NCBI GenBank assembly: GCA_965262465.1
Contig: OZ253535.1
Location: forward strand, 3,573,704-3,637,703
Origin: an uncultured Pseudohongiella sp.
GTDB taxonomy: Bacteria > Pseudomonadota > Gammaproteobacteria > Pseudomonadales > Pseudohongiellaceae
Reading direction: 5' to 3'
Length of the DNA: 64,000 bases
Below the pieces are notes generated by a model, which worked only from the letters and a program-made list of their open reading frames with translations, had not been told where the DNA came from and ran no database searches. Numbering within the stretch: position 1 is the first letter of the stretch; every line of letters begins with the position of its first letter. Position numbers and translations under genes: made by a program. Positions 1-64,000 of the stretch are shown here, one piece after another.

Positions 1-29
1 GCGGCGCGATGGGATTATGATGGTCGGCT

Positions 30-386
30 ATGATAGAGCGCCTGCAACGAATTGCTACTATTTTAAGGCCACTTCGGCCCATCTTATTACTGCTAGCAGC
101 AGCTAGTGCTGGCTTGATGGGACTTAGCCTCATTGAAAATCCGTTGATAAGCTCAGACCAGTGGTTGATTCCTGCCATAGCCGCCATGCTGTGGTCGCTC
201 ACTCTGTTTAGCATGAGCTTCTTTTTTCTCGACGTTCCGGTGGTCGATTCTTCCATGGCCTGGCGAGTTCGGTTGTCTCGAAAAATGCGCCGTGCAGCAC
301 TCTGGGTGTTGGGATTGTTGTTTGTAGGGCTTAGCTTCGCGCTACTGTTGTTAACTTACCAACTGCTCAGGGTCTACTTCATGTAG
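30..386 (+). CDS. hypothetical small inner-membrane protein
   Basis: 118-aa ORF with ATG start. Hydrophobic segments ILLLLAAASAGLMGLSLI, LIPAIAAMLWSLTLFSMSFFFL and ALWVLGLLFVGLSFALLLL. No family recognised. Confidence 0.4.
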   Translation: MIERLQRIATILRPLRPILLLLAAASAGLMGLSLIENPLISSDQWLIPAIAAMLWSLTLFSMSFFFLDVPVVDSSMAWRVRLSRKMRRAALWVLGLLFVGLSFALLLLTYQLLRVYFM

Positions 387-484
387 CTTCATGATGCCTG
401 GCGGTGCATCGAGACTAGTGCCAAAGCAGGGCCATTAGGCTCTATTTATGGCATCATAGCGCGGCGTTTTTAGTTCCCGGCCCC

Positions 485-1018
485 ATGCATACCCTCATAA
501 GAATAATAGATTCAATCAATGATCGATTAGGGCGATGGTCATCTTGGCTAGCCTTGGCTATGGTCCTGGTGATGTTCGTCATCGTCGTTCTGCGTTACGC
601 CTTTCAGTTCGGCTCTATCGCCATGCAAGAATCCGTAATGTATTTGAATGCATTGGTTTTCACTCTCGGTGCTGCGTATACGCTTAAAGAACAGGGCCAT
701 GTGCGAGTCGATGTTTTTTACAACCGATTTAGTGAACGAACGCGGCAGCTAGTCGATATTTTTGGAACCTCGCTTTTCTTGTTCGTTACTTGCGGATTTG
801 TTCTGTGGGCGAGCTGGGACTACGTTGCTGTTTCTTGGAGAATCCGCGAAGGATCAGCTGAATCCAGCGGGCTACCCTTTGTCTATCTACTCAAATCTTG
901 CCTGTTGATTCTTCCTTTATTGTTAGGGGCGCAGGGATTGTCTGAGTTATTCCGCAGCATAAAAGTATTGCGCCAAGCTGAAGATCCCCAATCTGATCCT
1001 AACGGACCGCACACTTGA
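485..1018 (+). CDS. TRAP transporter small permease (DctQ-type)
   Basis: 177 aa with 4 hydrophobic segments. Motif LRYAFQFGSIAMQESVMYLNALVFTLGAAYTLKEQGHVRVDVFY is typical of TRAP small subunits. Stop overlaps the start of the large permease gene. Confidence 0.8.
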   Translation: MHTLIRIIDSINDRLGRWSSWLALAMVLVMFVIVVLRYAFQFGSIAMQESVMYLNALVFTLGAAYTLKEQGHVRVDVFYNRFSERTRQLVDIFGTSLFLFVTCGFVLWASWDYVAVSWRIREGSAESSGLPFVYLLKSCLLILPLLLGAQGLSELFRSIKVLRQAEDPQSDPNGPHT

Positions 1019-2394
1019 TCGAATTCTTACCCATTGTCTTGTTCATAGTTGTCTGCTTGTTTCTTATGGCGGGCTATCCTGTAGCACTGACTTTGGCTGG
1101 TGTTTCTTTACTCTTTGCTGGACTGGGCGAGCTCGCTGGCGTATTTGATCCAGCTTTTATTTCACTTATACCGAATCGCATCTATGGCATCTTGGTGAAT
1201 CAAAACCTGTTTGCCGTTCCATTGTTTGTATTTATGGGATCGATGCTGGAAAAATCGCGCATCGCCGAAGACCTGCTAAAAAACATGGAGATTGTTTTTG
1301 CGCGGTTGCCGGGCGGATTGGGCATATCAGTCATCTTGGTAGGTATGCTGCTGGCCGCCAGCACAGGCATCGTAGGCGCAACCGTGGTAACGATGGGAAT
1401 TCTGTCATTGCCATCAATGTTAAACGCAGGCTATAGACCATCACTCGCATGCGGGACTTTATGCGCGACCGGAACCCTGGGCCAAATTATTCCTCCTTCT
1501 ATATGTTTGGTGTTGTTGGGAGAAGTGATCTCCAATGCCTATCAACAGTCTCAACTCAATGCCGGAGTGTTTGCTCCAGACTTTGTTTCCATTGGAGATT
1601 TATTTGCGGGCGCAATTATTCCTGGACTTATTTTAGTTGGCGCTTACGCAGCTTATGTATTGATTGTTGCCATCATGGATCCGGATGCCGCGCCTTCTGC
1701 ACAATCCCATAAGAAAGTCAGTAGCAAAGAATTAGTCGCAGCATTGGCAAAGGGATTGTTTCCGCCAGTATTGCTAATGGTAGCAGTGCTGGGATCTATT
1801 CTAATTGGCGTGGCAACTCCAACTGAAGCCGCTTCCGTTGGTGCTATTGGCGCTATGTTGTTGGCACTAAGCCGTCGTCAATTGAGCCGCGACGTATTAC
1901 ATGAAGTATCCATTGAGACCCTGCGCATCACATCAATGGTGTATCTGATCTTAGTGGGCGCCACCATATTCTCTTCTATCTTTAGAGGGTTCGGCGGTGA
2001 AGAACTAATTGAAAGTTTATTCGGTGGAATGCCTGGAGGTGTTGTCACCGCAACACTGGTTGTAATGCTGGTGATATTTCTGTTGGGCTTCATTCTTGAT
2101 TTTATCGAGATCACTTTTATGGTCGTGCCATTGGTCGGCCCAGTGCTATTGAGTATGGGATTAGATCCCATTTGGCTCGGGGTGATGATAGCAATTAATT
2201 TGCAAACGTCTTTTCTTACGCCCCCCTTTGGATTTTCACTTTTCTATTTGCGCAGCGTTGCTCCGGATTCCGTCGCTACGACTGAAATATATAGAGGCGT
2301 CATTCCGTTCGTCCTGATGCAACTTTTGTTATTGGTACTGTTAGCGTTTCAACCGGGACTTGCAACGTGGTTGCCCCAGTTGCTACAGCAGTAA
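1015..2394 (+). CDS. TRAP transporter large permease (DctM-type)
   Basis: 459 aa polytopic membrane protein with a DctM-like N-terminus (GYPVALTLAGVSLLF) and ...PPFGFSLFYLR... near the C-terminus. TTG start overlaps the dctQ-type stop (TTGA), suggesting translational coupling. Confidence 0.9.
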   Translation: MIEFLPIVLFIVVCLFLMAGYPVALTLAGVSLLFAGLGELAGVFDPAFISLIPNRIYGILVNQNLFAVPLFVFMGSMLEKSRIAEDLLKNMEIVFARLPGGLGISVILVGMLLAASTGIVGATVVTMGILSLPSMLNAGYRPSLACGTLCATGTLGQIIPPSICLVLLGEVISNAYQQSQLNAGVFAPDFVSIGDLFAGAIIPGLILVGAYAAYVLIVAIMDPDAAPSAQSHKKVSSKELVAALAKGLFPPVLLMVAVLGSILIGVATPTEAASVGAIGAMLLALSRRQLSRDVLHEVSIETLRITSMVYLILVGATIFSSIFRGFGGEELIESLFGGMPGGVVTATLVVMLVIFLLGFILDFIEITFMVVPLVGPVLLSMGLDPIWLGVMIAINLQTSFLTPPFGFSLFYLRSVAPDSVATTEIYRGVIPFVLMQLLLLVLLAFQPGLATWLPQLLQQ

Positions 2395-2407
2395 CAAGGA
2401 ATTAGTT

Positions 2408-2803
2408 ATGAGTTCTGACTCACTTCCCAAAGCCTCAATAGAAGGCGAACTGGCTCTGCAAACTTTGGCCATGCCGAAAGACACCAACGCGAATGGTGAT
2501 ATTTTTGGCGGTTGGTTAGTGTCTCAAATGGATTTGGCTGCGGGCATTATTAGCAAACAGGTAACAAAAGGACGCTCAGCAACTGTTGCTATTCAAAACG
2601 TACACTTTTTAAAACCAGTAAGCATGGGATCAACGGTAAGTTGTTACTGTAGAGTAACTAAGACGGGTCGTACTTCGGTGTCGATCGCAGTAGACGTATG
2701 GACCTCACCCCAACTGACTCATGATAACTGGCTAAAAGTTGCAGAAGGCCAGTTTGTATTCGTAGCAATTGATGATGACGGTAGGCCGAGACCGTTGCCT
2801 TAA
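2408..2803 (+). CDS. yciA: acyl-CoA thioesterase, hotdog fold (YciA-like)
   Basis: LALQTLAMPKDTNANGDIFGGWLVSQMDLAAG aligns almost residue for residue with E. coli YciA (LRTLAMPADTNANGDIFGGWLMSQMDIGGA). ATG at 2408 was chosen inside the longer track ORF. Confidence 0.85.
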   Translation: MSSDSLPKASIEGELALQTLAMPKDTNANGDIFGGWLVSQMDLAAGIISKQVTKGRSATVAIQNVHFLKPVSMGSTVSCYCRVTKTGRTSVSIAVDVWTSPQLTHDNWLKVAEGQFVFVAIDDDGRPRPLP

Positions 2804-2830
2804 TGCAAATCCCTCCAAGGGTTACTGGTA

Positions 2831-3415
2831 TTAAGCACTGTTCAATGACCTTACCAACACCTTCGCTGAGTCTATTGAGTCCTGTAAAAATTTAGGACTC
2901 GGGTTGAGCGGAGCAAAGCTAGCAACGCTCAAGTAAAGATTTACCAGCCCAGCAGCAATCACCGAGCAAGACTGTGAAGATGCCTCAGGGCAATTCTTTT
3001 GCAATGCATTGCAAATAATTTTGGATAGATCGTTAGTCCATTCGTGGAGCCTGACCGCTAACTTTGGATTCTCGATCGCCGCAATGTTAAGTGCTTGTGC
3101 AATCACTGCAGCGGTATTGTCTTCGTATTGCATACTGAAAAGCATCTCAACAAGTTGTTCATTGGATTGAAGCGAAACCAATGATTGCTCAATTGCAATG
3201 TTGTCTGTTTTGGATTGTTCAAAGTAGCGCGCGGTAAAGGCTTCGATTATGTCCTCTCGATTTCCAAGGTTGTGGCGAATGAGAGGGCGGGCCAGACCTG
3301 ACTCCTGGGCGATGGCATCAAGAGTCGTACCCGCAACTCCATATCTGGCAACACAGCGAGCGACTGCGTCGAGAATTTCAGACGTACGCTCGAGCTTCTT
3401 ACTGGGTCTGGGCAT
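2831..3415 (-). CDS. TetR/AcrR family transcriptional regulator
   Basis: N-terminal HTH ILDAVARCVARYGVAGTTLDAIAQESGLARPLIRHNLGNREDII is a typical TetR_N. Divergent from the hydroxylase gene. Confidence 0.85.
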   Translation of the reverse strand: MPRPSKKLERTSEILDAVARCVARYGVAGTTLDAIAQESGLARPLIRHNLGNREDIIEAFTARYFEQSKTDNIAIEQSLVSLQSNEQLVEMLFSMQYEDNTAAVIAQALNIAAIENPKLAVRLHEWTNDLSKIICNALQKNCPEASSQSCSVIAAGLVNLYLSVASFAPLNPSPKFLQDSIDSAKVLVRSLNSA

Positions 3416-3427
3416 GGGAAATTCTAT

Positions 3428-3449
3428 AAATTGTCATATTTGACAATTT
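3428..3449. promoter_or_regulatory. candidate TetR operator: perfect 9-bp inverted repeat AAATTGTCA-tatt-TGACAATTT
   Basis: Read directly from the sequence. It lies in the 77-bp divergent intergenic region between the TetR gene (start 3415) and the hydroxylase (start 3493). The chance expectation for 9-bp arms at a fixed spacing is well below 1 per 64 kb. Confidence 0.6.
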
Positions 3450-3492
3450 ACCTAAATCCTAATACAGTGGCAAGCATCAAGCAGGAATAAGG

Positions 3493-4465
3493 GTGGAAAA
3501 AGGCTTGGAAACCACGGATTTAACCGACATTGAGCTTCAGATAACTGCAGCTTATGACGCCTATAGTTATTACTTCTTTCTATTTATTCTACTTATCGCC
3601 GTCTGGGAAATAGGCTCACGCATCAAGTCTAAATCCCTTTCGTGGCGATATGTGATGGATTCCATTTCAAGCGTCGCTACTCTGCCGGCCATAGCTGGGA
3701 TGTCCTACGCCATGACACTAATTGGCGTGGGTTCTGCTTTCTCGCTGGCTTACGTCATTCATGAAAACTACGCTATCTATCAATTGGAAGTGGAGTTGGT
3801 GGACCGCGGCCCTCGTTCTACTTATTGCAGACCTCTGGTACTACTGGGAACACCGGGCGTTTCATCGTATTAATTGTATGTGGGCGACACATACCGTTCA
3901 CCATAGTTCAGACTATATAAACATCCCGATGGCCTATCGATTTGGCCCGCTGGATTCATTTTTTTCTTCCGCCATTCATTTACCGCTCGCCTTGTTCTTT
4001 GAGCCCACCCTATTAGGGATGGCAATTATTGCTGACCAAATCTATCAGGCATGGATACACACAGACCGGATACAAAAAATGCCAAGATGGTTTGAAGCAG
4101 TAATGAACACACCTTCACACCATCGAGTTCATCATGGTCGCAACCCACAATACATAGACAAAAACTATGCAGGCATACTCATTATTTGGGACAAGATGTT
4201 TGGTACGTTCGAGCCGGAGGATGAGCCCGTTCAATATGGTATTACTAAACCGTTAAAGTATCAGGATCCGATCACTGTACTCTTTCATGGTTTCTGGCGC
4301 TTTCTAATCAAGCTAACCACAGCACGCTCTGCCAAAGAACTATTATTCTGTTTCATCATGCCGCCGGGTTGGCAAACCCAGATGGAAATTACAAAGCATG
4401 CAGAATTGGAAGGGCTGCCTTTCGCATCCCAACGAGAATTAGGTCAAGCTACTGAGGTGGTTTAG
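3493..4465 (+). pseudogene. fatty acid hydroxylase / sterol desaturase family protein, interrupted by a +1 frameshift near 3787-3797
   Basis: Frame 1 (GTG 3493) encodes the N-terminal TM part ending ...AYVIHENYAIYQLEV. Frame 2 continues ...SWWTAALVLLIADLWYYWEHRAFHRINCMWATHTVHHSS...HHRVHHG (the three His boxes). Joined, they match the usual full-length architecture. Frame 1 stops at 3873. Confidence 0.6.
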
Positions 4466-5595
4466 TTCGCAGGAAGGTTGCGCGCCTCTATATACGCTTC
4501 TTCTGCAATTCTGTTGTAATCCATGACACCATTCTTAAAGCTACTCCACGAGTCATAGATTCTTTGAGTTTCCGGATCAGTGGCTGCAAGCTCTTGCACT
4601 ACTTCGTCCGATAGACGACGTAATTCGGCTAACACATCATCTGGTAGTCTTCGTAGCTCAACACCATGCTCTTCCACGAGAGATTTAAGCGCTTCATTGT
4701 TCTTCGCCATCAACTCATCAAGCAAAGTTTGATTCATTACTTCAGCGCCGGTGATTAATATCATCTGCAAATCTTCCGGTAGTGCTTCAAAGCGTTCTTT
4801 GTTAAAGATTGTCTCCAGGGTAGAGCCGGGCTCATGCCAACCAGGGTAGTAATAGTAATCAGCGACGGTGTGATATCCCGCAGCCAGATCGTTATATGGA
4901 CTTACAAACTCAGTTGCATCCAATGCACCAGTTTGTAATGCAGTGAACACTTCGCTGACTTGCATAGTTACAGGTACACCGCCTGCTCTTCTGAAAACTT
5001 CGCCGCCTAGACTAGGAATACGCATTTTTAGACCTTGCAAATCTTCCAGCGAGTTTATCTCTTTATTGAACCAGCCGAACATCTGTGTACCCGAGTTACC
5101 GCCACGGACTGGGATTAAATTGAATGGCTCATAAATTTCGCGCCATAACTCATTGCCCCCGCCAAAGCTTAACCAGGCATCTTGCTCATAGCTAGTCATG
5201 CCAAAAGGGATGGATGAGAAGAAAGGGGTGCCAGGTATCTTTCCTTGCCAATAATAGGCACCAGTATGACCAATTTCGGCTACACCTTGCGATACCGCAT
5301 CAAACACTTCGAGACCACCAACCAGCTCGTTGGCACCGTAAACTCGAATTTGCATACGGCCATTGCTCATGGTTTCAACGATTTCGGCGAAGTATTCAGG
5401 TGACGTGCCGAGCGCAGGTAAATTTTTTGGCCATGAAGTGATCATCTTCCACTCGTAGACCTCTTGCTCAACTGCTTGGTTATTGGCTGCAGTTTGATTA
5501 GCTGTTTGTTCGCCCCCGCAAGCCGCTAATAAGGCTGCAGCTCCGACGATAGACAGCATTTTTCCAATTGAGTGAAAGAGTTTCTTTGATCGCAT
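4462..5595 (-). CDS. TRAP transporter substrate-binding protein (DctP family), lipoprotein-type signal
   Basis: 377 aa with signal and lipobox LLAACGG. DctP-like body (...GHTGAYYWQGKIPGTPFFSSIPFGMT...). Its stop overlaps the hydroxylase stop region (convergent). Confidence 0.85.
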   Translation of the reverse strand: MRSKKLFHSIGKMLSIVGAAALLAACGGEQTANQTAANNQAVEQEVYEWKMITSWPKNLPALGTSPEYFAEIVETMSNGRMQIRVYGANELVGGLEVFDAVSQGVAEIGHTGAYYWQGKIPGTPFFSSIPFGMTSYEQDAWLSFGGGNELWREIYEPFNLIPVRGGNSGTQMFGWFNKEINSLEDLQGLKMRIPSLGGEVFRRAGGVPVTMQVSEVFTALQTGALDATEFVSPYNDLAAGYHTVADYYYYPGWHEPGSTLETIFNKERFEALPEDLQMILITGAEVMNQTLLDELMAKNNEALKSLVEEHGVELRRLPDDVLAELRRLSDEVVQELAATDPETQRIYDSWSSFKNGVMDYNRIAEEAYIEARNLPAN

Positions 5596-5623
5596 AGTTT
5601 TGTTCTTCTGTAGTCAATTATGG

Positions 5624-7831
5624 TCAGCTGAGTACTTCAAGCTTGGCATAAGATAATACTAGCCATTTGCTGCCCACGGCATCGAAGTTTACCTGTACCC
5701 GGGCATTATTGCCTTGTCCTTCGTAGTTCAAAACAACACCTTCGCCGAATTTACCGTGGGCCACGCGCTGACCTAGCGAGATCTCAGTTTGTGGTACTTC
5801 GGCATTCTTGGTAAAGGATTTGCCAAAGTTTTTTCCATTCTGCCCCATGGCAGGCATGGTGCGATTTATGGTTGTTTTAAGACGGACTTCTTCAATGAGC
5901 TCTGAAGGAACTTCTTTGATAAAGCGTGACGGACGACAGAGGTTCACATCGCCGTGCATGCGTCTTGATTCAGCATGACTCAAGTAGAGCCTATTCTTCG
6001 CTCGAGTAATCCCAACATAACAAAGCCGGCGTTCTTCCTCGAGCCCCGCCAGGTTGTCCATAGACATCTTGTGTGGAAACAAACCTTCTTCCATGCCTGC
6101 CAGAAATACCAATTGAAACTCTAAGCCCTTGGCCGAGTGCAAAGTCATCAGCTGCACGGCATCTTCAGTTTCGTCGGCTTGAGTATCTCCGGCATCAAGA
6201 GAAGCCTGATCGAGAAACGCTGCGAGCAATGCATTGGACTTAAGATCAATTTCTTCTTCCATGTCGGGATCATCGAAACTGCTGGCAGCACTAATTAGCT
6301 CATCCAGGTTTTCAATTCTTGCACGTGCTTTTTCACCACCTTCTTTCTCGTGATGTGGAATCAATCCAGAGTGCTGGATGATGTGTTCGGCTTTCTCATG
6401 CAACTCAAGATCGCGACAGGCTTTATCAAGACCATCTATTAACTCCAGGAAAGCGAGCACTGCATTCGAAGCACGAGAACTAAGCAAGGTTTGATTGACA
6501 CATTCAACACAGGCTTGCCAGAGGGAGCAATTGTGACCGCGTGCAACTTGTCGAATCGTGTCGATGGTTCGACCACCAATCCCTCTTACCGGCACATTGA
6601 TGATTCTTTCCACTGACGTGTCATCGTGTCGGTTGATCAGTAGGCGCAAATAGGCAAGAGCATTTTTAATTTCAAGTCGCTCGTAGAAACGATGGCCGCC
6701 ATAGATTCGATAAGGCATACCAACACGTAGCAACGCATCTTCCAGTTCACGGGATTGTGCATTGGAGCGGTAGAGAATTGCGGCGTCCGAACGTCGATTT
6801 CCCTGATTACTCCAATCTTGTAATCGATCTACGATAAATCGTGCTTCGTCTTGTTCGTTGAATGCTTCATACAGACTTATAGGCTCACCTTCGCTACCTT
6901 CAGTCCATAAATTCTTTCCTAATCTTCCTTGGTTGTTAGCGATCAGTTTATTTGCCGCGTTCAAGATTGTAGAAGTAGAACGATAGTTTTGTTCCAACCG
7001 AATTATGTCGGTGTCTTCAAAGTCCGTATTGAACGATTGAATGTTTTCAATCTTTGCACCGCGCCAACCATAAATCGATTGGTCATCATCACCGACAACC
7101 ATCAATTGATTGTCACGACCAGCTAGCACACGCAACCAGGCATACTGAATAGTGTTGGTATCCTGAAACTCATCAACCAGGATGTATTGAAATCGTTTTT
7201 GATAGTGTTGCAATACGTGGGGGTTGTTTAACCACAGTTCATGAGCACGTAACAGGATTTCCCCGAAATCAATCATGCCCCCGCGATCACATGCTTCTTC
7301 GTAAGCCTTATACACCTCCAACATTGTTTTGGTGTAGTCATCGTTGAAATGTTCAATATTGCCAGCGCGCAATCCTTCATCTTTTTGCGCATTGATGTAC
7401 CACTGGCACTGCTTAGCCGGCCAACGCTCTTCATCTATGCGTAAGGATTTACATAGTCTCTTGATTAGCCGCAACTGATCGTCGGCATCGAGAATATGAA
7501 AATCCTCTGGCAAGCCTGCTTCCTGCCAGTGACTGCGAAGTAGCCGATGGGCAAGACCGTGAAACGTTCCAACCCACATGCCATTGAAAGATTGGCCTAC
7601 AAGCTGATCGATACGGCCGCGCATTTCTCGCGCGGCTTTATTGGTGAAAGTCACTGCCAAGATGGCAAAGGGAGAGACATTTTCGGCTTCAAGCAACCAG
7701 GCGACTCGATGCACCAAGACACGAGTTTTGCCACTGCCAGCACCTGCCAAGACCAGCAAGTTTTGAGCTGGGCTGGCGACTGCGTTGCGTTGTTGATCGT
7801 TTAGAGAATCGAGTATGTGGGATACATCCAT
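5624..7831 (-). CDS. uvrD: DNA helicase II UvrD
   Basis: Near-colinear with E. coli UvrD from MDVSHILDSLNDQQRNAV...LVLAGAGSGKTRVLVHRVAWL through ...GQRVAHGKFGEGVVLN. Confidence 0.97.
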   Translation of the reverse strand: MDVSHILDSLNDQQRNAVASPAQNLLVLAGAGSGKTRVLVHRVAWLLEAENVSPFAILAVTFTNKAAREMRGRIDQLVGQSFNGMWVGTFHGLAHRLLRSHWQEAGLPEDFHILDADDQLRLIKRLCKSLRIDEERWPAKQCQWYINAQKDEGLRAGNIEHFNDDYTKTMLEVYKAYEEACDRGGMIDFGEILLRAHELWLNNPHVLQHYQKRFQYILVDEFQDTNTIQYAWLRVLAGRDNQLMVVGDDDQSIYGWRGAKIENIQSFNTDFEDTDIIRLEQNYRSTSTILNAANKLIANNQGRLGKNLWTEGSEGEPISLYEAFNEQDEARFIVDRLQDWSNQGNRRSDAAILYRSNAQSRELEDALLRVGMPYRIYGGHRFYERLEIKNALAYLRLLINRHDDTSVERIINVPVRGIGGRTIDTIRQVARGHNCSLWQACVECVNQTLLSSRASNAVLAFLELIDGLDKACRDLELHEKAEHIIQHSGLIPHHEKEGGEKARARIENLDELISAASSFDDPDMEEEIDLKSNALLAAFLDQASLDAGDTQADETEDAVQLMTLHSAKGLEFQLVFLAGMEEGLFPHKMSMDNLAGLEEERRLCYVGITRAKNRLYLSHAESRRMHGDVNLCRPSRFIKEVPSELIEEVRLKTTINRTMPAMGQNGKNFGKSFTKNAEVPQTEISLGQRVAHGKFGEGVVLNYEGQGNNARVQVNFDAVGSKWLVLSYAKLEVLS

Positions 7832-7848
7832 GGGGTGCGTATTTTAGC

Positions 7849-7864
7849 CTGTTTACGATTGCAG
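7849..7864. promoter_or_regulatory. possible LexA (SOS) box CTGTTTACGATTGCAG upstream of uvrD
   Basis: CTG-N10-CAG core 18 nt upstream of the uvrD ATG. The 13th base deviates from the CTGT-N8-ACAG consensus. This core motif is expected by chance about 16 times per strand in 64 kb, so only its position supports the call. Confidence 0.3.
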
Positions 7865-7976
7865 GGTCCTTAGAATTTTCATCGACGATGAGTTTTAGTT
7901 AAGCGCGGGGTATTTTGCTAGAATACGCGCCCCGTGCCTTAACAGGCCAACCTAATCAGCATCCCGGGAGAACGAA

Positions 7977-9167
7977 ATGTCGGTGAGATCAGACGACGTG
8001 GCTTTCAATTGGCAAGACCCCTTCCTGTTGGAAGAGCAACTCAGCGAAGAAGAGCGCATGGTGCGCGATACCGCGAAACAGTATGCGCAAAATAAACTCT
8101 TGCCTCGGGTGCGCGAAGCCTATCGAAATGAAGAAACCGATCCCGCTATCTTTCGTGAGATGGGTGAGCTAGGTCTGCTCGGCCCAATGATCGAGGGCTA
8201 TGACTGTGCCGGCATGAATTATGTTTGTTATGGCTTGATCGCGCGCGAAATCGAAGCCGTTGATTCGGGCTACCGCTCCATGATGTCAGTGCAATCCAGC
8301 CTGGTTATGCACCCTATTAATACCTTCGGAAGCGAAGAGCAGAAACAAAAATACCTGCCTAAGCTGGCCAGTGGTGAATACATTGGATGCTTCGGTCTAA
8401 CTGAGCCAGACCATGGCTCCGACCCTGGATCCATGAATACCCGTGCTAAATCAGTAAGTGGAGGCTACAGCCTTTCCGGGGCAAAAAACTGGATCAGCAA
8501 TTCCCCAATAGCTGATGTGTTCGTTGTTTGGGCTAAAGATGATGATGGCGTCATCAGAGGATTTATCCTGGACAAGGGCATGGAAGGGCTCAGTGCACCA
8601 AAGATTGAAGGCAAGCTGGCATTACGTGCATCCGTCACCGGTGAAATCGTAATGGATGAAGTGTTTGTCCCAGAGGAAAACAAACTTCCAGGTGCAGCTG
8701 GGCTCAATGGACCATTCAGTTGCTTAAACTCGGCCAGACTGGGAATCGCCTGGGGTGCCTTGGGCGCTGCCGAAACTTGTTGGCATGCTGCCTTGCAATA
8801 CACTCTGGATCGTAAGCAATTCAGGAGACCGCTTGCTGCCAATCAAATTATCCAGAAGAAACTTGCGCAGATGCAGACAGACATAGCGATTGGATTGCAG
8901 GGTTGTCTGCAAGGATCTCGTCTGCGGGATCAAGGCAAACTGGCACCACCATTAATCTCATTGTTAAAGCGCAACTCTTGCCTCAAGGCTCTCGATGCAG
9001 CTCGCGAAGCGCGGGATATGTTGGGAGGTAACGGGATTTCTGATGAGTATCCAGTGATGCGTCATGCGCAGAACCTGGAGGTGGTGAATACTTACGAAGG
9101 CACTCAAGACATCCACGCCCTGATATTGGGTAGGGCTCAGACCGGTATCCAAGCTTTTACTGGGTAA
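7977..9167 (+). CDS. gcdH: glutaryl-CoA dehydrogenase (acyl-CoA dehydrogenase family)
   Basis: 396 aa. Motifs [40 protein letters not shown] and [22 protein letters not shown] are typical of GcdH. Confidence 0.9.
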
Positions 9168-9379
9168 CGGTCGTTTCTAGCGGCGCTATCTTTCGTTGGT
9201 TGTACTATCCTAGGTCGTCATTTACTGACGAGTAAACTCCTCCCTTGGATAGAACAACCGCCTCGGCTAGCATCCACTAGATACAACCTCAATATTGGAA
9301 ATTGATTCCAGCTGATTCATCTCAATAGCGAAAGCCCTGCGCCTAGTCCTATTCTCTAAAGATCCAGACAACCGGAAAT

Positions 9380-10315
9380 CTAGAGATAGGAAAGGAAGAC
9401 ACCGAGAAAGATTACTGCGCCTACCCAATTATTGTTAAGAAAAGCTCTGAAGCAAAGTCCAGGCGTGCGGTCTTTGATTAGAAACTGTTGGTATGCGAGT
9501 AATCCGATCGCTGCGACTAAGCTTACATAGTAAACAGTTCCTAATTCGAATCGGTTCCCCGCTAACCACATTGCCACAATAAACATACCTTGCAGTAAAC
9601 CGATCATCAGCTTATCGGCCTCTCCAAACAGTATTGCGGTAGACTTGACCCCTATTTGCTTATCGAACTCTCGATCTACCATGGCATATTGCGTGTCATA
9701 GGCAACAGTCCAAACTGCATTCGCTACGAAAAGTAAGAGCGCCGAGGAAGGGATGGTGTTGGTTTGTGCTGAGAACGCCATCAAGATTCCCCAGGAAAAG
9801 GCAACACCGAGCACCAATTGGGGGAGATTAGTGAATCGCTTCATAAAGGGATAGATCGCGATAACGAGCACGGCGCCAAAAGATAATTGGATGGTTAACA
9901 CGTTGGTTAGTAGGACTAATCCGAATCCCAATACAGACAACACAGCAAAACATGCAAGCGCGTCATTGCGTGTTAAGGCTCCTGTAGCTAACGGTCGTTT
10001 TTCTGTACGACCAACATGCCCATCAATTTTATAATCGGCGAAATCATTCACCGCGCACCCTGCTGCGCGCATGATCGTTGTGCCAAGCACAAAAATTACA
10101 AGCAGATGAAAATCAGGAAATCCTTCTGCCGCAATCCATAAGGCACTAATTGTGGGCCATAACAAAAGGAAGGTCCCGATTGGGCGGTCGAACCGGGTAA
10201 GTTCAATAAACGCAGGAATCTTTGCACTAAATTCCGGGAACCTGGCGCGAAACTTCTTTTGTAAATTAATCCAGAGGGAATCCGGTTTAGGCATACGGTT
10301 GGAACTATAGAACAA
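9380..10315 (-). CDS. ubiA: 4-hydroxybenzoate octaprenyltransferase
   Basis: Colinear with E. coli UbiA (LTRFDRPIGTFLLLWPT, MRAAGCAVNDFADYKIDGHV, AYDTQYAMVDREFDKQIGVKSTAILFG). The start may instead be the second Met at 10294. Confidence 0.9.
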   Translation of the reverse strand: MFYSSNRMPKPDSLWINLQKKFRARFPEFSAKIPAFIELTRFDRPIGTFLLLWPTISALWIAAEGFPDFHLLVIFVLGTTIMRAAGCAVNDFADYKIDGHVGRTEKRPLATGALTRNDALACFAVLSVLGFGLVLLTNVLTIQLSFGAVLVIAIYPFMKRFTNLPQLVLGVAFSWGILMAFSAQTNTIPSSALLLFVANAVWTVAYDTQYAMVDREFDKQIGVKSTAILFGEADKLMIGLLQGMFIVAMWLAGNRFELGTVYYVSLVAAIGLLAYQQFLIKDRTPGLCFRAFLNNNWVGAVIFLGVFLSYL

Positions 10316-10408
10316 CTAAGATACAACGTAGGAGCGCGTAGAATAAAAGGTTTCGACTAAGGTCACAACGCCTGATCTCCCGAGCAAATCCAAAATTTCT
10401 GCAGGGTG

Positions 10409-12496
10409 TTACACGTTTACAAAGTGGATGCGATCCCCAATCCACCGCTCAACCAGTGCATCCACACTATCTGAATGTTGTTCCATGATGATCTCAGATG
10501 CGTGCTTCACATCATCCAACATTGAAGAGTCCCTTCCTATGTCCGCAACTCTAAAAGTCATAAGCCCAGTTTGTTGAGTGCCAAGTACCTGGCCGGGGCC
10601 TCGAAGCTCCAAATCTTTTTCCGCAATGTAAAAGCCATCAGTACTTTCTCTTAATACGGACAACCGTTGCTTTCCGTTATTGGAAAGAGGTGTTTGATAG
10701 AGCAGTATGCAGTGACTTTGAATTGAACCTCGACCAACCCGCCCTCTAAGCTGATGCAGCTGTGCCATGCCCAGTCGTTCAGGATTCTCAATTACCATCA
10801 GACTTGCATTAGGCACATCAACACCGACTTCAATTACTGTGGTGGCAACTAACAACTGCACATCGCCTTGTTTGAATGCGTTCATCACAAGCTGCTTTTG
10901 TTCAGCTTTCAATCGGCCGTGAGCCAGCCCTATTTTTATATCCGGCAATAACTCACTGAGTTGTTGCGCAGTTGCTTCTGCCGCTTGAGCTTGCAAGGAA
11001 TCAGACTCTTCCACCAGGGTGCAAACCCAATATGCTTGATTGCCTTCTTTGCAGGCCTGTTCAATGCGACTAACCACTTCATCGCGACGTTCACTGGAAA
11101 TCAGTGCTGTGTTAACCGGCGTTCTTCCCGGAGGAAGTTCGTTTATCACCGAGCAATCCAAGTCTGCGTAAGCACTCATTGCCAAGGTACGAGGAATGGG
11201 AGTGGCGGTCATTACCAACTGATGAGGGTTTAGCTTTGCAGAACCCCCTTTGTCTCGTAACGCTAAACGCTGATGTACACCAAATCGGTGTTGTTCATCC
11301 ACGATCACTAAGCCGAGTTTGTGAAATTGAACTTCGTCTTGGAACAATGCGTGGGTGCCAATAATCAGTTGAGCCTTTCCATTGGAGATCTGTTGTAGCG
11401 ATTCTCTACGCATAGCTCCTTTTGTTTTGCCGCTCAACCAACCCAATTTGATACCTAGTGGCTCCATCCATTGAGAAAAGTTTAGGAAGTGTTGCTCCGC
11501 TAATATTTCGGTTGGCGCCATGAGGGCAACTTGATAGCCATTGGACACGGCAGCGAGTGCAGCAATGGCAGCCACGACAGTTTTTCCCGAACCAACATCC
11601 CCCTGCAGTAGCCTCAACATCGGACACTGCTTACTCAAATCATGTTCAATCTCACAAATGGCTTGTTGCTGTCCTGAGGTCAGTTGAAATGGCAGTGATG
11701 AAACAAAGGCCTGCTTGCTATCCCCAACAATGGGCAGGGCAGGAGCTTGTTGCTGGTCGTTTAGGCGTTTGAATTGCCGCATGCAGAGTCGATGAGCCAG
11801 TAGCTCTTCGAAGGCTAAGCGTTGCTGACCAGGATTGTGGCCAGCTTCAACCCAGCTCAAAGGCGCATCAATTGGCGGCCGATGAATGAGTCGAATTGAT
11901 TCGGTAAGAGGCTGCAATCCGAAGCGTTCAGTAACAGAAGAGGGTAGAAAGTCTTTCAGGTTTTCTGCCTTATCGAGCAGATCCAATGCCTGATTGATAA
12001 CATTACGTAAACGTCCTTGCTGTAATCCATCGGTAGTTGGATAGATGGCAGTTAACTTGTCAGTAATGGGTTCTTCTTGGCCTTCAGTGAGCACTTTGTA
12101 TTCTGGATGGTAGATTTCCAAACCCGCGCGACCTCTTCTCACTTCGCCGTAACACCGAATGCGAGTGCCCGGTGCAAGAGAATTCTTCTGCGCCGCACTG
12201 AAATGGAAAAAACGCAGACTGATGAGTCCGCTTCCATCAGTGAGTACACAGTGCAGGCTACGGCGGCGGCCAAATTGAATATTGCTGGAGGCAATCTCTC
12301 CTTCGAGCTGTACTGTAGAGCCGATCTTTGCAGATCGAATACTGTGTATCTTAGTTCGGTCTTCGTAACGTAGAGGTAGATGAAAGAGCAAATCTTGCAC
12401 ACAGGTGATTCCAAGCTGTGCGAACTTTTGCTCCAACGCTGGCCCAACACCTTTTAGGGTAGTGAGGGACAAATTCTCTAAGTGCAGACCAGGCAT
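10409..12496 (-). CDS. recG: ATP-dependent DNA helicase RecG
   Basis: 695 aa with a wedge domain, helicase motifs LLQGDVGSGKTVVA, DEQHRFGV and QLRGRVGRG. Confidence 0.95.
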   Translation of the reverse strand: MPGLHLENLSLTTLKGVGPALEQKFAQLGITCVQDLLFHLPLRYEDRTKIHSIRSAKIGSTVQLEGEIASSNIQFGRRRSLHCVLTDGSGLISLRFFHFSAAQKNSLAPGTRIRCYGEVRRGRAGLEIYHPEYKVLTEGQEEPITDKLTAIYPTTDGLQQGRLRNVINQALDLLDKAENLKDFLPSSVTERFGLQPLTESIRLIHRPPIDAPLSWVEAGHNPGQQRLAFEELLAHRLCMRQFKRLNDQQQAPALPIVGDSKQAFVSSLPFQLTSGQQQAICEIEHDLSKQCPMLRLLQGDVGSGKTVVAAIAALAAVSNGYQVALMAPTEILAEQHFLNFSQWMEPLGIKLGWLSGKTKGAMRRESLQQISNGKAQLIIGTHALFQDEVQFHKLGLVIVDEQHRFGVHQRLALRDKGGSAKLNPHQLVMTATPIPRTLAMSAYADLDCSVINELPPGRTPVNTALISSERRDEVVSRIEQACKEGNQAYWVCTLVEESDSLQAQAAEATAQQLSELLPDIKIGLAHGRLKAEQKQLVMNAFKQGDVQLLVATTVIEVGVDVPNASLMVIENPERLGMAQLHQLRGRVGRGSIQSHCILLYQTPLSNNGKQRLSVLRESTDGFYIAEKDLELRGPGQVLGTQQTGLMTFRVADIGRDSSMLDDVKHASEIIMEQHSDSVDALVERWIGDRIHFVNV

Positions 12497-12641
12497 TCGT
12501 TGACTATGGGCCAGAGGATTTCAGAAACAGGATTCTGTTAATGAGATAGTTAAACTCCTTGCAGTATAGGTTCTCTAACTGCAGGGGCCTAGAGAAGGAG
12601 GAAGAAAGTTTGTGGAACTGCAAGCCAACGAGAGAATCGAG

Positions 12642-13025
12642 TTAACCAGCAAGTACTGCTTCTATCTCTACAATTGCGCCCTTGGGTAATGCAGACACTT
12701 CGATTGTTGCTCGTGCTGGATAGGGCTCAGAAAAATTCTGGGCCATGATCTCGTTTACCACAGCAAAGTCACCTAGATCAGTGAGAAATATGGTGAGCTT
12801 GATCGCTCGATCGAGACTTGTGTCAGCTTCTGTAGCTACAGCCTTAAGGTTTTCAAACACCTGCTTAGTCTGTGCTTCAATCCCGCCCTCTACAATCTCC
12901 ATTGATTGAGGATCCAGTGGAATTTGACCTGAGCAAAAAACCACGTCACCAAATCTAACGGCTTGTGAATATGGTCCAATAGCGGCTGGTGCAAGGTCAG
13001 TGTTTATCGGTTTGGGATCACTCAT
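12642..13025 (-). CDS. ridA: RidA/YjgF family reactive intermediate deaminase
   Basis: 127 aa with [12 protein letters not shown]...SGQIPLDP...[21 protein letters not shown]. Start overlaps the spoT stop (ATGA). Confidence 0.9.
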
Positions 13026-15202
13026 GAGTTATGACTACCTAGTGTACGTTTAATAGTTTTGCGCACCGACCGACTCTTCACGCGAGTAACTTTCGATACA
13101 TGCTTAATCAATCGCACTCGCTTCATCACGCGGGCAAGGTGCACACGATTCTTAACATTGATCGAGAGGTTCACGATGCTAAAACGTGCATCTCGTTCAA
13201 CGGTACTGATCTTCTCAATGTTTGCATCAGCACCAGTTATAGTCGTTGCCAATGTAGCGATGATACCCCGTTGATTTTCCAGTTCTACGCGCAGTTCGAC
13301 AGAGAACTCACCCTCAACATCAGGATCCCAACTTACCGACACACATTTCTCGGGATTGTCCCGAATCTCAGCAATATTGTTGCAGTCGTCCGTGTGCACG
13401 ACCATGCCTCTACCGGAGCTGATGTGACCAATGATTGGATCGCCCGGAATTGGGTGACAACACTTCGCATAGTTCATCACCATGCCTTCCGATCCACGAA
13501 TCGCCAGAGTGCCTTGCTCTGATGTATCGCTGGAATCGTCATCTGCCTGCTTGGTATGAGCTGCCAGTCTTTGGGCAATCATATAAGACATGCGATTGCC
13601 GAGGCCGATGTCTTCTAGTAACTGGTCTACTGAATCGAGGTTAGTTTGCGCTAATACTGCATCAATGTTTTCTCTGGGTACTTCATCGAGTTGGCTACTG
13701 AAGCTGGCCAGTGCTTTATTAAGCAGCCGTCGACCAAGGGCTACTGATTCGGAATGTTTCTGGTTTTTCAAATAGTGGCGAATGTTGCTACGTGCTTTAC
13801 CAGTTGAAACGAAACTTAGCCATGCCGGGTTAGGCTGTGTACCCGGCGCCGTGATGACCTCTACGGTTTGGCCACTCTGCAGCGGTTCGGACAATGGCGC
13901 TAAGCGGCGGTTAATACGACAGGCCACACACGAGTTACCAACATCGGTGTGTACCGCATAGGCAAAATCAACTGCAGTTGAGCCGGTTGGTAATTCAAGG
14001 ATTGTGCCTTTAGGCGTAAACACATAAATCTCATCAGGGAAGAGATCGATCTTCACATGCTCGATAAACTCCAGTGAGTTACCCGCATGTTTTTGCATTT
14101 CCAATAAACCGCTTACCCATTCCCTTGCACGCAAGTGAGCATTGGTGGGCAAATCTTCGCTTGATTTATAAAGCCAATGTGCAGCGATACCATTGTTCGC
14201 CATGGCTTCCATTTCTTCTGTGCGAATTTGAATTTCAATCGGTACGCCATGCATTCCAAACAATACGGTGTGCAATGATTGATAGCCATTGGCTTTAGGG
14301 ATGGCGATGTAGTCTTTAAATCGACCTGGCACAGGTTTATACAAATTGTGCACCGCGCCTAACACTCGATAGCAGGTATCTACCGAATCAACGATTATGC
14401 GAAATGCATATACATCCATGATTTCAGAAAAGGAACGACGCTTACTGCGCATCTTTTCGTAGATGCTGTAGAGATGCTTCTCTCTTCCGATAGTGCGGCC
14501 TGGTAAACCTTCGCGCTCGAGGCATGCTTCGAGTGATGTCTGAATTTGCGAAACGATTTCTTTTCGATTGCCGCGGATTCTCTTAACTTCTTCAGAGATT
14601 CGACGTGCCCGCATTGGATAAAGTGCTGCAAAGCCTAGTTCTTCAAACTCGACGCGCACATTGTTCATGCCTAATCTATTGGCAATCGGTGCGTATATAT
14701 CCAAAGTCTCACGAGCGATGCGACGTCGTTTTTCTGGCGCAAGTACTTCCAGTGTTCGCATGTTGTGCAAACGGTCTGCAATTTTTACCAAAATCACCCG
14801 CAGATCTTTAGCCATGGCCATGGCCATCTTCTGAAAGTTCTCTGCCTGTGCTTCGGCACGACTACTAAAAGTAATTTTGTTGAGTTTACTTACACCATCA
14901 ACTAAGTCGGCGACGGTGTTGCCGAACTGCGATTTGATAGCAGTTTTTGTAATGCCAGTATCTTCAATGACGTCGTGCAGCATGGCAGCCATCAGAGACT
15001 GATGGTCCATATGCATTTCGCTCAGGATGCCGGCAACGGCTAGTGGGTGAGAAATGTAAGCTTCGCCGCTACGGCGGAACTGTCCATCATGGGCCTGTTC
15101 CGCGTAGTAGAACGCGCGGCGTACGCTATTAACTTGTTCCTGCTGAAGGTAGCCGGTTAGGTCGGTAGCGAGTGAGTCGATGTTTTCGGTTACGGCTTGC
15201 AT
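13022..15202 (-). CDS. spoT: bifunctional (p)ppGpp synthetase/hydrolase SpoT
   Basis: 726 aa with an HD domain (HPLAVAGIL...LHDVIEDT), a RelA/SpoT synthetase domain (YQSLHT), and TGS and ACT-like C-terminal parts. Confidence 0.95.
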
Positions 15203-15269
15203 AGCTTTGCTCTAGCAGCACCACAATGAGCGTTGAAGGCTTTGATACAACGCTCTGACTCTCGCCGAA

Positions 15270-15557
15270 TTAGATTTCAGTTGTGGGTTGATCGCCTTGT
15301 TGTTCAGCGACAGCTTCCGCCATCTCTTCTTCAACTTCTTCTAGTTCAACGCTTGGCTTTTCAACCAGGATTTCAGCGTCTACTAATCCGTCGGCGATCT
15401 CACGTAGAGCAATAACAGTAGGTTTGTCATTGTCTACAGAAACCATTGGGTCTTTGCCTTCGATTTGCAGCTGGCGCGCGCGCTTGCTGGAAACCATGAC
15501 GAGTTCGAAGCGGTTATCTACCTTGTCCAGGCAGTCTTCTACAGTAATTCGTGCCAT
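15270..15557 (-). CDS. rpoZ: RNA polymerase omega subunit
   Basis: [30 protein letters not shown] is the canonical RpoZ N-terminus. Confidence 0.95.
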
Positions 15558-15608
15558 TCTATTACCTGTACTACTTATCTGAGAACGATTCTGGGGTTTT
15601 CAAGGCCC

Positions 15609-15636
15609 AGAGAACAAAGACCCCGGAGACCGGGGC
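15609..15636 (-). terminator. possible attenuator or terminator hairpin between gmk and rpoZ
   Basis: CCCCGG-aga-CCGGGG stem-loop (15621-15635). On the minus strand it is followed by the T-rich tract tctttgttctc. Confidence 0.35.
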
Positions 15637-15692
15637 TTCAAGGAGCGGGGATTTTACTGAATTTCCCCTGAAAATGCATTTTTTCCCGTGTT

Positions 15693-16310
15693 TTAGCCTC
15701 TGGTCAGGCTACCCAACAGTTGGCTGAGATTCGTCTGCTGGACCACTGTTTTCAGGCCCTCGGAGCGAATAATGGACCGGATATCTTCTAATGCCCGGTC
15801 AAAGTCGTCATTCACCACGACGAAGTCAGCTTCACATACATGCTCGATCACGCTGCGGGCTTCCGCCATGCGGTCGGCAATGGTCGCTTCGTCGTCTTGT
15901 GCTCTATCTTTCAACCGCTTGGTAAGCGTTTCTAGCGATGGCGGCAGGATAAATATGTAGCAGCAATCGGGATAGAGATTTCTGATTTGTGCTGCGCCTT
16001 GCCAATCGATTTCTAAAATGACGTTAATCCCTTCAGCGAGTTTTTCATTCACCCAGTGTTGCGATGTGCCATAACGAGCACCATAAACCTCAGCGCTTTC
16101 CAGGAAGTCGCCGTTCTGTAACATATCAAGAAACGTGGCTTCGTCTACGAAGTGATAGTTAACACCATCCGTTTCGTTGGGTCGCTTGTCACGAGTAGTG
16201 TGAGAAACAGAAACACAAATCTTGTCATCGTTTTCAACAACAGCGCTTACTAGTGTTGTTTTGCCGGCGCCAGATGGCGCTGTCACGATTATGAGTTTTC
16301 CTTGCGACAT
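15693..16310 (-). CDS. gmk: guanylate kinase
   Basis: P-loop APSGAGKTTL plus SVSHTTRDKRPNETDGVNYHF. Confidence 0.95.
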   Translation of the reverse strand: MSQGKLIIVTAPSGAGKTTLVSAVVENDDKICVSVSHTTRDKRPNETDGVNYHFVDEATFLDMLQNGDFLESAEVYGARYGTSQHWVNEKLAEGINVILEIDWQGAAQIRNLYPDCCYIFILPPSLETLTKRLKDRAQDDEATIADRMAEARSVIEHVCEADFVVVNDDFDRALEDIRSIIRSEGLKTVVQQTNLSQLLGSLTRG

Positions 16311-16324
16311 GAGATTAAGACGAC

Positions 16325-17191
16325 CTATTCAACATTTTGTATCTGTTCGCGCATTTGCTCTATTAATACTTTGAGCTCTACTGCACCGCGAGTGGTTTCA
16401 ACTACAATCGATTTTGATGACAGCGTATTCGCTTCACGATTTAGTTCTTGCATAAGAAAATCTAGGCGACGACCTTTTTGTCCACTGGTTTTTAACACCC
16501 GTTCTACTTCATCAAGATGAGAGTTCAGCCGATCCAACTCTTCATCGACATCAGCTTTTTGCGCCAGCAAAGTAATTTCCTGTTCAAGCCGAGTAGGTTC
16601 CAATTCAACTTTTAATTCAGCGAGCTTGTCGGTTAGTGATTGGCGTTGAGCAGCGATGATGCCCGGCATCTTTTCGCGTAGCTCACTCACTATTTCCCGA
16701 ATCGATTGAATGCGTTGATTAAGGAAGCCTTCCAAATCTGCCCCTTCTCGCTGTCGAGTTGCGAGCAAATCATCTAGAGCAGACTGAAACAATTCCAGAG
16801 CGGCAGTTTCCAGTTCATTACTATCAAGCTGTGACTCGGCGATCACTCCAGGCCATCGCAGAATCTCCATAGTGTTTACTGTGACGTTACCGTCCAGCTG
16901 TTTCTGAATTTCACTATTAGCCTTCGCAAGCTGGTCTACCAATTCACTGTTTATGGAAATTTCTCCTGCGCTCGTATCGTTTAACTGAAAACGAAGTTGG
17001 CACTCAACTTTTCCACGATTCAGTTTTTTACGCACTGCTTCTCTGACAGCGTTTTCCAAACCACGGAAAACTTCTGGCAACCGCACGCTGGTTTCCAAAT
17101 AGCGGTGATTAACAGAACGAATTTCCCAAGTAAGGGATCCCCACTGCTGTTCTGATTGCTGCCGAGAAAAGGCAGTCATGCTTGATGTCAT
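16325..17191 (-). CDS. yicC: YicC family stress-induced protein
   Basis: 288 aa. MTAFSR...WEIRSVNHRYLE N-terminus and ...GRRLDFLMQELNREANTLSSKS C-terminal motif are typical of YicC. Confidence 0.85.
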   Translation of the reverse strand: MTSSMTAFSRQQSEQQWGSLTWEIRSVNHRYLETSVRLPEVFRGLENAVREAVRKKLNRGKVECQLRFQLNDTSAGEISINSELVDQLAKANSEIQKQLDGNVTVNTMEILRWPGVIAESQLDSNELETAALELFQSALDDLLATRQREGADLEGFLNQRIQSIREIVSELREKMPGIIAAQRQSLTDKLAELKVELEPTRLEQEITLLAQKADVDEELDRLNSHLDEVERVLKTSGQKGRRLDFLMQELNREANTLSSKSIVVETTRGAVELKVLIEQMREQIQNVE

Positions 17192-17327
17192 AGCGAAAAC
17201 CTTGTGATTACTAAAGTGTATTCTATCGCAATGTGAGTTTTATAGCAGTGAACTCGCACTAAAAGCGTAATTCGAGGATAATTCGCAGTTCTACACCACT
17301 ACCAAAATCCATTTTGAAGCATCAATT

Positions 17328-18050
17328 ATGTCAGCATCCAGGCCAAGCGGGCGCAACCCAGACCAGTTACGAGATATCAACATTACCCGACGTTATACGA
17401 AGCATGCCGAAGGTTCGGTTCTAATCGAATTCGGTGAAACCAAAGTGCTATGCACAGCATCGGTTGAAGAGGGCGTGCCCCGCTTTCTAAAGGGCTCGGG
17501 TCAGGGCTGGGTTACTGCAGAATACGGCATGCTGCCGCGTTCTACCGGGAGCCGCATGGATCGTGAAGCGGCAAGAGGAAAGCAATCTGGCCGCACCCAG
17601 GAAATACAGCGCCTGATCGGCCGCTCACTGAGAGCGGCAGTAGATATGAATCAGCTTGGCGAAAACACAATCAAGATCGATTGTGATGTCATTCAAGCTG
17701 ACGGCGGCACCCGAACGGCTTCCATTACAGGCGGCTGCGTTGCATTAGTTGATGCGTTAACTTATTTGCAAGATAAGAAAATTATTTCGACCAATCCATT
17801 GAAGCAATTGGTTGCTTCTGTATCGGTAGGAGTCTGTGCTGGTCAGCCTGTACTGGACTTAGATTACGCAGAAGACTCTACCGCAGAAACAGACATGAAT
17901 GTTGTTATGACTGAGCGGGGTGGATTTATTGAGATTCAAGGTACTGGCGAGGACGGTGACTTTTCACACGGCCAGTTACTAGAAATGATCGCACTGGCGG
18001 AACATGGAATTAAAGGCTTGCTACAAGCCCAGCGTAACAGCTTAGACTAA
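17328..18050 (+). CDS. rph: ribonuclease PH
   Basis: [42 protein letters not shown]... is the canonical Rph N-terminus. Confidence 0.95.
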
Positions 18051-18079
18051 AGCAACTAACAATATAGAAGTGATAAGAG

Positions 18080-18736
18080 ATGCAAGATTTTCAGAAAGCG
18101 TTTTTAGATTTCGTTGTTGAACATGAAATTTTGAAATTCGGCGAATTCACTTTAAAGTCTGGGCGAGTCAGCCCTTACTTTTTTAATGCCGGGCTTTTCA
18201 ACACAGGAACTAAACTCGCATTTCTTTCTCAATGTTATGCCGCCGCTATTGCTGACTCTGGCGCTGAATACGATGTGTTATTCGGTCCAGCCTATAAAGG
18301 CATTCCACTTGCAGCTGCTACTGCGCTCGCACTCGCCAATCACCACAACATCGATAAGCCATATTGCTTTAATCGCAAAGAAGCAAAAGATCATGGAGAA
18401 GGTGGCTCGATCGTCGGTGCCCAGTTAAGTGGTAACGTATTGGTGGTGGATGATGTGATAACCGCTGGCACTGCTATTCGAGAGGCAGTAGAAATTATTC
18501 AGCAGAATGGCGCTAACCTGGCGTCAATTGCTGTTGCTATGGACCGCCAGGAAAGAGGAACGGGTAGCACATCAGCGATTCAAGAAATCGAACAAACCTA
18601 CCAAATCAAAGTTGTTAGTATCATTACCTTGCAACACATCGTTGACTATTTAGAGCGTGCAAATAACAACGAACTGCAATCTCACTTGTCAGCAGTGCAA
18701 GCTTATCGTTCTGAGTATGGTGTAGAAGCGAGCTAA
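18080..18736 (+). CDS. pyrE: orotate phosphoribosyltransferase
   Basis: [21 protein letters not shown] and the PRPP motif [16 protein letters not shown]. Confidence 0.95.
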
Positions 18737-19356
18737 CCGACGTTAGCTGCAGAAGGTGCGGAGAACGGCTCAAGCAAGTTTCGGCTCAGAAATTCCCACT
18801 GAGTTTCCCAATGTTCCAATGGAGAATCTTTGAATTCACTGCGGACGAATTGAATCAATCGACCTTCGCAACTTGCCAGCAATAAATTGGCCAGTGCTGC
18901 GGCAGACACACTGGGTTTCATGTTTTCTCTAATCTGAGCTTCCCGCAATACCTGTTTAAGTTGCGCTTCTAGACGATCAAAGAACTGCGCGATTCGTTCC
19001 CGCAGTCGCTCAGTTTCACCTGCCAGTGCGTCGCCAGTCATAATTCGAGTCATGCCGGGATTTTTATCAGAGAAAGTGAGAAGCAAGGTCAAGATCTTAT
19101 AGCAACGCTGCTCGGCATTACTTTCTTCTTTTAAGATACGGGAAATACGTTGGAAGAGTGTGTCCTCAATAAATTTTATGAGGCCCTCAAACATGCGCGC
19201 TTTGCTGGGGAAATGGCGATAGAGCGCCGCTTCAGAGACCCCGACTTCCTTCGCCAAGGCCGCCGTCGTGATTCGCTCACCCGGAGCGGTCTCCAGCATT
19301 CGAGCCAAAGCCTGCAATATCTGATCTTTGCGCGACACTTTATTGGAATTGTCCAT
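18733..19356 (-). CDS. slmA: nucleoid occlusion factor SlmA (TetR fold)
   Basis: [43 protein letters not shown] is colinear with E. coli SlmA. It sits at the usual position next to pyrE. Confidence 0.9.
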
Positions 19357-19386
19357 TTAGGTTCCCAGCAACCGTCTGTTCGGCTC

Positions 19387-20304
<918 letters not shown>

Positions 20305-20321
20305 TTAACTAATTCCTTTTA

Positions 20322-21743
20322 CTAAAAATCTAAATCAACGTTGTTATCTGCGGTTTGAATCAGTGCTTTAAATCGTTCAATGATTTCGTCAAGTTGTTGT
20401 GCGCTGCTTGCTTCGAATCTCAACAGGAGTGCCGGGCTTGTATTAGATGCTCTGACTAATCCCCAGCCGTTTTCAAACTCAACTCTTAATCCGTCTAATG
20501 TATTGCAATGTCCGTCGGGAAAATCTGCTAACTGAACAATCTTATTCACTAACTCAAACTTACTTTGTTCGTCGACTGCTATCTTTATTTCTGGCGTACT
20601 GAATGGCACTGCATAGTGAGCAAATTGTTCACTAGTCGATGCATCTTGTTGGCTGAGTATCTCCACAATTCGTGCGGCGGTGTATATCCCATCATCAAAT
20701 CCATACCAACGATCCTTTAGAAACACATGGGCCGCATACTCACCACCGAGCGGCGCATTGGTTTCTTGCATCTTCTGCTTCATAAAGGAATGTCCACTTC
20801 GATGCATTACTGGTTGCATACCAGAATCTCGAATTAGCTCTTCCAGTGATTTACTGCACTTCACATCGAACACGACGGCTTCGCCAGGGTAATGCGGTGC
20901 AATCGCTTGGGTAAGCAACATCAGCATCTTGTCCGCATTGATTTCTTCACCGAGATTGGTAACCAGGCCCAGCCTGTCGCCATCGCCATCGAATGCAATG
21001 CCCAGGTCGGCTTCGTTGTCTTTCACTGCTGCCACCAATGACTGTAGGTTTTTGCTGACAGTCGGATCAGGGTGGTGGTTAGGAAAGCTGCCATCGATAT
21101 CGCCAAACAAGGTGTCAACCTGACATCCCAGCTTGGAAAACAATGTCGGTGCAACATTGGAAGGAACAGCGTTTCCGCAGTCCAACACTACCTTCATGGG
21201 TTTGGCGATATCTATTCGATTGCACACCTCTCCTATATATGAGGTGTTAATGTCTCGCTGAGTTAGATCTCCTTGCCCTGTAGCGAATGCTTTTTCAGCC
21301 ACCCGTTGTCTTATTTTTTGGATCTGATCATCCGCTAAACAAGACTTGTTGAAGACAATTTTCAGTCCGTTGTAGTTTGCCGGATTGTGACTCGCTGTCA
21401 GCATGACGCCGGAATGAATCTCAGTCGTATGAGTTGCAAAATACAACAACGGTGTTGGAATCATTCCCAGCGAAACAACGGAACAGCCTGAGTCTCTTAA
21501 GCCGGCGATTAGCGCTTCCGACAACGTAGGGCTCGATAGTCTGCCATCAAAACCTACATAAAGAGTATCTATGCCTTTCTCTATCGCTTCACTACCGATA
21601 GCCTTACTAATAAGTAGAACAGACTTTTCCGAAAGCTCGGTATCAACAACTCCGCGGATGTCATACGCACGAAAAACAGAAGCCGGGACTTCTATCTCCT
21701 GTTGCTCACTGAAACTTTCTGTTAAGTGAAGCGAATGGTCCAT
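20322..21743 (-). CDS. algC: phosphomannomutase/phosphoglucomutase
   Basis: Colinear with P. aeruginosa AlgC (FRAYDIRGVV, active-site TASHNPANYNGLK, FDGDGDRLG, GEYAAHVF). Confidence 0.9.
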   Translation of the reverse strand: MDHSLHLTESFSEQQEIEVPASVFRAYDIRGVVDTELSEKSVLLISKAIGSEAIEKGIDTLYVGFDGRLSSPTLSEALIAGLRDSGCSVVSLGMIPTPLLYFATHTTEIHSGVMLTASHNPANYNGLKIVFNKSCLADDQIQKIRQRVAEKAFATGQGDLTQRDINTSYIGEVCNRIDIAKPMKVVLDCGNAVPSNVAPTLFSKLGCQVDTLFGDIDGSFPNHHPDPTVSKNLQSLVAAVKDNEADLGIAFDGDGDRLGLVTNLGEEINADKMLMLLTQAIAPHYPGEAVVFDVKCSKSLEELIRDSGMQPVMHRSGHSFMKQKMQETNAPLGGEYAAHVFLKDRWYGFDDGIYTAARIVEILSQQDASTSEQFAHYAVPFSTPEIKIAVDEQSKFELVNKIVQLADFPDGHCNTLDGLRVEFENGWGLVRASNTSPALLLRFEASSAQQLDEIIERFKALIQTADNNVDLDF

Positions 21744-21774
21744 GACAATTCTGAACGTTGCCTTGTTTGAGTTG

Positions 21775-22983
21775 CTATGCAGCGTGCCCTTGCTGCTTGT
21801 CTTTTAGAGAGCTAGCAATTAGTTGCAACATGGTGCGTGCAACCGAGCTCTTGTTACCTTCAGGAATTGATTGTTCTGAACTTGCAGTGATTGCAGTGAC
21901 TGCTATGTTCTCGCTATTAAAAGTACTGGTGGCGTGATTAGCAAAGAGCAGGTCCAAATTTTTCTTCACCAGCTTCTCTTTGCCATTATCAGTTACGTTT
22001 TCAGTTTCCGCGGCGAACCCGACCACCATTGGGCGTGGAGTCGACTTTGACACTTCACTAATAATGTCTGGATTTTTTACGAGCTCAATCTGCATCGAAT
22101 CATCTTTCTTCTTTATCTTCTCTTGAGCTTCATTCTTTGGCCGGTAATCAGCAACAGCAGCTACACCTATAAACACGTCCGCATCAGTGATTTCACCTTT
22201 AACTGCATCGAGCATTTCCAGGGCAGTTACCACATCGATTCGATTGATAGTTTCAGATGCGGTCAATGTCACCGGACCACTTACTAAAGTGACATTCGCC
22301 CCTGCACTGGCCGCTTCCTCGGCGAGAGCGAAAGCCATCTTTCCGGAGCTGTGATTGCTAATAAAACGGACAGGGTCGATAGCTTCTCTTGTAGGCCCGC
22401 CGGTAATTACGATTTTTCGGCCCGCGAGAAATCCCGCTTCAAAAATGCTGGCGCAGTGTTCAGCGATTTCCTCCGGTTGAATCATGCGGCCTGGTCCGAC
22501 ATCGCCGCAGGCTTGTTCGCCGCTGTCAGGCCCCCAAATATAAATCCCTTTTTCACTCAGACTCTTGAGATTTTCCTGGGTGCTGAGATCAGCCCACATT
22601 GCTTGATTCATCGCTGGCGCAATTGCGATTGGAGAATTAGTTGCGAGGATAAGCGTCGATAACAAATCGCTAGCCTGGCCATGTTGCATGCGCGCAATAA
22701 AGTCCGCCGACGCTGGTGCCACCAATATCAAATCTGCCCAGCGGGCTAACTCAATATGACCCATGGCCGCTTCGGCTTCTGTATCCAGTAGGTCCAAATG
22801 CACTCGATTTCCGGAAAGCGCCTGCATCGTTAATGGAGTAATGAATTCCGTTGCAGCTTTCGTCATTGCCACACGGACCTCCGCACCGGCTTTAGTAAGC
22901 AGGCGCGTAAGTTCAGCACATTTATAGGCAGCGATACCGCCTGTGATGCCGAGCAGGATGCGTTTGTTAGTGAGGCTTAACAT
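21775..22983 (-). CDS. coaBC: bifunctional phosphopantothenoylcysteine decarboxylase / synthetase
   Basis: 402 aa with ILLGITGGIAAYK flavoprotein N-domain and ITGGPTREAIDPVRFISNHSSGKMAFALA CoaB domain. Confidence 0.95.
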   Translation of the reverse strand: MLSLTNKRILLGITGGIAAYKCAELTRLLTKAGAEVRVAMTKAATEFITPLTMQALSGNRVHLDLLDTEAEAAMGHIELARWADLILVAPASADFIARMQHGQASDLLSTLILATNSPIAIAPAMNQAMWADLSTQENLKSLSEKGIYIWGPDSGEQACGDVGPGRMIQPEEIAEHCASIFEAGFLAGRKIVITGGPTREAIDPVRFISNHSSGKMAFALAEEAASAGANVTLVSGPVTLTASETINRIDVVTALEMLDAVKGEITDADVFIGVAAVADYRPKNEAQEKIKKKDDSMQIELVKNPDIISEVSKSTPRPMVVGFAAETENVTDNGKEKLVKKNLDLLFANHATSTFNSENIAVTAITASSEQSIPEGNKSSVARTMLQLIASSLKDKQQGHAA

Positions 22984-23136
22984 GGAATCCCCTATAAAAT
23001 GGGCAGGTCAGAGCCTAGGGAGCAAGGAGGGCTAGACTAGCAGGATGCTCAAATGGACGCAATTTGGTGGTTTTTAAGGCCTTTGCAGGATCTGGACTAT
23101 GCTTGAAGTGTTCAATCCCAACGATTCACTTTTGCA

Positions 23137-23811
23137 ATGACGATTATTCAATGGCCTGCCGGAGAGCGGCCAAGAGAGAAATTGTTAAATCATGGTGCCG
23201 CGCGACTCTCGAATGCGGAGTTGCTAGCGATCATTTTGAATACCGGCTGTCGAGGTAAATCCGCCTTGCAGTTGAGCCGGGAGCTTTTAGTGGAATTTGG
23301 CAGCATCGGTGAATTGCTGAGTGCACAGCGAGAAGTACTATGCAGCCGAGTTGGTCTCGGATCAGCCAAGGCCGCGCGTTTACAGGCGGTACACGAACTA
23401 GCCCAACGCCTGGCCCAAGAAGAAATGCAGCTAGGCGAGGTGCTTTCCAGTTCTGCTGCCACCCGCAAATTCCTTTTGCATAAATATAGGCACACCGAGC
23501 ATGAAGTATTCAGTGTGGTGTTTTTGAATAATCAGCATCATATTGTCAAATTTGAAGAAATGTTCCATGGCACCATTGATGGCGCCAGTGTTTATCCGCG
23601 GGAAGTGGTCAAGCGATGTCTGCGTTACAACGCTGCAGCCACCATATTCGCTCATAATCACCCGTCTGGAGTAACGGAGCCCAGTGCCCAGGACATCGCT
23701 ATTACCCAACAATTACAGCGAGCTCTCGAGACGGTTGAAGTGCGGGTTCTCGATCACCTTATTGTTGGCGCGAACGAAGTGATCTCCATGGCTGAGCAGG
23801 GCCTCATATAG
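23137..23811 (+). CDS. radC: RadC family (JAB/MPN domain) protein
   Basis: RPREKLLNHGAARLSNAELLAIIL and the JAMM motif FAHNHPSG. Confidence 0.9.
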   Translation: MTIIQWPAGERPREKLLNHGAARLSNAELLAIILNTGCRGKSALQLSRELLVEFGSIGELLSAQREVLCSRVGLGSAKAARLQAVHELAQRLAQEEMQLGEVLSSSAATRKFLLHKYRHTEHEVFSVVFLNNQHHIVKFEEMFHGTIDGASVYPREVVKRCLRYNAAATIFAHNHPSGVTEPSAQDIAITQQLQRALETVEVRVLDHLIVGANEVISMAEQGLI

Positions 23812-23866
23812 CCCAAAAATAGGGCTTTTGCGGGGATCAGAAAACACTCTTCAAGCAGCTGATTTC

Positions 23867-23895
23867 TTGCTATCCCGAGGACGTTCTGGTATAAA
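23867..23895 (+). promoter_or_regulatory. candidate sigma70 promoter for rpmB-rpmG
   Basis: TTGCTA (23867-23872), 17-nt spacer, TATAAA (23890-23895), about 120 nt upstream of rpmB. Pattern match only. Confidence 0.3.
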
Positions 23896-24013
23896 ACGCA
23901 GCTCTTTTTTGCCGGCCAAAATTCAGTCTGATCGGTACGGCAAATCAAGCAACAGAATTTTGAAAACTGAATGCTACTTTTCAGCTAGTTAAGTAGCTAT
24001 GTGAGGCACTGAC

Positions 24014-24250
24014 ATGTCTAGGGTATGTATGGTTACAGGCAAGAAGCCAGTAACTGGAAATAACGTATCACACGCGCACAACAAGACTCGGCGTCGATTT
24101 TCGCCGAATCTTCACACTCACCGATTTTGGGTCGAGTCCGAAAAGCGCTTTGTGAAACTGCGTGTATCCACTAAAGGAATGCGCATCATCGATAAGCTAG
24201 GAATTGATAGCGTTCTGGCTGATGTTCGTAAGCGAGGTCACCAGGTTTAA
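24014..24250 (+). CDS. rpmB: 50S ribosomal protein L28
   Basis: [33 protein letters not shown]. Confidence 0.97.
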
Positions 24251-24282
24251 CCTGGCGGCATTCCGATAAGAGGGGATTGCAA

Positions 24283-24438
24283 ATGAGAGATAAGATTAAA
24301 TTAGTTTCTAGTGCGAACACTGGACACTACTACACTACAGACAAGAACAAGCGCACAATGCCAGACAAAATGGAGATCAAAAAGTATGATCCTGTTGTGC
24401 GTAAGCATGTGATTTACAAAGAGTCGAAGATTAAGTAA
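24283..24438 (+). CDS. rpmG: 50S ribosomal protein L33
   Basis: Not in the ORF track because it is under 60 aa. My translation is [51 protein letters not shown] (51 aa), which is canonical L33, directly after rpmB. Confidence 0.95.
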
Positions 24439-24460
24439 CTCGTAAATTCACAAGACATAC

Positions 24461-24488
24461 AAAAAAGCCGGCTATAGCCGGCTTTTTT
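24461..24488. terminator. bidirectional rho-independent terminator
   Basis: AAAAAAGCCGGC-tata-GCCGGCTTTTTT is a perfectly symmetric hairpin with an A-tract and a T-tract. It lies between the convergent rpmG and the Y1-transposase-like gene. Confidence 0.8.
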
Positions 24489-24533
24489 ATTTCTATCAAA
24501 TTCCTTGGGAACCAAGGCTAAACTTGTTCGGCG

Positions 24534-25502
24534 CTATTTTCCCTTACTCAAACGCTTAGCTAATCTCTCCACTGTCGCTTGCAACTTCGGATCATCATCA
24601 AACTCCGCCTTGAGTTTACCAACTGTAGTTGAGACTGTGCCGTAGCGCTTCAACTTAAACAGTTTGGCGATCGCCTGTAGTGTCACTGCAGACAACTCCT
24701 GGCAAAGATACATCGCTACCCAACGTGGGACATTTTTCGAACCGGGTCCTCGAGCAGCGTTATAAATACTGGATTCAGTGACTTTAAACTGTTTCGCAAC
24801 CGCAGAAATAATCTGTTTGCAAGATGGTCTCCACTTGGCATTAGCCCCTCGCGACACTCCCCGTGCTGCAGAAGCAGATCGTTTTCGTTGCGCAGCTTTT
24901 TTGAACTTCGCGTCTCCCATAATGGAGGAGAGGTTTTTCTTGCCATAAAAATGTGCAAGCTCGTCATCAACTCCCTCTCCAACATACTTTTTGTAAGCGG
25001 TCGCGCGTTTAGCCGCGGCTACACGCAACTGCCGCAAGCTGTCATCCCGATTAAACCAGGAAGGAGGGGCAGCTTTGCGGGTATAGAGCGGGAAACTACT
25101 ATATTTATAGGTGTTTCTGTCCGCTGCTTTGACCTTGCAATGGATATAACGAGACAGCGGCAGCAAGTAATTTTCAGCCTGGATTAATACAGCTTTATAG
25201 CGACCGCGAAATAGAGAGCCGTCAGACGCCTTCATGCGCTGATAGTTTTGCGTATACAAACCATCAACCTGACGCATAAATCGGCTTAGATTGCCTTCAG
25301 GTGTTTTTACAACCAGATGATACTGGTCTCTCAGTAAACAAAATGCATGAACCTCTACGTTTAACCGTGAACATGTTTCTGCAAGGCCTTCCATAAACGC
25401 ATCAAAGTATTTAGCAGAAGGAAATGCACGTTGGTTATCAAGCGCGTAATTCGAAACATGATAGACGGCATCTGGATATTCAATTCGTAGAGGTCTGGCC
25501 AT
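24534..25502 (-). CDS. IS200/RayT-like Y1 transposase-fold domain fused to a DnaA domain IV-like HTH (probably a domesticated DNA-binding protein)
   Basis: The N-terminus (MARPLRIEYPDAVYHVSN...VEVHAFCLLRDQYHLVVKTPEG...FRGRYKAVLI...LSRYIH) follows the REP-associated tyrosine transposase pattern. The C-terminus (QIISAVAKQFKVTESSIYNAARGPGSKNVPRWVAMYLCQELSAVTLQAIAKLFKLKRYGTVSTTVGKL) follows DnaA domain IV (ARQIAMYL...SLP.IG..FG.RDHTTV). Confidence 0.7.
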   Translation of the reverse strand: MARPLRIEYPDAVYHVSNYALDNQRAFPSAKYFDAFMEGLAETCSRLNVEVHAFCLLRDQYHLVVKTPEGNLSRFMRQVDGLYTQNYQRMKASDGSLFRGRYKAVLIQAENYLLPLSRYIHCKVKAADRNTYKYSSFPLYTRKAAPPSWFNRDDSLRQLRVAAAKRATAYKKYVGEGVDDELAHFYGKKNLSSIMGDAKFKKAAQRKRSASAARGVSRGANAKWRPSCKQIISAVAKQFKVTESSIYNAARGPGSKNVPRWVAMYLCQELSAVTLQAIAKLFKLKRYGTVSTTVGKLKAEFDDDPKLQATVERLAKRLSKGK

Positions 25503-25724
25503 AGCTGTTCTCGCTATTGAAGTCTAATGTAAAAAAGTTAGAGCTGACCCTATATGGATCAGGCGTATAACTATCGTAATTGCCTACACCCGTCAACAGA
25601 ATAGAAAACGAACCGAGTATATGTGAACAAAAAAGGAATGTGTCACTGCAATTGCAATATCAAAATGCGTGTTAAGGGAATGCCAATTAAAGCGACATCA
25701 GACCCCTTTTACGAAATCTGATTT

Positions 25725-26720
25725 TTATTCAGGCTTTTCGCAGATAACGACAACCCGATTTGGAGCGGGGTAACCTTCAATGGTTAAGGAGGGGTCCGAT
25801 TCACTTAGAGCATTTTCCAGGGAATCGAATGGCATCCATTCAGTGCGGCGCTGTTCCGCCAAAGTTGTTGCTGTCTCATCCACTACCCGGACTTCTTGAA
25901 ATCCGCATTTCTCAAGCCAGCTGCAAAGAGTCGGGATGGAGGGGAGAAACCACACGTTGCTCATTCGAGCATAGCGATCATTCGGCACTAAACTGTAACC
26001 CGCTTCCCCATCCACAATAATTGATTCCATTACCAGCTGGCCCCCTGGTTTCAAGCAGGACTTCAGTTGCAGCAAATGGTCCAGTGGCGAGCGGCGATGA
26101 TAGATAACCCCCATCGAAAACACGGTATCGAACTGCGGGAGTGGCAGAGGCATTTTCTCCAGGGTCAGCGGCATCACATAGGCGGATAGGTCTGGCGCGA
26201 AATGCTTAATAGCAGAGAACTGGGCGTAATAAGGGATGTGAGGTTCCAAACCGATTACTAATTCTGCGCCGGCTTCCAGCATCCGGAGACTGTAGTAGCC
26301 ATTGCCGCTTCCCACATCCAATACGACTTTACCTGTCAGTGGAGAAATATGTTCGGCAAGCCGGGACCACTTCAGCTGGGACTGCCATTCCGTGTCTATT
26401 TCTATATCGAACAGTGTGAAAGGTCCTTTGCGCCATGGGATTAACTCTCTCAAGGCTGCTTCGATCACTTTGTGCGTAGCCTGATCACAATCCGATGTCG
26501 CTCCAATTTCTATCGTTTCCCCAAGCTTTACTGATGAGGGCGACACGCTAGGTAGGTTCGCGACTAACTCTTGCCATCTATGGTGATCGCCATAGCGAAT
26601 TGCTTGCAGAAACTCTTGCTGCAGGAAAGGCAGGAGTGCATCCAACGGGGTGTCGGCTATTCGTTGAATGAGGGATTGAAATTGCACTTGGACTCGCTCC
26701 GAAAAACTACTTAATGGCAA
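25725..26720 (-). CDS. cmoB: tRNA U34 carboxymethyltransferase
   Basis: 331 aa with ...LIPWRKGPF...IDTEWQS..KW.R... and the SAM motif VLDVGSGNGYY. Overlaps cmoA by 14 nt. Confidence 0.93.
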   Translation of the reverse strand: MPLSSFSERVQVQFQSLIQRIADTPLDALLPFLQQEFLQAIRYGDHHRWQELVANLPSVSPSSVKLGETIEIGATSDCDQATHKVIEAALRELIPWRKGPFTLFDIEIDTEWQSQLKWSRLAEHISPLTGKVVLDVGSGNGYYSLRMLEAGAELVIGLEPHIPYYAQFSAIKHFAPDLSAYVMPLTLEKMPLPLPQFDTVFSMGVIYHRRSPLDHLLQLKSCLKPGGQLVMESIIVDGEAGYSLVPNDRYARMSNVWFLPSIPTLCSWLEKCGFQEVRVVDETATTLAEQRRTEWMPFDSLENALSESDPSLTIEGYPAPNRVVVICEKPE

Positions 26721-27441
26721 TCATCGAGGCGAAGTTGAAACATTGAAACCACACATCAGAGGTCCTGAACCCACTGGTTGCCAAGCGCTGCCGATGTGCA
26801 TCAAGAGATTCAGGCACCAAGACATTTTCTAATGCTGTACGCTTTTGACTAATTTCCAGCTTGCTGTATCCCATGGATTCTTTGAAATTATGGTAGAGGT
26901 CGATCATCAACTCATTTAGTTCTGCATCAGGCAGAATGATCTTTTCTGAAATTACCAAAATTCCGCCCCGCTTTAGTCCGTTGCATATTTTGTCCATAAG
27001 CTGCTGACGTTGCTCCAGTGCCACAAATTGGAGCGTAAAATTGAGTACAACTACCGACGCATTTTGAATGTCGGACTGCAAAATATCTTCACAGCGACAC
27101 GCTATTTTTAGGTCAGAATCTTCGACCAGGCGTTGCTCGAGCCGCTCGATCATGGCTTCTGAGTTGTCTAGCGCTTGAATTGAATAACTCTTATCGCCTA
27201 ACTGTTTTGCCATGGCGTAACTAGCTCCTCCAAGACTGCAACCCAGATCATATATCTCAGTGCCTTCCTGAAAATAGCGCTCTGCTAGTACCCCTATCAT
27301 GGTAAGGATTGTGCGGTAGCCGGGAATGGAACGATTTACCATGTCGTCGAACACTGCCGCGACCTTATCGTCAAACACAAAGTCGCTCGGGCTCATTTCT
27401 TCGGCAAAAATTTTATCTTTATGTTGGTTGTCTTCTGACAT
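26707..27441 (-). CDS. cmoA: carboxy-S-adenosyl-L-methionine synthase
   Basis: FVFDDKVAAVFDDMVNRSIPGYRTIL...IYDLGCSLGG...LNFTLQFV. Confidence 0.93.
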   Translation of the reverse strand: MSEDNQHKDKIFAEEMSPSDFVFDDKVAAVFDDMVNRSIPGYRTILTMIGVLAERYFQEGTEIYDLGCSLGGASYAMAKQLGDKSYSIQALDNSEAMIERLEQRLVEDSDLKIACRCEDILQSDIQNASVVVLNFTLQFVALEQRQQLMDKICNGLKRGGILVISEKIILPDAELNELMIDLYHNFKESMGYSKLEISQKRTALENVLVPESLDAHRQRLATSGFRTSDVWFQCFNFASMIAIK

Positions 27442-27570
27442 CGTTACGCGTTTTGAGTTGAGGATTAACTAATTTTCAAGTCCCACCAAAATTTATTGTG
27501 TGAAAGCAAAGTTTCACTTATTTTACGCATTGCTCTGAGTGCAACTCGAAAGCGCATTATCCGATTATCC

Positions 27571-28134
27571 ATGTCACATTCAAACGCCAGCGTTGCAACG
27601 CTAGTGGCAGAGAATTTTACGCTACTAAAAGACATGGATATCAGCAATGGTGTACTGGATCTTGCAAGTGGCAATGGCCGAAACGGATTGTTCTTAGTTG
27701 AACATCATATTCCAGTCATATTTGCCGACAATAATGAGGCTGCGCTGGAAGCGGTCAATGTAGCCTTGTCAGAACTCGGCACCCAGGGCGAATTGGGAAC
27801 AACGTGGTTAGTTGATTTGGAGGCGGTTGGTGAACAGCCGCTCGCAAACAAACAGTTTGATGGAATCTTAGTATTCAACTACCTACATAGACCGCTATTT
27901 AGCAGCATTAGAAAAGCCGTAACGCCAGGTGGTCTGGTGTTTTATGAAACTTTTACTGAGGACCAGCGCCAATTTGGGCGACCAACAAATCCTGACTTCT
28001 TGCTGAAGAAACAAGAGTTATATGAAGCATTTCAGGATTGGCAGGTCTTGCACTACTTTGAAGGGGAAGTGACGAACTCCTCAAATTCAACCAAGGCAGT
28101 GGCAAGTCTGATAGCGAGAAAACCGGAAGCATAA
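27571..28134 (+). CDS. class I SAM-dependent methyltransferase (TehB-like)
   Basis: SAM motif I VLDLASGNGRNGLFL and post-I DGILVFNYLHRPLF. ATG at 27571 was preferred over the longer GTG-initiated track ORF. Confidence 0.7.
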   Translation: MSHSNASVATLVAENFTLLKDMDISNGVLDLASGNGRNGLFLVEHHIPVIFADNNEAALEAVNVALSELGTQGELGTTWLVDLEAVGEQPLANKQFDGILVFNYLHRPLFSSIRKAVTPGGLVFYETFTEDQRQFGRPTNPDFLLKKQELYEAFQDWQVLHYFEGEVTNSSNSTKAVASLIARKPEA

Positions 28135-28145
28135 ATTAAAGCAAC

Positions 28146-28877
28146 ATGGCGAAATCGAAAGTATTACCTTTGAATATCGGTGTGATCGGGAAACAACATG
28201 TTCTCCCGTACAGCTGTGATATTCAGCGTACCAAACGCAAAACGTTGGCCCTCTACATCCAGCATCGCAAAGTAATCGTGCGTTGCCCGCTCAGGGCATC
28301 AAAGCGCGAGGTGCATGAGTTTGTAACCAGTAATCGCGAATGGATCGAGGAGCGGTTACTCGAAGAAGCGCAGCGCGAGCGCGAAATGTTGCGAATAGAG
28401 CGCGGCGCGAAAATATTTTATCGTGCTCGAGAGCTCACAATTGTGTTTCGAGAAGGCCGCAAGAAGCGCATTCTAATTAGCGGCGACCAGTTCATCATTC
28501 AGGGCCACAAGCTCAATCCCGCCAAGGCCCGCGAGCAGGTTGAAGACTATCTTATTGATAAGGCCAGCGAGTACATCATTCCTCGTGCAAAAGGCCTGGC
28601 TCGCCATCTAGGGGTTGATCACAAGATAAAAGAAATAAAGCTACGGAAAACCAAATCAAAGTGGGGTCATTGCACGTCACAGGGTGTATTACAGTACAAC
28701 TGGCTGATCATGTTGGCGCCTTACAGCATCATCGACTACATGATCACTCATGAGGTCTGTCACCTGGTGCATATGGATCACTCACGCAGTTTCTGGAATC
28801 TGGTTCATTCCATCTGCCCAAGCTACGAATACTATGTGGATTGGCTAAAGGAACACGAACACCGATTCTGGTTTTAA
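28146..28877 (+). CDS. YgjP-like metal-dependent hydrolase (DUF45 / M48-related)
   Basis: C-terminal zincin motif ITHEVCHLVHMDHSRSFW and WGHCTSQGVLQYNWLIMLAP, typical of the YgjP family. Confidence 0.8.
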   Translation: MAKSKVLPLNIGVIGKQHVLPYSCDIQRTKRKTLALYIQHRKVIVRCPLRASKREVHEFVTSNREWIEERLLEEAQREREMLRIERGAKIFYRARELTIVFREGRKKRILISGDQFIIQGHKLNPAKAREQVEDYLIDKASEYIIPRAKGLARHLGVDHKIKEIKLRKTKSKWGHCTSQGVLQYNWLIMLAPYSIIDYMITHEVCHLVHMDHSRSFWNLVHSICPSYEYYVDWLKEHEHRFWF

Positions 28878-28894
28878 GCGCCGAGATCTGCGAC

Positions 28895-29596
28895 TTAAAC
28901 AATCTTGGTGTAGAGCAAATCCCACACACCATGACCTAATCGTTTACCACGCTGTTCGAACTTGGTGTTTGGGCGTGCTGGATTGTCCCAATAATTGTTT
29001 TTGCCGTTCGCATTTTCCAGCGAATCTTCGTTCTCTAACACTTCAACCATGTGTTCCGCGTAGGGCTGCCAATCGGTAGCGAGATGAATTTGACCGCCTC
29101 GACGTAAGCGACTGGTGAGTAGTGAGACGAAAGGGGGTTGGATAAGACGTCGTTTATTGTGGCGCTTCTTGTGCCAAGGGTCAGGGAAGAACACTAGAAT
29201 GCGATCAATTGATTCTGGCTCAAAACATTGTTGCAGCACCTCAACGGCGTCGTGACACATCAATTTGATGTTCGACAGAGAGTTGCGTTGAATGCCGTTG
29301 ATCAGTTTCCCGACCCCGGCTCGATGCACTTCAATCCCAAGAAAATTGTTTGCTTGTTGCTCGCGTGCCATCTCTAATAACGAATCACCCATGCCAAATC
29401 CTATCTCTACCGTGAGTGGTTGCTCACTGCTGAACACTGTTTGCCAATTTGTGAGAGCCGGCTCAAACGGCAATACATAATCATCCCAATAGGAATCAAT
29501 TGCCTTGCGCTGAGATTCAGTTAGTCGCCCAGAGCGAATAACGAAACTGCGTACCGGTCGTTTGGAATTGCCAGAATCAGGAGAGTTGTCAGACAT
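28895..29596 (-). CDS. trmB: tRNA (guanine46-N7)-methyltransferase
   Basis: RSFVIRSGRLTESQ...LTVEIGFGMGDSL...FFPDPWHKKRHNKRR. Start set at ATG 29596 (MSDNSPD...), since the upstream track extension overlaps ygdD. Confidence 0.9.
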   Translation of the reverse strand: MSDNSPDSGNSKRPVRSFVIRSGRLTESQRKAIDSYWDDYVLPFEPALTNWQTVFSSEQPLTVEIGFGMGDSLLEMAREQQANNFLGIEVHRAGVGKLINGIQRNSLSNIKLMCHDAVEVLQQCFEPESIDRILVFFPDPWHKKRHNKRRLIQPPFVSLLTSRLRRGGQIHLATDWQPYAEHMVEVLENEDSLENANGKNNYWDNPARPNTKFEQRGKRLGHGVWDLLYTKIV

Positions 29597-29598
29597 CG

Positions 29599-29982
29599 TT
29601 ATTGGTCTTGTGTTAAGCCCCAGGCAAACCATGCAATGTTGGCCCATCCAAACAGGAAGGCTAGACCACCGATTGGTGTGATCGCACCGAGCCAAGAAAT
29701 TCCGCTAAGACTCAAGACATATAGACTGCCAGAAAAGACGACGATACCCGCGATGAAACTGTAGCTACTCAATCGCAATGGCTTATTCTGCGGAAACCGC
29801 AGCATGAGAATCCCAACTCCTAATAAGGCCAAGGTATGTATGAAGTGATAATCAACACCAGTTTGAAATGTCGCTAATCGCTCGGGAGTTAAAACTGATT
29901 CCAACCCGTGAGCGCCAAAGGCACCGAGACTCACGGCAAGAAAACCGCTGATAGCAGCAATGACCAATGTAAGTCTTGTCAT
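29599..29982 (-). CDS. ygdD: DUF423 inner-membrane protein
   Basis: IAAISGFLAVSLGAFGAHGL...FSGSLYVLSL...ITPIGGLAFLFGWA is colinear with E. coli YgdD. Confidence 0.85.
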   Translation of the reverse strand: MTRLTLVIAAISGFLAVSLGAFGAHGLESVLTPERLATFQTGVDYHFIHTLALLGVGILMLRFPQNKPLRLSSYSFIAGIVVFSGSLYVLSLSGISWLGAITPIGGLAFLFGWANIAWFAWGLTQDQ

Positions 29983-30053
29983 AGAAGTTATCTGGAATGT
30001 TTACTCAGGCAGCAATAGCAGTTTGTGAATGTTAATTATCATATCGTAGATAC

Positions 30054-30080
30054 AAAAAAGCCGCGGGTTGCGCGGCTTTA
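30054..30080 (-). terminator. rho-independent terminator of rpoH
   Basis: GCCGCG-ggttg-CGCGGC stem extended by A/T pairs. On the minus strand it is followed by TTTTTTG. It lies 46 nt past the rpoH stop. Confidence 0.7.
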
Positions 30081-30125
30081 ATAATCAACATTGAAATGTG
30101 TTACTGGTTTTTGGTCTCAAGAAGA

Positions 30126-30986
30126 TCAGGCAGCCATCCTGGCTTTGATCTTATTCATTGCATTCTTTTCTAGCTGACGAATTCGTTCAGCAGAGACGCC
30201 GTACTTATCGGCTAGTTCATGTAACGTGGCCTTGTTGTCAGTTAACCAACGGCTACGCAAGATATCCTGGCTGCGCTCGTCTAACTCATTGAGTGCACCG
30301 TGCAGGCTGTTGTTTGTAACTTCTTCCCACTCAGCTTCTTCCAGACTTACAGCCACATCGGAGCTTTGGTCTTCGAGATAGTATGCTGGAGCGCGATAGG
30401 CATTCTCGTCATCACTATCTGGCTCTGCATCGAAAGACGTATCGTAGGAACTCATGCGACCTTCCATTTGTCGCACCACCTTCGCATCAACGCCGAGATC
30501 TTGTGCAACAGCTTCAGCTTCTTCGTTGTTCAACCAACCAAGCTTTTTCTTGGAGCTTCGCAGGTTAAAGAACAGTTTGCGCTGCGCCTTAGTCGTCGCA
30601 ATTTTCACAATGCGCCAATTGCGCAAAATGTACTCATGCATTTCTGCTTTGATCCAATGCACCGCAAAGGATACTAGTCGAACACCCACTTCAGGATTGA
30701 AACGCTTAACAGCCTTCATCAACCCGACATTACCTTCTTGGATCAGGTCAGCTTGAGATAGGCCATAACCGGAATAGGTTTTGGCCATGTGCACCACAAA
30801 TCGAAGGTGCGCCATGACCAATTGGCGGGCAGCGTCTACATCATCTTCATAGTAGTACTGCTTCGCCAATTCGAGTTCCTGCTCAGGCGTCAACACAGCA
30901 ATGCTGTTGACCGACGCAATATAAGCAGTCAAATCGCGACCCGGAGTGGTTGGGTCGATAACTTGTAAACTCTTGCCTGTGCTCAT
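30126..30986 (-). CDS. rpoH: RNA polymerase sigma-32 (heat-shock sigma factor)
   Basis: [83 protein letters not shown], including the RpoH box, is nearly identical to E. coli RpoH. Start set at ATG 30986 (MSTGKSL...) by alignment. Confidence 0.95.
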
Positions 30987-31295
30987 TGAGTGTTCCGAAT
31001 TCCTTGGTGATCTTGAATTATTAGATACCATACATAGACCGTATTTTAGCATTTCTCGTTCCCTTGTGCCATCCGAGGTAAGCCGAAGGGCAGCTGCAGC
31101 GCTTGATTTCATTGGGCTACAGGGAATTTGAAGCGGTCTTAATCAGGGTTCTGCTAGTAATACGACAGATTACTTCAAACCGACTACTGTTAGTGGGGCT
31201 CAACCCCAGGGAATTCAAGGTCTGGCAGCAATATTTATTAATGGTGCCTGGGCGAAATTAACTTACCATCGATAAAATTCGCCAAATCGCGGGAA

Positions 31296-32270
31296 CTAAG
31301 GGTTAATTGCAGCGATCTTCCTAAAACTTGCAACAAATGCAGCTAGCCAGCCAATCAGGCCGCCGACTATGGCCAATCCGAGAAACATACCGAATCCTGC
31401 ACCTTCAAGCTGCCAAGTTCCTCCATACAAAGAACTGACCTCTGTAATGGAAGGAGCCAATAATGACGCGATCAGCCACACCAACATGCTCGCAGCGATT
31501 CCGCCTGCAAGCCCCAGAAATAGGCCGGTGTAGAGGAACGGACGGGCAATATAACTGTTATTTCCCCCAACTAATTTGATGACCTGGATTTCTTGACGGC
31601 GATGCTCAATGGCCAGTCGGATAGTGTTTCCGACCACAGCCAGCAGGCCCCCAACGACCAATACTGCAAGCACCTGATTAAACGCGGCGATTAACCCCAA
31701 GAAGGCCTGTAATCGCTCAATCCAAAGTCGGTCAAATTGCAGCAAAGCTACACCGGGCATGGCCTCCAGCTCAGCAGCCTGGGCTTCAATAATGCGCACC
31801 TCTGGGCTTGAAGGACTAATTTCAAATGCCGCGGGTAATGGATTTGAAGGGAGATCGACAAGTAAATCCCCTAGACCCTGGTTGTTGGTAAATGCCCCCA
31901 GAGCTTGTTCTGCTGAAATGAAATCTACACTATCTGGCCCAAAAACCGATAGTAAGTGGTTACTTACATCCTCAATCTGACGATCTGTAGCCGCTGTGTC
32001 CATATAAAGAGTGAGTTTGGCACTGGACTCAATCCCGCCCAATCCCGCTGACATGTTTGCATCGGCCAGCAGCAACAAAGTAGGCAACAGCAGGGCAATA
32101 GCGATTACACCAACCGTCATCAATGTGGAGCCGGGAGTTTTCAACAAGCGCAGTAAGCTTTTTTTGGACACCTGTCGGTGAATTTTGACTCGCTCAGCAA
32201 TTGGATTTTGGGCGCGAGACTCAGGCGAGCTTTTGGATCGATTTCTCGCAGCTTGACGTTTAGCGGTCAT
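31296..32270 (-). CDS. ftsX: cell division ABC transporter permease FtsX
   Basis: 324 aa with 4 TM segments and a large periplasmic loop. Overlaps ftsE by 11 nt, in the canonical ftsYEX order. Confidence 0.9.
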   Translation of the reverse strand: MTAKRQAARNRSKSSPESRAQNPIAERVKIHRQVSKKSLLRLLKTPGSTLMTVGVIAIALLLPTLLLLADANMSAGLGGIESSAKLTLYMDTAATDRQIEDVSNHLLSVFGPDSVDFISAEQALGAFTNNQGLGDLLVDLPSNPLPAAFEISPSSPEVRIIEAQAAELEAMPGVALLQFDRLWIERLQAFLGLIAAFNQVLAVLVVGGLLAVVGNTIRLAIEHRRQEIQVIKLVGGNNSYIARPFLYTGLFLGLAGGIAASMLVWLIASLLAPSITEVSSLYGGTWQLEGAGFGMFLGLAIVGGLIGWLAAFVASFRKIAAINP

Positions 32271-32919
32271 CGATAAGTTTCCCTTGATCTAAAGTCAACG
32301 TACGACAGCCTAGTTTGGAGATTAGGGCCCGATCATGACTTGCCACCAGCAGACTGACACCAACACTTTTGAACTGCTGAAACACATTCATGACTTCTTC
32401 AGACAATTCAGGATCCAAATTACCGGTTGGTTCGTCCGCCAAAATTATTTTTGGTCGATGAACAACAGCGCGTGCAATGCCAACTCGTTGTTGTTCACCT
32501 CCGGAAAGTTTTTCTGGCATCAGATTTTCTTTCTGCAATAGACCCACTTTATCTAACGCTGCTCGCACACGACGTTGCGCATCGTTGGAGTTAAAGCCAG
32601 CTATTTCTAAAGGAAGTGCTACGTTTTCGCCAACCGATCGGTCGAACAACAATTGGTGATCCTGAAACACGGAACCGATTTGCAGTCTATGTTGGGGAAT
32701 ACGACTTACTGACAATCGATTTAAGTTAACACCATCGACAAACACTTGCCCTTTGCTGCAGCGTTCCATTGCCAGTATTAACTTAAGAAGTGTGCTTTTT
32801 CCTGCACCGGAATGGCCAGTAACAAAAACCATCTCGCCTTTTGCAATTTCGAAACTTACATCGGACAGTGCATTATGCCCAGCTTCGTATTGTTTACTGA
32901 CGCTATCAAACTTGATCAT
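32260..32919 (-). CDS. ftsE: cell division ATP-binding protein FtsE
   Basis: Walker A GHSGAGKSTL, signature LSGGEQQRVGIARA, Walker B ILADEPTGNLD. Confidence 0.95.
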   Translation of the reverse strand: MIKFDSVSKQYEAGHNALSDVSFEIAKGEMVFVTGHSGAGKSTLLKLILAMERCSKGQVFVDGVNLNRLSVSRIPQHRLQIGSVFQDHQLLFDRSVGENVALPLEIAGFNSNDAQRRVRAALDKVGLLQKENLMPEKLSGGEQQRVGIARAVVHRPKIILADEPTGNLDPELSEEVMNVFQQFKSVGVSLLVASHDRALISKLGCRTLTLDQGKLIDDR

Positions 32920-32939
32920 GCAGCAGATGCAAAAAGTAG

Positions 32940-33944
32940 TTAACTGGAAAACAGAGCAGTAATGAATTCGTGAGCGTCAAAAGGCCTTAGATCATCAACT
33001 TGTTCACCTACGCCAATGAATCGAATTGGTAATCCAAGTTTCTTGGCGAGTGCAAACACCACACCGCCTTTAGCTGTGCCATCTAGTTTCGTTAAGGTAA
33101 TGCCAGAGAGTTGAGTCGAAGAGTTAAAGCTTTCCGCCTGACTCACTGCATTCTGACCAGTGGTCGCATCGAGCACTAACATGACTTCGTGAGGCAGAGC
33201 CGCATCTTGTTTCCGTAGCACCCGCACAATCTTTTCGAGCTCGTTCATTAGATTGTCTTTGTTGTGCAAGCGGCCAGCGGTATCCGCAATTAACACATCA
33301 ATGTTTTTAGCCTTCGCTGATTGCAGTGCGTCAAAGATCACTGAAGCGGAATCACTACCGGTAGCTTGCGCAACTACCGGAACTTCGTTGCGTTCACCCC
33401 ATACTTGCAACTGTTCAACCGCTGCTGCACGAAATGTGTCTCCTGCAGCTAACATCACAGACTTGCCCTGAGATTGAAATCGCTTAGTGAGTTTACCGAT
33501 GGTGGTAGTTTTGCCAACACCATTCACGCCAACGATCAGGATGACAAAAGGACCTTCATGATCTTTTATTTCGAGTGGCTGTGAACAGTCAGCAAGTATA
33601 GTTTCCAGCTCATTCTTAAGACTGGCCATAAATGCTTCACTATCGGCCAGCTGATTTCTATTCAGCTTGTCTTTGAGATTGCTAATGATTTGGTCAGTAG
33701 CCTCAAGGCCTACATCCGCCGAAAGAAGTTGAGTTTCTATGTCATCCAACAGGCTAGCATCGATAGTCTTCTCGCCCAGAACAATCGTTTGAATACCTTC
33801 ACTAAGCCGACCACGGGTACGGTTGAGCCCATTCTTAAGGCGCGCAAACAGGCCATCGGATGACTGTGCATTTTCTGCCTTGGTTGATCCTGTATCCGTC
33901 GAAGGCTCGGAGCCTTTTTTATCTTTGCCGAAACCAAACATCAC
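32940..33944 (-). CDS. ftsY: signal recognition particle receptor FtsY
   Basis: NG domain motifs GVNGVGKTTTIGKL, DTAGRL and LTKLDGTAKGG. Confidence 0.95.
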   Translation of the reverse strand: MMFGFGKDKKGSEPSTDTGSTKAENAQSSDGLFARLKNGLNRTRGRLSEGIQTIVLGEKTIDASLLDDIETQLLSADVGLEATDQIISNLKDKLNRNQLADSEAFMASLKNELETILADCSQPLEIKDHEGPFVILIVGVNGVGKTTTIGKLTKRFQSQGKSVMLAAGDTFRAAAVEQLQVWGERNEVPVVAQATGSDSASVIFDALQSAKAKNIDVLIADTAGRLHNKDNLMNELEKIVRVLRKQDAALPHEVMLVLDATTGQNAVSQAESFNSSTQLSGITLTKLDGTAKGGVVFALAKKLGLPIRFIGVGEQVDDLRPFDAHEFITALFSS

Positions 33945-34042
33945 TATCTACTAAATATATTGAAGTGCCTCCCGCGAGGCTGGGGTATCCTATCATCCCC
34001 GCGTATTGGGATACATAAGCGGAACAGGCACGAAGCTTAAAT

Positions 34043-34627
34043 ATGAATCGCAAAGCCAACAAACAACTTTTGAATAAGGTACGAATCATTGCCGGTGAAC
34101 ACCGCAGCCGCCAGATTCGATTCCCAGCGATAGAAGGATTGCGCCCAACCAGCGATCGAATACGAGAGACGCTGTTTAATTGGCTGCAATCCGACTTACC
34201 GAAATCAAACTGTTTGGATCTATTTGCTGGAAGTGGCGTGCTCGGTATTGAAGCACTTTCAAGAGGTGCTGAATCTGCTCAATTCGTAGAACTCGATCGA
34301 TCTGCCGTCGACAGTCTTAAGGAAAATCTCGCCGCACTAAGTTATTCTCCAGCGGCAGTCGCTAATTTGAAGGCAGAACAGTGGTTGTCCGCTAATGAAA
34401 ACAAAAACCAGTTTGACATAGTTTTTATCGATCCACCTTACAAACAGCAACTAATAACGAAAATTTGCAATTCACTTATCAAAGGGAATTTCGTCAAACC
34501 GGGAACTAAAGTTTATGTTGAAAATGACCAGGCTATTGCTCAGGAAGAATTTCCAGATAACTTTGAGCAATTGAAACACAAAAAGGCTGGCCAGGTTCAC
34601 TTCTACTTGTTTGAGATTCAGAACTAA
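34043..34627 (+). CDS. rsmD: 16S rRNA (guanine966-N2)-methyltransferase
   Basis: RIIAGEHRSRQIRFP...LRPTSDRIRETLFNWL...DLFAGSGVLGIEALSRGA...DPPY. Confidence 0.9.
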   Translation: MNRKANKQLLNKVRIIAGEHRSRQIRFPAIEGLRPTSDRIRETLFNWLQSDLPKSNCLDLFAGSGVLGIEALSRGAESAQFVELDRSAVDSLKENLAALSYSPAAVANLKAEQWLSANENKNQFDIVFIDPPYKQQLITKICNSLIKGNFVKPGTKVYVENDQAIAQEEFPDNFEQLKHKKAGQVHFYLFEIQN

Positions 34628-34630
34628 AAA

Positions 34631-35680
34631 ATGACACATGGCACTATCAATAATCACTTTAAACCTAGAATTGAGAATACTTTTAGGGGCGCCTTCTGGC
34701 TGCCTAACGGACATAGCCAAACGCTCTGGCGTAAATTCGCTGGAGCAGAGCAGGCGAATCATCGTCGTGAACGACTCGAATTAGCGGACGGGGATTTTAT
34801 TGACCTCGATTGGTCAGAAAATAACAACCAAGCAGCAGGTGAAGGTTTAACCAACGATACCGACGATATGCCAATTGTGTTAATCATTCATGGTCTTTGT
34901 GGTTGTTCGGAATCTTCATATGTTCTCTCTTTGCAAAAGGAACTGCTAGCAAATGGTATTGCAAGTGTTGCGATGAATCTCCGTGGTTGTAGCGGCGAAC
35001 CGAATAGAAAGGCAAAAACCTACCACTCCGGCGTATCTCATGATTTAGCTGAAGTCTTTTCCCATCTGCATTCACGATTCCCCTCGAGGTCATTCGTGGT
35101 CATTGGTTATTCGCTGGGCGGAAACGTTTTACTGAAGTGGTTAGGAGAGGCTGGCGCATCGGGAACTACCGCCGTACCGGCTAAAGCGATTGCGGTATCT
35201 ACGCCATTTACTCTCGCGCTTTGTTCAAGGCAAATGTTGAATGGCTTCTCGCGAGTGTATGGTCGCTACTTTACCAAAAGGCTTATCGCCGCATTAGAAG
35301 AAAAGAAAACGCTGTTTAAAAATTCTGCAAACGAAGAAGAATTGGAAAAACTCTTGTCGCTAGGTGATACCGAATCTGTTCAATCAATATGGGATTTTGA
35401 TGAAAGGATTACGGCGCCGCTCCATGGCTTCGCTAGCGCTGATGATTATTACGAACAGTGCAGCTCAATTCATTTCCTGCAAAACATCTCTGTGCCAACG
35501 CTACTAATTCAAGGTCACAATGACCCAATGATTCCGCCGCCCGCACTGCCAGCAGCAACCCAGTTGTCGAGCCAGGTTGATCTGGAATTGCAGGATCACG
35601 GCGGACATGTAGGCTTTGTCGCTGGTCTAAAGGAAAAATGGCTGGAAAAACGGATCTCGCGCTACATACTGAACCAGTGA
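34631..35680 (+). CDS. alpha/beta-fold hydrolase (YheT-like)
   Basis: LIIHGLCGCSESSY and the nucleophile elbow GYSLGGN match the YheT/ABHD1-3-like layout. Confidence 0.8.
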   Translation: MTHGTINNHFKPRIENTFRGAFWLPNGHSQTLWRKFAGAEQANHRRERLELADGDFIDLDWSENNNQAAGEGLTNDTDDMPIVLIIHGLCGCSESSYVLSLQKELLANGIASVAMNLRGCSGEPNRKAKTYHSGVSHDLAEVFSHLHSRFPSRSFVVIGYSLGGNVLLKWLGEAGASGTTAVPAKAIAVSTPFTLALCSRQMLNGFSRVYGRYFTKRLIAALEEKKTLFKNSANEEELEKLLSLGDTESVQSIWDFDERITAPLHGFASADDYYEQCSSIHFLQNISVPTLLIQGHNDPMIPPPALPAATQLSSQVDLELQDHGGHVGFVAGLKEKWLEKRISRYILNQ

Positions 35681-35774
35681 ACGCCACAAAATACCTGTGG
35701 ATCAGCCGAATTGTGGGTGTTATTTCAATTCGCTAGAATGCGCACAGCGTTAAGACCAATGACTCAGTTGCACT

Positions 35775-36245
35775 ATGAAGATTGCTGTATATCCAGGAAC
35801 TTTTAATCCAATAACCAACGGTCACACCGATTTGGTTGAACGAGCTGCCGGCTTGTTCGACAAAGTCATTGTGGCGGTGGGCACGAACTTGCAAAAGCAC
35901 GGCACTATGCCAGCTGAGATGCGGGTAGATCTCGCGCGCGAAGTGTTGGCACATGTCGAAAACGCAGAAGTGACGTCCTTTGATTCATTGCTGACTGAGT
36001 TTGTTAAATCTTGTGATGCGAACATCATATTGCGCGGACTGCGCACGGTGGCTGACTTCGAATATGAGTTTCAGTTGGTGGGCATGAATCGAGTATTGGA
36101 GCCTGAGATTGAAACGGTCTTCTTGGCACCAGCGGAACACCTCTCCTATATCTCATCCACCCTGGTCAGGGAAATTGCTTCCTATGGTGGCGATATTTCC
36201 AAGTTCGTCCATCCTGCGGTAGCCAAGGCCATCGAACAACTCTGA
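35775..36245 (+). CDS. coaD: phosphopantetheine adenylyltransferase
   Basis: [21 protein letters not shown]...[14 protein letters not shown]...ISSTLVREI. Confidence 0.95.
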
Positions 36246-36246
36246 G

Positions 36247-37062
36247 CTAGCGCTGGCACTTGCCACAATAAACAGTGCTGCGTTGTCCCAGTCTTATTTC
36301 TTTTAGTGGTTGATCACACTGCTTACATGGTTGACCACCTCTGCCATACACAAATAGTGATTGCTTAAAGTAGCCGGGTTCACCGCTACTATTGGTGAAA
36401 TCCCGCAACGTTGTTCCTCCGACCTCAATGGCCTTCCCAAGAACATCTTTGATGCAATCAACTAGCCGACTGTAGCGCTGTTTAGAAATCTTAGTCGCTG
36501 CGCGCTTTGGATGAATGCCGGCGTGAAACAACGCTTCGTTTGCGTAGATATTGCCAACCCCCACTACAATCTTGCTGTCCATGATGAAGCTTTTAACTGG
36601 AGCAGACTTCCCTCTACTTTGCTTAAACAAATAGTCAGCACTAAAAGCATCTGTAAGTGGTTCTGGGCCAAGATTGGCGATTAGTTTGTGGTCATTGATG
36701 TCTCCGCTATGCCACAGCAAACAACCAAAGCGACGCGGGTCGGTGTATCGCAAAATTTTCTTGGACTTAAAAACAAAATCGAAATGATCATGTTTTTGCG
36801 GTGGAGTGTTAGCGTGAACAATTCGCAAGCTTCCCGACATGCCCAGATGAATTAACAAGGTGGCAGACGCGCAGTTCAACAATAGATATTTACCCCGTCG
36901 CTCAACTGATTCAATTTTCTCGCCGGGGATTTGTTGAGAAATTTGAGCAGGAATGGGCCAACGCAGTTTTTTCTGGCGAACTACGATGTCAGAAATTTGC
37001 TGACCAACAATGTGAGGCGAAATTCCTCTTCGGGTAGTTTCTACTTCTGGTAATTCAGGCAA
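36247..37062 (-). CDS. mutM: formamidopyrimidine-DNA glycosylase
   Basis: MPELPEVETTRRGI..., H2TH region and C-terminal zinc finger CKQC...YCGKCQR. Colinear with E. coli Fpg. Confidence 0.95.
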   Translation of the reverse strand: MPELPEVETTRRGISPHIVGQQISDIVVRQKKLRWPIPAQISQQIPGEKIESVERRGKYLLLNCASATLLIHLGMSGSLRIVHANTPPQKHDHFDFVFKSKKILRYTDPRRFGCLLWHSGDINDHKLIANLGPEPLTDAFSADYLFKQSRGKSAPVKSFIMDSKIVVGVGNIYANEALFHAGIHPKRAATKISKQRYSRLVDCIKDVLGKAIEVGGTTLRDFTNSSGEPGYFKQSLFVYGRGGQPCKQCDQPLKEIRLGQRSTVYCGKCQR

Positions 37063-37145
37063 GGGATAAGCTCAGATGTAACGAGTGAGTACTAGCGAGG
37101 CTGCAGTTATAATCGTTTCATCAAGGGAAAGGAAGTCAACGGAAC

Positions 37146-39152
37146 TTGTCCAACGAAAACATATTACTCGGAATAGATGCGGGCGGAACGTTTACCGATT
37201 TCGTTTGCATTCGAATGGGTGAAGCAACATCAATTACGTTGCATAAAACCCTATCCACACCAGCCGCGCCGGAACAGGCTATCTTAAAAGGCATTGCTGA
37301 TTTAGGCCTGAACGATTCGGTTCAGCAAGGTCTGGTCAGCATCGTGCATGGCAGTACCGTCGCGACAAATGCAGCACTGGAAGGCAAGACTGCGCGCACC
37401 GCATTCATAACCAACTTTGGCTTCGGCGATTTGCTGATGTTAGGCCGACAAACCAGACCGAAGCTTTATGCCTTGGAATTCCCTCCAGTCGATCCCCCAG
37501 TGCCACCTGAACTTTGTCTGGAAACCGGCGGAAGACTGTCAGCTAGCGGCGACGTGCTAGAACCATTGAGCGAAGCTGAAATCGAAACTTTGATTGCTCA
37601 ACTGAAGAAACTTGAGCCTGATGCCGTGGCGATAAATTTACTGTTTTCTTTTCTCGATGCGCGGTTTGAAGTTGCAATCGAAGATGCTATTGAAAAAGCC
37701 GGACTCGATTGTGTAGTAAGTCGTTCATCCTCTGTATTACCGGTGTACAAAGAATATGAACGCGGCATTGCTACCTGGCTCAATGCAGCCTTGGGGCCAG
37801 TAGTACACCGTTACATTTCTCAACTCACCGATAAACTATCCAACTGCTCGTTACAGATCATGCAATCTAGTGGCGAAACTGTCGCTGCAGAAAAAGCAGC
37901 AAGCACGGCAGTTAATCTTTTACTGTCAGGGCCAGCAGGTGGTCTAACGGCAATCAAATTCCTTGGCCAGCAGATTGGCGAGTCCAACATCATCAGCTTT
38001 GATATGGGTGGCACGTCTACTGATGTTGCGCTTCTCGAAGGTGACATCGGTATCACTACAGAAGGCCGTATTGGCCGTTTTCCCATGGCTGTTCCGTCAG
38101 TGGATATGCATACCATCGGTGCCGGTGGGGGCAGCATAGCCTTTGTTGATAGCGGTGGAATGCTGCAAGTTGGTCCACGCTCAGCTGGCGCCTCACCCGG
38201 ACCTGCCTGTTATGGATTGGGCGGTGAAGAACCTACTGTGACCGATGCTAATTTGGTGTTGGGCAGATTAGTTGCCGATGTGAATTTGGCTGATGGCCTG
38301 CAACTAAATAGCGAATTAGCGCGGGAAGCTATCAGTCGCTTGGCAGATCAGATCGGACTATCTGTTGAAGAAGCAGCCTTGGGCATTACTCAAATAGCTA
38401 ATGAACACATGGCCAAAGCCATCCGGGAAATCTCGGTAAATCGAGGCCATGATCCAAAAGAGTTTGTACTGGCGAGTTTCGGTGGTGCGGGTGGCCTGCA
38501 TGTTTGTGCATTGGCTGAAGCTATGCAAATGCATCGTGCAATTGTTCCTGCTCGGGGTGGCGTACTCTCAGCCCTCGGTATGTTGGTTGCGGCGCAAGGC
38601 AGGCAATTTACGAAAACCATTGGCGTTAACCTCGAGCATGCGACAGCAGAGCAACTGGAAAATGAATTTCAAGAACTGAGTGAGCACGGTATTGCTGAAT
38701 TGGTTGCAGAAGGCATAGCAGAGTCGCGGTTACAGTCATCTCGCAGCATAGACATGTGTTATGCCGGTCAGTCATACACCTTAAATGTGCCCTGGAATGA
38801 TCTGGTTGCCATGCAAGCGGAATTTAGTACACAGCATGAGAAAAGATATGGCTATGCTCTGGATGCACCAATCGAACTCATTAACTTGTGCGTACATATT
38901 TCAGTGCAACAGCAGGACATTGAGCTTCCAAGTGAGCAAAATGCTGCCGAACCTTGCAATAATCTAAGAGAGACTAAGGTCTATGGTCATGCTGATGCTG
39001 CCAAACTCATTGATCGATCTGAATTGAGTACAGGCGAAAGTGTTGATGGGCCGGCGATAGTCACAGAATTTTCGGCAACGACTTATGTCGCGGAAAATTG
39101 GCAAGTTACTAAGGACAATTGGGGAAACCTGCAGTTAAAACGGTTAGAGTAA
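37146..39152 (+). CDS. hydantoinase/oxoprolinase family protein (A-type subunit only)
   Basis: 668 aa. The N-terminus LLGIDAGGTFTDFV, HGSTVATNA and FDMGGTSTDV are typical of HyuA-type ATPases. TTG start with an AGGAAG RBS. Confidence 0.85.
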   Translation: MSNENILLGIDAGGTFTDFVCIRMGEATSITLHKTLSTPAAPEQAILKGIADLGLNDSVQQGLVSIVHGSTVATNAALEGKTARTAFITNFGFGDLLMLGRQTRPKLYALEFPPVDPPVPPELCLETGGRLSASGDVLEPLSEAEIETLIAQLKKLEPDAVAINLLFSFLDARFEVAIEDAIEKAGLDCVVSRSSSVLPVYKEYERGIATWLNAALGPVVHRYISQLTDKLSNCSLQIMQSSGETVAAEKAASTAVNLLLSGPAGGLTAIKFLGQQIGESNIISFDMGGTSTDVALLEGDIGITTEGRIGRFPMAVPSVDMHTIGAGGGSIAFVDSGGMLQVGPRSAGASPGPACYGLGGEEPTVTDANLVLGRLVADVNLADGLQLNSELAREAISRLADQIGLSVEEAALGITQIANEHMAKAIREISVNRGHDPKEFVLASFGGAGGLHVCALAEAMQMHRAIVPARGGVLSALGMLVAAQGRQFTKTIGVNLEHATAEQLENEFQELSEHGIAELVAEGIAESRLQSSRSIDMCYAGQSYTLNVPWNDLVAMQAEFSTQHEKRYGYALDAPIELINLCVHISVQQQDIELPSEQNAAEPCNNLRETKVYGHADAAKLIDRSELSTGESVDGPAIVTEFSATTYVAENWQVTKDNWGNLQLKRLE

Positions 39153-39295
39153 GACCCAGAAGATCAGCATTGGGCACAGAAGTTGTAAAGGATGCAACTG
39201 ACCCCCTGCAATTGCAGAGTCACAATTCCAACAACTTCATTTTCAAATATTCGGTTTTCGATTCAACCGCAGTAATGAATCATTAGAATTAGAGT

Positions 39296-40690
39296 ATGTC
39301 AGACCACAGCACGAGAAAATTGCTATCGATTCTGCTTCTCCTTACGAGTCAGTTCGTATTCATTGGTGGAAGCGCCGGCCAGGAAGCGGCAGAAGCAGTT
39401 GGCACACCAGAGGCTGAAGGATTAGAAGAAGATCGCACGGCAGTCATGTATGTGGATATACCGTTGGTTTATGAAGCAGGTACAGATCCAGTGCTTCCTC
39501 CCTTCGACTACGGGGAAACCATCAACGGTGAACCAGACGAAGCTGCGCTGCAAACCTTAGCGAACTATGAAAACTCTCTACAAGATATTGAAGCCGCCGG
39601 CGGTGCCTGGGATCCCGCGCTCATAGAACAGCTTTCCGCGCTCGGAAACCTGCAACAACAACTTGGTGATTATGCGGCAGCGGTGGAGACATTCGATCGA
39701 GCCATGCACGTCAATCGCATCAATGGTGGTTTGCACACCACTGACCAAATCCCAATCGTTGAAGAACTCATTGAAAGTTACATGGCGGTGGAAGATTGGG
39801 AGAGTGCTGATCTGTATTACAACTATCTCTTTTTCATTCAAACCAAAGCCTTTGGTCCAGAAGATCCTCGAATGATTCCGGTGTTCGCGCAGCTGGCGGA
39901 ATGGCACATGCAAGCGTTCAGCTTGGGTTATGGCGGTGAAGCGCTGGGACTGCGACTAAGCAATGCGCAAATTCTGTTTGATGTTGCTGCCCGCATGGTG
40001 TTTCTACATTTTGGTAGTAGCGATGAGCGCTTTGTGCCTTATCTGCGCAATATCGCTGACTCTGCATACTTGGTTGCGCAAAACCCGGAGATCATGTCGG
40101 CCATTGATCGGGCTACGTTTCGCAATACTCAAGAGCTACTAGCAGCCAGATTGAATCAACCACAACCAGTCGCGCCCGCTGGATACCGGGTGGGAGAAAG
40201 TGCATTGCAAGAAGTCGTAGCCGCATACGAGCGGGCAGGCGATGATGTTTTTGCCTTGGCAGAAGCCCATGCCAATTTGGGTGATTGGTACATAGTATTT
40301 GAACGTCGACGCATTGCTGATGAGCATTACAAGCAAGCGTGGGACTTGTTAGCCGAGCAGGAAAACGGGGAAGAGCTGCTCAATCGTCTGTTTGGTCAAG
40401 TTACTCCACTCCCTACTTTTGTCACCGAACCTCGCGCCATTCTGCGGCGCGGAACTGAGCTGTTGTCTCCTGCAGATCTGCAGGAAGGCATGGCTGATCT
40501 TAGCTTCACCGTTACACGTAATGGTTCAGTAAGAAATGTTGTATTACTGACAGAAGAGACTCCCGAGAATACCGGTCAAGTAACAAGAGTTGCTCGCGAA
40601 TTACGCCAAAGCCGGTTCCGCCCAATAGTGGTTGATGGCGCGGCGGTCGAGTCCGATGACAACCTCGTTAGAATCCGGTTTTGGTACTAA
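39296..40690 (+). CDS. exported or anchored helical-repeat protein with a TonB-C-like C-terminal domain
   Basis: N-terminal signal or anchor RKLLSILLLLTSQFVFIGGSAG. The central region is helical and TPR-like. The C-terminus GMADLSFTVTRNGSVRNVVLLTEE...VTRVARELRQSRFRPIVVDGAAVESDDNLVRIRFWY follows the TonB_C pattern (G.v.v.f.v...G.v.nv.v......l..aa..a....rf.P....G.pv......v.i.F). Confidence 0.5.
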   Translation: MSDHSTRKLLSILLLLTSQFVFIGGSAGQEAAEAVGTPEAEGLEEDRTAVMYVDIPLVYEAGTDPVLPPFDYGETINGEPDEAALQTLANYENSLQDIEAAGGAWDPALIEQLSALGNLQQQLGDYAAAVETFDRAMHVNRINGGLHTTDQIPIVEELIESYMAVEDWESADLYYNYLFFIQTKAFGPEDPRMIPVFAQLAEWHMQAFSLGYGGEALGLRLSNAQILFDVAARMVFLHFGSSDERFVPYLRNIADSAYLVAQNPEIMSAIDRATFRNTQELLAARLNQPQPVAPAGYRVGESALQEVVAAYERAGDDVFALAEAHANLGDWYIVFERRRIADEHYKQAWDLLAEQENGEELLNRLFGQVTPLPTFVTEPRAILRRGTELLSPADLQEGMADLSFTVTRNGSVRNVVLLTEETPENTGQVTRVARELRQSRFRPIVVDGAAVESDDNLVRIRFWY

Positions 40691-40951
40691 TTTTAACTGG
40701 TTAGAGGTAGCATCGACGGTGTCGGAGCTTCTGTTGTTAAGCAAAGATTAAGGGGTTTTTGTCTACTGTTACGTAGAATATTTTGCAGGTCTGGAATTGA
40801 CTGCGCGGCAGGCTTGAAAAGCCGCGATTGGTCGCTAAAAAGCGCCCAAAAGAGTCGATCTTCGGATTATGTGAAATAAGTAGTTATTTCGTTTAAGCGC
40901 CTTGTTGAGTGGGCTTTTCACTCTGTAGGCCAGGCAGTGAGATTGAAAGCA

Positions 40952-42148
40952 ATGCATCGATTTAAAGTGTTAATAGTGAGCGTATTAGGCTTGGTCCTGG
41001 TGGCATGCCAGTCTAGCCAAAGCAGCACTAGTAGCAGCATGCCGATGCCTCCATCTGCATCTTCCAGCAGCAGTTCCAGCAGTCCAAGTATGCCATCGAG
41101 CAGTAGCTCAAGCAGTTCCAGCCAGAGCAGCTCGCAATCCAGTTCTTCAAGCCAGTCTCAGTCCAGCCAATCCAGCAGTAGCTCGAGCTCCAGCTCGTCT
41201 TCACAAGGCAGCCAGTCGGCAAGTACGGGAGCATCAATTCCCACTGCAAATCTGCCAACTTCCAGCCAACAAGGACAGAGCAGCAGTCAGGCATCAAGCA
41301 GTCAATCGGGCCAGCAGCCCGGCGGACAAGATAGCCGCAGCAGCTCAATTCCTGGAGATCAGCAGCAAGGTGGGGGACAGTCGTCATCCACCACAAGTGG
41401 CCAGGAACCGGGCCAGGCAGCAGGAACCGAGTCTCGATCACCTGGCGAACAGGGAAATGGAGGCCAAAGTGGGAGAGATGGCTCCACTGGAGACCTAAAT
41501 AGTGGTCAAAGTGGGAGTCAGGGCCAATCTGGCGGCGTTTTAGGGCGGCCAAGTGGGAATTACAGCCTGGAAAACTTGCCTGGCGGCAGCCAAAGTGGGA
41601 CAGATAGCCAGCAAACTGCTGGTGGCGGTGGCCAGCAACAGCAGAGTCCAGGAGGATCTGATGGTCGGCAACAAGTCCCTGGTGGGTCAAGTGGTCAATC
41701 CACTGCCAGCACGGGAGGCGCATCAACTGCCGCAGAACGTGCAGCTATTTTGGATGAACGGTTACGCCGCGGATATGAAACATTTGATGGCTTTATATTG
41801 AGTGAACGTGAGCGTGCTCAAAATGAAAGCAATGCCGCGGGCAGTGTTGCCATCGGCGGTGATGCTGGCGGCGGTGGCGGCGGTCAAAACCAACCACAAA
41901 CTATGGAAGAAGCAAGCTCGTCTACTCCGACTTCTGGAGTGGTTGCGGCCACTGCGAATTCAATGCCTTCTTCCAGTCAGGAAGAAGTTGAAACCTTCCC
42001 TCCACCTGATGACATTCCAAGTGGACGGGATGACGATGTAGTTGCGCGGCAGATTCGAGAAGCCGCGATGACAGAACCAGACCCAGAATTGCGCGAAGCA
42101 CTTTGGGAACAATACAGAGTTTACACAGGTATTGGTGACGAACAATGA
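40952..42148 (+). CDS. extremely Ser/Gln/Gly-rich lipoprotein with an ordinary-composition C-terminal domain
   Basis: Signal and lipobox MHRFKVLIVSVLGLVLVAC. About 250 aa are low complexity (poly-Ser, then SGQ/GGQ-rich). The C-terminal part AAERAAILDERLRRGYETFDGFILSERERAQ ... DDVVARQIREAAMTEPDPELREALWEQYRVYTGI has normal composition. ATG 40952 was chosen over the GTG at 40937. Confidence 0.6.
   Translation: MHRFKVLIVSVLGLVLVACQSSQSSTSSSMPMPPSASSSSSSSSPSMPSSSSSSSSSQSSSQSSSSSQSQSSQSSSSSSSSSSSQGSQSASTGASIPTANLPTSSQQGQSSSQASSSQSGQQPGGQDSRSSSIPGDQQQGGGQSSSTTSGQEPGQAAGTESRSPGEQGNGGQSGRDGSTGDLNSGQSGSQGQSGGVLGRPSGNYSLENLPGGSQSGTDSQQTAGGGGQQQQSPGGSDGRQQVPGGSSGQSTASTGGASTAAERAAILDERLRRGYETFDGFILSERERAQNESNAAGSVAIGGDAGGGGGGQNQPQTMEEASSSTPTSGVVAATANSMPSSSQEEVETFPPPDDIPSGRDDDVVARQIREAAMTEPDPELREALWEQYRVYTGIGDEQ
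41015..41215 (+). repeat. low-complexity Ser-codon tract (AGC/AGT/TCN) inside the lipoprotein gene
   Basis: Encodes SSTSSSMPMPPSASSSSSSSSPSMPSSSSSSSSSQSSSQSSSSSQSQSSQSSSSSSSSSSSQGSQS. Lower-grade Q/G/S-rich sequence continues to about 41720. Confidence 0.85.
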
Positions 42149-43329
42149 GAATGCCTTTGAAGCAGTTTTTTGGAATTTTACTGTTGGCGTTGTTTACCAC
42201 GGCATGCGCCACTCACACCGTTAAGACCACTTCGTACACACCCGTTGTGCAAAACAGTCAGGACGTTCCTGAAGATTTGCTTTTAGACGTGGGCGTATCG
42301 ATTTTTGATCCAGGTCTCGATGAGTTGGATGACGATCAAGAAGAAGTGACTAATGGGCAGATCCGAGTAGCGGAAGCACGTTATGCGCCTTATTTGCTGT
42401 CGGAGACTTTGCAGCGTTCTGCCAATTGGGGAATCGTGCGTTTAATGCCGAATGCGAGTAGCCCGATGGATGTGCTCGTTACAGGTACGATCTTAGAGTC
42501 CAATGGCGAATCAATGGCGGTACGAGTCGAAGTGAAAGACTCGAGAGGACAGCTCTGGTTCACCAAGGAATATCAAGAAGTCATTAGCCAGTTTAGCTAC
42601 GACGCACAACAGCGGCAGAAAAGCGATCCGTTCCAAGTAATCTACAACAAGATCGCTAACGATTTGTTGGCGTATCGAGAATCAAATCTCGATAGCCAAG
42701 ACATTCGAGAAATTCGCACCGTATCTGAAATGTTGTTTGCACAACGTTTTTCAGAAGCAGCGTTTTCTGACTATCTGCAAGTTGACCGCGACGGCAACTA
42801 TCAACTGGCCGCACTGCCTGCAGAAAATGATCCTTTATTAAATCGAATTCAAGACATTCGTGAACGTGACTTCATGTTCATCGATACAGTGCAGGATTAC
42901 TACGCAACTTATGTTCGGCAGATGCGTTTGCCTTACGATTCTTGGCGCGAACAGAGTTATCACGAAACCATTACTCTTAGAGAGTTAGAAGCGTCAGCAC
43001 GACGTCGTTTTATCGCCGGTACGGCAGCTGTAATTGGCGGCCTGGCTGCTGCTACACAGGGTGGTACATACGGTGCACAAGCGAGTGGTGCAGTTGGTGT
43101 AGGAGCAGGCGCGTATCTCATCAAGAGTGGATTCGATCGACAAGCAGAAGCGCGAATGCATATGGAGGCTCTGGAAGAGCTTGGCCAATCATTAGAAAAC
43201 GCTGTTGCTCCGCAAGTGATTACTCTCGACGATAGAACAATCACACTGTCTGGTTCAGTTGAAGAACAGTACGACCAGTGGCGTGAAATTCTGGCAGACC
43301 TCTATGCCGAAGAATTAGGTCAGTTGTAA
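42145..43329 (+). CDS. lipoprotein of unknown function with a Gly-zipper hydrophobic segment
   Basis: Lipobox LALFTTAC. ATGA overlap with the upstream stop. Late hydrophobic Gly-rich segment FIAGTAAVIGGLAAATQGGTYGAQASGAVGVGAGAYLI. Confidence 0.6.
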   Translation: MRMPLKQFFGILLLALFTTACATHTVKTTSYTPVVQNSQDVPEDLLLDVGVSIFDPGLDELDDDQEEVTNGQIRVAEARYAPYLLSETLQRSANWGIVRLMPNASSPMDVLVTGTILESNGESMAVRVEVKDSRGQLWFTKEYQEVISQFSYDAQQRQKSDPFQVIYNKIANDLLAYRESNLDSQDIREIRTVSEMLFAQRFSEAAFSDYLQVDRDGNYQLAALPAENDPLLNRIQDIRERDFMFIDTVQDYYATYVRQMRLPYDSWREQSYHETITLRELEASARRRFIAGTAAVIGGLAAATQGGTYGAQASGAVGVGAGAYLIKSGFDRQAEARMHMEALEELGQSLENAVAPQVITLDDRTITLSGSVEEQYDQWREILADLYAEELGQL

Positions 43330-43387
43330 CGATTTAATTAAAGGCTGAGAAATCGGCAAGTGATGGACACAGCCGGTAGACCTGCAC

Positions 43388-44935
43388 ATGTCAGAGAACG
43401 AACTCAACAATACAGATCAATCTGCTCTGGGTAATGCTGACCAATTAAGTGAAGCAGAGCGCATTGCGCAACAAATAGCGCCTCCCAAAAGTCAGAAACC
43501 TTCTCCCATAATGTGGTTAGGCCTCGGCGGTCTGTTGATCGTCGCGTTGCTGGTAATTTTCGTTCTGCCTTCCTTAGTCACCGAGTATGAATTACCGCTT
43601 GAGCGCCGCACGGAAGTTGCTAACACCGTGGTTCCCGCTACAACGGCTGAGCCAGAAGTCACAATATCTCCTTTCGAAGAAGCGCAGCGAGCCCTGCAGC
43701 GCAAAGATGCACAAGATACCTTGGCTGAATTGTTGGACCTGCAGTCAGAACTCGATCTGCTCGAAGTTAGTCAGTGGGGACAAGAAGCGTACGATGCGGC
43801 TTTGCAAGAAGCTTCTATTGGTGATGAGTACTACCGTACCCAAGATTTTCTCTTAGCTACAGAGTCTTATGCGAGAGGCAGAGATGGGCTTACGGAATTA
43901 GTCGAGTCAACGCCCGAAGTACTTGCGAGAATTTTGATTGATGCACAAAACGCCTTGAGTGCCGCTGATTCCGATTTAGCACAAGACCGTTTCTCACTGG
44001 CTCTAGTACTTGACTCAAACAATGAAACTGCACAAATCGGTTTGGAACGAGCCCAAGCGTTGGATGAAGTGACCCGCTTAATGGCAGAGGCGGACGATCT
44101 ATTTGAAGACGGTGAATTGGAAGCTGCGAGAGAGTTGTATGATCAGATTATTCAACTCGACGGCTACAACGAAGCAGCACCAGAAAAGATTGCAGCGGTT
44201 GATGCACAACTTAGAGAAAACGAATTTTCTCGCATCATGTCCGAAGGCTTCGCATTACTTGAAGCAGATGATCCTGAACAAGCTATCGCAACATTTCAAC
44301 GCGCAGCAAATCTGGGAATTAATCAAGACCAGGCACAAGCTGCTATTGTGCAAACCGAAACACAGGTTGCCAATTCACAAATCAATGCACTACGCGCGCA
44401 AATCGATTCTGCTGAAGCAAGTGAAATGTGGGCAGATGCGGTAACCGCCTATGACGGTGTGCTGGCGATTGATCCGAATCTCACGTTTGCATTGGAAGGT
44501 AGAGTCAATGCAAACCAACGCGCCAATTTAGATGCCTTCTTGGTTAACGCCATTACCAACCCAGAGCGGTTCGGAGAAGACGATGTGTTTGAAGAAACGC
44601 GGGGTTACTACTTCGTTGCGCGTGATCTTCCTGACCCAGGTCCTCGATTGGAATCGCAGCTCGATGAGTTAGAACAACTTCTGATTGATTCTCAAATTCC
44701 AATTGAAGTGAGTTTAACTTCAGACAATCTCACTGATGTGACCTTGTTGCGAATAGGAAACATAGGTCCGTTTGAACAGCACACTTTATCTCTCAAGCCC
44801 GGACGCTATGTTGCAGTAGGAAAACGAGCAGGCTTTCGCGATGTAAGAGAAGAGTTTGTAGTGGGGTTTGGACAAACTCCTGATGCAGTAGTTGTTCGAT
44901 GCACTGAGCGCGTGGTCGGCGCAAGCGGACGATAA
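43388..44935 (+). CDS. bitopic membrane protein with a periplasmic TPR-like repeat region
   Basis: One TM segment (IMWLGLGGLLIVALLVIFVLPSLV), then repeated A/L/E/Q-rich helical pairs (e.g. FEDGELEAARELYDQIIQLDGYNEAA, EADDPEQAIATFQRAANLGINQDQA, EMWADAVTAYDGVLAIDPNLTFA). Confidence 0.6.
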   Translation: MSENELNNTDQSALGNADQLSEAERIAQQIAPPKSQKPSPIMWLGLGGLLIVALLVIFVLPSLVTEYELPLERRTEVANTVVPATTAEPEVTISPFEEAQRALQRKDAQDTLAELLDLQSELDLLEVSQWGQEAYDAALQEASIGDEYYRTQDFLLATESYARGRDGLTELVESTPEVLARILIDAQNALSAADSDLAQDRFSLALVLDSNNETAQIGLERAQALDEVTRLMAEADDLFEDGELEAARELYDQIIQLDGYNEAAPEKIAAVDAQLRENEFSRIMSEGFALLEADDPEQAIATFQRAANLGINQDQAQAAIVQTETQVANSQINALRAQIDSAEASEMWADAVTAYDGVLAIDPNLTFALEGRVNANQRANLDAFLVNAITNPERFGEDDVFEETRGYYFVARDLPDPGPRLESQLDELEQLLIDSQIPIEVSLTSDNLTDVTLLRIGNIGPFEQHTLSLKPGRYVAVGKRAGFRDVREEFVVGFGQTPDAVVVRCTERVVGASGR

Positions 44936-47012
44936 AGCTGTGACAAACTCAGATCACAACTCAACAGATAATGGGGCACTTGACCCCATAGTTCCGATTG
45001 ACTTCACGCCACATGAAGTCAAAGCGAAAAAATTCACTTATCAGTTCCATTGGTTTCACGCAGTGGTTGCAGTCTTTGTACTGCTGTCATCTGTGTCGGG
45101 CTGGTTCGTACTGACGGCGAAATCAGTTTTTGTAGAAGTAGATCCAATCACCGCGTCGATAGAAATTGAGGGTGGGCTGAATTTTCGCTTGGGTCAGCGT
45201 TACCTGATACGTGCAGGCTCATACGAGATCACGCTGCGCAACGAGGGCTATCACGACAGCGTCACTAGCCTCATAGTGGGTTCCGATGCTGCGCAGACTC
45301 ATCCGTTTACCATGAGAAAATTGCCTGGATTGGTAAGCATCAACACCATCGCCATGACCGGCGCTCGTGTGCAAATCGATGGCGTGGATATTGGTGAGAC
45401 ACCACTGGTAGATGTGCCAGTCGAACCCGGAGAGCGCCAGCTCACAATCAGTAATGATCGTTATCTGGACTATGGCACCACCATAGAAATAGAAGGTCGT
45501 TCAGTTCCCCAAACTTTCGAAGCAACCTTAGAACCCGCTTGGGCAACCTTGTCGTTTACCACTTCCCCGGCTGGCGCTGACATCATCGTCGACGGTGAGA
45601 CTGTCGGCCAGACTCCGTTTAATGCAGAAATTCTGCAAGGTGAGCGGGATGTCACATTGAAGCTTGCTGGCCATAAAGCATGGCAGGAAGAGTTTGATGT
45701 CATTGCCGGCGAAGATTTTGTGGTTCCCTCAATCAACCTGGAACCGGCCGATGGCTTGGTGTTTATTCAGAGCAATCCTTCAGCTGCCAATGTCACGATA
45801 GGTGGAGAATTTCAGGGCCTAACACCACTTGAAGTAGCGTTAGCTCCGGACCAGAACCATGAACTGACCTTCTTCAAAAACGGCTATGAAATGACTCGCA
45901 GCACAGTGCGGACTGCCCCCAATGAAGAAAAGTCTGTTGTTGTTTCTCTGAGTCCGGTTACTGCCAGTGTGCAGATCGTGAGTGAGCCGGCAGATGCTGA
46001 GCTCTACATAAATGGAGAATTGTTGGGCTTGGCGAATCAGACTGTGGAGTTGATGGCGGTCAGTCAACAAATCGAGATTCGTAAAGAAGGTTACGTCCCT
46101 TATAACACCGAGTTCACATCCCGCCCCGGTTTGGATCAGGTCATACGAGTTACGTTAAAGTCGCTAGAGCAAGCGCGCCTGGAACAGATACAACCGGTGA
46201 TCACTACCGTTGCAGGGCAGTCATTGAAATTGTTCTATCCAGGTGACTTCACCATGGGCGCATCGCGCAGAGAAGCTGGCCGACGTCCGAATGAAGCGCT
46301 ACGAGATATTAAGCTGGAACGACCGTTCTATATTGGTTACCAAGAGGTCACAAACGCACAATATCGATTGTTCGATGGAGAGCATAACTCCGGCACCATA
46401 CAAGGGCTTACTCTTAACAACGAATCACAGCCCGTCGTTCGCGTAACCTGGGATCAGGCTGCTCTGTACTGTAATTGGTTAAGTGAACAGGAAGGGCTAC
46501 CGGTCTTTTATCAAGTCGAAGGCGAGGAAGTAGTTGGTTTTAATCCTGAGTCAACTGGCTATCGCCTACCTACCGAAGCGGAATGGGCTTGGATCGCTCG
46601 AACCGATGGCACTGGCAACACCTTAAAGTACCCTTGGGGTACTCAACTTCCACCACCGGAAAACGCCGGCAATTTTGGTGATGTAACAGCACAAGCCTAT
46701 CTAGGCGAAGTGATGTTTGACTACAACGATGGTTATTTCGCCACTGCACCCGTTGGATCTTTTGCTGCTAACCACTATGACATTTTTGACATGGCAGGTA
46801 ATGCATCAGAGTGGGTACACGACTATTACGGTTCTGCAGGAAGTCTCGGTGTAGAGATAGATCCGTTAGGACCGGAACTTGGACAATTTCATACCATCCG
46901 TGGCTCGAGTTGGGCGCATGGTGCGATAACAGAAATGCGATTGTCATTTCGTGATTTTGGTGTAGAGCCAAGGGATGACGTTGGCTTTCGCGTTGCAAGA
47001 TATCTCGAATAA
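44892..47012 (+). CDS. membrane-anchored protein with 5 PEGA-like repeats and a C-terminal FGE-sulfatase (SUMF1/GldK-like) fold domain
   Basis: TM segment FHAVVAVFVLLSSVSGWFVLTA. Five repeats of the type TLSFTTSPAGADIIVDGETVGQTPF...L..G...V.L...G. C-terminal FTMGASRRE...RPFYIGYQEVTNAQYRLF...RLPTEAEWAW...GNASEWVHD...IRGSSWAH. The start is either TTG 44892 (overlapping upstream) or GTG 44940. Confidence 0.8.
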   Translation: MFDALSAWSAQADDKAVTNSDHNSTDNGALDPIVPIDFTPHEVKAKKFTYQFHWFHAVVAVFVLLSSVSGWFVLTAKSVFVEVDPITASIEIEGGLNFRLGQRYLIRAGSYEITLRNEGYHDSVTSLIVGSDAAQTHPFTMRKLPGLVSINTIAMTGARVQIDGVDIGETPLVDVPVEPGERQLTISNDRYLDYGTTIEIEGRSVPQTFEATLEPAWATLSFTTSPAGADIIVDGETVGQTPFNAEILQGERDVTLKLAGHKAWQEEFDVIAGEDFVVPSINLEPADGLVFIQSNPSAANVTIGGEFQGLTPLEVALAPDQNHELTFFKNGYEMTRSTVRTAPNEEKSVVVSLSPVTASVQIVSEPADAELYINGELLGLANQTVELMAVSQQIEIRKEGYVPYNTEFTSRPGLDQVIRVTLKSLEQARLEQIQPVITTVAGQSLKLFYPGDFTMGASRREAGRRPNEALRDIKLERPFYIGYQEVTNAQYRLFDGEHNSGTIQGLTLNNESQPVVRVTWDQAALYCNWLSEQEGLPVFYQVEGEEVVGFNPESTGYRLPTEAEWAWIARTDGTGNTLKYPWGTQLPPPENAGNFGDVTAQAYLGEVMFDYNDGYFATAPVGSFAANHYDIFDMAGNASEWVHDYYGSAGSLGVEIDPLGPELGQFHTIRGSSWAHGAITEMRLSFRDFGVEPRDDVGFRVARYLE

Positions 47013-47056
47013 CGATCTTGCATTTGAATTGAATACGGACGAATAGGAAATCAGTA

Positions 47057-47881
47057 ATGAAGCAAGGCTCGCTTTACGAAACATTTTTCCAACTAGTAGC
47101 ACTGATCTTTTGTGTGATCATTGTGCATGCAACCTATGTCACCGTGATCCGGCCTAATGCCGATCTCATTCAAGAGCAGCAAACACTTCTGCAGCAGCAA
47201 GATGAAAACTTTGTTCCGGAACGGTCTGTATTCATCATTCTTCGAGATTTCGAACAAGAAACATGCATCATCTTAATGTTCTGGGCTCTGTTCATTATAG
47301 GAATGAAAGCACAGCAAACACTGAAGCAACGTTCTCTATTAGACCGAACACTTATTCAAGTTAATCAGGGCATGAGTATATTGCCCGAAGACGCAAGAAA
47401 TTATGCACGTCCCGTACAAGCACTGCCGGAAAGCGAACAGGATTTCCTGTTAGCCAGGGCGATCACTGCAGGCCTGCATCGCTTTCAAAGTACGCGCAAT
47501 ATTCAGGATGTATCCAACACGGTTAAAGATACATGTGAGACTGAAGCTGACCGAATGGAAACCGAGTTATCGCTGGTGCGATACATCGCTTGGGCCATTC
47601 CTTCTATTGGGTTCTTGGGCACCGTGCGCGGTATCGGTACAGCATTGGGGCAGGCATACCAGGCAGTAAGCGGCGATATCGTGGGGGTGACAGTCAGCCT
47701 GGGCGTGGCATTTAACTCAACATTTGTTGCTCTGGTAGTGAGCATTTTTCTGATGTTCCTGTTGCACCAGCTGCAGCAGTTACAGGATAGATTAGTACTG
47801 GACTGTCAAAACTATTGTGATGAACGGCTTATTCGCCATCTCCAAGTTCCTGATTCGGAATCTGAATTAGCAACCACGTGA
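47057..47881 (+). CDS. MotA/TolQ/ExbB-family proton channel protein
   Basis: 274 aa with two N-terminal TM segments, a cytoplasmic loop, then the family signature YIAWAIPSIGFLGTVRGIGTALGQA and a final TM segment VSLGVAFNSTFVALVVSIFLMFLL. Confidence 0.8.
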   Translation: MKQGSLYETFFQLVALIFCVIIVHATYVTVIRPNADLIQEQQTLLQQQDENFVPERSVFIILRDFEQETCIILMFWALFIIGMKAQQTLKQRSLLDRTLIQVNQGMSILPEDARNYARPVQALPESEQDFLLARAITAGLHRFQSTRNIQDVSNTVKDTCETEADRMETELSLVRYIAWAIPSIGFLGTVRGIGTALGQAYQAVSGDIVGVTVSLGVAFNSTFVALVVSIFLMFLLHQLQQLQDRLVLDCQNYCDERLIRHLQVPDSESELATT

Positions 47882-47905
47882 GACGGCTAAGGCGAGAGAA
47901 ACCGC

Positions 47906-49249
47906 ATGAGCTTTAAAGTCATCGAGCTAAACGACAAAGCCATTAGTGTTGGCGATGAAACGGGAGTGATTATTCGCAGTCCCGGCTTTGCTTTGGCAGA
48001 TGGAAGCGAAGTGCTACTCGGTGAACAAGCGGAAAAACAGGCGCGGTTAAAGCCAACCAATAGTTACAACAAATATTGGCAAGAACTTAATCTCGATCCC
48101 ATCGAGCATGGCAATAACTTTCGCCACCATGCCGATATCGCGTTTGCCCATCTGCAACACCTGGCCGAAGAGGCTGATGTGGGTGCTGATGTAGTAATTG
48201 CAGTACCAGGCAGTTTTTCTCGACAACAACTTTCAATACTTCTCGGACTTTCCCAGCACAGCCCATTCAATATCAGCGGCATTGTCGATTCAGCATTGGC
48301 TGCGGCGCTTGCGTCAGCCAGAACAAGCAATGTTTTGTATGCCGATCTGCAGTTACACCAGGTAGTCATAACGAAACTCACTGCAAAAGAGAATCAACTA
48401 AGTACCAGCACGACAGTGCAGATTCCTGGAGTAGGTAGTCAGAATTTCACTGACCTGGTCATGCAGTTGGCTACGGGTATGTTCATTCAGCAATGTCGCT
48501 TTAATCCGCAACATGACGCTGAATCCGAACAGCAACTTTATAACGAACTTCCGCAGTGGCTTGCGCAAGCGCAACAAGACGGCAATCTAATTCTAGAGTT
48601 AAACGCCGGCGATACGATTCATACGGCAAAAATGCCAATGGATAGTTTGGTAAATAGCCTCAATGGTCATTACAAGACTATCAACAAACAACTTGCTGCG
48701 ATGGCGACAGATCATGATACTCAGTTAGTCGTCAGCAGTTCACTCGCTGAGTTACCTGGTTTTAATGCCAGCCTTCCTGCGTCACTGGACTTGATCATTA
48801 TTGATGACAATGCCGTGAATGAAACTTGTCTTGAGTATCGCGAGTTAATCACTGCGACGGATCAGGGCATAAGTTTGGTAAGTGCATTACCACTTCCAGA
48901 GGGTGGAACTACACCAAACCACAGTGCTGACCAAAAGACTGTAGCGCCTACTCATGTTTTACATGGTAGCCAGGCATTGCCGGTGAACAAGATCAGTATT
49001 GAGAACCACCAAACTATCAACGGCCATAGTGAAGCTGTAAATGTTCTCGCGTTATCGATTGCAGACCTGCCAGAAAATCTTGGCAACATCGCTAAGGAAA
49101 ATGATGGCGTCTATTTTGATAGTGGAGAACTTTCTTATCTACTTAATGGCGTTGCAACAAGCGGTGCGCGCAAGCTCGCCGTAGGCGACCGAATTCAGTT
49201 TAGTGGCAGTAACGATGTGTTGACCTTGATAAGGGTGCGCGATGTCTAG
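47906..49249 (+). CDS. divergent Hsp70/actin-fold protein with degenerate nucleotide-binding motifs
   Basis: VLLGEQAEKQARLKPTNSY, VVIAVPGSFSRQQLSILLGLSQHSPFNISGIVDSALAAALA and GSQNFTDLVMQLATGMFIQQ align with DnaK [61 protein letters not shown] and GGEDFDSRLINYLVEEF. Phosphate-1 (IDLGTTNS becomes IELNDKAIS) and phosphate-2 (DLGGGTFD becomes DLQLHQVV) are not conserved. Confidence 0.6.
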   Translation: MSFKVIELNDKAISVGDETGVIIRSPGFALADGSEVLLGEQAEKQARLKPTNSYNKYWQELNLDPIEHGNNFRHHADIAFAHLQHLAEEADVGADVVIAVPGSFSRQQLSILLGLSQHSPFNISGIVDSALAAALASARTSNVLYADLQLHQVVITKLTAKENQLSTSTTVQIPGVGSQNFTDLVMQLATGMFIQQCRFNPQHDAESEQQLYNELPQWLAQAQQDGNLILELNAGDTIHTAKMPMDSLVNSLNGHYKTINKQLAAMATDHDTQLVVSSSLAELPGFNASLPASLDLIIIDDNAVNETCLEYRELITATDQGISLVSALPLPEGGTTPNHSADQKTVAPTHVLHGSQALPVNKISIENHQTINGHSEAVNVLALSIADLPENLGNIAKENDGVYFDSGELSYLLNGVATSGARKLAVGDRIQFSGSNDVLTLIRVRDV

Positions 49250-50468
49250 CGAACACAGAGCAGCCAGACGTAAATTTAATCCAATAAGCCTGTCTTTTTT
49301 GGACGTTATGTTCTGTGGTTTTGGCGCGGTGATTCTGATTTTCCTTATCCTCGATCACAACAGCACAGTCTCTGATGTGGAATACAACCCGGACTTGCTT
49401 GCTGAGATCAATCTACTGGAAGAGGAAGTGGAGGAAGGGCAACTCGGATTAGTACGTATAAGAAATACCCTATCGGACGTCGACTTCGATGTGGTTGAAG
49501 CGCAAGGCCTGGCACGCCAGATTCAGGAACAGATCGATACTTTTCTGCAGGAGTTGGCGGCGCTCGAAAATTCCAGCGTGGCAACGGTGGAAGATGTGGA
49601 ACAACTGCGAGCAGACGTGCAACAGCTCGAAGAAGAACTGCTTCGCTTGCAGGCCAGTGCTCTGGAACAGGAAGGATCTAGCGTGCGGCAGTTTATTGGG
49701 GATGGCCAGCGACAGTATTTATCCGGGCTCTATCTCGGTGGTCAGCGCATTCTTATCGTAGTGGATGCATCCGCCAGTATGCTGGATGACACCATCGTCA
49801 ACATCATTCGTACCAGCCTCAGGGCTGATGTATATAAGAAAGAAGCGCCAAAATGGCAACGTGTTGTCAAAATTGTCGATTGGATTACCACCCAGCTGCC
49901 TATTATCAGTCGTTATCAGATTTATGCCTTCAATCAAGAGGTGCGGGCCGCCATTCCAGGTACGGAGCAATCTTGGCTAGAAGTAGCGGATCGGGACCAG
50001 CTAAATGAAGCAGTTGAACAGGTGATGGATTTGGCGCCGGAAGGTGGCACGAACTATGAGCGGCTGTTTCGTGAGGTCGCCAACATGTCGCCCCCGCCGG
50101 ACAATATCTTTCTAATTACCGATGGGCTGCCAACGATCGATGATCGCGGGGCCAGGGATCCGCTTATCTCACCAAGAGACAGGTTGGAATTATATGAAGA
50201 CGCAGTCGGGGAGTTATTACAGGGTATTCCGGTCAATATTATATTGATGCCATTGGAAGGTGATCCCAGTGCCGCAGCGGCATTTTGGGAGTTGGCCCAA
50301 TATTCCAGAGGCTCGCTGATTTCCCCGTCCAAAGATTGGCCCGGCGGTGCGTCGGCGGTGGAAGAAGACGAACTGGATGAACCGCGGGATGATAATTCTG
50401 TCGCCCGGGTAGAAAGTACAGAAGAGATTTCGGAAGATTTAGGAGTGTCCTTTCCAACGAATATTTAA
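49242..50468 (+). CDS. bitopic protein: ExbD/TolR-like Asp-containing TM helix, periplasmic coiled coil, vWA domain (paralog 1)
   Basis: N-terminus RAARRKFNPISLSFLDVMFCGFGAVILIFLIL (compare ExbD TPFIDVMLVLLIIF). Heptad-rich residues about 45-145. vWA MIDAS elements VVDASASM, GGTNY, ITDGLP. 8-nt overlap with the upstream gene. Confidence 0.7.
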   Translation: MSSEHRAARRKFNPISLSFLDVMFCGFGAVILIFLILDHNSTVSDVEYNPDLLAEINLLEEEVEEGQLGLVRIRNTLSDVDFDVVEAQGLARQIQEQIDTFLQELAALENSSVATVEDVEQLRADVQQLEEELLRLQASALEQEGSSVRQFIGDGQRQYLSGLYLGGQRILIVVDASASMLDDTIVNIIRTSLRADVYKKEAPKWQRVVKIVDWITTQLPIISRYQIYAFNQEVRAAIPGTEQSWLEVADRDQLNEAVEQVMDLAPEGGTNYERLFREVANMSPPPDNIFLITDGLPTIDDRGARDPLISPRDRLELYEDAVGELLQGIPVNIILMPLEGDPSAAAAFWELAQYSRGSLISPSKDWPGGASAVEEDELDEPRDDNSVARVESTEEISEDLGVSFPTNI

Positions 50469-50484
50469 GTTGGGTAACTAAGAC

Positions 50485-51495
50485 ATGAGCAAGAAAAACC
50501 GCAGAGAAACAGATTCGTTTACCGTGTCTTTCCTGGACGTGGCGTCCTGTGGTTTCGGTGCCATGATCATTCTCTTGATGATCACTAAAAACTCCGACCC
50601 TGTGACCTTGGAGATCTCCGACCTGACCCCAGAGGCCACGGTTACTGAGCTGCAGGAGCAACTATTTGAGATACGTGGTGAAACCACGATTTTGAATCGG
50701 GAACTCAATGCCAAACATGAGCAACTGTCATCCCTGACAGAGCGAATTGCTCGCCTTCGCCGCGATTTGAATGACGTGCAAGGGCGCTTCAATGCCTCGA
50801 ATCAACTCTCAGATGAAATCACTGACGAAGTGGGCCGACTGGCCATCGCACGGCAAACCCTGACGGAGGAAATGCAGCGCTTGTTAGCCAATGTCGCCGC
50901 GCCGGAAGACAACGCCATTGGCGGGGTCCCGGTGGACAGCGAGTACATCATCTTCGTGATTGATACTTCGGGCAGTATGGCCAATACCCCCGGAAACTGG
51001 GACAAAATGCTCGAGGTCATCGACAATACCTTGAACGTCTATCCTGAAGTGAAGGGCATCCAGGTCATGAATGACATGGGTGACTACATGTTTAACACCT
51101 ACCGCAACGAGTGGATTCCGGATACCCCGGGAAGACGTAATCAGATCATTTCCACCTTGCGCTCTTGGCAGCCATACAGTAATAGTAGCCCTGTAGAAGG
51201 TGTGACACGCGCGATTAATACCTTTTATTCCCCGGATAAGAAAATTAGTATCTATGTACTGGGGGATGATTTTCAGCCAGGCGGGTCTATACAGGACGTG
51301 CTAAACACTATTGACCGCATCAATGTGGAAGATGCCAATGGAGACCGCTTGGTTCGCATTCATGGTATCGGATTCCCAACTATATTTATGGGGCCTCCGC
51401 GCTTTCGACAAAGCGCCTATCGCTACACCAATTTAATGCGTGAAATGACGCAACGAAATGGTGGTACATTTGTAGGATTAAACGCGACTCAATGA
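50485..51495 (+). CDS. bitopic protein: ExbD/TolR-like Asp-containing TM helix, periplasmic coiled coil, vWA domain (paralog 2)
   Basis: N-terminus KKNRRETDSFTVSFLDVASCGFGAMIILLMI. Coiled-coil-like residues about 45-135. vWA FVIDTSGSM ... VLGDD. Same architecture as the preceding gene. Confidence 0.7.
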   Translation: MSKKNRRETDSFTVSFLDVASCGFGAMIILLMITKNSDPVTLEISDLTPEATVTELQEQLFEIRGETTILNRELNAKHEQLSSLTERIARLRRDLNDVQGRFNASNQLSDEITDEVGRLAIARQTLTEEMQRLLANVAAPEDNAIGGVPVDSEYIIFVIDTSGSMANTPGNWDKMLEVIDNTLNVYPEVKGIQVMNDMGDYMFNTYRNEWIPDTPGRRNQIISTLRSWQPYSNSSPVEGVTRAINTFYSPDKKISIYVLGDDFQPGGSIQDVLNTIDRINVEDANGDRLVRIHGIGFPTIFMGPPRFRQSAYRYTNLMREMTQRNGGTFVGLNATQ

Positions 51496-51550
51496 GCCAA
51501 GCTGGTGGTCTCAGCGTATAGATGACTGATCAGCCTTGCGAGTGAAGAAC

Positions 51551-52189
51551 ATGAATAGGAATAGACGCAACACAACAATTCAACGAACCCACACTCTGCA
51601 ACATGTGGTTTTGCTCCTGTGTGTTGGATTGCTGGCGAGCTGTGGTGTAAACAATGTCACCATCCAGGGTGAGTTCCCTACGCCTAACATATCCAAGTTG
51701 CCTTTGAGTGTCGCTGTCTACTATGACGACGCCCTGAAAGACTTCACTTACATGGAGTATTCCGAAACAGGCACCGAAGAGTTCAACATTGCGAGTGGTC
51801 AATCTCATGTGCAGTTGTTTAACGCTGTACTGCCTGCCATGTTCAACCAGGTTGTGGAAGTAACTCAGGTTGAAGAAGCTGGCACTCGACAAGTAGATGC
51901 GGTGTTTATGCCGCTGATTGAAGAGTTTCAACTCGCACTGCCAGCAAAAACCAAACTCGATGTGTATGAAGTTTGGATCAAATACAACATGCGCTTGGTA
52001 ACTCCGGAAGGAGATTACATCGCTGATTGGGTGTTAACGTCATACGGCAAAACACCAACTGACACATTTCGTTCTGCTGAAGCAGGTATTAATGAAGCCG
52101 CTGTGGTTGCCTTAAGAGATTTGGCCTCCAGCTTTTCTTTGACCTTTTCACAAGTTCCTGAGGTACGTGACTGGCTTGCGAGTTTGTAG
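51551..52189 (+). CDS. lipoprotein of unknown function
   Basis: Signal and lipobox LLLCVGLLASCG. ATG 51551 was chosen inside the TTG-initiated track ORF. No family recognised. Confidence 0.55.
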   Translation: MNRNRRNTTIQRTHTLQHVVLLLCVGLLASCGVNNVTIQGEFPTPNISKLPLSVAVYYDDALKDFTYMEYSETGTEEFNIASGQSHVQLFNAVLPAMFNQVVEVTQVEEAGTRQVDAVFMPLIEEFQLALPAKTKLDVYEVWIKYNMRLVTPEGDYIADWVLTSYGKTPTDTFRSAEAGINEAAVVALRDLASSFSLTFSQVPEVRDWLASL

Positions 52190-52214
52190 CAAGTTATTCA
52201 GTAGGGGGTTGGTT

Positions 52215-52886
52215 ATGATGAGTGAGCGATACACAACAACTGTTAAGTTATTTTTCGTTCTGGGACTAGGACTTCTAGCCGCTTGTACCAGCACCACTGT
52301 TGATGAATTTAGACAAGGCGAGACTGGCATCGAAAGTGATGAGACAGTGGTGATTCTTGGAAGACGCCAAGCCAGCGACTATGAAACGGATTCAGGCTTT
52401 GTAGAGTGTGTTGGCGATCGCATGGCCCGCGGTGAAAACGCCATCAACATTGTTCCCGAACAAGAATTTATCGATGCTATGTTCCCGTGGTTTGAACCAC
52501 GTACTGCTCCCTTGCGCACGCGCGATCTTGAACAGCTAATGGCTGAAGATGTAGTGGCAAGAAAAATGGGAGAGTTTGGAATTCGTTACATCGTGTGGGT
52601 GGATGGATTTACTGAAACCACTGATCGCCAAGGATCTATTTCTTGCACAATCGGACCAGGTGGCGGCGGATGCTTCGGCTTCGGCACTTGGGAAGATGAT
52701 GCAAATTTTGATGCACGCGTCTGGGACGTCGGGTCTTTAACCAATGTGGGTACAATTAATACCGATGCTTCAGGCCAGTCCTATCTGCCTGCCCTTGTGG
52801 TGCCTATACCACTCATTGCCAGAGTTGAAGCTAATGCCTGTAATCGCTTGGCCGCTCAGCTCAAACAGTTTGTAAACGGTAGTTAA
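52215..52886 (+). CDS. lipoprotein of unknown function
   Basis: MMSERYTTTVKLFFVLGLGLLAACTS has a lipobox. ATG 52215 is preceded by a GGGGG RBS. No family recognised. Confidence 0.55.
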   Translation: MMSERYTTTVKLFFVLGLGLLAACTSTTVDEFRQGETGIESDETVVILGRRQASDYETDSGFVECVGDRMARGENAINIVPEQEFIDAMFPWFEPRTAPLRTRDLEQLMAEDVVARKMGEFGIRYIVWVDGFTETTDRQGSISCTIGPGGGGCFGFGTWEDDANFDARVWDVGSLTNVGTINTDASGQSYLPALVVPIPLIARVEANACNRLAAQLKQFVNGS

Positions 52887-52920
52887 GGAATTAACTACCA
52901 ACCGATCGACAGGTGGCTTT

Positions 52921-54438
52921 ATGCATGTTCTAAGTCTGCGTAACTTGGGCGGTGCAATCATCGCGCAGTTTTCTCTTAAACAACTCTTCTTGATAGTCGT
53001 GGCATTTAGCTCTGCGTCTTTCTTAACGTCCTGTGCAGTTAATCCTGCCACCGGCAGTCCTAACTTGGTGCTAATGGGCGAAAACCGAGAGAAAGAAATC
53101 GGTTTGGAAGAACATGAAAAGGTGCTGGCAAGCCAACCCATTTTGCAAGACGAAGCACTGTTGGAATATGTCACCGAAGTGGGCAACCGAGTCGCTGCCG
53201 CTAGTCACCGTCCAGATTTGGAATACACGTTCACAATCATTGATAGTCCAGCCATCAATGCTATGGCACTACCAGGTGGATACGTGTATGTGAATCGCGG
53301 GCTGCTTACCTTCATGAATACCGAAGCAGAACTTGCTGCGGTAATAGCTCATGAGATTGGCCATATCACTGCACGACACGCTGTACAACAACAGGCCCGA
53401 GGAGCGCTGGCGAATGCTGCTGTTACTGTAGGTGGTTTTGTAACTGCAGTTGCAACAGGCAGTGGTTATGCCGGATCGCAAATAAGTCAGGTTGCTTCAA
53501 TTTGGGCACAAACCGGTTTGAGTGGTTTTGGCCGTGAAATGGAACTGGAGGCTGATAGTCTTGGTGCAGAGTATCTTCTCAAAGCGGGCTACGATCCTTC
53601 GGCGATGATTGAAGTGGTTACTGTGTTAAAGAACCAGGAAGACTTTAATCGCCTGACCACTGGTAGCGGTGGTGGTTACCATGGTTTGTTTGCAACTCAC
53701 CCTCGCAGTGATACCCGTCTGCAACAAGCCATCGCATCAGTAGGTAGTCTGGAAGAATCAGAAGCAACACTAACCGACGACAGTAAGTTCCGCGAACACA
53801 TAAATGGATTAGTGGTTGGTGAGAGTGCGGCCGCTCAACAACAGGATGAACGTAATCGTTACTACGAAACCACCCTCGGATACACCATGGTGTTTCCAGA
53901 TGAATGGAATGTTGAAAATTCCTTTACCACCGTAACTGGTGAAGAAGAAGGCATTGGCAGCTTACAAGTAGAAGCGAGACGACTGCGCGACAATATCGAG
54001 CCTCGGGTTTTTATTCGAGATAACCTCGGCATTACCAATCTGCAAAAATCAGAAGCACTATCCCAATTCCGATTACTTGGTCACACCGGAACCCATGTTT
54101 CACCGGAGACGGGAAACACCGAAAGAGTTGCAGTGATCTACCTGGGCCCGCGTGCATTTATATTCCGCGGAGATATTGCTGATGCCAGCGCTGTTGATGA
54201 AATCGATGAAGTGATGCTGGATTCCATTCGTAGTTTCCGCGCAATTCAACGGGGAGAAACCCTACTGGGTAGCGAATTGAAGCTGCGTTATGTGCAAGCC
54301 TCGGAATTCTTTGATTTCGCTGTGGTGGCTCAATCCAGCAAGATTGCCAATTATCCCGAGGAGACCTTGCGTTTGCTGAATGGATATTACCCCTCCGGCA
54401 ACCCGGAAGCGGGTGACTGGGTGAAGCTGGTCGAATAG
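52921..54438 (+). CDS. M48 family zinc metalloprotease, lipoprotein
   Basis: Lipobox FLTSCA. NAMALPGGYVYVNRGLL...ELAAVIAHEIGHITARH (HExxH) plus downstream ELEADSLG are typical of M48 (YcaL/LoiP/BepA type). It also carries a roughly 230-aa C-terminal extension of unknown type. Confidence 0.85.
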   Translation: MHVLSLRNLGGAIIAQFSLKQLFLIVVAFSSASFLTSCAVNPATGSPNLVLMGENREKEIGLEEHEKVLASQPILQDEALLEYVTEVGNRVAAASHRPDLEYTFTIIDSPAINAMALPGGYVYVNRGLLTFMNTEAELAAVIAHEIGHITARHAVQQQARGALANAAVTVGGFVTAVATGSGYAGSQISQVASIWAQTGLSGFGREMELEADSLGAEYLLKAGYDPSAMIEVVTVLKNQEDFNRLTTGSGGGYHGLFATHPRSDTRLQQAIASVGSLEESEATLTDDSKFREHINGLVVGESAAAQQQDERNRYYETTLGYTMVFPDEWNVENSFTTVTGEEEGIGSLQVEARRLRDNIEPRVFIRDNLGITNLQKSEALSQFRLLGHTGTHVSPETGNTERVAVIYLGPRAFIFRGDIADASAVDEIDEVMLDSIRSFRAIQRGETLLGSELKLRYVQASEFFDFAVVAQSSKIANYPEETLRLLNGYYPSGNPEAGDWVKLVE

Positions 54439-54443
54439 CCCCA

Positions 54444-54462
54444 GGGCGCCCACCAAGCGCCC
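54444..54462 (+). terminator. GC-rich hairpin after the M48 gene (weak terminator candidate)
   Basis: GGGCGC-ccaccaa-GCGCCC starts 6 nt after the stop. There is no clear U-tract (the following sequence is aattcctc). Confidence 0.3.
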
Positions 54463-54632
54463 AATTCCTCACTAAACCACTGATTTATAAAGCGAACTGC
54501 GCCTCATCTGGGGTGCAGGATGGTTTGTTTTTGCTCGGCACGAGGTTAAACTTGGGCAGTTCCGAGAATCTGTGACCCTAAAAGGGCTGCAACAGAGGAG
54601 CGAATCCACTTGGCCACCTCCAGGATCTAGTC

Positions 54633-56438
54633 ATGGCTGCTGTTGAAGAGCAAAACAAGTCAGGGAATAAGACGATGCCGCGCCCCAATGCGCCATTGGA
54701 TCTCAATGATTTTCTCGATGGATTACTTGAAGAAGGCCGGATCAAACAATCGGATATTGATCTCGCACTCAAGAGCCGTCATGCACCAGAACATCGCGGC
54801 AAGCATCCGGTGCATTTTGTGTCTGACCTTAATTTGGAAGATCAACTAAACGCCGGTCGCAATCTCGATATCGAAACCCTGACTCAATCTTTAAGTAAGC
54901 AATGTGGTCAGGACTACTACCGCATTGATCCATTAAAGATCGATGTGGCACAAGTCACCAAAGTCATGGACTACAAGTTTTCGCAGCGGCATCAGATTCT
55001 TGCCGTTGAAGATCGAGCGAACGAAGTAGTTATCGCCAGCGCAGAACCTTTTCTCGATTCCTGGGAATCGGTGCTTGAACATACCTCCGGCAAAAAAATT
55101 ACTCGCGTTGTTTCTAATCCGCTAGATATAAAACGCCTCGCCTCAGAATTTTATAGTGTTTCGCGTTCAATCCAGGGTGCGACACAAGGTCAAACTCAAC
55201 TCAAAGGCATTGGCAACCTTGAGCAAATGCTTGAGTTGGGAAAACTCAAAGACCCAGAAGCTAATGACCAGCACATCGTAAATGTCGTTGATTGGTTGTT
55301 GCAGTATGCATTCGAACAACGTGCCAGTGATATTCACATTGAACCGCGAAGAGAACAGGGCAACATTCGTTTTCGAATCGACGGTGTGCTTTACACAGTG
55401 TACTCATTACCCATGCAGGCACTCAGTGCGGTAACGAGTCGACTAAAAATTCTTGGCCGCATGAATGTGGCTGAAAAACGTAAACCTCAAGATGGTCGCA
55501 TAAAGACCAAGAGTCCAAATGGCAATGAAGTAGAACTTCGCTTATCAACCTTGCCCACTGCATTCGGTGAAAAGTTGGTTATGCGTATCTTCGATCCAGA
55601 AGTTCTGCTTAAACCGTTCGAAGAGTTAGGACTGATCAACGATGATCTGCAGCGCTGGAACAATATCACCGCAAACAATCACGGCATTGTCATCATTACT
55701 GGACCGACAGGTAGTGGTAAAACAACTACTCTTTACTCCACCTTAAAAACTCTTGCTACTGAAGAAGTAAATGTTTGCACCATTGAAGATCCGATCGAGA
55801 TGGTGGAAGACAGCTTTAATCAGATGCAAGTGCAAGAAAACATCGACCTAGGATTTGCGGATGGTGTGAAAGCCTTGTTACGACAAGACCCAGACATCAT
55901 CATGATTGGTGAGGTTAGAGACTTGCCTACGGCTGAAATGGCGATTCAGGCAGCTCTAACCGGCCACCTTGTTTTCACTACTTTACATACCAATGACGCA
56001 CCCTCAGCCATCACTCGTATGCTTGAGTTAGGTGTGCCACCTTACCTCTTAAAAGCTACTGTTATAGGCATAATGGCCCAGCGCTTGGTTCGAGTTCTTT
56101 GCCCGCATTGCAAACAACCAACAGAAGTCGAGAAAGATGCCTGGGAAACTTTAACGTCGCCGTGGAAAGTTAAGTTGCCGAAAAAAGCAGCCAAGGCTGA
56201 TGGATGTTTGGAGTGTCGTGAAACAGGTTTCCTCGGTCGAGAAGGCATATACGAAGTAATGCCGTTTACCGAATCATTATTCCGCTATGCCGATGACAAA
56301 TCGGATCTACCGGAATTACGTAAACAAGCTTATAAAGAAGGCATGTTAAGCCTACGTTTGAGCGGTGCTCAAAAAGTGGCGGCAGGACTCACGACTGTTA
56401 ACGAAGTTCTGCGGGTCACACCCGATATGCAGAATTAA
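54633..56438 (+). CDS. GspE/PilB-family secretion ATPase (T2SS/T4P assembly ATPase type)
   Basis: 601 aa with a T2SSE_N-like N-domain, Walker A GPTGSGKTTT, Asp and His boxes (IMIGEVRD, GHLVFTTLHTNDA) and a tetracysteine motif CPHC...CLEC. Confidence 0.9.
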   Translation: MAAVEEQNKSGNKTMPRPNAPLDLNDFLDGLLEEGRIKQSDIDLALKSRHAPEHRGKHPVHFVSDLNLEDQLNAGRNLDIETLTQSLSKQCGQDYYRIDPLKIDVAQVTKVMDYKFSQRHQILAVEDRANEVVIASAEPFLDSWESVLEHTSGKKITRVVSNPLDIKRLASEFYSVSRSIQGATQGQTQLKGIGNLEQMLELGKLKDPEANDQHIVNVVDWLLQYAFEQRASDIHIEPRREQGNIRFRIDGVLYTVYSLPMQALSAVTSRLKILGRMNVAEKRKPQDGRIKTKSPNGNEVELRLSTLPTAFGEKLVMRIFDPEVLLKPFEELGLINDDLQRWNNITANNHGIVIITGPTGSGKTTTLYSTLKTLATEEVNVCTIEDPIEMVEDSFNQMQVQENIDLGFADGVKALLRQDPDIIMIGEVRDLPTAEMAIQAALTGHLVFTTLHTNDAPSAITRMLELGVPPYLLKATVIGIMAQRLVRVLCPHCKQPTEVEKDAWETLTSPWKVKLPKKAAKADGCLECRETGFLGREGIYEVMPFTESLFRYADDKSDLPELRKQAYKEGMLSLRLSGAQKVAAGLTTVNEVLRVTPDMQN

Positions 56439-56486
56439 TTCGCTTAGCAATAAGCGATTGGCATTTCACCTTTCTATCTGTAAACC

Positions 56487-57527
56487 GTGCCGCATTCAGA
56501 AGAAAAAATCTTGATCATAGGACCGGCCTGGGTCGGCGATATGGTCATGGCACAGTCACTTTTTATTTCGCTAAAACAACAAAACCCACTTGCCAGAATT
56601 TCGGTAATGGCCCCCGATTGGACTCGGCCATTACTGGATCGCATGCCAGAGGTTGAGGAAAGCATTGGATCTGAACTTGATCATGGTGAATTGAAACTGA
56701 GTGTTAGACGCAAGATTGGCAAATCCCTTCGACAGGAAAAGTTCGACCGGGCCATCGTATTACCTAACTCGTTTAAGTCGGCGCTAATTCCATTTCACGC
56801 AGGTATTCCCAACAGAACTGGATGGAAAGGTGAGTGGCGACGCCCTTTATTGAATGATTGTCGCAGGCTCAATAAAGATAATTTCCCTCGTATGGTTGAT
56901 CGCTTTGCTGCTCTTGCTTATCCAGCTGCTGATCGACCACCAGCAGACACGCCGAATCCCAACTTGCGAGTTAATAGCGATCAAGTTAACGCGACAGTTA
57001 ATGAATTCAAATTAGACCGATCGAAAAAGATTGCCGCAATTTGCGCTGGGGCAGAATTCGGTGAGTCCAAGCAGTGGCCAGCAAGACACTATGCTTCTAT
57101 GGTCAATGCTTTAATTGAAGATGGTTGGGAGGCTTGGTTCTTTGGGTCGGCTAACGATCAAATAATCAGCGAATCGATTATGGCTGATATCGAGCCAAGC
57201 CATCTCGCGGCCTGCAAAAACCTGACGGGCAGTACCTCATTGGCCCAGGCTATCGACCTTATGTCATGCGTTGATGCCGTTGTATCCAACGATTCTGGCT
57301 TAATGCATGTGGGTGCTGCGCTTGGCAAACCAGTCATTGGCATATATGGCTCGACCTCACCTGACTTTACACCGCCCTTAGCCGAAAGGGTAAAATTACT
57401 AGCGACAGATATAGAGTGCCGACCTTGCTTCAAACGTCAATGTCCCTATGGACATTTGCGCTGTTTAACTGAGTTAAATCCAGAGCTGGCCATTGCTGCA
57501 GTTAAGCAACTCGTCCCTACAAGCTAG
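56487..57527 (+). CDS. waaF: ADP-heptose:LPS heptosyltransferase II
   Basis: KILIIGPAWVGDMVMAQSLF...VLPNSFKSALIPFHAGIPNRTGWKGE...SNDSGLMHVGAALGKPVIGIYGSTSPDFTPPL is colinear with E. coli WaaF. GTG start. Confidence 0.92.
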   Translation: MPHSEEKILIIGPAWVGDMVMAQSLFISLKQQNPLARISVMAPDWTRPLLDRMPEVEESIGSELDHGELKLSVRRKIGKSLRQEKFDRAIVLPNSFKSALIPFHAGIPNRTGWKGEWRRPLLNDCRRLNKDNFPRMVDRFAALAYPAADRPPADTPNPNLRVNSDQVNATVNEFKLDRSKKIAAICAGAEFGESKQWPARHYASMVNALIEDGWEAWFFGSANDQIISESIMADIEPSHLAACKNLTGSTSLAQAIDLMSCVDAVVSNDSGLMHVGAALGKPVIGIYGSTSPDFTPPLAERVKLLATDIECRPCFKRQCPYGHLRCLTELNPELAIAAVKQLVPTS

Positions 57528-57571
57528 TAAATAACTATCTGAACAACTAAAAGAACAAGGAATTTTCTCAG

Positions 57572-58642
57572 TTGCGCGTCCTAATCGTTAAAGTCTCTTC
57601 TCTCGGTGACATCATTCACACCTTACCGGCCGTCACCGATGCGCATCGTGCTCACCCGGATTTGGTTTTCGACTGGGTGGTCGAAGAAAATTTCGTCGAA
57701 GTGCCTGCCTGGCACCCCGCAGTTGATAAGGTCATCCCGGTTGCTATTCGGCGCTGGCGCAGAAACCTGGTTAAGACCTATATGCGAAAAGAGTTTCGCA
57801 GTTTTAAACATGCCTTGCAGGGCGAGCACTACGATTTTGTAATTGATGCTCAAGGACTAATTAAGAGTGGCCTAATAAGTCGTCTTTCAAGAGGACTTAC
57901 CATCGGATTGAGCAACCGGACTATTCGTGAACCTCTGGCCACATTGTTTTACAACAAGGTGTATTCAGTTCCCTGGACCGAGCATGCAGTAGATCGGGTG
58001 AGAGAATTGTTCTCCCGTGCGCTTAAACATCGATACGATAAAGAGCACATTGACTATGGTCTCGATGTTTCGCGATTTTCTGAGGAGTCAAAAGAGTCGT
58101 CCGATTCTCGCGATCAAAAAACTGTAGTGTTTTTACACGGCACCACCTGGGCTACTAAACACTGGCCCGAACACTATTGGAAACATCTGGCTCATATTGC
58201 GAATGAGTCTGGATATCATGTGATATTGCCTTGGGGCGATGACAGCGAGCGCCAGCGTGCAGAGTTTATTGCGCGCGATAATTCAGGGGCAGAAGTATTA
58301 GACAAACAATCATTGTCGGGCATCGCCAGTGAAATTAATCGCTCAGACGGCGTAATCGCAGTCGACACTGGATTAGGGCACCTCGCAGCGGCATTGGCCA
58401 AACCTACGGTTTCCCTTTATGGCCCAACAGACCCTGGATTATCAGGCACGTTTGGAGAGAACCAACTGCATTTAAATTCCAACTTTAATTGCGCGCCTTG
58501 CATGAAACGCAGTTGTGGCTACACCGGACCAGGTATTACTGATGAATTTGGCGATCAGCCGTTTGCGGTAACGCCCCCTTGTTTCTCTGCCCATAAACCT
58601 GAAAACGTTTGGCAGCAATTCGAAAAACTTGTATCGAGTTAG
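57572..58642 (+). CDS. waaC: ADP-heptose:LPS heptosyltransferase I
   Basis: (M)RVLIVKVSSLGDIIHTLPAVTDA...FDWVVEENF...VIPVAIRRWR...DTGLGHLAAAL..VSLYGPTDPGL is colinear with E. coli WaaC. TTG start. Confidence 0.92.
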   Translation: MRVLIVKVSSLGDIIHTLPAVTDAHRAHPDLVFDWVVEENFVEVPAWHPAVDKVIPVAIRRWRRNLVKTYMRKEFRSFKHALQGEHYDFVIDAQGLIKSGLISRLSRGLTIGLSNRTIREPLATLFYNKVYSVPWTEHAVDRVRELFSRALKHRYDKEHIDYGLDVSRFSEESKESSDSRDQKTVVFLHGTTWATKHWPEHYWKHLAHIANESGYHVILPWGDDSERQRAEFIARDNSGAEVLDKQSLSGIASEINRSDGVIAVDTGLGHLAAALAKPTVSLYGPTDPGLSGTFGENQLHLNSNFNCAPCMKRSCGYTGPGITDEFGDQPFAVTPPCFSAHKPENVWQQFEKLVSS

Positions 58643-58650
58643 ATCGAGTC

Positions 58651-59775
58651 ATGCGCCTTTGCTTACTCATCTACAATTACTTTCCCTACGGTGGTCAGCA
58701 GCGAGATTTCTTGCGAATCGCGAATACTTGTCTTGCCCGTGGGCATGAAGTCAAAGTTTTCACTTTGCGCTGGCAAGGAGACATTCCCGAAGGGCTGGAT
58801 GTCACACTGGTGCCAGTAAAATCCTCGAGTAGGCTGAAGCTGTATCAACGTTTTAATGAGTGGGTGTTGTCTGCTTTAGAAGAAGAGTCGTTCGATGCAG
58901 TAATTGGTTTCAACAAAATGCCTGGACTGGATGTCTACTTCGCCGCTGACTCCTGCTTTATCGAAAAGGCTGATACGCAACGGGGCGCCTATTACAAGTT
59001 CACTCCCCGTTACAAACATTTCCTTGCTCATGAACGCGCTGTATTTGGAGACACCTGCACGACTCACTCACTAGTGCTTTCACCGCTGCAACGGGATGCT
59101 TACCTAAAATACTATCCGCAATGTGAAGACCGTCTTCATCTATTACCAGCAGGGATGGCCGAAGACAGAAAGGTTGAACGTCGAGATGAAGAGGCGAGAG
59201 CTTCATTAAGGGCGGAATTTGGTGTTTCTGATAATGAGCTTTTAATTCTGCAGGTTGGTTCAGGCTTCAAAATAAAAGGTGTCGATCGAGCGTTGAAGTC
59301 GATTGCTTCCCTGCCGCAAGAATGGCAGCAGCGAGTACGCTATATATTGGTGGGCCAGGGCAAACCAAACCGGTTTTTGCGCTTGGCCAAGAAACTAGGC
59401 CTGGAAAATCGAGTGTCTGTTCTACCAGGCAGAGACGATATACCCCGTTTCTTCGCAGGTGCTGATCTCTTGTTGCATCCTGCTTACCAAGAGAGTGCAG
59501 GTTACGTGCTGTTAGAAGCTGCAATTGCAGGCCTACCAGTCTTAACTACCGCTAGCTGTGGCTATGCGTTTCACATTGAGCAAGCCAAAGTGGGTGAAGT
59601 GTGCTCCGAACCATTCCAGCAACGGGAACTGGATGAACGTTTGCTCTCGATGTTGCGAGAATTGCCTACGGCATCGTGGTCTAATAATGGTATCGCTTAT
59701 GGTGCAAATCCGGATTTGTATCGCATGAGCGATCATGCCACCGATTTGATAGAGCAGTTGGTGCAAGCGAGATAA
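58651..59775 (+). CDS. waaG: LPS core alpha-1,3-glucosyltransferase-type GT4 enzyme
   Basis: MRLCLLIYNYFPYGGQQRDFLRIA...GFNKMPGLDVYFAADSCF...LLLHPAYQESAGYVLLEAAIAGLPVLTTASCGYA is colinear with E. coli WaaG. Start set at ATG 58651. Confidence 0.9.
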   Translation: MRLCLLIYNYFPYGGQQRDFLRIANTCLARGHEVKVFTLRWQGDIPEGLDVTLVPVKSSSRLKLYQRFNEWVLSALEEESFDAVIGFNKMPGLDVYFAADSCFIEKADTQRGAYYKFTPRYKHFLAHERAVFGDTCTTHSLVLSPLQRDAYLKYYPQCEDRLHLLPAGMAEDRKVERRDEEARASLRAEFGVSDNELLILQVGSGFKIKGVDRALKSIASLPQEWQQRVRYILVGQGKPNRFLRLAKKLGLENRVSVLPGRDDIPRFFAGADLLLHPAYQESAGYVLLEAAIAGLPVLTTASCGYAFHIEQAKVGEVCSEPFQQRELDERLLSMLRELPTASWSNNGIAYGANPDLYRMSDHATDLIEQLVQAR

Positions 59776-59777
59776 CC

Positions 59778-61526
59778 ATGACAAATGTCACACTCGGATT
59801 AGCAGGCGCAATCGGCCATGACCCGGCCGCAGCTCTGATTGTCGACGGCAAACTCGTGGCGGCGGTAGAAGAAGAGCGCCTTATCCGTCGTAAGCACGCG
59901 AAAAATGAAATGCCCTATTTGTCAGCCCGCCAGTGTTTGCAAATTGCGGGACTGCGCGCCGACGATGTTACCCACGTTGCTATTCCCTATGCACCGGTCT
60001 CACTGTTTAGCCGTGCGCGCTGGCATTATGCCTATCGTCACTGGTATGCCCCTGATCGCAGCATCGATAGTTTGTTCAATGGCAATCGACGATACCGGCG
60101 GTATGTTCGTGAATTGCGCGGACTGTTAGAGAAGCTGCATATTTCTCCAAACAAAATTCAACTGGTGCCTGTTGAACATCAGCTGGCCCACGCAAGCAGT
60201 GCCTATCATTTAGCAGAAACCGATGAACGCACAGCCATTTTCTGCAATGACTCAAAAGGTGAATACGCTGCAATTTTTCTTGGTAGTGGTCATAAGGGGA
60301 AAATAAAAAAGATTAAGCGCTTCTACAGCCCTGACTCATTGTGCGGCATGTATGCAGCGCTGACTGACTATCTCGGCTTTGAAATCTTGGATGGTGAGTA
60401 CAAAGTGATGGGTATCGCCGCATATGGAGATCCCGACAAGTACGACCTGTCGTATCTGGCCCGTTTTGACGGAAAGCAATTTAAAGTCGATACACGCCTT
60501 ATCACGACTATCGGATTGCGTCGCTACAAAGCGAAATCCAAAGGTCATTATTTCAGTGGAAAGTTAGTGGAGAAGCTCGGCCCTCGTCGTGCAGGAAATC
60601 TCTTGGAAGATCCCTACGTGCACTATGCTGCTTCGATTCAAAAGTTATACGAAGACATCGCAATTGGCTTAATCGAAAACTATCTTGGAGACATTCTTAA
60701 AGAGACGGGGCGACTTGCAGTAGCAGGAACAGGGTCGATGAATATCCGACTTAACCAGCGCATTAAATCCCATCCCCTGGTGAACGAAATAATCGTACAT
60801 CCAGCTTGTGGTGATCCTGGTACCGCCATTGGTGCGGCGGCTTATGCCGTGCGCCAACAGGGCATAAAGATTGAACCGGTGAATGCCATGAATTTGGGGC
60901 CGTCATTCACCACTGATCAATGCATCAATGCCTGCATGATGCATCGCGAGAAACCTCAATGGGAGATCATTCCCGATCCCCATGAAACCGCAGCAGAACT
61001 CTTGAGCAATGGACAACTGGTTGCGTGGTTTCGGGGCGCAATGGAGTTCGGGCCTCGCGCATTAGGTAATCGCAGCATCCTCGCCAATCCAAACCAGATG
61101 GGAATCATTGATGCGATTAATCATCAGGTGAAGTTTCGTGAACATTGGCGTCCATTTTCCCCAAGCATTCTCGACACGGTCGCGGAAGAAATGTTGCCAG
61201 GCCAGAGTCATGACGAATACATGCTGTTCAATACCCCTGTGAGTCGCAAGTGGCAGGAAAAGTATCCAGTTATTGTGTATCGTGATGGCAGCAGTCGCGC
61301 GCAAGTCGTACGGGAATCTTCCAATCCAGATTTCTATGCATTGTTAAAACGCTTTCAAGATAAAACGGGACATGGATTGTTGATCAACGCTACCTTAAGT
61401 CGTCCGGGTGAAGCACTGGTGTGCACCCCTGAAGATGCGGTCAACATGTTTATGGGAACCGATCTAAACTACATGATTCTGGAAGATGTGTTAGTGACTA
61501 AGCGCGAAGTGAGCGAAGACTGGTAG
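59778..61526 (+). CDS. carbamoyltransferase (NodU/CmcH family)
   Basis: 582 aa. LGLAGAIGHDPAAALIVDGKLVAAVEEERLIRRKHA N-terminus and ...FGPRALGNRSILANP... are typical of the family. It occupies the same position as the carbamoyltransferase in the Pseudomonas aeruginosa core-OS cluster (from memory). Confidence 0.88.
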   Translation: MTNVTLGLAGAIGHDPAAALIVDGKLVAAVEEERLIRRKHAKNEMPYLSARQCLQIAGLRADDVTHVAIPYAPVSLFSRARWHYAYRHWYAPDRSIDSLFNGNRRYRRYVRELRGLLEKLHISPNKIQLVPVEHQLAHASSAYHLAETDERTAIFCNDSKGEYAAIFLGSGHKGKIKKIKRFYSPDSLCGMYAALTDYLGFEILDGEYKVMGIAAYGDPDKYDLSYLARFDGKQFKVDTRLITTIGLRRYKAKSKGHYFSGKLVEKLGPRRAGNLLEDPYVHYAASIQKLYEDIAIGLIENYLGDILKETGRLAVAGTGSMNIRLNQRIKSHPLVNEIIVHPACGDPGTAIGAAAYAVRQQGIKIEPVNAMNLGPSFTTDQCINACMMHREKPQWEIIPDPHETAAELLSNGQLVAWFRGAMEFGPRALGNRSILANPNQMGIIDAINHQVKFREHWRPFSPSILDTVAEEMLPGQSHDEYMLFNTPVSRKWQEKYPVIVYRDGSSRAQVVRESSNPDFYALLKRFQDKTGHGLLINATLSRPGEALVCTPEDAVNMFMGTDLNYMILEDVLVTKREVSEDW

Positions 61527-61532
61527 GGATTG

Positions 61533-63041
61533 CTAATAGTTAGAACGCCGGTAGATGCCGACTCGTGGCTCACCTTCTGCTGGAAACACTGCAAGTTGCT
61601 GCAAGTAAGGTGCAACCTCTGGATTCTCTACCAGGACAGTCATCTCATAAATCAACTCAATGGCAATGATGTCCCCAGGATTTGTCCGCGCCACTTCTTC
61701 CACTGTGAGTATACGCAGCACTTCATCGTAGTTTTCGACTTCACCAGAGAAGTAAGCAATTGTGTGGTTGTTTGTTAGCACGCTATTTGTCGATTGCACC
61801 GACTCGCTGACGTAACTAGCTGAATCCAGCAACCAGTCTTTGGGTTTGCCAAAACTTACATAGGAATCAATTGCACAGTAGACAAAAAATAGCACCAGGA
61901 ATTGGGTGCCAAATCGCTCCCATTTCGTATCTCTCTTTGCCTCGACAATTCTCTGAATAACAAATGGAACCTGAACTGCAACCATGAGTGCCAGCAATAC
62001 AGCGTAGCGGCTAGTGAGATAACGGGTGATATAGAGAAACACAAATAGAATGACCGCATTGATCAAGAGATAAACCAATACAGGCTTCAACTGCTGGGAA
62101 TCGAATGCCATGCGTTTACGCAACCAGGCAAACACGAGTAGCCAAAAGTAAGGCCCACTGATGGCATAGAACACAGTCATAAACAGAACAACGAGCAACC
62201 CAACAGCAATCACAGCTGTTACGTATTGGCGCGAGAATGTCGAAGCATATTCGCCGAATATGGCGTTGCCCATGGCAGCCACATCAGCTTCACTTGGATT
62301 TAACGCGTTTGCTAAAAATGGTTGGTAAACCGAAATGAACTCTACGAGCAGCCCAAACAGGTTGATACCTGCGATCAGCATCGCAACGAATCCGACTACA
62401 CCCAACGCTGCAATCACGGAATATAACCGCAGCAAGCCTGCTTGGTTAGTTGAGCTCCCTTGTCGCTTATCCAGTAGCAACGACAATGGGGTAAACGCCA
62501 GATAGAGAATTGCCTCTACTCTAAACAGCGTGGCAAAGCCCAATGCAAAGCAGAATAAGACACCTTGCTTCAGCTCACGATCTCGGTAGAACAGCATAAA
62601 CTGCCACAGACCTAACAGGGAAAATGCCCAGAAGCCGATGTCACGAATCACCATTTCGCGGTATTCGTTTAACTCTGGGAACACAAGAACTGTAAGTGCG
62701 CTTAACCAAGCAATTGGATTAGAGTCATCTATTGTTTGGACAATGCTAATAAAAGAAAAAACGATCAATGCAAACAGCAAAGCATTAATAAGATGTGCGG
62801 CGGCAAAAAGAGGAATCCCTATCGAGCTTAAGAGCCCAATTAATATTGGGTAACCAGCCCATGTATAGTGGCTGATTGCAGCACCAACACCTTGTTCACG
62901 AAATATGTCAGCTGCACGTATGTAGGTATAAGCGTCGTCGTTAGGTATATCAGCGAGCAGAAATGTGTAGAGTGAAAGCAATAAACTGGCAGCGACTGCA
63001 CACAGTCGCACATCGAGATTTTGCCAGTAAGTTTTATCCAT
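61533..63041 (-). CDS. polytopic membrane protein, probable GT-C fold glycosyltransferase (ArnT/PMT_2-like)
   Basis: 502 aa with about 11-12 TM segments, an acidic first-loop motif IPNDDAYTYIRAADIF and a soluble C-terminal domain. It lies 15 nt downstream of lpxL on the same strand. Confidence 0.5.
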   Translation of the reverse strand: MDKTYWQNLDVRLCAVAASLLLSLYTFLLADIPNDDAYTYIRAADIFREQGVGAAISHYTWAGYPILIGLLSSIGIPLFAAAHLINALLFALIVFSFISIVQTIDDSNPIAWLSALTVLVFPELNEYREMVIRDIGFWAFSLLGLWQFMLFYRDRELKQGVLFCFALGFATLFRVEAILYLAFTPLSLLLDKRQGSSTNQAGLLRLYSVIAALGVVGFVAMLIAGINLFGLLVEFISVYQPFLANALNPSEADVAAMGNAIFGEYASTFSRQYVTAVIAVGLLVVLFMTVFYAISGPYFWLLVFAWLRKRMAFDSQQLKPVLVYLLINAVILFVFLYITRYLTSRYAVLLALMVAVQVPFVIQRIVEAKRDTKWERFGTQFLVLFFVYCAIDSYVSFGKPKDWLLDSASYVSESVQSTNSVLTNNHTIAYFSGEVENYDEVLRILTVEEVARTNPGDIIAIELIYEMTVLVENPEVAPYLQQLAVFPAEGEPRVGIYRRSNY

Positions 63042-63056
63042 TGCTTTTTCGATAGT

Positions 63057-64000
63057 TCAGTATGGGTTTTCTGTTTTTCCAGGCGGTGGCGTTTTAAATC
63101 GTTTGTGCAGCCAGAGATATTGATCAGGCTGTTTTCTAATCGCTTCTTCCACCCATCTGTTAATTATTTTTCCATCAGTCTCATCGTCCCCACTGGGATA
63201 ATCATCCCACTCAGGACTGAAATGGATTTCGTATGCAGTGTTTTCTTGGTTTCTATAATGGCTGAAAAAGAGAACCGGTGAATCGTTAAATTTGGCAAAG
63301 CGACTGCCTGCAGTAATCGTAGCAGCGAGGTTACCAAAGAAGGGCACGAAAACCGAGTGCTGCGCCCCGTAGTCCTGATCGGGCGCATACCACAACATTC
63401 TTCCTTCCTTTAAACATCGCATGGCGCCTCGAATGTCTTTGCGTTCGTAAACACCTTTGTAGTGTTGGCGTCTACCATTAAACATAAAGGCATCAAATAG
63501 GGGATTCTTATCATTACGTCGATAAGTAGCATTGATGTCACCAACCAGGCTGAAGAGAAAACCTGCTATTTCAAAGGTAGTGAGATGTGAACCGACAAGA
63601 AACACACCACGCCCTTTTGCCAGAGCGGCTTCAAGATTTTCCAAGCCATGAAAGCTGACCCGATCACGATAGCGTTCTTTATTGCCACACCAGGCAATAC
63701 AAATTTCTATGAAGCCAATGCCGTTTGACAAAAACGTCTGCCTAACAAGACGCTTTCTTTCTTGATCATTTAGTTCCGGAAAACAAAGTTTGATATTCGT
63801 TTCGCACACATGCCGCCGGCCACGTGCCAAGAAATAGGACAACCAACCGAGCAGTTGGCCTAGTTTAATCTGCACATAAAAAGGTAGATGTGCCACCAGC
63901 CGCATGCAAAAAATGCCAATCCAGGTTGGCCAATAGCGTGGTGATTTGAATTGACCAAGTGGAATCAGATGGTCGTCATTTTGAGATGCAGGGTTGGTCA
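63057..64000 (-). CDS. lpxL: lipid A biosynthesis lauroyl/secondary acyltransferase (LpxL/HtrB family), 5' end at or beyond the window edge
   Basis: ...SPRYWPTWIGIFCMRLVAHLPF...NIKLCFPE...HLTTFEI...WYAPDQDYG... follows E. coli LpxL. The frame stays open upstream of Met 63905 to position 64000 without an in-frame ATG, so the true start is upstream or non-ATG. Confidence 0.85.
   Translation of the reverse strand, partial: TNPASQNDDHLIPLGQFKSPRYWPTWIGIFCMRLVAHLPFYVQIKLGQLLGWLSYFLARGRRHVCETNIKLCFPELNDQERKRLVRQTFLSNGIGFIEICIAWCGNKERYRDRVSFHGLENLEAALAKGRGVFLVGSHLTTFEIAGFLFSLVGDINATYRRNDKNPLFDAFMFNGRRQHYKGVYERKDIRGAMRCLKEGRMLWYAPDQDYGAQHSVFVPFFGNLAATITAGSRFAKFNDSPVLFFSHYRNQENTAYEIHFSPEWDDYPSGDDETDGKIINRWVEEAIRKQPDQYLWLHKRFKTPPPGKTENPY

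Follow-up and report, generated by a model that had tools for sequence, protein, structure and literature searches.

The window analysed here, a stretch of 64,000 nucleotides, contains a cluster of genes on the forward strand in which an open reading frame for a 447-aa protein lies between the gene of a channel protein and the genes of two vWA proteins. The features of the cluster are as follows.

43388 to 44935, forward strand: TM and TPR protein of 515 aa without a kinase domain, homologous to what lies outside the kinase domain in the Ser/Thr kinases found in such clusters elsewhere.
44892 to 47012, forward strand: TM-anchored protein with four PEGA domains and an FGE-sulfatase-like domain (Pfam), a conserved member of the cluster.
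47057 to 47881, forward strand: MotA/ExbB/TolQ-family channel protein (Pfam PF01618 at 7.5e-16), directly upstream of the gene under study.
47906 to 49249, forward strand: the gene under study, with an ATG start, encoding 447 aa arranged as Hsp70-NBD-like domain, linker and FHA-like domain.
47906 to 48895, forward strand: Hsp70-type nucleotide-binding-domain (NBD) fold, aa 1-330, assigned by Foldseek and by the family profile against the PDB.
48896 to 48946, forward strand: variable, disordered interdomain linker, aa 331-347, with pLDDT <50 at aa 334-344.
48947 to 49246, forward strand: FHA-fold domain, aa 348-447, without the pThr-binding residues but with N414, G427 and D428 kept.
49242 to 49249, forward strand: 8-nt overlap between the start of vWA paralog 1 (ATG at 49242) and the stop of the 447-aa gene (TAG to 49249).
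49242 to 50468, forward strand: vWA paralog 1, with a basic tail, a TM helix containing Asp (SFLDVMFCGFGA), a coiled coil, a vWA domain (DASAS MIDAS) and a C-terminal SFPTNI extension.
50485 to 51495, forward strand: vWA paralog 2, of the same architecture as vWA paralog 1 (SFLDVASCGFGA; DTSGS MIDAS).

The 447-aa protein has no signal peptide and no TM segment (the maximum Kyte-Doolittle 19-mer is 1.21), and is predicted to be soluble and cytoplasmic. It had no real match in Pfam, NCBIfam or PADLOC (NCBIfam E≥0.006, far below the cutoffs), phmmer against PDB sequences returned chance matches to ribosomal protein S1 only, and the family is without any Pfam or NCBIfam model. There are at least 431 close homologs, and when sequences are clustered at 50% identity no fewer than 1,670 clusters match the family profile, which defines a large family. 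In the lineage of the window, the close relatives carry the labels Pseudohongiella or Pseudohongiellaceae; a tblastn search of plasmids with one relative gave no match. Across the core genes of the cluster, the 447-aa protein is the fastest-evolving, with a median identity of 49% against 79-80% for the MotA-like protein and vWA paralog 2, and the linker between its two domains varies in length among relatives, with a median identity of 12%. Such fast evolution is unusual for a structural subunit that is docked tightly, and counts against the reading favoured below, that of an accessory subunit of the motor.

An earlier, sequence-only reading of this DNA had proposed an actin/Hsp70 fold for the protein, and the structural evidence agrees. 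The best 50 Foldseek PDB matches to the AF2 model (pLDDT 86.7, pTM 0.70) are all Hsp70 proteins (Ssb, DnaK, BiP, mortalin and Ssz1), at E values from 5e-17 to 3e-15, and NBD-only matches have TMt values of 0.66-0.74, an rmsd of ~4 Å and an identity of 12-16%. At the level of sequence, Pfam HSP70 (PF00012) was absent from the window protein and from 35 and 30 relatives (E≤10 or E≤1), and the profile of close homologs, A1, matched nothing in the PDB. Only profile A2, which is more diverse, reached Ssz1 (E=3e-4, marginal, the best sequence-profile match) and the FHA domain of EmbR (E=4e-4). An hhalign comparison of A1 with the E. coli DnaK NBD gave 27 non-significant columns. Three DnaK-like blocks had been pointed out in the sequence, and each has a counterpart in these comparisons: block 1 resembles DnaK 40-66 in the hhalign alignment, which is non-significant alone, and also many Hsp70s according to HMMER, and blocks 2 and 3 lie inside the alignment of the family profile to Ssz1. 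The motifs 'vGe.A..qa...P.n', 'aVP..F...Q' and 'lGg.nfd', which we take to be landmarks of DnaK, are kept. Beyond the NBD, the Hsp70-type interdomain linker, the SBD-beta and the lid are all absent, and the C-terminus is an FHA fold.

Within the NBD-like domain, the segments at the nucleotide-binding positions of Hsp70 and the most conserved stretch of the family are listed below, where strands and helices are those of the model.

47915 to 47956, forward strand: first β-hairpin at the phosphate-1 loop position, aa 4-17, KVIELNDKAISVGD; strands 4-9 and 12-17.
48269 to 48307, forward strand: end of a strand and start of a helix, aa 122-134, GIVDSALAAALA; strand 122-128, helix 129-134.
48329 to 48388, forward strand: second β-hairpin at the phosphate-2 loop position, aa 142-161, containing YADLQLHQVV; strands 142-148 and 152-161.
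48482 to 48541, forward strand: the most conserved stretch of the family, aa 193-212, FIQQCRFNPQHDAESEQQLY; loop between helices 178-197 and 205-225.
48719 to 48766, forward strand: position of the adenosine Gly-Gly motif, aa 272-287, QLVVSSSLAELPGF; strand 272-276, helix 278-281.

The places of the DxGTT, DLGGGTFD and GG motifs are taken by IELNDKA, DLQLHQVV and VSSSLAELPG, and VVSSSLAELPGF stands where Hsp70 has VGGQTRMP. According to the secondary structure of the model, IELNDKAIS forms a β1-turn-β2 hairpin, which by count against the DnaK sequence would be 2 residues shorter than that of DnaK. Conservation was assessed in 427 relatives with a median identity of 33%, down to 24%, and none of them keeps the canonical phosphate-1, phosphate-2 or adenosine motif; the disappearance of Gly and Thr from these loops, already noted from the sequence, thus extends to the family. 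In their place, the first hairpin has E7 (94%), N9 (93%) and D10 (98%), and the second, which is free of glycine, has D/E147 (99%), L150 (96%) and H151 (97%). D128 is found in 97% of the sequences, in a region (GIVDSALAAALA) that aligns with 'FINepsAALLA' of Ssz1; P284 (99%) and G285 are conserved where the Gly-Gly is absent, and position 56 is basic (Arg or Lys) in 75% of members. In the loop at aa 193-212, which we assign to subdomain IIB and regard as a candidate partner-binding surface, R198, E208 and Q209 are present in 100% of the relatives, and P201 and H203 in at least 94%.

The change in the cleft appears not to be a loss. The sequence-only reading had called the ATP-binding motifs eroded, a description that the family contradicts: the replaced positions E7, N9, D10, D128, D147, L150 and H151 are 93-98% conserved in the 427 relatives, and the columns of the cleft motifs are among the best conserved of the whole protein. 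E7, D128 and D147 would occupy the positions of the Mg/catalytic residues D8, E171 and D194 of DnaK, with the acidic residues retained in 94-99% of members. Given that the replaced residues are highly conserved and that these acidic equivalents are kept, the cleft is better regarded as a remodelled functional site than as a decayed one. The canonical Hsp70 ATPase cycle has probably been lost, and the conserved acids, together with the basic position 56, leave room for some phosphoryl- or metal-dependent chemistry at the cleft.

The genomic context of the gene is strongly conserved. A MotA-like gene lies upstream in 86/86 genome loci and the gene of vWA paralog 1 downstream in 84/86, and the scan of metagenomes with alignment A5 found the MotA-like gene in 58/58 loci, vWA1 in 58/58, vWA2 in 40/40 and the PEGA-FGE gene in 26/26, the last count covering only loci with enough upstream sequence. 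The position between the channel gene and the vWA genes, which had been suggested as something to check, was therefore held among the genome and metagenome loci examined, in relatives to ~30% identity. The homolog in L086 stays linked to the same partners despite a rearranged gene order. The 8-nt overlap with vWA paralog 1, also remarked upon earlier, is present as described, and similar overlaps of ~11 nt occur in L002, L087 and L089; translation of the 447-aa protein may thus be coupled to that of vWA paralog 1.

The TM helix SFLD(V/I)xxCGFGA is invariant in both vWA paralogs across distant loci, and the N-terminal tails of these proteins have 10-17 residues without a conserved Thr. ExbD, TolR and MotB families had no match among the scanned cluster proteins, and Pfam ExbD was without a match in the first 61 aa of the two vWA proteins, so that the motif and PMC12204202 are the basis for assigning a TolR/ExbD-like helix. 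That study (Mol Biol Evol 2025) predicted a motor made of a TolQ-like pentamer and a heterologous vWA pair with a transpore helix and Asp, without TolR/ExbD. The window corresponds to its description of a tolQ/exbB/motA gene with a heterologous TM-tethered vWA pair, and the flanking genes fit its 'force transducer' clusters of TolQ-like and paired TPH-vWA proteins. Neither Hsp70-like nor FHA proteins, nor a kinase or a PEGA/FGE-sulfatase protein, are mentioned in the text of PMC12204202 and the supplementary files examined; Kaur et al. 2020 (PMC7159879) described other Hsp70- and vWA-containing systems, without the one in the window. Our literature search brought up no Hsp70/FHA protein described in combination with MotA/ExbB/vWA, and the 447-aa protein thus appears, from its gene neighbourhood, to be an undescribed component of the TolQ-like/TPH-vWA motor cluster. 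The top NCBIfam match of the PEGA/FGE protein is GldK/PorK, under its cutoff. A defence-system reading of the cluster was rejected: the sole PADLOC match of the channel protein is a weak one to ZorA (E=0.0025), and the matches of the vWA coiled coils are non-specific.

The C-terminal region had been proposed to be a separate FHA-like domain devoid of phosphopeptide-binding residues, and both parts of this proposal stand. Modelled alone, aa 345-447 form 11 strands with a pLDDT of 88.7, and the best 50 PDB matches to the model are all FHA domains, with TM values of 0.53-0.71. In the alignment with EmbR, the window protein lacks the pThr-binding residues GR, SxxH and SxxGT and has IENHQ, LPENLG and SGELSYLLN at the corresponding sites; of the binding residues it retains the Asn alone (N414). 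The window protein itself has no match to Pfam FHA (PF00498), whereas homologs aligned in the same columns match it at 5e-14. Among distant relatives, ~70/120 have a Pfam-detectable FHA domain, some of them under the NCBI name 'FHA domain-containing protein'. The SxxH and SxxGT signature is kept in most of the wider family, and the canonical 'GR' arginine is missing from most members. An Hsp70-type fold followed by an FHA domain is the ancestral architecture of the family.

A transmembrane Ser/Thr kinase is encoded in 16/27 assessable clusters. Its gene stands two genes upstream of the channel gene, and genes of the Pkinase, TM and TPR type were found in the clusters of L087, L089, L090, L091 and 12 further lineages. 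The 515-aa protein of the window, which lacks the kinase domain, matches the kinases of L087 (aa 351-829, E 2e-63) and L089 (aa 298-800, E 3e-53) in blastp. The clusters examined showed no gene for a PP2C phosphatase.

Taken together, these results make it somewhat probable (about 0.55) that the 447-aa protein is a cytoplasmic adaptor or regulator, an accessory subunit of an envelope machine driven by pmf. The core of this machine would be a MotA/TolQ-like pentamer with a heterodimer of the two vWA proteins, each contributing a TolR/ExbD-like TM helix that bears Asp. Docking on the cytoplasmic face of the motor, which the sequence-only reading had proposed, would be in line with synteny and the overlapping genes, and the role of the 447-aa protein would be a regulatory one. 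Its Hsp70-fold module, with a two-lobed cleft and a conserved loop, could serve a cytoplasmic part of the machine as a module for binding or switching, and the near-invariant set of the family (E7-x-N9-D10, D128, D147-x-x-L150-H151 and R198/P201/H203/E208/Q209) would be the basis of this activity. Since the FHA signature is kept in most of the family and a kinase is found in 16 of the 27 clusters, the ancestral protein most likely coupled the motor to signalling by threonine phosphorylation, its FHA domain docking on a partner in phosphorylated form. The most plausible target is the Thr-rich juxtamembrane linker of the kinase, given that the vWA tails are short and without a conserved Thr. In the lineage of the window, without the kinase domain or the pThr-binding residues, the protein would be a scaffold or regulator that works independently of phosphorylation, its synthesis matched to that of vWA paralog 1 by the overlapping genes.

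A more specific form of this proposal, which we put forward tentatively, is that an Hsp70 NBD has been turned into a clamp, with the RFxPxH...EQ loop and the invariant E-N-D / D / D-x-x-L-H cleft as the sites at which a ligand or partner operates it. Such a clamp would grip the motor at its cytoplasmic face or at the rotor tails, as a clutch or brake, and would be controlled by the kinase via the FHA domain in lineages that have one. If this is true, the protein would be the first known cytoplasmic regulator of a 5:2 motor of the MotA/TolQ/ExbB class, and in the kinase-bearing lineages a clutch under a transmembrane Ser/Thr kinase that senses the periplasm.

Less likely than the adaptor or regulator is the view that the protein remains an enzyme, or a switch that depends on nucleotide or metal, in which the remodelled cleft binds Mg2+ and a nucleotide or phosphorylated ligand in a non-canonical manner, and closure of the lobes drives, gates, assembles or disassembles the motor. 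The retained equivalents of D8, E171 and D194, the 97% conserved H151, the basic position 56, the conservation of the cleft columns above the rest of the protein and Ssz1 as the nearest PDB sequence-profile match all favour such a view. Against it, bulky residues replace the Gly and Thr of both phosphate hairpins and the adenosine Gly-Gly in 427/427 sequences, the first hairpin is short relative to that of DnaK, and the cluster has no gene for a nucleotide-exchange factor or a J-protein. A dedicated assembly chaperone, which would hold the basic N-terminal tails of the vWA proteins, their Asp-bearing TM helices or a MotA intermediate until 5:2 insertion and stay outside the finished machine, would account for the Hsp70 ancestry, for the presumed translational coupling to vWA paralog 1 and for an evolution faster than that of the motor proteins, as fits a transient interaction. 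We consider it unlikely, given that an FHA domain stands where the substrate-binding domain of Hsp70 would be, that the canonical ATP loops required for the chaperone cycle are missing, and that the FHA domain and the kinase link favour signalling over folding.

The protein belongs to the actin/Hsp70 fold superfamily, in which FtsA and PilM tether bitopic membrane proteins. As an actin-like protein with a cytoskeletal or positioning function, comparable to MreB, FtsA or ParM, it might form polymers beneath the membrane that localise the motor. This is very improbable: MreB, FtsA, PilM and ParM do not occur among the best 50 structural matches, there is no amphipathic membrane-targeting helix, and the canonical nucleotide loops needed for polymerisation are missing. 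Least credible of all is a hitch-hiking gene with a function unrelated to the flanking motor genes, since the same neighbours recur at every locus examined, the link to them survives the rearrangement in L086 and the coding regions overlap.

The adaptor or regulator that we favour has partial counterparts in known systems. Ssz1 (PDB 7x3k_B, 4gni), which is part of the ribosome-associated complex of yeast, shares the Hsp70 NBD fold and is a high Foldseek match. It is an atypical Hsp70 that binds ATP without hydrolysis and acts as a scaffold, not as a cycling chaperone; it is eukaryotic, keeps its nucleotide-binding loops and has a truncated substrate-binding domain and a J-protein partner. The window protein differs from it in lacking the Gly/Thr loops, in having an FHA domain in place of the substrate-binding domain and in being encoded in a membrane-motor operon. 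With canonical Hsp70/DnaK (PF00012) it has the NBD fold in common, at the low identity given above and with the nucleotide motifs replaced. PilM (which binds the PilN tail), GspL/EpsL and FtsA are actin/Hsp70-superfamily modules that link the cytoplasm to a trans-envelope apparatus and are encoded beside bitopic proteins with TM, coiled-coil and periplasmic domains, and in GspL nucleotide binding has been lost. The likeness of the 447-aa protein to PilM, the cytoplasmic domain of GspL/EpsL and FtsA would be one of function only: they are absent from the best 50 structural matches and are not known to have an FHA domain or a link to MotA/TolQ-type channels. In the Fha1-PpkA-PppA pathway of threonine phosphorylation of the T6SS, an FHA domain connects a component in the cytoplasm with a machine that spans the envelope, and the input comes from a transmembrane Ser/Thr kinase, comparable to the kinase-bearing clusters here. 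The FHA-like cytoplasmic domain of T3SS YscD/PrgH is phospho-independent, and YscD (4a0e), which is likewise without the pThr-binding residues, is among the structural matches to the FHA domain of the window. These T6SS and T3SS proteins are not known to have an Hsp70-fold domain, and they serve secretion systems instead of MotA/TolQ-vWA motors.

Proton-driven 5:2 motors (MotAB, ExbBD, TolQR, GldLM, ZorAB) are a fast-moving field, and we know of no function or regulator for the TolQ-like/vWA-pair class predicted in 2025. To this class the 447-aa gene adds a predicted obligatory cytoplasmic partner and a signalling handle, namely the FHA domain and, in many lineages, the transmembrane Ser/Thr kinase. 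The protein is also a clear natural case of an Hsp70 ATPase fold with its nucleotide loops swapped for another conserved site, whose ~10 invariant residues give a concrete handle on the switching of the motor.

With respect to variation among lineages, 15/16 of those with the kinase have the FHA signature, against 8/11 of those without it (Fisher p=0.27). This is a trend only, and a coupling of kinase loss to FHA degeneration is not claimed; the L087/L105 lineage has the kinase and a degenerate FHA domain.

The gene lying between the MotA-like channel gene and the first of two vWA paralogs is a real gene and belongs to the following cluster, given in window order.

Positions 1 to 3: TPR lipoprotein, Ser-rich lipoprotein and 394-aa lipoprotein
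43388-44935 (+): TM-TPR protein, 515 aa, fourth in order
44892-47012 (+): protein with a TM segment, four PEGA domains and an FGE-sulfatase-like domain (PEGA/FGE), directly before the MotA-like gene
47057-47881: MotA/ExbB/TolQ-family protein (MotA-like; PF01618 at 7.5e-16), directly before the Hsp70-fold/FHA gene
47906-49249 (+): Hsp70-fold/FHA protein, 447-codon ATG ORF
49242-50468 (+): vWA1, TM/coiled-coil/vWA protein
50485-51495 (+): vWA2, paralogous to vWA1
After vWA2: two lipoproteins, then an M48 peptidase

A word-indexed search returned 431 homologs of the Hsp70-fold/FHA protein, every one unnamed or 'hypothetical'. When 1.84 billion representative proteins were searched with a profile, 1,670 clusters passed E<=1e-3, of which 870 also passed E<=1e-30. 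No usable match to the protein was obtained in Pfam, NCBIfam or PADLOC, and among PDB sequences neither phmmer nor a close-homolog profile found anything meaningful. This large family is without a Pfam or NCBIfam model. As the sequence-only reading had stated, the protein lacks a signal peptide and a TM segment, since hydropathy over 19 residues peaks at 1.21 and the first residue of strand beta1 is residue 4; the proteins encoded next to it show clear TM peaks. Its stop codon (TAG, 49247-49249) falls within the start region of vWA1 (ATG at 49242), giving the 8-nt overlap described earlier, and comparable overlaps occur in the related loci L002, L087, L088 and L089.

Examining the position of this gene in orthologous clusters had been proposed as a check, and the position proves decisively conserved. 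The MotA-like gene adjoins it in 86/86 loci, mostly MAGs whose labels, used here as organism names, are Pseudohongiella, Pseudohongiellaceae, OM182 or Pseudomonadales, and both vWA genes are present in 84 of them. More distant relatives are represented by 80 metagenome loci. Where these have enough flanking sequence, MotA-like lies directly upstream in 58/58, vWA1 directly downstream in 58/58 and vWA2 next in 40/40, and the PEGA/FGE gene is found in 26/26. The linkage survives rearrangement, given that in locus L086 the order is PEGA-FGE, Hsp70-fold/FHA gene, small ORF, MotA and vWA. When identities are compared across L001-L083, no core gene product of the cluster is less conserved or evolves faster than the Hsp70-fold/FHA protein, whose median identity within the window's clade is 49% (MotA-like 79%, vWA2 80%, vWA1 70%, PEGA/FGE 70%). 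By part, the values are 58% for the NBD, 40% for the FHA domain and 12% for the linker. This low conservation is consistent with a peripheral regulatory subunit, and possibly with relaxed constraint on the FHA domain once phospho-signalling was lost.

The N-terminal part has an Hsp70 fold, as had been claimed from sequence, and the confirmation comes mainly from predicted structure. The AlphaFold2 model, built with 35 homologs in the alignment, has a pLDDT of 86.7 and a pTM of 0.70, residues 334-344 being its sole disordered segment. The top 50 Foldseek matches in the PDB are all Hsp70 proteins (Ssb, DnaK, BiP, mortalin, Hsc70, Ssz1 and Hsp110; E 5e-17 to 3e-15), and for entries containing only the NBD the alignment spans about 380 columns at TMt 0.66-0.74, an rmsd of about 4 A and 12-16% identity. 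The support from sequence is weaker than that from structure and points in the same direction. A profile of a more diverse family alignment (A2) matches the atypical Hsp70 Ssz1 at E=3e-4 over profile positions 79-374, which include the second and third blocks earlier likened to DnaK, and its positions 13-51 match dozens of Hsp70s among PDB sequences. With hhalign, against the E. coli DnaK sequence, only FALADGSEVLLGEQAEKQARLKPTNSY was aligned (DnaK 40-66), and not significantly.

Placed by the strands of the model, the two phosphate hairpins read KVIELN-DK-AISVGD and YADLQ-LH-QVVITK, and QLVVS-SSLAELPGF occupies the place of the Hsp70 adenosine Gly-Gly. The Gly and Thr residues of both hairpins and of the adenosine motif are all absent, in agreement with the earlier description, and by our count the first hairpin is two residues shorter than that of DnaK. 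The motifs had been called eroded, which is incorrect: these positions rank among the best conserved columns across the 427 relatives that are nearly full length (identity to the window protein: median 33%, minimum 24%), none of which keeps a canonical nucleotide-binding motif. Conservation reaches 94% at E7 (with D in addition), 93% at N9, 98% at D10, 97% at D128, 99% at D/E147, 96% at L150, 97% at H151, 96% at H203 and 100% at R198, E208 and Q209; P201 is 100% conserved in the 282 most distant relatives. Acidic residues persist at all the positions that we aligned with the DnaK Mg/catalytic acids D8, E171 and D194, and position 56, aligned with K70, is Arg or Lys in 75% of relatives, these equivalences resting on secondary-structure register and HMMER/hhalign alignments rather than on superposition. 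The conservation pattern indicates that the cleft is a remodelled, selected site, at which canonical ATP binding is unlikely and a ligand, metal or partner is likely to bind. The most conserved stretch of the family, FIQQCRFNPQHDAESEQQLY (aa 193-212), forms in the model a loop joining two long helices, H178-197 and H205-225, which we assigned to subdomain IIB. Since nucleotide-exchange factors use this face of Hsp70, the loop is a candidate partner surface.

The C-terminal end had been likened to the last strands of FHA-type domains, with no phosphopeptide-binding residues visible, and this suggestion is correct. Modelled alone, this domain has a pLDDT of 88.7, although the alignment contained canonical relatives that may help the model, and FHA domains account for every one of its 50 best PDB matches (KIF1A, Ki67, the cytoplasmic domain of YscD, MDC1, EmbR and GarA). 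Pfam FHA is matched by 3/30 distant relatives (best E 5e-14) in columns aligned with window aa 348-447, among the 120 best distant relatives about 70 have a precomputed PF00498 match, some of these being named 'FHA domain-containing protein' by NCBI, and the A2 profile matches the FHA domain of M. tuberculosis EmbR (E=4e-4). In an alignment that includes EmbR and canonical relatives, the loop GR, S-R-x-H and S-x-x-G-T motifs are missing from the window protein, which keeps only N414, G427 and D428. The domain is thus a degenerate FHA domain. Even in 'canonical' members pThr binding is only putative, because most family members lack the arginine of the loop 'GR'.

In L087, L089, L090, L091 and other related loci, a 650-833-aa Pkinase + TM + TPR protein is encoded directly upstream of the PEGA/FGE gene. 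The C-terminal, non-kinase part of these proteins has its homolog in the TM-TPR protein of the window (515 aa; blastp E 2e-63 and 3e-53; kinase aa 351-829 with window aa 41-505), so that the window lineage has their counterpart minus the kinase domain. Of the 27 non-redundant lineages that allow its presence to be assessed, 16 have that domain, and the FHA signature occurs in 15/16 kinase-plus and 8/11 kinase-minus lineages; with Fisher p=0.27, the joint loss of kinase domain and FHA residues in the window lineage is an observation and not an established rule. The vWA cytoplasmic tails have 10-17 residues without a conserved Thr and the juxtamembrane linkers of the kinases are long and Ser/Thr-rich; by analogy with the FHA-kinase systems PknB-GarA/FhaA and PpkA-Fha1 of the T6SS, the linker would be a likelier FHA target than the tails. 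Some related clusters are flanked by additional signalling genes: in L088 a CHAT + FGE-sulfatase protein (13716-15698, -), and in L087 (6732-7310 and 15385-15909, both -) an FHA protein standing alone, together with a small protein next to the kinase that is FHA-like by eye without a Pfam match.

In both vWA proteins a short basic tail at the start precedes an invariant SFLD(V/I)xxCGFGA helix (49290-49352 and 50524-50586, +). This TM helix, which contains a conserved Cys and a buried Asp, holds as far as L084-L092. The DxSxS MIDAS is kept in both paralogs (DASAS, DTSGS) in every lineage checked, and Pfam/NCBIfam scans found no ExbD, TolR or MotB homologs in the cluster. A class of tolQ-like genes co-occurring with heterologous pairs of TM-tethered vWA proteins has been predicted, with a 'transpore helix' bearing a proton-binding Asp modelled inside a TolQ-like pentamer (Mol Biol Evol 2025, PMC12204202). 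The genes flanking the Hsp70-fold/FHA gene match this class in their tolQ-like gene and vWA pair with an Asp helix. The text of PMC12204202 and the supplementary files covered mention no Hsp70-like or FHA protein, kinase or FGE-sulfatase protein, and no description of such an Hsp70-fold/FHA component was found in the other literature searched. The motor class has so far only been predicted, and the protein is a component of it that is unreported and apparently obligatory.

The reading favoured overall, with a confidence of about 0.55, is that the protein adapts or regulates the TolQ-like/vWA-pair motor from the cytoplasm. On this view the remodelled Hsp70 fold would not work as a canonical ATPase but as a module for binding or switching, and the FHA domain would be an ancestral tie to the cluster-encoded Ser/Thr kinase, acting in the window independently of phosphorylation. 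The retained acidic triad speaks for a non-canonical nucleotide- or metal-dependent switch or enzyme, a reading that we regard as rather unlikely. That the protein is a chaperone acting transiently in the assembly of the vWA or MotA proteins seems less probable still, an actin-like polymer is very improbable, and an unrelated passenger gene is scarcely credible. The window protein has the fold of the Hsp70 family but fails its sequence model and lacks its nucleotide motifs and substrate-binding domain; likewise, it has the FHA fold but fails that sequence model and has no pThr-binding residues. As an adaptor, it may work like the actin-fold proteins of the PilM, GspL and FtsA type, or like the FHA modules of T6SS (Fha1) and T3SS (YscD), while being a member of none of them.

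Elsewhere in and around the cluster, the PEGA/FGE protein comes closest in NCBIfam to the T9SS ring lipoprotein GldK/PorK (5e-29, far below cutoff), and the true start of the PEGA/FGE gene may lie further downstream, because the listed TTG overlaps the upstream gene by 44 nt. A lipoprotein-like ORF at 40937-42148 (+) has very long poly-Ser/Gln/Gly low-complexity tracts and is conserved in distant clusters (L088, L089) only in its C-terminal ~150 aa; a long antisense ORF within it (41028-41726) is probably a repeat artefact. After the M48 peptidase, an MshE/T2SS-E-type secretion ATPase gene (54633-56438, +), which may or may not belong to the system, was detected in 56/86 loci. In the window, vWA1 has a C-terminal extension of ~40 aa (50343-50465, +) ending in ...EEISEDLGVSFPTNI. 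In most other lineages vWA1 ends ...SPSRDWP, and the same motif, a possible vWA/MIDAS ligand, stands as ...FVPSEE..SFPVDI-stop at the end of another protein, which is small (60-106 aa), secreted and acidic and has its gene between the PEGA/FGE and MotA-like genes (L001:8827-9099, L084:8944-9180, L088:8971-9189 and L090:8983-9168); the difference looks like a gene fusion or relocation.
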